From Hydrolagus affinis (taxonomy: Eukaryota), in contig JAAILG010000990.1 in NCBI GenBank assembly GCA_012026655.1, positions 1-64,000 of the forward strand: 64,000 nt of DNA. The letters run 5' to 3'. Within the stretch, counting starts at the first letter, position 1; the number at the start of each line of letters is the position of its first letter. The notes below the pieces were generated by a model. It saw only the letters and a list, made by a program, of their open reading frames with translations. It did not search any database and was not told the origin of the DNA. The position numbers were made by a program, and so were the translations under genes. Of this stretch, positions 1 to 64,000 are shown in pieces.

Positions 1-280
1 CGACGCTGGCGAGAGCCCGCGGCCACAACAACACCACCCGAGGCCGAGGCCTCGCCGCGCACTTCACTCTCGGCCTCACCTCTGTCTCTGAGGCCGCGGC
101 TCCGAGCCTCGCTACCGCAGCCCGATCCTCATCACCGCTAACCCGCGGCGCCTTCAGCCCAACCCTGAGCCGACAACAACCCCGAGATCCCGACTCTGCC
201 GACCCGACTTCACCACACGGCTGGGCCCGAGTCTCAGCGCCACATGTCGCCGAGTAACTGACTGCGAGCGGGGGAGGGAG
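1..280 (-). promoter_or_regulatory. CpG island with probable non-coding first exon (~80-270, minus strand) of the next gene, likely SCAF11 by synteny
   Basis: Very GC/CpG-rich compared with the rest of the window. Minus-strand donor GAG|gtgag at 80/79. Gene identity inferred only from the mammalian order SCAF11-SLC38A1-SLC38A2, all on one strand. Confidence 0.5.
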
Positions 281-590
281 ACACTGTACTACTCGCTCCC
301 GCCACCGAGCGACGCTGTGTACACTGCACTACCAGCCCCCACCACCGAGCGGCGCTCTGTGTACTGCAGTACCAGCCCCCGCCACCGAGCGGCGCGGTGT
401 ACACTGCACTACCAGCCCCCGCCACGAGAGGCACCATGTACATTGCCCTACCCACCCAAGCCACCGAGAGGCGCTGTGTACACTGCACTAACAGCCTCCA
501 CCACCGAGAGCGCTGTGTACACTGCCCTACCCACCCAAGCCACCGAGTGGCGCTGCACTACCCGCCATCGAGCGACACTGCACTAACCCA
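281..590. repeat. GC-rich minisatellite, ~7 units of ~40 bp (ACACTGCACTACCAGCCCCCGCCACCGAGCGGCGCTGTGT)
   Basis: Units start at 281, 321, 361, 401, 440, 480 and 519, then degenerate to ~590. Confidence 0.92.
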
Positions 591-854
591 GTATTCGTCC
601 TGGCCTCAGACTGACGGTACGGTTTCGGTCGGCAGGCGGCGTTGTGGAGACTGGCCACTGAGTGGCGCTGTGGAGACGTGAACGAGCTGTCAACACCGCC
701 ACCTGCTGCTCGCTGGTGGCAACTACAAGAAACTGAGCAATGGGTGTCTGTCTGCCTTTTTCCCAAACTAAATACATTTTATATTAATATTTGATGGCAG
801 ACAGCAAACTTCTATGATTAGAATTCTGACCAACGATGTGTCAGCCTGGCACAG

Positions 855-882
<28 letters not shown>
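855..882. repeat. (CT)n microsatellite inside a SINE head remnant
   Basis: Direct reading of the sequence. Confidence 0.85.
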
Positions 883-885
<3 letters not shown>

Positions 886-949
886 CTCCGAATCAGAAGG
901 TTGTGGGTCCACGTCTGAATTATTGTAATTATTAATATTCTTAATTAAT

Positions 950-1182
950 TATCTGAGTTGAGGAAACATTTCCTATGTGGACTTATGGAATTCTCTACCC
1001 CAGAAGGCTGTGGATGTTCAGTCATTGAACATATTCAAGACGTCGATGTCAGTCGATAGTTTTTCTTAAAAGCTAAAGGGTTTAAGGGATATGGGGAGAG
1101 GGCGGGTGAGTGGAATTGGATAGAAGATCAGCCACAATCCTATTAAATGGCTCGAGGGGCCTCCTATTTCTAATGTTCGTAG
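950..1182 (+). mobile_element. CR1-type LINE 3' end fragment
   Basis: Typical CR1 3' sequence (tggaattctctaccccagaaggctgtgga...aagggatatgggga...gatcagcca...ggctcgagggg). Similar to 49205-49355. Confidence 0.7.
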
Positions 1183-2192
1183 TTGCTTTTTTTTGTGTGG
1201 GAATCATTCCCCTTCAGCTTCCCCAGGACGTTTACATCCGTTTCCTTCTACCCGGGCCCATGTACCTTCATTTCATTTCACAAGGTGCCTCTTATCAATA
1301 CATTGCAACCGTCATCACAATGTTGACCATCACAATGGCCTTGTGATGCTTAACGATCCCCCAAATAAAAGTGGTCAGTCACTCTCCGCCTGCCGGGTGC
1401 CATGGATGTGTGCAAATTGGCTGCCACATTTGCATACAAACTACACTGTGGCTACACAGAGCTGTATAACCTCTATCAAATGGAAGGATTATTGTTATTG
1501 TAGATGTTGTTGGTAAACACATTGATTCGCTTATCCTCAACTGTTAGAGATGTGTTTGTGTGTTTTACTGGAGCAGTCCTGGACTGTTGAGGGACAAAGG
1601 ATTCAACAGCAAGAGAAGGTTTCACCGTAAAGTAATACTTTCTCTTACAGAGGTGCAGTGTTCTCATACAAAATTACATTTGTAAAGCATGTTTCATGTT
1701 GGGACGCAAATAGTGTACAGTACTACACTAGTAGAGAAGCAGAGGCTTTCTCACTGCTCTTGCCGTAAACATATTGTTCTTTTAACTTCCAGATCTGCAA
1801 CTGTATCAGTTGTTTGCAAGGAGATAGAACCATCAAGCAAATAGATGGAACATTTATACTTAGAGCACAGGATAATTACACGCTGTATCCTACTATCCTG
1901 GAGGAACAGCTTATCCAGTCTAGCTGTAGTGCTTTACTCATGAGGATTAAAAGATTCACCAATTGAGTTGGGGAGCTGGCAGCTGATGCAATGTTGCCCT
2001 ATGATTACATATTGTTCAGACGGGCTAAGCTGCGGGGAAACTCGCCACTTCAAGGAAAAGAGAAGTGGAGGCCAAAGATCTTGTCTATTTATACAGTAGT
2101 TTGCAAATTGAGCAAACTTGGAAGCAGTTGACACATTCAGCAGACAAAGAAAAAATTAGACAAGTCTATTAGTAACCAGCATTAATTAATGT

Positions 2193-2540
2193 GAATCCCG
2201 TAGCTAAGAAATTACAGCAAACGAGAGGACCTGGCTTTGATTCCTGACAGGGGGAAACGTTGGGCAAGTTTCTTTACTCCACACACCTCTGTTCACCTCG
2301 CAATAAGTAGGAACCCAATTGTCAGTCGATTGATGGATCGTTTTTCCAGGGGTAATAATTACTTTTTTTTTAAATGGTCACTTAATCCATGACTGTTTGT
2401 GGGATACTGCCGTGTGGAATTGGCTGCCACGTTTCACCCACAAAATATAATCACTTCACCTCACCGTATATTCTGGGAAGCACTTTGCGATGTCTTCAAG
2501 TCATGCTAAGGTGCTATATAAACTGCCAGGACTATTATTA
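2193..2540 (+). mobile_element. tRNA-head Deu-type SINE with L2-like tail
   Basis: Degenerate tRNA head, core gactgtttgtgggatactgc..tggctgcc, tail gtgctatata..(tta)n. Homologous to the copies at 25158, 44430 and 58621. Confidence 0.8.
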
Positions 2541-3489
2541 ACAGTTTTACTAAATGTATTTATCTTCCAATATATCCTTGGTTTGATTACCTAATAGGCG
2601 CATCTCCATGTACACATGTGACTATCTGAAAATTGGTAATATGATCACTAGGAATTCAGCCCAATCAAGAATCTTTTTGAGTTTCAACAAATTTTCATTT
2701 TTCTAAACTAAACAGTGAAACAAAAACTTTCCAGCACATTTCCTAAGCTCCATATCATTGTCAGATGCAATGCAAGAGGATGATCTTCTGTGAGGCAGTT
2801 TAGGCAGAAGTGTCTATGATTTACAACAACAACTTGCATTTATATAGCGCCCGTCATGCAGGGTAGTGTCCCAAAGCACTATCCTGAAGAGGTTTACAGT
2901 GTCTTCAACATTAGAGACCAACAATAATCACTGCAAGCCATTAGAAGCTGATTAATCTAATCACGGGGGACTGCAGTATAACCATCCAGTTACACTATAT
3001 AAATGATTTCAGTGTTTAAACACTGGAAGCAAATTAGCTGGAATGCTTGAGCACTGCAAACTGCTGAGAGAAGCACATTATTCCAGCTGCAGGGAGGAGT
3101 AATCAGCTGTAACTTGTCCAGACCTGTCTTGTCCAATTTGCAGTGAGATTCACTGATTGTTGGACAAAATGTCATCTTTCTGTGTCTCAAAGTAGCACTG
3201 TCTCTCAGCATGGCTTTGCAAAAACCATATACTATATGAAATAAATGACACTGGCTGCATTTCTCTGACCCTGATAAATGCATACATTGTCCAAAAAAAT
3301 GTAAAAAACAATTACAGGTTAATAGTGTAGAATGTTAAGAAGGGATATAATAGAAGCCTTCAAAATTTTGAAAGGTTTTGAGAGGATGGTCACTGAAAGG
3401 TAATTCCTTCCAATTGGTGAATCAACCTTGAGGAGACATCGATTCTGAATTATCACTGGAAATGTTGAAGCAGAAGGTTTTTTAAGCAG

Positions 3490-3880
3490 TAAGTATCAGC
3501 TTGGCTCAATTGATAGCAATCTTGCTCTGAGTCAAAAGGTTGTAGGTTTAATGCAGTGCTTACTTATGATGCGCTGTTATCAGAGATGCCATCCTTTGGA
3601 TGATAAATTAGACTGAGGTCACATTGCCCGTTTAGGTGGAGATTGGCACTATTTGAAAAAATAAAAGGAAGTTTAATTCTGGCATCCTGGTTAACAATTC
3701 CCCCCCCTCCCTCCACCCAATAAAATTGATCACTTACTTGATGACTGTTTGTGGGACATTGATGTACATGTAGCTGTTTGCCTTGTCTACCCACAGTCAC
3801 AATATATCCTGTGAAAAGCCTTTGGGACTACCCTTCCCTGTTGTGAAAGACACTGTATCAAATGCAAGAATTATTATTCC
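3490..3880 (+). mobile_element. Older Deu-domain SINE (SacSINE1-like)
   Basis: Head agcttggctcaattgatagc..tgagtcaaaaggttgtaggtt, Deu-like body and shared tail atcaaatgcaagaattatt. Confidence 0.6.
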
Positions 3881-5487
3881 ATAGACTGAAACAATTGCTT
3901 ATGATTTTAAATTGTCCCTTTGCCTTTAATGTGACGAGTTTAGTTATCTGTGTCACTATAACACTAGTTTGTTTCATTGCTGAACCTCTTTCAGAGCTTG
4001 CGTCAGGCATACCCTTAGAGATAGAGAAACATCCACTTTTTAGTGATGGAATCCTGTTTTTTTCATTATTGGATGTTCAATCTGTGTCCCTTTGTACATC
4101 ATTCAGTCTCTTGTGGTAGTTTGAGTACTGCGTTTATTTTTAGGATTCTTTCTATCACGCGGCTCTGTAAACTGTAATAGCATGATCCCAGGAGCCAAAA
4201 ATAGCCTTTACGGTTTGATGAGAAACTCTACCTCAGTCGCTATGAACCGTGGTTCACATGTTAATGTGATTACTGCTATTTTCCTGTCTTTACTCCCAAC
4301 GGACAGAGTGGCTGAGAAAGTTCAAACAGGTCCAAATCAGGTAGTGAAGCTGCTTGGGTCAAAAATGCTGTGATTTCTAATAAGATTCCTCAAGTAAAGA
4401 AACTGAGTGAGAATTTCTAGAAACAAGAAGGGTGTCTGTTCCCCACCTCATGCCGACTAGTCAGAAGTTTGCTCCCAAAACAGTTTGTTGCAGTAGGATT
4501 CCCGTAAGACCAAATAAAATTGGACACTCACTTCACGGCCATTTGTGAGACACTGCAGTGTGCAAGTTGTCTGTCGCATTTGCCTACAAATACACCTTCA
4601 CTATTTACAGCTCTACATTGGGGGGATGGGGATGGGGGTGGGAGGAACCTCCTTCTAGGTGAGTCCCCTTGGGCTGAACTGGCTCCAAAATGCCGCGTTC
4701 AGCAAAAGACTATTAGAATCAAGTCAACCCTCTGTGGTGATATCTTGGTGGGTCTGCAGTACTCTAGGGCACTGCTCATGACTGCCTAGCTGGACCTGAA
4801 TAGGCAGGTCAATCACCGGGGGCAGAGACACTGTACACCAGGCTCCCATTAACCCTGTAAACCAACGCCTTAGTGGGTAGGGGTGGTCCTGGCTGGACAA
4901 GCAGCAGGGAAGCTTAATAGACAATGCTCTCAATGACAAGCTATGCAGTTTTAATTGGTTAGACTCCAGCAGGACCCCAAATTCCTGGGCACATTTTGGC
5001 ATCTCCAAGCCCTGACGCTTGCCAACCTGTGCCTACTACTTTTTGGAACTAAATAGGCAGGATACATCTAACCAGTGTGAGAGTGCATATTCCATTTCCA
5101 GTAAATATCTTGGAAGTTTCCAGGTATAGATGGAATGTATGGAACTCCCAGTTTGGATTGGATACTCATGATGTGTTTTCACACTTGTCAGACACCCAGC
5201 CGACCGAAACAAATTCCTGTGAAGAGCTTTGAAATGTCTCGACAGTGTGATAAGGCTCATTATTAAATGCAAAGATTATTAAGGATTTAACTCAGTGTGT
5301 CACATTGCTAATATTCTTAATTAAGCAATTGGGTTAGAAATTGCCATATATTAGATTCTGACCTACAAAGCTCATTGGTAATGACACAATTGGAAAATTT
5401 GTGATTTAATTTATGATATTTCTTAACAGGATTCCTATCCAGTATTACATCTTGGCAGCCAGTGAGAATTGTGTTTCAACCAATATT

Positions 5488-5700
5488 GAGTCCTGTAGCT
5501 CAGTGATCAGAGCACTCGCCTTGGAAGCAAGAGACCTGGGTTTGATTCCAAGCAAGTTGAAACCTTGGGCAAGTTTCCTTACTCCACATGCCTGATAATA
5601 ATCCCCAAAAAAAACAATAATAAATTGATCGTTTTCAATCTATGACTGTTTGTGGGACACTGCTGTGTGCAATTGCCTGCCTGTGTGCCCTGCTGAGGGA
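5488..5700 (+). mobile_element. tRNA-head SINE, 5' part
   Basis: gagtcctgtagctcagtgatcagagcactcgcc..gggtttgattcc head plus core. Confidence 0.75.
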
Positions 5701-8159
5701 TGCACTTATTGTCAATATTGTCAAATCAAAGCAATAACATTGGGTAAAACGTACAAGTTACTTCAGGTGCCTGCCATTCACTCATCATCAGCCACATCTT
5801 CACAAAGCACTTCCCTCAGTGAAATCTGACAACATTTCCCATTAAACACCTTGGGATGTTTTGGTGTGATAAGATGCCATAAAAGTGCAAGTTTATTACT
5901 ATTTTAATTTATTACTACCTTGTTTCTTATTAGTTTCCATTAAAGTTAGCGTGTCTAATTTCCTGGATTGGCAATAAAATGTTCATAAAATACTCATACG
6001 ATTGTGTGAGTACTCATCCCTGGAGAAATGGTAAACTGCAGCACATATCAGGATGTGCTACTTGATTGTCAATGTGAGGTAGCGAATACAATCATCATTT
6101 TGATATCCTGAGGATACAATATTAGAGAAAAATGCTGAATAATGTAATACCTATATTACATTATTAATTTTATGTCAAAAAGGAAGTTGAGTTTTCTAGA
6201 TGAATGATTGCTGCTTGATAGCAGTTTATGTGTGAACCTTGCACTTCTTCAGTTCGCCATTTTCTTTTAAAAGGTTATTTACAAGGTTCAGAATGATCTC
6301 AGCTACACTTAGTGATACAATGCGTGTGGAAGCCCATGACCATATAGATTTGGTATTGAAAAAGTAATGGCATTTATGGTAAAACAAAAAATGGACCAGT
6401 CATGACCAATAATGTCATCTGTACTCTAAAAATTACATTTAAATGGAATTAAACCAAAGATCTGTGTCAGCATATAAAATGCACATTAAATTTCACCAAA
6501 TTATGTCCCAAACTGGCTTTACCTTTATTAATACTGCATTTAGTACATCAGTTCCAAAGAAATATACAGAAACAAATAACAATTATTAACTCAGATTACT
6601 CTCTGTTATGTTTTGCTTCATGTGCAACCGCAATGGTTACATTTAAGTTGACGTGAAGTAAATATTGTGAGAGTAGAAGCTCAAATGTTAATTTGTTATT
6701 TCCTTTCTCTGTGGTTCTTCTAAGAATTGATTTGATAAAATTCACTGCATTGTGTTAAAACTTCCTGTTGAAGTGTTGAACTTCTGTTCTACATTTTAAA
6801 AATGTACAGAGGAATTCTTTTGCTGATTAATTTTGAAAATTAATGTTTTGGATGTTGACTATTGTAAAAAGAATGGGGGAAATTTTTTTTGTAGAATTAC
6901 ATAACATCTTAATAGAATTACATTTTCAGAATAAATTGAAATAGAAACATTTGAGCAGGTTTTGAAGGCCGGAAAAACTGCACAATCTTCAATCAACATT
7001 TTTTTCCCGCAAGTGTGACACGCTTCTGATAAACAGGCATCTATTTTAAGTAGAAAACATTGATCAGAACCAGAGGGTTTCTTATTTAGCTAGCTAAAAA
7101 AAAACTTAATGAAATAGCTGTTTATCGTCTTCATCATCTTTTATACCTCTTGAAGAACCATCTCGGATCAGAATCAGATGTTGTTCGTAGCGAGAGCTGT
7201 TATAGGCAGGGCTAACTGTTTCTCAACAAGGCAAATTAGAGAGATGGCGGGGAGGGCCAAGGTTGAGGGAAATCAGCACCAGTAATAAATAATGAAATTG
7301 CGGCTACTTCGGAAAAACTGAACAAATGAATTGTCCGTGGCCATCGCAGCAGCCTCAGACACTGGTACAGACATGAAAGCATATGACTGGAAAAGTTTTT
7401 TTTTTACCCAATAATTTCTTTCTTTCTGATTGTTCAGACCCCTGTCTTCTCACCACATCCCATATTCCTTTCTCTTTAGAACTTTCTGTGCGTGGGTCAA
7501 AAGATTAGCAGTCATCCTCACTGACATTCCCAATGAAACCACTTTGAAACCAAAGTGAATCCTTGGCATCGCTGAAATTCAGGTTATAGGTGACATTTTG
7601 CTTCGCAACTAAACAACAGACAATTTGCACACAGCAAATAGATCGAATGGAGTCAAAATCAATTGATTCGTTTTTGAAAGTAAGAGCTATGTTCCACTGG
7701 TACTGAAAGGGACAGTACTGTATGTCTTTACTGTGAGTAGAGTTGCAAACATTGATGCTGCTGTTTTACTGCTGGTGACATATGGTGCTAAATTCATGAT
7801 AAAACTGATACTTAAAATCCCTACCAATTAAAATATATCTATCATTGGATACAGTCCATAATCCCTGTCAAACACCATCTTCAACACTGGCAGTGAGCAG
7901 ACTGCAGCTGTGCGTTCCTACTTACCCGTAGTTTAACCTTGTTTCCCAGGCAACTGGTGATGTAGGGAAAGACTGCCAGATTCTCATGACTCTTACTGTA
8001 CCTGACCAGGAGCAGCGGAGGGAGACATGATCAGCTGGGTTGAGAGTGCGCGGCTGAAAGTATTTATCAATTATTTAGAAGAGCAATGCCCCTGGGTTGA
8101 ATGAAGATTACAGTTCAGAATGAATGAATATTGCATAAAACTTCTTGACTGAATTTTCT

Positions 8160-8450
8160 GTTTGGAGGCCTGCGAAGGTGAGGACCAGGATCTTGAACTG
8201 TATCCTCTGAGTGATGGGGAGCCAGTGGAGTCAGGTGAGGATGTGGGTGATAGGGTCTTGGTGCTTGGTATGGGAGAGGGGTTTGTGTGGTCAAACCTGG
8301 ATATGATGAATGTGTGGATGAGGGTCTCGGTGGCCGGTGGCGATAGACAGTGGCAGAACTGGGCAATATTGCGGAGATGGGGGAAGCCAGAGTGGATCAT
8401 GGTACAGATATGGGGAATGAAGGTCATTTGAGGGTCAAATAGGACAACCT
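8160..8450 (-). mobile_element. L2 LINE ORF2 fragment
   Basis: Minus-strand translation HLRNIAQF..ETLIHTFIISRFD matches the L2 ORF2 C-terminal region. Confidence 0.8.
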
Positions 8451-9081
8451 GTTAGTGTAATGTTAGTAGATGAAACTCTTAAAGATGTGGAAGTTCTGGC
8501 AGTTAGATATGGATGGATTTCTGGGTTTCAGAATCTCTTGTGTGGACCATTGGAAGTTACATTTCATTCAAGATTGGGCTCTGGTGTACTAATTTGCTGT
8601 GACATGCATTGGTGACATGTTTTTGCTGCAGAGTTTCACAGTACAGTGCTGGGGAGTGCTGTATTGTTGGAAGTAGCTTTCTTTAGATGAGACATGGCAC
8701 CATTCAAAAACAGAAGAGAATTTTGCCTAGTATCATTGGCCAACAAGTTAAAACTGGTCATTCACTGCATGGGTGTTTGTGGAATATACTGTATGCAAAC
8801 TGACTATACCATACAGTAAATCCTGTGAAGTGCTTGGAGACATTTTGATTATGTGATAAGGGACTATATCAAATGAATGGATTAATGATCAATTGAGGAC
8901 ACTTTTTAAGGCAGTTTTGTTTATACGCAATTGGGCCCAAAATCTAACATTCACCAACAGGATACGCACCTAACCGATGGGGCAAAATATGTCAGTCTGT
9001 TTACAAGATTTAACATTACAACAAGTTTCCATTGCATGCAAACACTACTAAGCCTGATTTATTTTCACAAGACTCTCCAGG

Positions 9082-9390
9082 TCACATTTGTATAGCGTGT
9101 TTCACATTGGGAGGATGCCTCAAGGTGCTAGACAGTTTCGGACCCAAGCTAGGGGTCAGGATCGGGGAGGGTGGAAGGCGGGGTGGGGAAGGAGGGTGAT
9201 CAAAGGCATTGTCGAAGAGGAGGGTCTTGAGATAGGCCTTGTAGGCAAGGGAGGGGACGAGGTGGAGGGACTGCAGAATGGTGTTCCAGAGGGTGGGGGC
9301 AGAGTGGCTGAAGGCCAATGGTGGGGCTTGTGAGGTGGGGATGTGAAGGCAGCTGGAGCCCATTGAGTGGGTTAGCAGGTCATAGAGGTA
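9082..9390 (-). mobile_element. L2 LINE 3' end
   Basis: AFSHSAPTLWN..YLKTLLF followed by the L2 3' tail. Confidence 0.8.
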
Positions 9391-11799
9391 GAGCTGCCTA
9401 AAATGAAAAGGCTAAATTTGTTTATAAATTGAAAATTGTACTATATGGATATAAAAAAGAATAGCACAAAAAATTGTTAACACGTTTTTAGCTGAACTCC
9501 TCAAGCACATAGAAAATGTCAACAGTTGAAACTGAATAAGCAGCTTCCTAGATTCATATGACAGTACCCTCAAGGTCATCGAATCATTGAAAGTACTTGC
9601 CAGAAATAAATCTGTATTTTTCCAACATGCATGTTCCTGACAGTTTCAAATCTCTTCACAGAAATGATTAATTCCTACTAATCATTGTCAAATTCATGAT
9701 AAAGTAAAACATATTTCATATAAGAGGATTCATGTCATATCCTTTTGAACAATTAAGATACATTCAGTTTACTAATACAAAAATATTTTTTTTGTACACA
9801 TATTCTGGTCCATCTAAGATGAAATGGAGAAAAAACTTTTTTTTTTAGTAAATTACAATGCCATTTTTCTCAACAACATAATTATCAAATTTGTGCACCT
9901 TAGGAAACTATAGAAAATTAAAACCTCTACCTTTTTGGATCAAAGGTGCATTTGACCAAAGACCCAGTTCCTATCCCTCTCAATTCATGTTACACAGCAC
10001 ATTTTCCTGTAGTTTTTCTTTGCATTCACTGAAACTCAACTTATTGTTGTAGTAATATAAAAGATCTTTTGATCGTCCACACAAATCGTGCCCTGCATTA
10101 TGACACAAAATTATGCTGACAAAGGACAGGTTATACTATCCCATCAGACAATATCTGGGCCTGGGCAACAACAAAGCATATATACAGTTTATTAGTGGAC
10201 TATTAACAGTCAATCAAAAGTATCTCTCAAATATTTGCCCACAAATATCCTACATTCTTTTTCAAAACTTTAAAGTGTCATCGAGTCAGGTTTGGCCACA
10301 TGTGTGCCAATACTTTGAAGGTAAAGTGTTCTAACAGTTGCACATTTAACACTAACTATTGGAAAGAACAATACTAGGCTCACATTCCACTGGTTGGTAA
10401 ATATTAAAATGCCTTTTCAGTGGGGAAATCCAATCTTAAGTATGCGGTCAATCATAAAATATTGCGGCACAAAAGGGGGCCATTTGGCCTATCGAGTCTG
10501 TGAAATAATTTTTCAATGCAGCAGAATCTCACCACATGAACTACCGGTAAGCCTCACAGGAAATAACAGATTTGAGTGTACAAGAACTTCGGCAGCTTAT
10601 ATGCAAAAACACTTTAGAGTTGAGTGACTTTATCTTAAAAAAAATGCATTTTTTTAATGAGCAGCTATGTACATAGTTCCTGCTCCTCCTCCCCATTTTC
10701 TGATGATGTATTTACAGGGAGATAATTTCTAGCTAATGGCACATTGGCTTCAGTATCTTAGGATGTCCTCCCGACATGAAAGGCGCTATACAATTATAAC
10801 AATTGTTGTTGTTGTAGAATCTAAGCTATGGAATATTCTGACCGAGCTGTCTCGATGGGCTGAGTAGTTTATTTTGTTCTTAACTTTGTATTTCAAGTTT
10901 TCCCAATATCTGAACATTTTGCTTAGGTTATACAGGCTGTGTTCAGTTCTGTTGCTATGCAATACTTTCAAAAAAGTATTTCCCAGTGCAAGAGAATTTT
11001 TATGATCCCATTTCTCTTAGCAGATCTGCACTAATTTGTAGATTTATATAGTGCTAGCTGTACCCATTTCAGCAGCATTGCAACTGAAGGATCCAATATG
11101 GGAAGTAGATTGACACACAGTTAGACACACATTTCTTCTTTATATTACTCATCTGGGAGGACTTTTGTGGTAACTCATTATAGCACGCAGTCGCAGCACT
11201 GAAGTGCAGCTGAGCTTTGTTCTTCAGTTTTATTTAATGGGCCTTCTCTCTTTTGTCTAGGATTTTTACTTATCCTTGAAAGGTTTGATTTCTTGCTAAG
11301 GCATCTTTATAATGATGAATATAAATGTATCATTTATAATCTTTAAAGGGCCTGAAAGGCACTTTAAAAATGTAATTTTGTTGTTGTTGCCGAGGCTTAG
11401 CTTTGTTTGTGTTCTTTATTTTGTTCCTGCCACCACTTGGCTGGATACAACAAATAACAAAATTACACTTATATAGCGCCTTTCATGTCGGGAGGACGTC
11501 CCAAGGTTCTGGACCCCGTGATGCAGGATGCCACAGCGCCACAGGGTGTAAATGCAGTGAAAAACGCAAAACCAAAATGCCTTTTAGGTCATAACTTTCT
11601 CATTCCCTAAATCAAATATGCCCATGTTACTCCTAGTGCAAGACCTTTCCGATGAAGTCACATCTCAACATCAATCGGTTATTGAGATCCTTCTTGAAGC
11701 GCACACAGAGTCATCTTCTTAGTTATAGATAAGACAGATGCCAGTTGCGTTTCATTAAAATACCTGATGCCTGGGTCAAATCTCCTTGGCATAACAGCA

Positions 11800-12062
11800 C
11801 CCATTGCCTCCTCCTTGCCCCTCAAATCCTCAGCTCCATCATCATGCCTTCAGCCACTATGCCCCGAGGCTCTGGAACTCCCTTCCTCACTCCCTTCTCC
11901 TCGCCCCCCTCTCTTCCTATTTTCAGGTCTCGGCTAAAGATCTTTAACAGTGCTTTCTTTTTCCCCCACCCACTGGCTCGGCTACGGGATCCGTTATTGG
12001 GAAACGCTCTGAGATGCCATCCGGCGTAGAGGGCGCTATATAAATCCAAGTTGTTGTTGTTG
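11800..12062 (+). mobile_element. L2 LINE 3' end with (GTT)n tail
   Basis: gccttcagccactatgccccgaggctctggaactcc..; tail gcgctatataaatccaag(ttg)n. Confidence 0.8.
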
Positions 12063-12123
12063 TTATTACTGATTGTAGTGGCGCAGAAATCATTAGCAGA
12101 AGAATGGTGGTTTAAAACAGATC

Positions 12124-12129
12124 TTTATT
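12124..12129 (-). terminator. Candidate polyadenylation signal AATAAA of the SLC38A1-like gene (alternative at 12804-12809)
   Basis: tttatt on the + strand, ~1.7 kb past the stop codon. No transcript evidence. Confidence 0.35.
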
Positions 12130-13810
12130 TTGCAGACAGAGGAACATGACAAAGAAAACAAACCAAAAATAACACAGTCCTTTTCACAGCACTTCAGCGG
12201 TACCAGAGTTAATCATGCTGTTTCTTAGATGGAATGAACCACTCCTTCATTCTGAGCGGGTGTCCAGCTGTCAGCTGTGCCTACGCACTCTGTAAACAAC
12301 TGTTTACCTCTTAGTTGTGTTTGAGCTTATCCCATTCTCAGGGCAGATTCTGATGTAAACTAATTTGATTAAGACTATATGGAAGTATTTCCTTTCTCAT
12401 ACCCCAGTATGTGGGGTGTGAGAGGGGAACCAGCCTTTGATAGCCCCTGGATAGAATTCCTTTTATGGAATAAATCAAAACCAGCATTGTTTTCAGATCC
12501 TCCCAACTACACAGTTATTGTGCATGCCGTATTTAAATACCTAAAATAACCCCTTTAAGACAGGACCATTTCACATAGACAGCCAAAACAAACTAGACTT
12601 AACTGAAAGATCAAAAGAGTCAAACAAAGAACAGAAGAATTTAAAACTATGTACAGATTCAAAGACAATGCAATCACATTCCACACATATTAACATTCTA
12701 CACATTTGGCATTTGTGATATTTTCTGCTGAACTACTCAGCCCATCGAGACTTCAAGAAGCACACCATTTCATCTCTTCTTACAGATGTTTTGCTATGCA
12801 ACATTTATTTTGTAAGTAATTCATCATGCACTTCAATAACTTAAATTGTGTAACCCAAATTAATTGTTATTATGTACAATTGTTAAAATGGTCGTGGTGT
12901 GGGAGAAAGTGTCATTGATTTTGCATTGCTGGTTCCTCCCAATAAAACACAACACAGTCACTCATCGATCAAAGCACAAGTTCAGGAGAGAATTATCAAT
13001 CTCAACAAAATGCAACTGTTATTTTTAAATACTAATTATTTACTGGTAATTCTGAGCTTTCAAAATTGGTCAATGTAGATCAAGCATATAAAAAAAATGA
13101 CTGAATGAACATTTACAGAAGTATGGCTTACATTTAGATGAAATAGATTTGTTTGGGCTTAAAAACTGGTTAAGTTCAAACGCTAAACTCATTGGGGAAG
13201 ACCATAATGTCAGTGATTGCATTATGTGATGGTGTATGCTGCTAATGCGAAATCCCATTAATTACATGCACTTTACAAGTGAGTTATATTTACTGGCATG
13301 CAGAGCCGATCCTGTGAATTCTTATTAATGTTTACACGATCAATCTTGCAGTTTAGAGAAGAGATACCAGAATGAAACGTTCCTGACAAATCCTTTCACT
13401 GTCAATAAAATCCATTTCTGGCCAAAAATCACAAACATCTTCAGAGCAAACAAGTAGATCATTCCTTTCAATGACTCTGTATGGGAAATTCCAGGCAAAA
13501 TTGCCTGGAAGCTTTAGCATTCTAGGTAGTTTACTGTAAGTTTTGTTTTAAATGACATGGAAACATTAGGAAATGTTAAAATATACAATCTGACAAACAC
13601 TGATGAAAGCTTGTGGTCGGGATGATCCACAACTATTTAGACTTCTGCAAAAGCAACTGCAAGAGTCTTTTTAAAAAATAAAAAACTACTGTCTTTGTTT
13701 GTGTCCAGCAATCTCTCAAACATACCACTACTTTTCAAGGCAATATTTCATTAAAGACTTCAATGCTGTGGAAAGTGGAGAGCAAAGTCATATTCTTCAT
13801 TCTACTACGC

Positions 13811-30004
<16,194 letters not shown>

Positions 30005-31910
30005 CTGAACGTCCGAGTTAGCCTTTGCAGAGTATCAGGTGCTAATAATATTCTAAACTGTTCACGCTCCCGATGAAAGATTTGTACCTGTACAAACAGA
30101 ACAGTGAAATGTTATCAATGAAAACAGATGCATTCCAAAAGAGAATTATTTGTAAACACAATGGTAGCTTCTTATCCTTCTACATAAATATATCACTTCT
30201 AACTATAGTACTTGTGAGCGCTCAAGAAAATAACTAAGAAGCCATGGTTAAACCTAGTTTTGGGAAGAACAATGTGTGGGAAATGTGGGGAAAGTAAGCT
30301 GCTTCTTTAAGAAAGGAAAATATATTTTGCAATGCTGTTTTAATTTTCAGTACGGCTCATTCAAGAGAAAATAAATGTGATCTATTGCCACATGTCACCT
30401 TGAACTGCGCTTCATTGGTATTTGTTTATTCCAATCAAAGACTTGGTAGTCAATCATCCATCATGATGGACACTCAATTTCCTTCGTCTATTTCTGTAGT
30501 CTATTTAATAGTTTGGGAATATTATAAAATTCCAGCAGTCGGGATATTCTAGTTGAACAACAACAATGGGATTCAGCAACAAACCAGAGTGTCATTTTGT
30601 TCTTGGCATAAATGCAATAATGAGGTTGAACAATTGTCTGTAGTTAAATATAAATTCATGTTCAGACGCAATTAGATTACCACTTCTCAGGTTCTCTGAA
30701 TGAGAGCCTAATAAGATTGTGAAAACATGAGAACATTTTCAACTTTGATTGCTACTCAGTTGTTCCTAATACTGTAGGGAGATGGCATCTCTGCCTGTAT
30801 GTTTAACGTTTCTATTCAGGAAAATCCTGCCTTTAAAACCATATATCTGATATTTGTACAATTTCAGGGCGTTGAGCTTTTTAGGATGTGCATGTAAGGG
30901 AGTGCCAAGATGACGTACATTGCACTTCAGACAATACAACATTTCCATGGCAACCCTCAGATAAGATACCAAAGTAATCTGTTGCCATGGTACACATTTT
31001 TTCATTCTATCTTTGAATCATCTATCAACTGAATTCACGCTGCAAATGTCTCATTTCGAACTGAAGTCTTAATATGCCTCAGATATTGCCATTAGATATT
31101 CATATTTGCAATAATAATACTTATTTGCATCAGTGTCTACTCCAAATTAATCCATGCAAATCTAATAATTCCATTCTAAATGGTATCTGATCTGTATTCC
31201 ACTGTATTTACCATCAATTAGAGCCTGTTCAGAATGATCAGTACAATTAAATTGGCAAACAGTATTAGAGTGGGGGCAAGGTCAGATTTAATTTGTTTCA
31301 AGAATAAATCTCAAAACCGTCTTTTAATTAACAGTCACAATGCATCTGTTTTTAGACTTCACATGGCTTTCACTGATGGTTTAACTGCCAGCTCAATATT
31401 GGCGTTATGCTGTTCTTGGAAGTGTTGCTGTGTTCTTTGGAAAATAATAATCCATGGATTTGATAGAGCCTTTATCATGTTGGCAAAATGCTTCATGTAT
31501 TTTTTCCCCCCAATTTTCACTTAATACAGGATGCAATTCTATTGCTGCTAAATTCTTTCTAGTAACTCATCCAAGATCAGGGGTGCCATAGTCAATTATA
31601 GTGCTCCTCCTGCTACTCCAGCATTACACTATCATTCAGATAAGAGACAAAAGTTGTGGAGAGGAAACTAAGAGAAATAATCAAATACATAAAAAAACGG
31701 AACAAATAGAGAACACCTGGAAACTTCTTTAAAATATGTGGGTGTCAAATACGAAAAAAAATCCACAATTAAAGCCAGCTAAAATAGGTACCAGGCAACC
31801 TCCAAACAAATAGGTAATTTGATTATGGTATAGAATTTATTTCAAGTCCAATGGAGCGAAGGGTTCAGATAAAGAAAGTAGAGAGCATCATGGAAATCCT
31901 AGTGTTGTTG

Positions 31911-32048
31911 GTTGCATCATCATTCAAATATGGGCAAGAATACGTTTTCTGTTGAAAGCGTATGTGATAGGTGGACTGTAATGTGATCAGGCTGACACTC
32001 CTACCGCTATAGCATTTATAACATGAAACAATTGCTGGCTGATGCAAT
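31911..32048. promoter_or_regulatory. Candidate C/EBP-ATF4 (CARE/AARE) motifs in SLC38A1 intron 1
   Basis: TGATGCAAC (minus, 31911-31919) and TGATGCAAT (plus, 32040-32048); another TGATGCAAA at 31124-31132. Confidence 0.45.
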
Positions 32049-32114
32049 TCTGTGCTTTCTTCTTATCCAATCACACTTGCACTTTCCAGCGTGGATCACT
32101 GGTTAGTAAATACA

Positions 32115-32425
32115 ATAATAATTCTTGCCTTTGATATTCCACTTTTCATGTCTTCTAGATGTCTCAAAGCACGCACAGCACATGCTGTAAAGGGAACTGA
32201 CCCTATATTTGTGGGCAAAACGTGGCAGGTAATTGTGCACAGCGGTGTCCCACCAAATTTGTGGACTGAAATTACCAAAGTAGTATTGTTTTCTTGAGGA
32301 ATTATTACCAGGCATGTGGAGTAAGGAAAAGAGGGTCTGGAGATACGCCTTGAAGGAGACAAGTGAGGGAGCAAGGCAAAGGGTCTGTGGAATGGAGTTA
32401 TGGAGTTCCAGAGGGTGGGTGCAGA
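32115..32425 (-). mobile_element. SINE (head truncated) abutting an L2 fragment
   Basis: SINE tail and core at 32115-32325; L2 peptide SAPTLWNSI..FKAYLQTLF at 32325-32425. Confidence 0.75.
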
Positions 32426-33843
32426 GAAGCACATGAAAAGGTACACTTCTTCAACATGTTGCTGTTCAAGAAGTACTGTACACAAAAGACAATTGTAGTG
32501 CCCAATTACCTCCCGAAACTACTGAAAATTCCCACAGGTCAAGGATTGACTGCCTCAAGGAGGACAATCACAAGTTAGTCCTTATTTGAACTAGCCCAGG
32601 TTTCCCACTGTGGACTGCTATCCAGCCATCACCTTGGGACATCCTCCAGATATGAAAGGTGCTATCTGTAAACCTGCAACTTTTTGTCGTTGTTGTTGTT
32701 GAAGAAGTACACTTATGACACCACCTCCCTACTCACAATTTTTTATTTTTTTTTAATTGTCTGACAGTCAGTCCTTCACCTAACTTTTCTGCTCCCGGTC
32801 CGGCTAGGACCACCACGGCTTGCGAGGTGCTGAAGGGGGGAAATTTAGTGACCGGTCGACCAGCCTTTAGTGATTCATCGAGTCCTCTGATGCTCGACCC
32901 CCAGAGACCCAGTTGACGGTCCCCAAGGAGGAGAGTGACAGGTTGATCATTATTTGGGAAACTCCGGGTTGATAGAGTCCCTTAGCAGAGATCATGCCCT
33001 TGTAAATGTCTTGAGAACATTTGCCATCACCCTGCTGCATTTAGACATAAATTTGCAGCTGAAGGTTACTGGTTAGTGATCAGGGGGGGGAATGTTTGAA
33101 TGGTTTTTTCCCCCCTTTATTGAACCCAATGTCACTTTTCACCAGTGATAGTTAACGTGTGGCAATGTGGCAATTTTGACCCCATTATTTTACTGTCTTA
33201 ACCAAGTGCAGGGACTGAATAATACAACTTCAGCAAATCGACTCCAGCGTGTGTCTGTTTTATCCGTCAAATGTCCTGTGATCACTAAATATGTTCGCAA
33301 ATTTCGGTTTTAAAACCGCAACGCGCACTTCCCGCGTAAATGGAAAAAAACAGTTTCACATTTAGAGAAAAAAAAAGTCCTTTTCATTTACCTTAAATAC
33401 ATCAAAAACATTTTTTGTTTTTTTTTAAAAAAAGGGGAAATTCAAGCACAAAGCGCCGGGCGTTTGTTCACTAAAGTCACTCGAGGGGTTTAGAAAGTTA
33501 GACAATCCTTTAAACTGAAATGACAACTATTCTCTGAAACCTTGCCTACGTTCCCGAAGTCTAAGGCACTTCCTCCAGGAATTATTTATTTCTATTAAAA
33601 CAACGAATGAAACTCGCAACCGTTCGAGACATTGACATCTGCGACTGTTCACTTGACTAAAATGGTTACAAACATCTGAACGTTTTCTCTAAACGGAGGA
33701 AACACATGGACAAAGACACATTATCCTCTGTATCTACAAAACATGCAGCATCCTCCAAACCCCGCCAGTCTCTCTCTCTCTCTCTCAATAGATTTGAATC
33801 AAAAACATACTTTTTTATGTATTTTTTAAAAAAAACTACTCAC

Positions 33844-34100
33844 CTTTAGTCCCAGAATTGTGTTTCTTTTAAAAAATGTCTCCAACAACAACAAAACAAT
33901 CCCTTTCTTTGATGGGTATCAATTTAACTCCCAAATGTTTGTTAGAAACGGCTGAAACGCACGAGTGAATGAGTGTGCGTGAGAACAAGCCAGAGATAGC
34001 TGATCTGAATGAACGCCGTGTGACTCCACTTACTGGCTGCTGAAGCTGAAGCTGCTCTGAGCTCTGTTCAACAACTATCGCGACAGCACAGTCTACCCAC
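33844..34100 (-). other. SLC38A1: Probable non-coding exon 1 / TSS region of SLC38A1
   Basis: Donor AAG|gtgagt at 33844/33843 and local CpG enrichment over 33300-34150. The TSS cannot be determined. Confidence 0.45.
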
Positions 34101-34269
34101 TCACCTCCCCCGGACCACTGATCCTACAAGTCGACCTCACGTACACCAACCACCACAATTTGCTCCTCCTGCAGCAAAAAATCCCAGAGCCCTTGACAGT
34201 GACTGAGCTGCTGGGATGGGTAGGAAGGGGGGAAGTGACTACATACGGTGGAAGTGGACACATTGGTGG

Positions 34270-34312
34270 ACTCTGGTCATTATCACTCTGGTCATTATCA
34301 CTCTGGTCTATT
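34270..34312. repeat. 15-bp tandem repeat (ACTCTGGTCATTATC)x~3
   Basis: Direct reading of the sequence. Confidence 0.8.
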
Positions 34313-35224
34313 ACCACCAGAGTGATAATAATTCCTGCACTTGATATATACTGTATAGAGCGCGTTATCACATAGTTGAGACGTCTCAATGCTCTGTACG
34401 GAACATACTGTGAAGTGGATTGACTGTGTATTTTGGGATGAAGTGAATCGTTAACTGAAATTGATTGTTTGAACGGTTTACTTTGCCTTTGCCGCTCTTG
34501 AAATCAACTTGGGTTTGTATAATGCGCTCAGGTGTTGACTGGTGTTCATTTTTTTTCACATCTGAAAGGTCCTTATAGTTTAAAATTAAATTTTCAATTC
34601 CAGTGGTGGGTGGCTGGGCGATGCACTGCACTCTGTGTTATTTATTGCTTCTTTGCCTTTAGGCTAAAATCAAGTGTAAATATCTGTTCTTATCTCAAAT
34701 ACTTTGAACAAACAACTACTAGAAACGTTCTTCTGTTGAGATTTGCTTGCCAGAAATTGTCACGACCCAATCTCACCCATAGCTGGGACATTATGGGAAG
34801 GATTGAGCTACCGGTGCTTTCAATCCTATGTTGGTTGGGTTGAGGTTTGCAGTGTTGTACTTGTGATCTGAGCAGTTTGGTCTGCACTCACAAAGAGGAA
34901 GTGGAGATCCTGGCATGCAGAGCTCACTTGAGCACTTTGTCTCTAGTCTCAGGTCGGGCTTGCTCATAGGCAATCCAATCATCTGAGTTGCTCAGGTGGC
35001 AGTGAAGTCAGTTTAGGTCCACGTTGTCGTTTGACAATTAGAAGCATTTGGATGTGCGGGTATTGGGGCATGTCTGCAGGGACACCCCATGTCCCTAGTG
35101 GAACACATTTGATCAAATTCATTTAATAGAGTGAGCAGGCCCAACACCAGCTTCCCAATAAAATTCACATGTGTTATTTACTGTAGTGCTAAGCTATATG
35201 GAGATAAATTTGATATCTGTTCTG

Positions 35225-35500
35225 TCTTGAATTAGCTGATCTCATCTGGGTCAATGATGGATATACTGTACTACATTTGACCATAGAGCCCCAAGCTAGG
35301 GAAGAGGGAAAAATCAGTCAGGGTTCTCAGTTATCCAGTAACTCCTGCTCAGATGTATGTGAGTGTGTGAACATTAGGTAAGGATATGGTTTGGGGTAAT
35401 TGACTAGTTTACTGACTGTAGGTCAAACATGCAGTACAGCTATGTCTGAGCTACTGGAAGGCTGTCAGAGTTTCAGAAACCATAATCCCAAATAGTAGAG
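35225..35500 (+). mobile_element. LF-SINE-like relic upstream of SLC38A1
   Basis: ttagctgatctcatctggg..ctagggaagagggaaaaatcagtcagggttc..tatccagtaactcctgct matches my recollection of the LF-SINE consensus. Confidence 0.6.
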
Positions 35501-36269
35501 AAAAAAGACAACTGGAAGAGTACTAGTTGTAGGTTTTAATGGGGTCACTTTTTGTTGATGTGGCTGTTACACAACTGCAAGTGTTTTCCCATTATCACAC
35601 ACCTGACATAACTGATGTATGCATTGTTGATACTGACACATTTGGTGGCTTCATATATCACTGGCACGATATATTATTATTATTATTATACCCTAACAAT
35701 AGTCTAGTGTTTTCTTTAGGTAAATAGTTCATTAAGCCTCAGGCACCTGCTGGTGCCATAAATACAGTGCAAATTGATTTAGGTTCCATTTAAAATGGTC
35801 CCTCCAAAGTATTTGGTCCATTGGATAAGATGACAACAACAACAAAATTACAGAGACTACCTCTTTGGCAGCATTATTAAGCATTTAACTAATGGCTTAG
35901 AGAAGCTCTAAGTATGCATTTAGTTGCAAGTGTGTATATACAGTAGAATGAAAATGTATGAAGAGGGTTTTCATTCAAATCTATTTCTAGCCAGTATATT
36001 GGCTATAAACCAGGTAGACACACACTCACATTGGTGGATAAAACATTTGGGTTGAGGGGATGATAATAATTTTCAATTGAAGATTGTGTTACCAAAACCA
36101 AGAAAGATCATGGTGGTTACTTTCCACTGATTTTTCCAGGATCAAGGTTGACTTCATGAAATGGCATTGGGGATATTATTTTACTGGGTAAACATCCAAT
36201 ACAGTAGCTTGCGCTTTTATACAAAATATTCCAATGCTTTATGTACCATATTTCAAAGGAATTATGGAA

Positions 36270-36785
36270 AACCTAAATGGAACCGAGGAGCAAAGGGATC
36301 TCGGGGTACACATATACAATTCTCTAAAAGCAGCACCACAGGTTAATGAAGCCATGAAAAAGGTAAACCAGGCATGGGGGTTCATTTCCAGAGGGATAGA
36401 AATAAAAAGCATGGAAGTTATGGTAAACTTATATAGAACTACACTTAGAATATACTGTGTGTAGTTCTGGTCCTCACATGACAGAAGGTATATAAGGGCA
36501 CTGGGGAAGGTGCAAAGGAGATTCACAAGGATGATCCCTGAACTGAGAGGTTATACCTATCAGGAAAGGCTGCACATGATTGAACTCTTAAAAAGAGGAG
36601 GATAAGGGGTGACCTGATAGAAGTCTTTAAAATTATGAAAGGTATTGATAGGGTAGAAATAGGAAAGATGTTTCCACTTGTAGGGGAGACCAAAACTAAG
36701 GGCCATCAATATAATATACTCACAGATGGATCAAATAGGGAAGTTAGAAGAAATTTCATTATACAGAGTGTAGTGGAAATGCGTT
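36270..36785 (+). mobile_element. CR1 LINE ORF2 3' fragment
   Basis: EQRDLGVHIYNSLKAAPQVNEAMKKVNQAWGFISRGIE..LYRT..YCV, then RGDLIEVFKIMKGIDRV. Confidence 0.88.
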
Positions 36786-38999
36786 TTGAATGAGTCCAGT
36801 ATCATCTGAATAAACTAGGGGGACTACAGGTACAATAAAATAAAAATAACACTGTCCTGTTCCCTGAACTTCTCCTGTGACGAGGTACTTTTTGTGCTTT
36901 TATTTTAAAGGGAGCTGTACTTTAGTGTGGGTGAAAAATGCAACATTTCTTAGTATGTGATATATAGAATCTGTTAAAAATGCACTTGCATCCCAATATT
37001 ATTTACTGTATTCAATTTCATAGAGTAATCGGGCTTATGGTAACCTCGGAGTATTTCAATCAGTTTGATTTGAGCCAAATTTGAAATATAAATTGACCCA
37101 AACCATGCTAGGCCCAAGCTAAGAGTGCTTGATACAGTACTTAACTCCTGTGCCTGAAATAAGGAGGTCATCCATATTTTAGAAATAAAACTATGGAATT
37201 ATAATTGTAGTACAGTATTGTATTGTTAAAGGCATTATTTTCCTTAATTATCACTCTAGTATAATGCAATGAACTGGCGCCTTTGCTTACAAATTCACAG
37301 TCACTGCACTTTTCAGGAAATCCTATGAAGTATTTTGAGATGTTCTGATAAAGCTTGATATTACATGCAAGGGTTATTATTATTAAATACAGTACACCAC
37401 TTTTGTGAATACAAAGTTTGCTAAAGAAATTACATATTATGTAATGGCACTAATAGGTGTAAAATAAGCTAAGACATTCTTAACTGATTCCTTTTAGAAA
37501 TATCTGAAATAGCACGTAATTTTGAGTTTGCAGACCAATTGAACACGTAATAGCTGACCTATTTGATAGTTATGCATGTGGCTGGCTTTGTGTAATGCAT
37601 CCGTCTTTCCATTAGACTTGGCAACAGGGCACTGAATAAGCTCCTCTTAAAGTCAAACATATTAAAGTGTCTTACAAGAGATTGGGTTTATGCTTGTCTC
37701 AAGTTCTTTTATTGTTCGCACCAATTCTCTGTGCTCGAGGTATGAGGCTACATAAATAAATCACATGCCCTTGGCTCGTTCCCAAACAAAGACTGTGGAT
37801 TCCAGAACTACGATCAACATTCATAAAATTTATCCAAGTAAAAAGCCTGAAGAAATGAAAAGTGAAGGCCACCCAAGAGAGAAATTGAGGTTTCATTTGA
37901 CTGATTTGGTTTAAGCTCTTACGACCTAATGATTTAGTGAATAAAGTCATCATCTAGCACAAAGGCACACAGACTGGAAAGTCACAGGATTTTAAGTGCT
38001 ACACTTGACTTCTGCTTCTGGGTTAAGGAAAGGGAGACAAGGTTTCTGCTCCTGATTGCTCTCCGGAGTCCCCTGCTGGTAGGGCAGCTGTGGATATTGA
38101 GTGAGGACAGGACATGTGTTGTCATACCCCCGTGGTTGAATGGCACTAACACATTAATAATAGTCACTTGAGGGTAGTTGCAGGGAATATGTGGCAACCT
38201 TATCCAACTTAAAGAAGAGAGCTGCCAAGAAAGTTGGAAAAAAAGAGTAAACCAAAGAAACTTCTATACTCTCATAGTGTTGAAAAAGAATTGGGTCTTC
38301 ACGTAATATACATACTATTCATATAACTTCTTTCCATGATATGCTCTGTGCCCCAGTCATCCTTTGGAACTTCCTCCCTCCACCCCACTCTGCCAGCCCC
38401 TCTCTCCCTGTGTTTAGATCCTGCCTAAACCCAATCTCTTCTCACTTATCTGCATTGTTAGGTATAGCGTACCATCACTCTGAAATGCTCTGAAAGGTTA
38501 TTCAGTTTGAAGGTCACTATATAAATTAAAATCTTTGTCGTTACCTTTATTGAAACATATAGAACATGAGAAAACCACCTAATATAGATAGCTCTTTTCC
38601 TGTTAAATTTAAATTTGTGACAGGTGTATTCTACTTTAGAATAAACAATGGAAAGTGCTAGATTAGATTTGAGTTCAGTCAACAAGATCACAGGTAATTA
38701 ATTTTGAAATAACTAAAAAATATTAAGTTAGAAGTTGTTCAAAAGTATGTATAATTTGGATGTAGATGGTTTTTAAAAAATCATTCAAAAGCTGAACCTC
38801 AGGAAAATTCATGCAACTTTTCATGACACATTAGTTCTCGTCTCCTAAAATCAGTTTTGTCAGAAGTAATAATTGTGAAATCCATTTGAACTGAGGAATG
38901 GAGTAAATGGTTGTTGCATCTGCTTCCCACCAGAGAACACATTCCTATTGCTTTGATACAAGTCCTCCTTCTACTCCCAAGTTAATCTTGGGGGCCATA

Positions 39000-39865
39000 G
39001 CTAACCCCAGGCTCCTCTTCCCCACCACTAACCATCTCCTCCATCCACCTTCCCATGCCTTGCCTATTTATTAACAAGACTGGGATCCTTCTGATTGGCT
39101 CGCGCCAGCACCTTCGCACTTCACACTCTGGCAGTATCAACCTCCGTGGTTGCACACTCACCAAGCAAGTCAGGAACCTAGGTGTCTTATTGATCCTCAA
39201 ATGTCTTTCCTCCCCCACATCCAAACCATGGCACTCTTTGCCTTCCTCACCTCCGCAACATTGCTCAACTCCGCCACTACCTCACCCCTCAGGTCGCTGA
39301 AACTCATTCATATCTTCATCACATCTAGGCTTGAATATACTAATTACCCTGCTTGTCGGCCTCCATAACTCATCCCTCCATACACTGCAGGACATCCAGA
39401 ACTCTGTGGCCTGTGCCCTCCACCGCTCTGAGCTTAGTGACCCCATCTCCTCTATTCTCGTCCGACTCCATTGGCTCCCCATCAGCCTGGTCCTGGTCTT
39501 CAAAACTGTCCACGGCCTTGCCCCACCCTACGTCTGTGACCTCCTAGCTCCCTGCCAACCTGCCCGCTCCCTCTGCTCAGTGGGCTCCACCCTGCTCCAT
39601 GACCCCTGACCCACCATTGGCGGGAGACTTCAGCCATTCTGTCCCTAACCTCTGGAATTCCATCCCGCAATCTCTTCATCTCGCCCCATCCTTAGCCTCC
39701 TTCAAGGCCCGCCTCAAGACCCTCCTACTCGATGGCCACATAACTCCAAATCCCCTCCTTTCCCTCCCCAACCAGCTCGGATCTGAAACATTGACTGTCC
39801 AGCGCCTTGGGACATCCTCCTGATGCGAAAGGTGCTATACAGATGTAATTTTGCTGTTATTGTTT
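39000..39865 (+). mobile_element. L2 LINE 3' ~0.86 kb, frameshifted
   Basis: NKTGILLIG.., LHWLPI, FKTVHGLAPPYVCDLL, FSHSVPNLWNSIP..FKARLKTLL, then the tail. Confidence 0.9.
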
Positions 39866-40241
39866 CACTGGTTATTGAACAAGAACGCACAATCTTCTGA
39901 CTCAGAGGAGTGCTACCAACTGAGTCAGACTGACACCCAAAGCACTGTATCAAATGTAAGAATTATTATTGGTTGTAACTGATTTAGAAGTGTGTGTTCC
40001 TGTTAAATTAACACTATAAATAGTTAATCGCCCTTCTGTAAATTGAGGCCTTATTTATAAAAGAATGCACTGAGGTGTTTTAAAACAAGTAATTGTGAGG
40101 ATTCTATGTTTGATATAATTATACTGTCATGTAAAAGCCAAAGAATTTTCTTAACCACCTCATCTGTACCCTTAGCCACAGCACAATGTTCTGTTGGTTT
40201 TGATAGAAAGGCATACATGAAACACAGTCTCAGAGTATAAC

Positions 40242-40247
40242 TTTATT
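40242..40247 (-). terminator. SLC38A2: Polyadenylation signal AATAAA of SLC38A2 (3'UTR ~40220-43282)
   Basis: tgtatatattgtaAATAAAgttatac on the minus strand, ending a ~3 kb AT-rich block with no recognisable repeats. Confidence 0.65.
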
Positions 40248-43200
40248 TACAATATATACACAGTACAATGAGTGTTCAATTGAAACAAGAGTGTAACACT
40301 GATTGTAATGCACTCTTTACAAACAAAAATCATCCATACTACCATCCTTTCAGTTAACGGTATAGAACTATACATACAAGGTCAATGTTACATAATGTCA
40401 AGAAAAAACATACATGAAAGGATCCTATCCTCAGTAACTCAAAAGGTGTGCTAAAGACAGCATTCATGCTTCACAAGATTCTCTTTAAAACATGCTTGCA
40501 CTGATACAAATATTTTGAGTGAATTATGTGAGCAATATGAATTCACAAGTTTTTTAGTTTAGGCCTGGTGATTGTCCTGTGGGAACATAGACTCCAGTGG
40601 CACTGGTAATTTACCATTCACTCTAAATGCTCTTTGTAACATTTCCTCAAGAGAATTAAAGCAGCCATCATGAGAATGATGGCATTTAATTTTTTTTGTA
40701 AAAAAAGCTGTTATGTGTTTTGTGTTTCAGTAAATTCTAAAAATATGTTGACCTTTGTTAACTGTCATGTATTCTTAATTACATTGGCTTCAGATGACAT
40801 GCGATTTATATGGCAAAATAACAGGTTCTCTTTAACAGCAATTATCAGCAATCCAGATCGTATGATTGCTCAGTCACTCTTTACAAACATTGTGCAAGGC
40901 CATTCACTGCTATGGCCGAAGTATGCCATTTTTAAACATAAATTTTTTCATGTTACACAAGTTACATTTAATAAAGTAAATACAGAGCACTGAGCAAAGC
41001 TCCTTCTACTATTAAATCAGCAGAAGTTCTTAAAACTGCTATTGTTTTACTTTTTATTTACTGACTCTGATTCAATGCCATTAACTCTTCTCATTAGGAC
41101 TTCATGGAACAATATTATTGTTTAAATATTGACATATATATACACATTATCCAAACCAGTGGAAGATTATATACATTGATATTTACACTGTCATAAATAT
41201 GTTAAGTTATACTGATTTCCCCCAGGTCTATAAATATTTGATGACAATAGCAAATTAAAAAAACAACCGGACCACAGAAGGTTGAATGGTCATAGGAAGC
41301 ACAATATATAAAGTTTCCTTCAAGTAAAACAGGTAAACACCAGGTGACACCAGGATATTACTATAACACTGTGAGGCAAAACATCAGTAGGATGAAATAT
41401 CACCACCACGTGGAGAGCAAATGATGGTGCTAAACTTTTAAAATGATCTAAGTAAGCAGACTGATTAATTAAATCCTCGATTTATGGTTCCTTGTTCCAC
41501 TTTTACCTGTAATACTTTTTTTTAATAGATACCTGTAAATGTTAAGTATCAAACTGGCAGCAGGTTCCATTGTAATTTTACACAAACCTGTCTCATGTTG
41601 GCTTCCAGAAATTGAATGAATGCTGTGGGAGAAGGAATCATTAAAATTCACAGCTTAATGCAGTATAACTGCTTTAGAATTAGCTGCACCTATGATAAAT
41701 TGCAAAGACAATAAAAGGGATACAAAGGGAATACCTCAATTAGAGAGCTAGGTTTTTCTTGAGTTTTTAATTTTTGAATAATCTTTTAATGATAATAATA
41801 ATAATAAATGTACCATATTGTTTATTCCAATCGCACAAATTTAACGTCAATTGCTTTTTCAATTGTTTTCAGATAAATTGTGACATTGAAGGGACAATGT
41901 AGGGCTACCATCAAGGGATTTTTTTCTGCAGGCACTGCCATTTGGACACTTTGCAATGGCTTCAATGTATGAAATGCACCTATGACATGTATTAAGAAGT
42001 AATAAAATGGCAACACCTGTGCCATATGTTCTTAAACTGTTGACTAGAGCTAGACAGACTAGCAGGTACCCAATATTCAATAATACACTACAAAGTGATA
42101 TGAATTGCTGTTAGATATGAATAACTGTGCAGTCTGCAATTAACATACAATACAAAATGTATTCAAAGTTATTTAAAATAGCTCATTAATTAAGAAATGG
42201 GTTCCTGATGTTGTTTTATTCAGTTATTAATTATCCCTAAAAACAGTATGGTGCAACAAGAAAATGCAGCTTTGCAAAAATACCCTCAAGATACTATGAT
42301 AGTGATATCCCCCTTCTAACTACTGACTTTGGCAATATACACTTACAATGGGATCTTCCCATAAGAGGTACACATTATTGAAGTTAGTGCACATATCACC
42401 ATACAGAACATCACCCACTTGTTTCTTGACAAGTCACAACCTCCACACTGTCATACACCCTAAAGCATAGTGTCTGTGATTAGGTTACGACAGAACCTTA
42501 AAGTACTTCTTGGCAAAAGTTGGGTTCTTTGCAAGAAACAACCTTTGATTGGGTGTTCTCTAACTCTATCAAGGTTTTAATGTCATAAACAATACATTCT
42601 GAACTGAAGTAAACACAACTCTCAACTAAAAATTCTAATTACTGCCATGAAATTGAAATACTCTAGTTAAAATATCATAAAATATCAAAAAAGATTACTT
42701 AAAGATTAAGTGGAACTCTTAATCTATCAATATACAGTAAATCAACTATTTAGGCACATCTACAGGAATTTAGATCAATTTTATACAAAAGAACCCAGAA
42801 GCCCACGTTTTTGACGTGTCTGTAATATTTTGGACTGCCAATAATCTGGCTTTATAAATACATACTGTACACATTCCCCACCCCGCCCACCGTCTCCAAA
42901 AACAAATTCCTCTAGGAACAATATTATTTTTACTGCTCACAGCCTACATAATGGTTATAATACATAATCTGCTTATGGAAAGCAGTCTTTGGAAAGTAAC
43001 ACGTATTTTCTGGGAAGGCAACCAACATAATGGGAGTTACCATGTGCCGTTTGTTAGCAGCAGCAGCATTATCTACGCTGTGTATTTGTAAAGGGAGATC
43101 CCATTTTAAGTATGCAACAAAAAAATTGCCACTACGCATTACAACCCTTGAAGTCTGTCTTCCTGAATCACTGAAAACGTGAAGAAAACAAACAAAAAAT

Positions 43201-43282
43201 TGTTATTTTTGTTCTTTGCCAGAACGATTCGTGAACAACACAGCTCCTGTTGGCTCACTACGTGCCTCGTCTCTAAGAGGGC

Positions 43283-54246
<10,964 letters not shown>

Positions 54247-55210
54247 GGTATCGACAAAACTCTTTCCAAGAAAAGGATTCCTGATTTCTATTCGGTTCAC
54301 GTTGTTGTTGTTGTGTGTGTGTGTGTGTGTCTAGTCTGTCCTCTTTCTGAGCCTTGCTTCCTTGTGCTGTGATCCTAAGGAAATAGTCAAACATCAATAC
54401 CCCAGCAGCCAGGCAGGCACAACATCCTCATATCTTGTTCTCACATGACCACCAATGACTCACATACCAGAGAGGAAAAATACTGGGAGAGTCTGATACC
54501 AGAAAGCCTCTCACTCAACAGCACCACACCGATGCAAAGCATCCTCAGCATCAAGGCAAGACAGAGGCCATAGTCACACACAGAAACAAGCCCTGGAACA
54601 TATTTACACCGCAAACCGTATCAATCAATCCTTTCTCTGAAATAAAACAGTTGCTAGCAAACCGAGACCCATTGATCAAATGTAGCCAGTGCTCATTTAC
54701 ACCAGCTCCCTCCCTCTTCTATTTGAATTCAGTACTGTGTGTGTGTGTATGTATGTATGTGTGTGTGGTATGGCATTCTTTGTTCTGGATTTTTTAAAAA
54801 TGATTGTCTCGTAAGTCGTTCAGGAAAACCAAAGTCACTGCGATCCAAAAAGAGAAATCTAAATTCTCTCACGCCCTTCCCTCCCTCCCTCCTTTTGAAT
54901 GGAGAATCTGTGCCTGACACTCAGCGGATGGCGATGGACTGAATCACACACCTACCGACATTCTTCTGCATCAAGCGATAATCAGTTTAAATCGTTTAGG
55001 TTAAATTAAAAAAAAACGGGTACTTTCAAAAATGCACATTTTAGAAAAAAGCACGTGTTTTTACTACAAATGCGATAGTTTACAAATCGTATATATATAT
55101 ATTTTTTTAAAAATAAATAAATAAACAAGGAAACACAAAAGGATCGTGGTGGACGTGAAATTATATTGGGGTTTTTTTTTAAATGGAAACGAAACACGAG
55201 TAAATGTCCC

Positions 55211-55240
55211 TGATGCTCATTGCATCATCTTCCTCTTTCC
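55211..55240 (-). promoter_or_regulatory. SLC38A2: Amino acid response element (CARE, TGATGCAAT at 55219-55227) in SLC38A2 intron 1, with adjacent purine-rich box
   Basis: Minus strand reads GGAAAGAGGAAGA-TGATGCAAT-GAGCATCA. Mammalian SNAT2 has an intron-1 AARE with this core. Confidence 0.75.
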
Positions 55241-55392
55241 AGCTACAGATACAAAGGGTTGTTACACTCTCACTCCTGCAATCACAACCGACAGACATTT
55301 AACAAGAAAACCCACCGCGACTTACACCCAGGGCTACAGGGCGCAATACTAACATACAGTGTGAATACACAATAGATTGCACAGATTGTTAC

Positions 55393-55815
55393 CTCTCTCT
55401 CCCCTTCTCTCCAGGCGCTGGTCCTCTCGACGAACAATGTGATTGTTTCGATATGTTAAATCCTAACTTGTAATTCGGATCCAGTCGGAATGGGAATCGG
55501 GCTGGCGGTGGGCGGCGGGCGGTGGGGTAGCGGGGACGGGCAGTAAAGATTGTTTAACTGATCCGAGATTTAAAAAAAAATGATTATTTTGGGTTGGGAG
55601 GGAAGAAATGGCTAAATTCACTTTCAATCCAATTTGAAAGACCTGGTCGGTTGAAGATCAGATTCCAGTAAATGTAGACTATATATATATATATATATAT
55701 ATAATGATTGGTATAATCCACTGAACAGGAATTGAGAATAGCTATTTTTTGTTGTGTGTCTATTTGGTGTTGATGTACCGACACGATCCGCCCGTCGGTC
55801 CTGTGTGTGATTGAA
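55393..55815 (-). other. SLC38A2: Probable non-coding exon 1 of SLC38A2
   Basis: Donor GAG|gtaac at 55393/55392 (alternative gtaag donor at 55325). CpG-rich, and lies just downstream of the TATA box. Confidence 0.5.
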
Positions 55816-55899
55816 TGGTGGGGCTGAGAGTCAACGTTTATAAGAAGTGCTGACCCTCGGTCTAAAGGGAGGGGACAGACTAAACCATCCCACCATTGG
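55813..55899 (-). promoter_or_regulatory. SLC38A2: SLC38A2 core promoter: CCAAT (55895-55899), TATAAA (55837-55842), Inr-like sequence near 55815
   Basis: Canonical order and spacing on the minus strand. Confidence 0.55.
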
Positions 55900-56082
55900 C
55901 CACACGGCAAACTGACTCCCTCCTCCCTTACCATCCCACTTTGGATTCTGAATTAAACCACACACACACATATATATATATATATATTTATTTGCAATGT
56001 TTGTAAACAAAGCCTGGATGGAAATAGAATATAAACACTGCGTTGGGAAGCATCGCGAGTTGAGTTTTTAATATATGTGTGT

Positions 56083-56182
56083 NNNNNNNNNNNNNNNNNN
56101 NNNNNNNNNNNNNNNNNNNNNNNNNNNNNNNNNNNNNNNNNNNNNNNNNNNNNNNNNNNNNNNNNNNNNNNNNNNNNNNNNN
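56083..56182. other. Assembly gap (100 N)
   Basis: N run between a (TG) stretch and a C run. Confidence 1.
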
Positions 56183-58620
56183 CCCCCTCCACCAAAAAAA
56201 ATCTAAGCCGGTTAATAATGCACCTGATGTTATTTAATGTGCTCGCTTTGGGTGCACGAGGAACACGAGAGGAGAGGAGCTTTGGCAAATAGCAACCAGG
56301 CTTTGACTCGACGTTGCAAAAGTTTGACATCCGAGATAAACCCGACAGACCCAAAGTCTCTCGCGATTGATTGGGCGCCAAACTGAGTCTAACCAGACAG
56401 GGAAACAATGCAATATTTTTTTTTGCAGAAAATCATTGTGTCCCGTGTAACAAGTCCCTTCCCCCCCACCCCCCCCCCCTCCCTCCCTCTCCCTTCCCTC
56501 CCACCATCAACACACAGTCAACACATTTAGGGAAAATAGGGAAACACTGTGATAGAAATAAATGCTTGCTGCAACGTTACGTGTAATGCATATATAGATA
56601 TACATTCTATATATATATGTATATATACACACAGTATATGTTTGGATGAAGTGCTGAGTTGATATTGATTGAGTTATTCCTGCTTGCTCTGGTCTTTTGT
56701 TTATTTTGATTTTGCCCTGCCTTACCCTCTCTTCTCTTCCCCCTCCCCTCCAGACCCACCCACTCATTCCACCAAACCCAAGCCTTCAAACTGCCGATTG
56801 GCTCCACGCCGTTTGAGTGAATGTCTCTGTAGTAATCCGACTGACTCTCAAAGGTGTGGCTTGTGTGTTATCATGTGACTGAATTCAAAGGCGAGTCATT
56901 TCCTCTGGAACAAATTCTGCGTCATTCTGCCCACATCCCCAACCCCCCACCAACAACTTCCCCCACTCCCTCTCACTAATTTATAAACTTCAACTCAAGG
57001 GACATTACCCAGGCAAGGTTTAGATACTGATACGCCTGGTGATGATGGATTTCCACATATGTTTCTGGCTGATCCCCATAAAACATTACTGAATTACGCA
57101 AGAATCATAAAGCTTTATTTACACACAATATACAATGGCACAATTCAAATTGATATCTATGTAGCACCTGTCATGTCAAGAGGATGTCTCAAGGTGCTTA
57201 ACGATACTAGCCATGTACCTGGCCTGGTGGTATCCCGAAGGGGGAAGGGAAGGGGAAAGATAACCAAAGTCCTCTGAGTGGGAAAGGAGCTATATAAATA
57301 CAATCTGTCATTGTCATCTTGAGAAGGACCTCGAACAGGGTGAAGGAGGGAGTGAATCGGGGGGGATCGGCCAGTGGCAGAAGTAATTGGAGGTGGGGGT
57401 GGGGGAGATGGACTACCCTCTGGTGGCCCTTTGGTACATGTTCAGTGCCTCTGTTCACTCTCTGTGCTGCCTCTTTTCGTACTGCCTCGAATATTCGTCT
57501 CTCATATGCTTCCCGTCACTCTGCACTGCTGGTGTTGTACGAGGCAGCATGGAGAGTGACAGGAAAAGACCATAGAGTGGGAGGTATGAAGCAGCACACA
57601 GAGTGACAGGGTGAGAGTTGGAGCAGGAGATACGAGACAGAGTGGAGAGTGATGGGAAGATGATGCCACTAGTGGCCCTATCGCCATTGAAAAACCTGGC
57701 TCCGCCACTGGACAAAGAGATGGAGTCTCACAGAGTGGAAGCAGAAAGGCTGAAATCCTTTAGCCAGTTTACTTACTGTAACCACGGTGCTGAATGTTTC
57801 GCTAAAACCCCTTCATGGATTTGTATGTACACTTAAACTGTCCTCAAGGAATGTTCTGATCCAACGGAATGAGCTAGAAACTGATTTAAACATAGTTTTA
57901 AGATAAATCACAACAAATGTAACCGACTCAAGGTCCCTACAATTTTGCGCCAAACTGATATTAACTAGTTTTTTTTTAAAAAGAGTGGACCATCATTTTT
58001 TTAAGAGAAATGTATCGAAATGAAACAATCTGAGTGAACAACCCCAATGACAAATATCCTCTTTCCGTCAAAACACATTTTATATTAAAAAAACTTACAT
58101 TTCATATTTGAAACATTACCATGCAAAAAAAATGAATTGGAAGAGCTACCAAGTAGAAGGATTATTATGTTACTTTTGCTGCAAACTTTCCTATTAATTA
58201 AACAATATAATATAATATACAATAATATAATGGCAGCTTCTTCGTGCCAGACAACTCAACAGGTGTGGTCATTTGAATATTTCCTTTCTTGTACATGAGA
58301 GCATTGTGTAAGAATTGTGCTTGGGAGGTAGCATTTTAATTGTACTTTACACTAGATCTTAAGAGCTACAATACAGTAGTTGGAAGAGGTCCAGTGTTTT
58401 CCTCCCCACAGTGAGAAATAATTAGAAAAAGAATTACCCGTAAATTTTCTGATATCCTCAATGTACCGACACTGGGTTTCACATCGTTATTTGCACAGAA
58501 CAGACAACAAATCAGTTACTGGCAAGAGGCATTAGTGTGAGTCTTTAAGAGGAAGTTGCACCATCAAACCTAATGTTTAGAACTTTCTATTCATAGTGAG
58601 TTACACCCCTTAATGTTGCA

Positions 58621-59002
58621 TTGGAGTCCTATAGCTCAATGGTTAGAGCTCTCGCCTTTCAAGTGGGAGACATGTGTTCGAATCCAGGCAGCTCAAGGGG
58701 AAACCTTGGGCAAGTTTCCTTACTCCACATGCCTAATGATAATCCCTCCAAAAACAACCACAATAATATAATTGGTCATTTCAATCCATGACTGTTTGTG
58801 GGACCCTGCTGTGCGCAATTGGCTGCCGTGTTTTGCCCACAAATCTACAACAACAACTTTGATTTTTTTAGCGCCCTCCACGCCGGGTGGCATCTCAAAG
58901 TGCTTAAATACAGTCAATTCACTTCACAGTATATTCTATGAGGTGCTTTGAGACGTCTAGAAGAAAAGCATTACATTTAAATTCAAGGATTATTATTATT
59001 AT
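58621..59002 (+). mobile_element. Full-length tRNA-head SINE carrying a nested antisense L2-tail insert (~58845-58905)
   Basis: A box TAGCTCAATGG, B box GTTCGAATCC, Deu-like core, and a (TTA)n tail that abuts the LTR. Confidence 0.88.
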
Positions 59003-59587
59003 TGTTGAGTTACATGGAGATGTTCGCATTTCGAAAGATGCAAGGGCAGTTAATGGTGATAGTAAGAATGTTAAAATAAGGTGCTATTTGGAAACAACAA
59101 CTTCAATTTAAAGACTGGACAAAAGGCATGGTCAATCACATTAAGCAGATAACAGGAACACCCAAGTCATAACAATATGGACAGCCTTGGGAGAACACAA
59201 AGGAAGAGAGGAAGGGAATAAATACATGTCTGGAGCCTTACCTCTGGAACAGCTTAGTTAGCACATGGGTTTGATCATCTTAACAGCATGCAAAACCGAC
59301 ATGGATGGTCAAACCAGGATGATGCAAAAGGTATAAAAATCGGTGTCCAAAACAAATGAGTTAGATGCACCTCTGAGTGAGTTAGATGCACCTCCAAAAC
59401 AGGCCCGAGGTGGACGAGAGAGAAAAACAACAACAACAACAACAAAACATCCATTTGGTAGTATCGTTCTGTTATTACACTGTGAATAAAGTTTCAATTC
59501 CTGACCGGAATGGTATATTGAGATTGAACCTTATTTTAATAACATGATCCGGACTGTTGGTTACAAACAGCAGTGGCGGATCTAACA
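59003..59587 (+). repeat. 5' LTR
   Basis: Matches 63757-64000 with 14 substitutions over 244 nt plus one 18-nt indel (hand count). AATAAA near 59485. Confidence 0.92.
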
Positions 59588-59590
59588 ATT

Positions 59591-59608
59591 TGGCGTGGTT
59601 GTCAGGAT
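59591..59608 (+). other. Primer binding site, tRNA-Ser-like
   Basis: TGGCGTGGTTGTCAGGAT matches TGGCGTAGTCGGCAGGAT (complement of the tRNA-Ser 3' end) at 15/18 positions. Confidence 0.7.
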
Positions 59609-59820
59609 CTCAATTTGGGTTGAAACTTTCGTAATAAGATTAGAACCTAGTATGATAGTTACCGGAAGTAACAGGGACTACTAGTTATATTACTGTGTTA
59701 TAACACATTGGAACCTAGTACAATAGTTACTGGAAGTAACACGGACTAGTAGCTATATTGTTGTATCATAATATAAATTGGATTAATAATTGCCAGTAGT
59801 AATGTAATCGGGTCATAAGT

Positions 59821-61280
59821 ATGTCAGAAAGAGGAGAGGAAAAAAAAATAGATACCGCACAAAGCCTAAAGTGGGTAACTGACTGGGAGTCAAAAGCGCA
59901 TAAAGTTCATAAAGACAGTAAATGTAAGGAGGTGTTGTGGCAGTTATTGGCGTGTGAACTTGAGGGACACCAAGAGGTGTGTAGAAAGATACAGTACGAG
60001 ACTGAGAAGAGAGGGATGAAGGACAAGAAAAAGAAGGCTATTTTGAAAAAATGGTTAGTATTACAGGCCAGGAAAGATCAGGAGATGATAAACAACCTTA
60101 AGGGTCAGCTACAAGGAAGTGTCCGGTTAAACCAAGATAGGAAGATGGAGATGTATGTTCAGGGAAAGAAGCACCAGAAAATAGAACAAGAGTTAACACA
60201 GCGAGTGAGTATTACCAGAGCAGGGCACAGGTATTAGCGGGAACAATGAACGGGCTCGTCCTCCAGGCAACTATCTCCCAACAAGCAAGAGAAGAGTTAG
60301 AGCAGTTGAAAAAGGAAAACCAACTCCTTGAGTGGGAGATTAAATAGTTAAAACAAAGGGTCGGTGATCTCTAGGGAGCTTTGAGAGTGACCCGGAAGGA
60401 GAAAAAAGGCAGTGATATAGATCATGGACCATGTAAAGCGGAGAGAGACAGATTAATCGAGTGCTTGCGACAGAAAAGGGAGTTTGTATGTGCAGTAAAC
60501 AGGGATGACTCTGATTGGGATTAGTTTAACAATAAAGTGGCTAAATATCATGATGATGATCCTTATAATAATGTCTGTGTTGTAACCGAAACAACCAGAT
60601 TTGGTCCTACTCCGGCTGGAGGGGCTCCCAAATCAGTAGAAGGAATTAACAAATCTTGCCCCTAGCGCCCCTAGCGCCCCTAGTGGGAGAGAAAAAAGCA
60701 GTATAAGGATGAACTAGGATGTCCTTTGCGACTACATACCACATACTACATACTACATAAGAAATGTTTTATGGGAAAATTAACACCCGCCTTAAGAAAT
60801 TCACTGGGATTCGCTCACGAAACCCATGTTCCATGGGATCCCACCATAGTGGCGCTCAGTAGAGCTTTTCTGGCTTTGCAAGCTGAACCAAGAACAGAGG
60901 TTAATGAGGATGTGTGTATTGTGGAAGGACCTAATCTCCGAAGTAGTGGGAAAGATGAGATTTACCAACAAGGTGCGGGCCCTGGGTGAATAGGAAATTG
61001 TTTCTTGTGTGGACAGGCTGGACACTGGACAGGCGATAGAACATGTCCAAACTATAAACCTGAGCATAATCAGTCTAGAGGGCCAGGTCGACAGTGGACC
61101 AGGTACCACGCAGGTTCCCCCCAAAATACCGACCCTAGATCCGATCATGAAATTGAGGAAATAGCTCGCCGGGTTAGCCAATTTATGCAAAACACACCAT
61201 CAGGTCCGATTGCTTCCGCTCCTGTTGCTTCAGTGGAGGGGAATGCACCTGCCTACCCACCCAACTCGCCGTCCTTATGA
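59821..61280 (+). pseudogene. gag-like pseudogene: charged coiled-coil-like N-terminus and zinc knuckle CFLCGQAGHWTGDRTC (60999-61046)
   Basis: Fragmented ORFs with stops and frameshifts. Confidence 0.75.
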
Positions 61281-61389
61281 AGGCATGCTGATAGTTGTGA
61301 CACTCACCCAAACTCTGGAAAATGTATTCCCTTTACACGGTCCCTTGTTCCCTGACCCTTTGTCACGGCTACCCTTGCCTCTAGACCAC

Positions 61390-63391
61390 AGAAATTATTG
61401 ATAGATACTAGGTCCACTCAGACTATTATACACACTACCCATTCTGAATCTCACCCCAAATTCTCCAGAGAACGAAAGATGCTATCCGGATTTAGTGGAA
61501 ACAATGTCCCCGCTTGTGTGGGAAAACCTGTTAATTTATCATTCAGCCCTCAAATACAAATTTGTGCTCCCCACCCAATACTAATGAATATGCCTAGCGG
61601 GCACGGACTATTGGGGAGCAAAGAATTACTTGCTAATTTGGCCATGGTCAACTATACCAATCATTGTATTTGGGTAAATAATACTAGAGGAAATTGCTCT
61701 GAGGTGGTTGATATAGTTGACGATGTATTTGCTGTGCATGCTATTAAAAAGTCTGAAGCTTACGCTTACCCCTAAGTCTAACCTACCCTGGGTGCAATCC
61801 CTTATTGATAAGCATGTCGCTGTTTTTGCACAGGGAAAGCATGATTGCGGACATTTAATGGGTGTGGAAGATATCAATGGTCCTACTCACTCGCCATGTA
61901 AACAATATCCCCTACCCATTGATGGTCATTCAGCAATCGCGGCCACTTTAAAGTCATTGCTGCTACAAGGAGTCATCCGCATTCACTACCAACTCGTCAA
62001 TTTGGCCAGTGCGCAAACCTAATGGATCATGGCGGTTGACCATAGATTACCGCAAACCCACATGTGCATCTGTTGTAAGTGAAACAGCTAAAGTCCTAGC
62101 ACTCCTACCACCTGGGACTAAGCTATTTTCTGCCTTAAAATCTAATCTAATGGATTTTGGAATATCCCTCTTAAAATGGAAGATCTATACAAATTTGCAT
62201 TTATTTTTAACGGCAGCAATACACTTGGACTTGTTTACCTCAAGGGTTCCACAACTCCCCCATTATTTTCCACAAACACATGGTTAAAATTTTAAAAGAC
62301 TGTGTTCCCTCACCTACTGGTGCCATTCTGCAGTATGTGGATGATATATTGATAACAGAGGAAGAATATCGAAATCTACTCGCAACAGTCCTACAGAAAT
62401 TACACTCGGCTGGGCTCAAAATTAACCTGCAAAGCTCAGCTGGCAGTTCCTCAGGTAACATTTTTAGGCCTCACCCTTGATTCAACAGGTCGAACACCTG
62501 ACCAACATAAGGTCAGCATTATCCAACATTTGCCTTTGCCCCAGACTAAGAATGCGATCATTTTTGGGACTTGTTGGTTATCAGTGCGTGCTTGTCACTC
62601 AGTTCTACGAAATAGCCAAATGTCTATATGACCTACTTAAAGGCACTAAGGAAGGCTCCATTTGCAGTCAGTGGACAGATACACATACACAAGCTGTGTC
62701 AGACCTGAAACAAGCTGTGATGCAGGCTGTTGCTTTAATATCTCCTGACCTCGAACTGTGTTTCCACTTAGAGGTTGCGACCACGGATATCAGCCTTCCC
62801 GCTGTACTGATGCAAATGTCAGATAGTCATTTACGTCCTATCGCTTTTACATTTCATATTTTAACAGGGGTCGAAAAGCAGTGCTCCCGCATGTTCTTGC
62901 CACCGTGTGGGCAGTTAAACACTTTACCTACATTACCGGCCTCCAGAAGATATTTCTTCACTCGCCACTCACACCATTGACACTACTGTTGAAAACTGGT
63001 GATACGTTAGCCTCCTCACAGAGACCCAGCCACTATGGACTCTCACTATGATGGGAAGAGACATCGAAGCCGTTACCGGGCCACTAACATTGTTGCCTCA
63101 AATGTTGATGTATGAGGGATCGCCTCACATTTGCCCTCTACCACTGATTCAGTTTACAGACCTACTTCTCGCTTTCCTTTAATGGGAACTGTGATTGATG
63201 TCTATATCGATGGTTTCTCATATTACATCGATGGAAAGGCTTATAACTGGATTCAGTTTATGCCAGCCTCACCAAATTATAAAGCCCCTGTGCACCTCGG
63301 GAAGGTCAAAGGACACACAACAGGCGTCCACTATTCAGATGGAAATGCCTTAGCGGATCGAATGGCCAAGCAAGCTGCCACGGACGGGTAA
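61390..63391 (+). pseudogene. pol pseudogene: protease, reverse transcriptase, tether, RNase H
   Basis: LIDTRS (mutated DTG); WPVRKPNGSWRLTIDYRK; YTWTCLPQGFHNSP; LQYVDDILI; RSFLGLVGY; FHLEV..LRPIAF; VYIDG..KVKGH..GNALADRMAKQAA. Confidence 0.9.
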
Positions 63392-63756
63392 CCAGTTGGA
63401 ACAATGAAGCTGCTCTGGATATGTGTTGTCATTGCAAGAACATTTGCGGAATTGGGAGGTCCTGATTGCCCCAAGGTTCCCCAACATCACTTTAATAATG
63501 ATAACAACCACCCCTGCAGCCGAGAAAGACCCAAGTGACTGTTGTGAAGAATCGGCCCCTGCTAATCACCTGCAAGGTTGAGTGGAGTGATCCTCGACAG
63601 ACATGCCGGCGGGTGCATTCATCGGACAGGATACATCACAGATGCAGATGGTCGTAATTTGGTATGAGGACATGTGACCCACAAACCGGGGGAAACCGTC
63701 ATTTAAAACATTGTCCAAAATGATACCTCCTTACAGTCGGTACCAAGTAGGGGGAA

Positions 63757-64000
63757 TGTTGAGTTACATGGGGACGTTCGCATTTTGAAAGATGCAAAGG
63801 CAGTTAATGGTGAAAGTAAGAATGTTAAAATAAACTGCTAATTGGAAAGACTGGACAAAAGGCATGGTCAATTACAATAAGCAGATAACAGGAACACCCA
63901 ACTCATAACAATATGGACAGCCTTGGGAGAACACAAAGGAAGAGAGGAAGGGAGTAAATACACGTCTGGAGCCTTACCTCCGGAACAGCTTAGTTAGCAC
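63757..64000 (+). repeat. 3' LTR (truncated by window), preceded by PPT AAGTAGGGGGAA
   Basis: Direct repeat of 59003 onward. Confidence 0.92.

What the first reader, a model, noticed from the sequence alone, without database searches (positions are those of the whole stretch)
59003..64000. LTR element with retrovirus-type pol architecture: candidate lokiretrovirus-like or basal retrovirus relic
Seen: RT motifs LPQGFHNSP and YVDD; a degenerate RNase H-like tether (FHLEV..AVLMQ..LRPIAF) followed by a second RNase H (VYIDG..KVKGH..GNALADRMAKQAA); a tRNA-Ser-like PBS; a long charged N-terminal gag region; and an unusually spaced knuckle CX2CX4HX6C. Known: LPQG plus tether and a second RNase H is typical of Retroviridae and their sister lineages, whereas typical Ty3/Gypsy elements have MPFGL and a single RNase H. 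Inference: this is a deep-branching retrovirus-like lineage. I do not recall lokiretroviruses being described from cartilaginous fishes, so it may extend their host range. LTR divergence (~6% over the 244 nt visible) suggests relatives may still be reconstructable.
Basis: partly seen in the sequence, partly recalled or inferred. Interest (0 to 1): 0.72.

Follow-up and report, generated by a model that had tools for sequence, protein, structure and literature searches.

The report
Dead fish retrovirus, not a lokiretrovirus
This is a broken, gutted copy of an endogenous retrovirus whose polymerase groups with ordinary retroviruses rather than lokiretroviruses and closely resembles a known elephant-shark family; it was likely copied with the help of intact relatives, and its nearest relatives carry an envelope predicted to be built like the fusion proteins of measles-type viruses.

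Summary
The anatomy is real: two LTRs (6.6% apart), tRNA-Ser primer site, gag with a CX2CX4HX6C knuckle, protease, RT, tether, second RNase H. But the 5,271-bp provirus has lost integrase, env and ~230 nt of RNase H, as has a second copy at another site: likely a non-autonomous deletion variant. It is not a lokiretrovirus: those have PFG-x-x-NSP, not LPQG; its RT lies inside canonical retroviruses (99/97); joining it to loki-type RTs is rejected (p=0.03), joining it to snakehead retrovirus is not (p=0.26); it matches the published elephant-shark family CmiERV lineage I / ca_mi_ERV1. 'Deep-branching' holds: its clade sits at the unresolved base of canonical retroviruses. Side result: its nearest env-bearing relatives in the genome have an F-type (paramyxovirus-like) env; a nested sister clade has gamma-type env instead. 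F-type env is thus no lokiretrovirus marker. Five literature searches did not show this in print, but the scan noted it four times before on other genomes. New member of a known kind; interest 0.33.

The parts
58999..59002 (.). 4-bp target-site duplication, left copy (TTAT; right copy at contig 64274-64277)
   Evidence: weak alone, the left flank is a TTA run
59003..59587 (+). 5' LTR (TG...CA; TATAAAA at 59332, AATAAA at 59485)
59591..59608 (+). primer-binding site, 15 of 18 to host tRNA-Ser(AGA)
   Evidence: relatives L023 and L027 match 18 and 17 of 18
59639..59771 (+). two 65-nt repeats, 68 nt apart, in the leader
59821..61280 (+). broken gag: charged, coiled-coil-like N-terminal half, partly deleted capsid region, nucleocapsid
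   Evidence: (coiled-coil families on the second copy)
60999..61046 (+). zinc knuckle with CX2CX4HX6C spacing
   Evidence: same spacing whole in L027 and L105, broken in C5565 and L028; X4 in six gamma-env or related copies and in the SnRV-type genome
61356..61775 (+). degenerate protease region
   Evidence: Pfam RVP E=0.007 on the second copy
61891..62641 (+). reverse transcriptase, five frameshifts
62672..63050 (+). tether (degenerate first RNase H)
63197..63391 (+). second RNase H with about 230 nt of its core deleted near 63290
63392..63744 (+). unassigned remnant in place of integrase and env; a 44-codon frame from 63404 starts with a hydrophobic, signal-peptide-like stretch
   Evidence: no significant match to any env or other locus held except the second copy
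63745..63756 (+). polypurine tract
63757..64000 (+). 3' LTR, first 244 of 517 nt (ends at contig base 64273)

Best explanation
It is a dead, internally deleted endogenous retrovirus whose RT groups with canonical retroviruses, most likely in the snakehead-retrovirus-related (clade Huo / class III) assemblage and the lineage of elephant-shark CmiERV lineage I, and it was likely copied to this site as a non-autonomous passenger. Shown: LTRs, Ser primer site, polypurine tract, target duplication; no integrase or env; the same RNase H deletion and the same RNase H-to-3' LTR tail in a second copy with another 3' flank. Inferred: an already deleted provirus was transcribed from its 5' LTR, packaged, primed by tRNA-Ser(AGA), reverse-transcribed and integrated with RNase H and integrase supplied by an intact relative; afterwards each copy decayed on its own. 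Inferred by parsimony: the intact ancestor carried an F-type (paramyxovirus-like) env, as its nearest env-bearing relatives do, whereas a nested sister clade replaced it by a gamma-type env.
For: RT trees: window inside the canonical-retrovirus branch (99/97), the two loki-motif proteins sister to it (100/100), Gypsy outside (same shape with 72 rows). AU tests: with loki rejected p=0.030; with the SnRV-type RT not rejected p=0.255, broad Huo-like group p=0.133. Published ca_mi_ERV1 Pol matches 34 of 48 residues around the two RT motifs (counted by eye); the lineage I provirus of Han 2015 has the same LTR-end/primer-site junction and clusters with SnRV there. Shared deletions; 3' flanks differ. 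A contig of coded organism A spans both junctions at about 97% identity. Env on the RT tree: F-type in L027 (in the window's sister pair) and L099/L100 (outside), gamma-type (TLV_coat) in 6 rows of one clade (100/100); window with that clade rejected p=0.009. Env profile: top 5 of 11 PDB matches are parainfluenza F, best E=0.0014; fold search: all listed PDB rows are pneumo/paramyxovirus F or foamy Env.
Against: The free trees do not join the window clade with SnRV: SnRV falls nearer foamy and ortho-retroviruses (88/93), so 'Huo' rests on a test not rejecting it and on the papers. RT identity to SnRV (44%) is little above that to loki-type RTs (40%). The loki rejection is modest, from a quick tree with two loki-type rows; no Odin, no named ERV-L or ERV-S row was available. 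ca_mi_ERV1 could not be put into my tree. The window copy has no env, its link to L027/L028 has only 88/77 support, and only 3 F-env rows had enough RT. The fold is of a shark homologue, mean pLDDT 46.8, TM-scores 0.10-0.19. The second copy lacks its 5' part, so only one flank could be compared.
Confidence: 0.82

Rival explanations
1. It is a lokiretrovirus, the first from a cartilaginous fish.
For: Dual RNase H with KVKGH, which occurs 27 times in the loki supplement; F-type env in its nearest relatives; the one loki-type integrase in my tree falls among this basal group (82-85); coiled-coil N-terminal gag recalls the loki smc gene.
Against: RT motif and tree. Loki-type Pol as query finds at best 27-43% identity among 53 scored candidates of 1202 in this genome; a loki motif pattern finds 0. 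RNase H of the window clade does not join loki+foamy (weak). F-type env also matches foamy, WDSV and WEHV Env and aligns weakly to the SnRV-type Env, so it is not diagnostic; SnRV-type Gag has a coiled coil too.
Confidence: 0.04
2. It belongs to a separate, unnamed earliest branch of canonical retroviruses (cartilaginous fish, coelacanth, frogs) that earlier trees lumped with SnRV in clade Huo.
For: Window clade plus Xenopus, other frog and coelacanth proteins is 99/98 and stands at the basal polytomy, apart from SnRV; integrase and RNase H also fall away from SnRV; primer site differs from that of the SnRV-type genome.
Against: Monophyly with SnRV is not rejected; basal forks are under 90; long branches meet near the root. 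The lineage is already catalogued as CmiERV lineage I. This rival changes the name of the clade, not the mechanism.
Confidence: 0.3
3. It is a Ty3/Gypsy retrotransposon with a second RNase H (Odin-like), never enveloped.
For: No env in either deleted copy; databases name some relatives 'Gypsy retrotransposon integrase-like'; Odin elements have dual RNase H and no env.
Against: RT separated from Gypsy at 100/100 and nested in retroviruses; relatives at 56-66% RT identity carry env; integrase is missing too, so the gap is a deletion.
Confidence: 0.02
4. The shared deletions come from DNA-level duplication or gene conversion of one decayed provirus, not from copying in trans.
For: Only two copies found; three of the other LTR copies share a left flank, so duplications of this family do occur.
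Against: The 3' flanks differ right after the LTR end; distance between the copies (K2P 0.099) is of the order of the LTR distance (0.074) and of solo LTRs (0.08-0.14).
Confidence: 0.12

Closest known systems
CmiERV lineage I (Han 2015, PMC4422223) / ca_mi_ERV1 (Xu et al. 2018, PMC6001957), elephant shark
   Same: LPQGFHNSP RT neighbourhood (34 of 48 residues, by eye), protease-RT linker, LTR-end/Ser primer-site junction, cartilaginous-fish type host
   Different: Different LTR sequence by eye; this copy is 5.3 kb against 9.6 kb and lacks integrase and env; env type and knuckle of CmiERV-I were not seen
Snakehead retrovirus and clade Huo / class III ERVs
   Same: LPQGFH-x-SP motif, dual RNase H, coiled-coil Gag N-terminus, non-gamma Env that aligns weakly with the env of the window's relatives (E=5e-5 pairwise; 352 columns, probability 25%)
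   Different: 44% RT identity only; X4 knuckle and another primer site in the SnRV-type genome; not sisters in my free trees
Lokiretroviruses (Wang and Han 2021, PMC7947760)
   Same: tether plus second RNase H with KVKGH; F-like env in relatives; integrase of relatives near the loki-type one (weak)
   Different: RT motif and position; no loki-type Pol found in this genome
Odin retrotransposons (PMC9040795)
   Same: dual RNase H
   Different: sea-anemone elements, sister to loki, no env in the family; not available for my tree

Membership tests
Lokiretrovirus | RT in the loki clade, sister to all canonical retroviruses | tested here: not met
   AU p=0.030; two loki-type rows picked by motif
Lokiretrovirus | RT motif PFG-x-x-NSP (seen in the paper's alignment; my use as a marker) | tested here: not met
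Lokiretrovirus | tether plus second RNase H | tested here: met
   shared with all retroviruses
Lokiretrovirus | Env like Mononegavirales F | tested here: inconclusive
   absent from the element; present in nearest relatives
Lokiretrovirus | integrase close to CGIN1/NYNRIN | tested here: inconclusive
   absent from the element; relatives near the one partial loki-type integrase at 82-85; database names 'NYNRIN-like'
Canonical Retroviridae | RT inside the retrovirus clade | tested here: met
   99/97
Canonical Retroviridae | LTRs, tRNA primer site, polypurine tract, gag-pro-pol order | tested here: met
Canonical Retroviridae | env and integrase | tested here: inconclusive
   deleted here; present in relatives in the same genome
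Clade Huo / SnRV-related class III | Pol or RT groups with snakehead retrovirus | tested here: inconclusive
   not in the free tree, not rejected; Han 2015 places lineage I with SnRV
CmiERV lineage I / ca_mi_ERV1 | Pol clusters with ca_mi_ERV1 | not testable with these tools
   published sequence seen in supplements only; compared by eye
Spumaretrovirinae / clade Tu | RT in the foamy clade; Gag without zinc knuckle (recalled) | tested here: not met
   knuckle present; fish foamy-like ERVs were not in the tree
Ty3/Gypsy (Metaviridae) | RT in Gypsy clades, single RNase H | tested here: not met

The most novel reading that the evidence does not exclude
The element marks an earliest-branching group of canonical retroviruses that kept the ancestral kit shared with lokiretroviruses (F-type Env, CGIN1/loki-like integrase). 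Then an F-type fusogen was present in the common ancestor of all retroviruses and lokiretroviruses, is kept in foamy, SnRV-like and walleye viruses, and gamma-type Env came in by replacement, one such swap being caught inside this single genome; the window's sub-lineage also fixed an unusual CX2CX4HX6C nucleocapsid knuckle.
Probability: 0.4. Interest if true: 0.68.

Novelty: new member of a known kind. Interest (0 to 1): 0.33.

Why it matters
The locus itself is an ordinary fossil. Its family matters for one open question: Wang and Han left four scenarios for the origin of retroviral Env open. F-type env next to a canonical RT, with gamma-type env nested inside that clade, favours the scenarios in which the F-type protein is ancestral, and warns against calling an element a lokiretrovirus from its env, its KVKGH RNase H or its dual RNase H.

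Tried and rejected
Loki motif pattern in the genome: 0 matches; an incomplete genome, so no proof of absence. LPQGFHNSP pattern and a relative's Pol in IMG/VR: nothing. First tblastn read-through of the window RT ran across frameshifts and was replaced by a frameshift-aware one. L054 was labelled delta from its length; the tree shows it is gamma-type. Pfam names no family for the F-like env pieces or their four homologues; single-sequence PDB searches with one env piece and with the SnRV-type Env gave nothing; direct BLAST of one env piece to the SnRV-type Env was not significant. The protein atlas gave no answer. The tail 63392-63756 matched no env. Three loci with a 15-base tRNA-Ser match held no tRNA gene; a longer pattern found the genes. 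No RNA holder listed. No host gene was recognised among 18 long frames of the window, so the host class is inferred. The NYNRIN paper had nothing on this clade in the passages seen. The SnRV genome paper is not held. RNase H and integrase trees are mostly unresolved.
Full report
Anatomy. The element runs from window base 59003 to contig base 64273 (5,271 bp). The LTRs differ at 34 of 516 aligned bases (K2P 0.074), which is 17 My at the mammalian rate or 168 My at the shark rate assumed by Han 2015; neither rate is known to fit this host. TTAT stands on both sides. The primer site matches 15 of 18 bases of the host's tRNA-Ser(AGA), found in G000 and named by ARAGORN. Gag, protease, RT, tether and a second RNase H follow. 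RT has five frameshifts. About 230 nt of the RNase H core are gone; integrase and env are absent; 365 nt of unassigned sequence, a polypurine tract and the 3' LTR close it.

Family in the genome. The LTR matches 9 places, two of them this element's own (a lower bound). The internal part has one long second copy, C5565, and a fragment, C19892. C5565 shares the RNase H deletion and the tail, has another 3' flank, lacks the 5' part, and is 0.099 away. Each copy also has deletions of its own. So the main deletions came before the copying, and a genome without RNase H core and integrase cannot have copied itself: helper proteins are inferred. Public runs of coded organisms hold the element; one contig of organism A spans both deletion junctions with 31 other letters in about 950. 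No contig shown bridged the flank, so orthology of the insertion is not shown.

Host. Not shown directly. The genome has 1.11 Gb; the paper's table gives 0.97 Gb for elephant shark and 2.9-4.5 Gb for four sharks; the closest published element is from elephant shark. A cartilaginous fish, probably a chimaera, is my inference.

Placement. References came from tools: 120 of 310 protein hits, among them two with loki-type motifs (P0019, P0027) as read in the loki paper's RT alignment, and IMG/VR genomes found by motif: 16 foamy-type, one 10,688-nt SnRV-type, 18 gamma/delta/epsilon-type, 17 beta-type. These carry no names; labels rest on motifs and recalled lengths. Of 188 RT rows I used 72, 46 and 34, leaving out near-duplicates and most Gypsy rows. 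In both drawn trees loki-type rows are sister to all retroviruses, as published, and the window lies inside the retroviruses (99/97), in a clade with Xenopus, other frog and coelacanth proteins (99/98) at a basal polytomy. Holding it with loki is rejected (p=0.030), with SnRV not (p=0.255). Against a simple 'SnRV sister': the free tree puts SnRV elsewhere (88/93) and identities are 44% to SnRV, 40% to loki types, 37% to the best foamy row. The published ca_mi_ERV1 Pol reads like this element around both RT motifs (34 of 48 residues by eye), and the lineage I provirus on elephant-shark scaffold 2 has the same LTR-end/primer junction; Han 2015 clusters lineage I with SnRV, and Xu 2018 defines clade Huo as SnRV-related and present in all major vertebrate lineages. 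That ca_mi_ERV1 is the scaffold 2 family is inferred from coordinates; that it lies in Huo I saw only as label order in a figure's text. A loki-type Pol finds only 27-43% identity in G000 (53 scored of 1202 candidates). The six cartilaginous-fish genomes I looked up in the loki paper's table carry no asterisk, which I read as no loki found.

Envelope of the relatives. The RT piece finds 147 matches in G000; I fetched 20 of those contigs and 14 more later. Six carry gamma-type env (TLV_coat on L013, L018, L023; L014, L019, L022 by similarity). The nearer L027, with the same X6 knuckle, carries a different env, also in L088 and L089. Its relatives are four proteins among 1.84 billion representatives (E 5e-7 to 8e-4), from two sharks and two frogs, and a fifth shark protein. 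A profile of these hits parainfluenza F in the PDB (E=0.0014; top 5 of 11 matches). A low-confidence model of the shark protein P0121 (pLDDT 46.8) matches RSV, parainfluenza, henipavirus and metapneumovirus F and foamy Env, and WDSV and WEHV1 Env and baculovirus F among predicted structures. The SnRV-type Env aligns weakly but in order. P0121 finds 44 matches in G000. On a 28-row RT tree F-type env lies in L027 and, outside, in L099/L100; gamma-type env is confined to one nested clade (100/100); the window joins L027/L028 (88/77) and is rejected from the gamma clade (p=0.009). L101 and L103, which also have F-type env, had too little RT and were left out. Parsimony gives F-type as ancestral, with one replacement; the window's own env is lost, so this is inference.

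Other domains. In quick trees of relatives, RNase H does not join loki+foamy, and the one partial loki-type integrase falls among the basal group at 82-85, SnRV apart: suggestive only. The X6 knuckle is whole in 3 elements (window, L027, L105) and broken in 2; whether it binds zinc is untested. A coiled-coil Gag N-terminus is also in the SnRV-type Gag and described for SnRV and Ovex1.

What I read. PMC7947760: parts 1-3 of 4, supplement part 68 and passages (the file is cut). PMC4422223: whole text, supplement passages. PMC9040795: part 1 of 4 and a search; its host figure was not seen. PMC6001957: passages and supplement passages. Passages only: 10.1101/2021.11.23.469661 (reports gamma-type env in SnRV-related ERVs and frequent recombination; supplements closed and may list this family), PMC10699275, PMC10435555, 10.1101/2023.10.26.564294 (treats F-like Env as a loki trait among retroviruses and defers vertebrate ERVs), PMC2717909, PMC9447858, PMC8922424. 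Five searches listed no paper that states F-type Env for SnRV-related ERVs; the library lacks most subscription papers. That foamy Env resembles paramyxovirus F is published (recalled, Calcraft et al. 2024) and agrees. Four earlier notes of this scan reach the same reading on other genomes; I had written mine before; none is in this genome.

Verdict. Observation confirmed; lokiretrovirus reading not supported; a decayed, non-autonomous member of a known cartilaginous-fish ERV lineage at the base of canonical retroviruses. Interest 0.33, most of it from the env history of the family, not from this locus.

Noticed in passing
P0121 and P0139 (database proteins of two shark species): Full-length F-type env frames of this family, 86% identical between a bamboo shark and a catshark, while relatives are 26-29% alike: a candidate host-co-opted env gene. 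Synteny and selection were not checked.
   Followed up: no
window 58624-58980: tRNA-Glu-like head (ARAGORN; Rfam below cut-off) of a very abundant SINE directly upstream of the 5' LTR; copies also near 51077 and 53196.
   Followed up: partly
G000, genome-wide: 268 exact matches to a 15-base tRNA-Ser 3' end against 1 in the control; 50 extend into the tRNA arm, many others are probably primer sites, so Ser-primed proviruses are numerous.
   Followed up: partly
L002, L003, L085 (C188231, C186706, C6415): Three LTR copies share the same left flank, so they were multiplied with their surroundings; L086 is a solo LTR with a near 4-bp duplication.
   Followed up: partly
L008 (C19892:12118-13236): The first 173 bases of the LTR stand directly before protease-RT sequence, a rearranged copy.
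   Followed up: no
L018, L022, L023: Young-looking gamma-env proviruses of the same clade, env 85-96% alike; integrase of this clade is named NYNRIN-like in databases.
   Followed up: partly
window 1-700: GC-rich repeated sequence with open frames in two phases; not examined.
   Followed up: no
ranks 2 and 6: Predicted Env structures of walleye dermal sarcoma and epidermal hyperplasia viruses rank above paramyxovirus F, hinting that epsilonretrovirus Env is F-type too.
   Followed up: no
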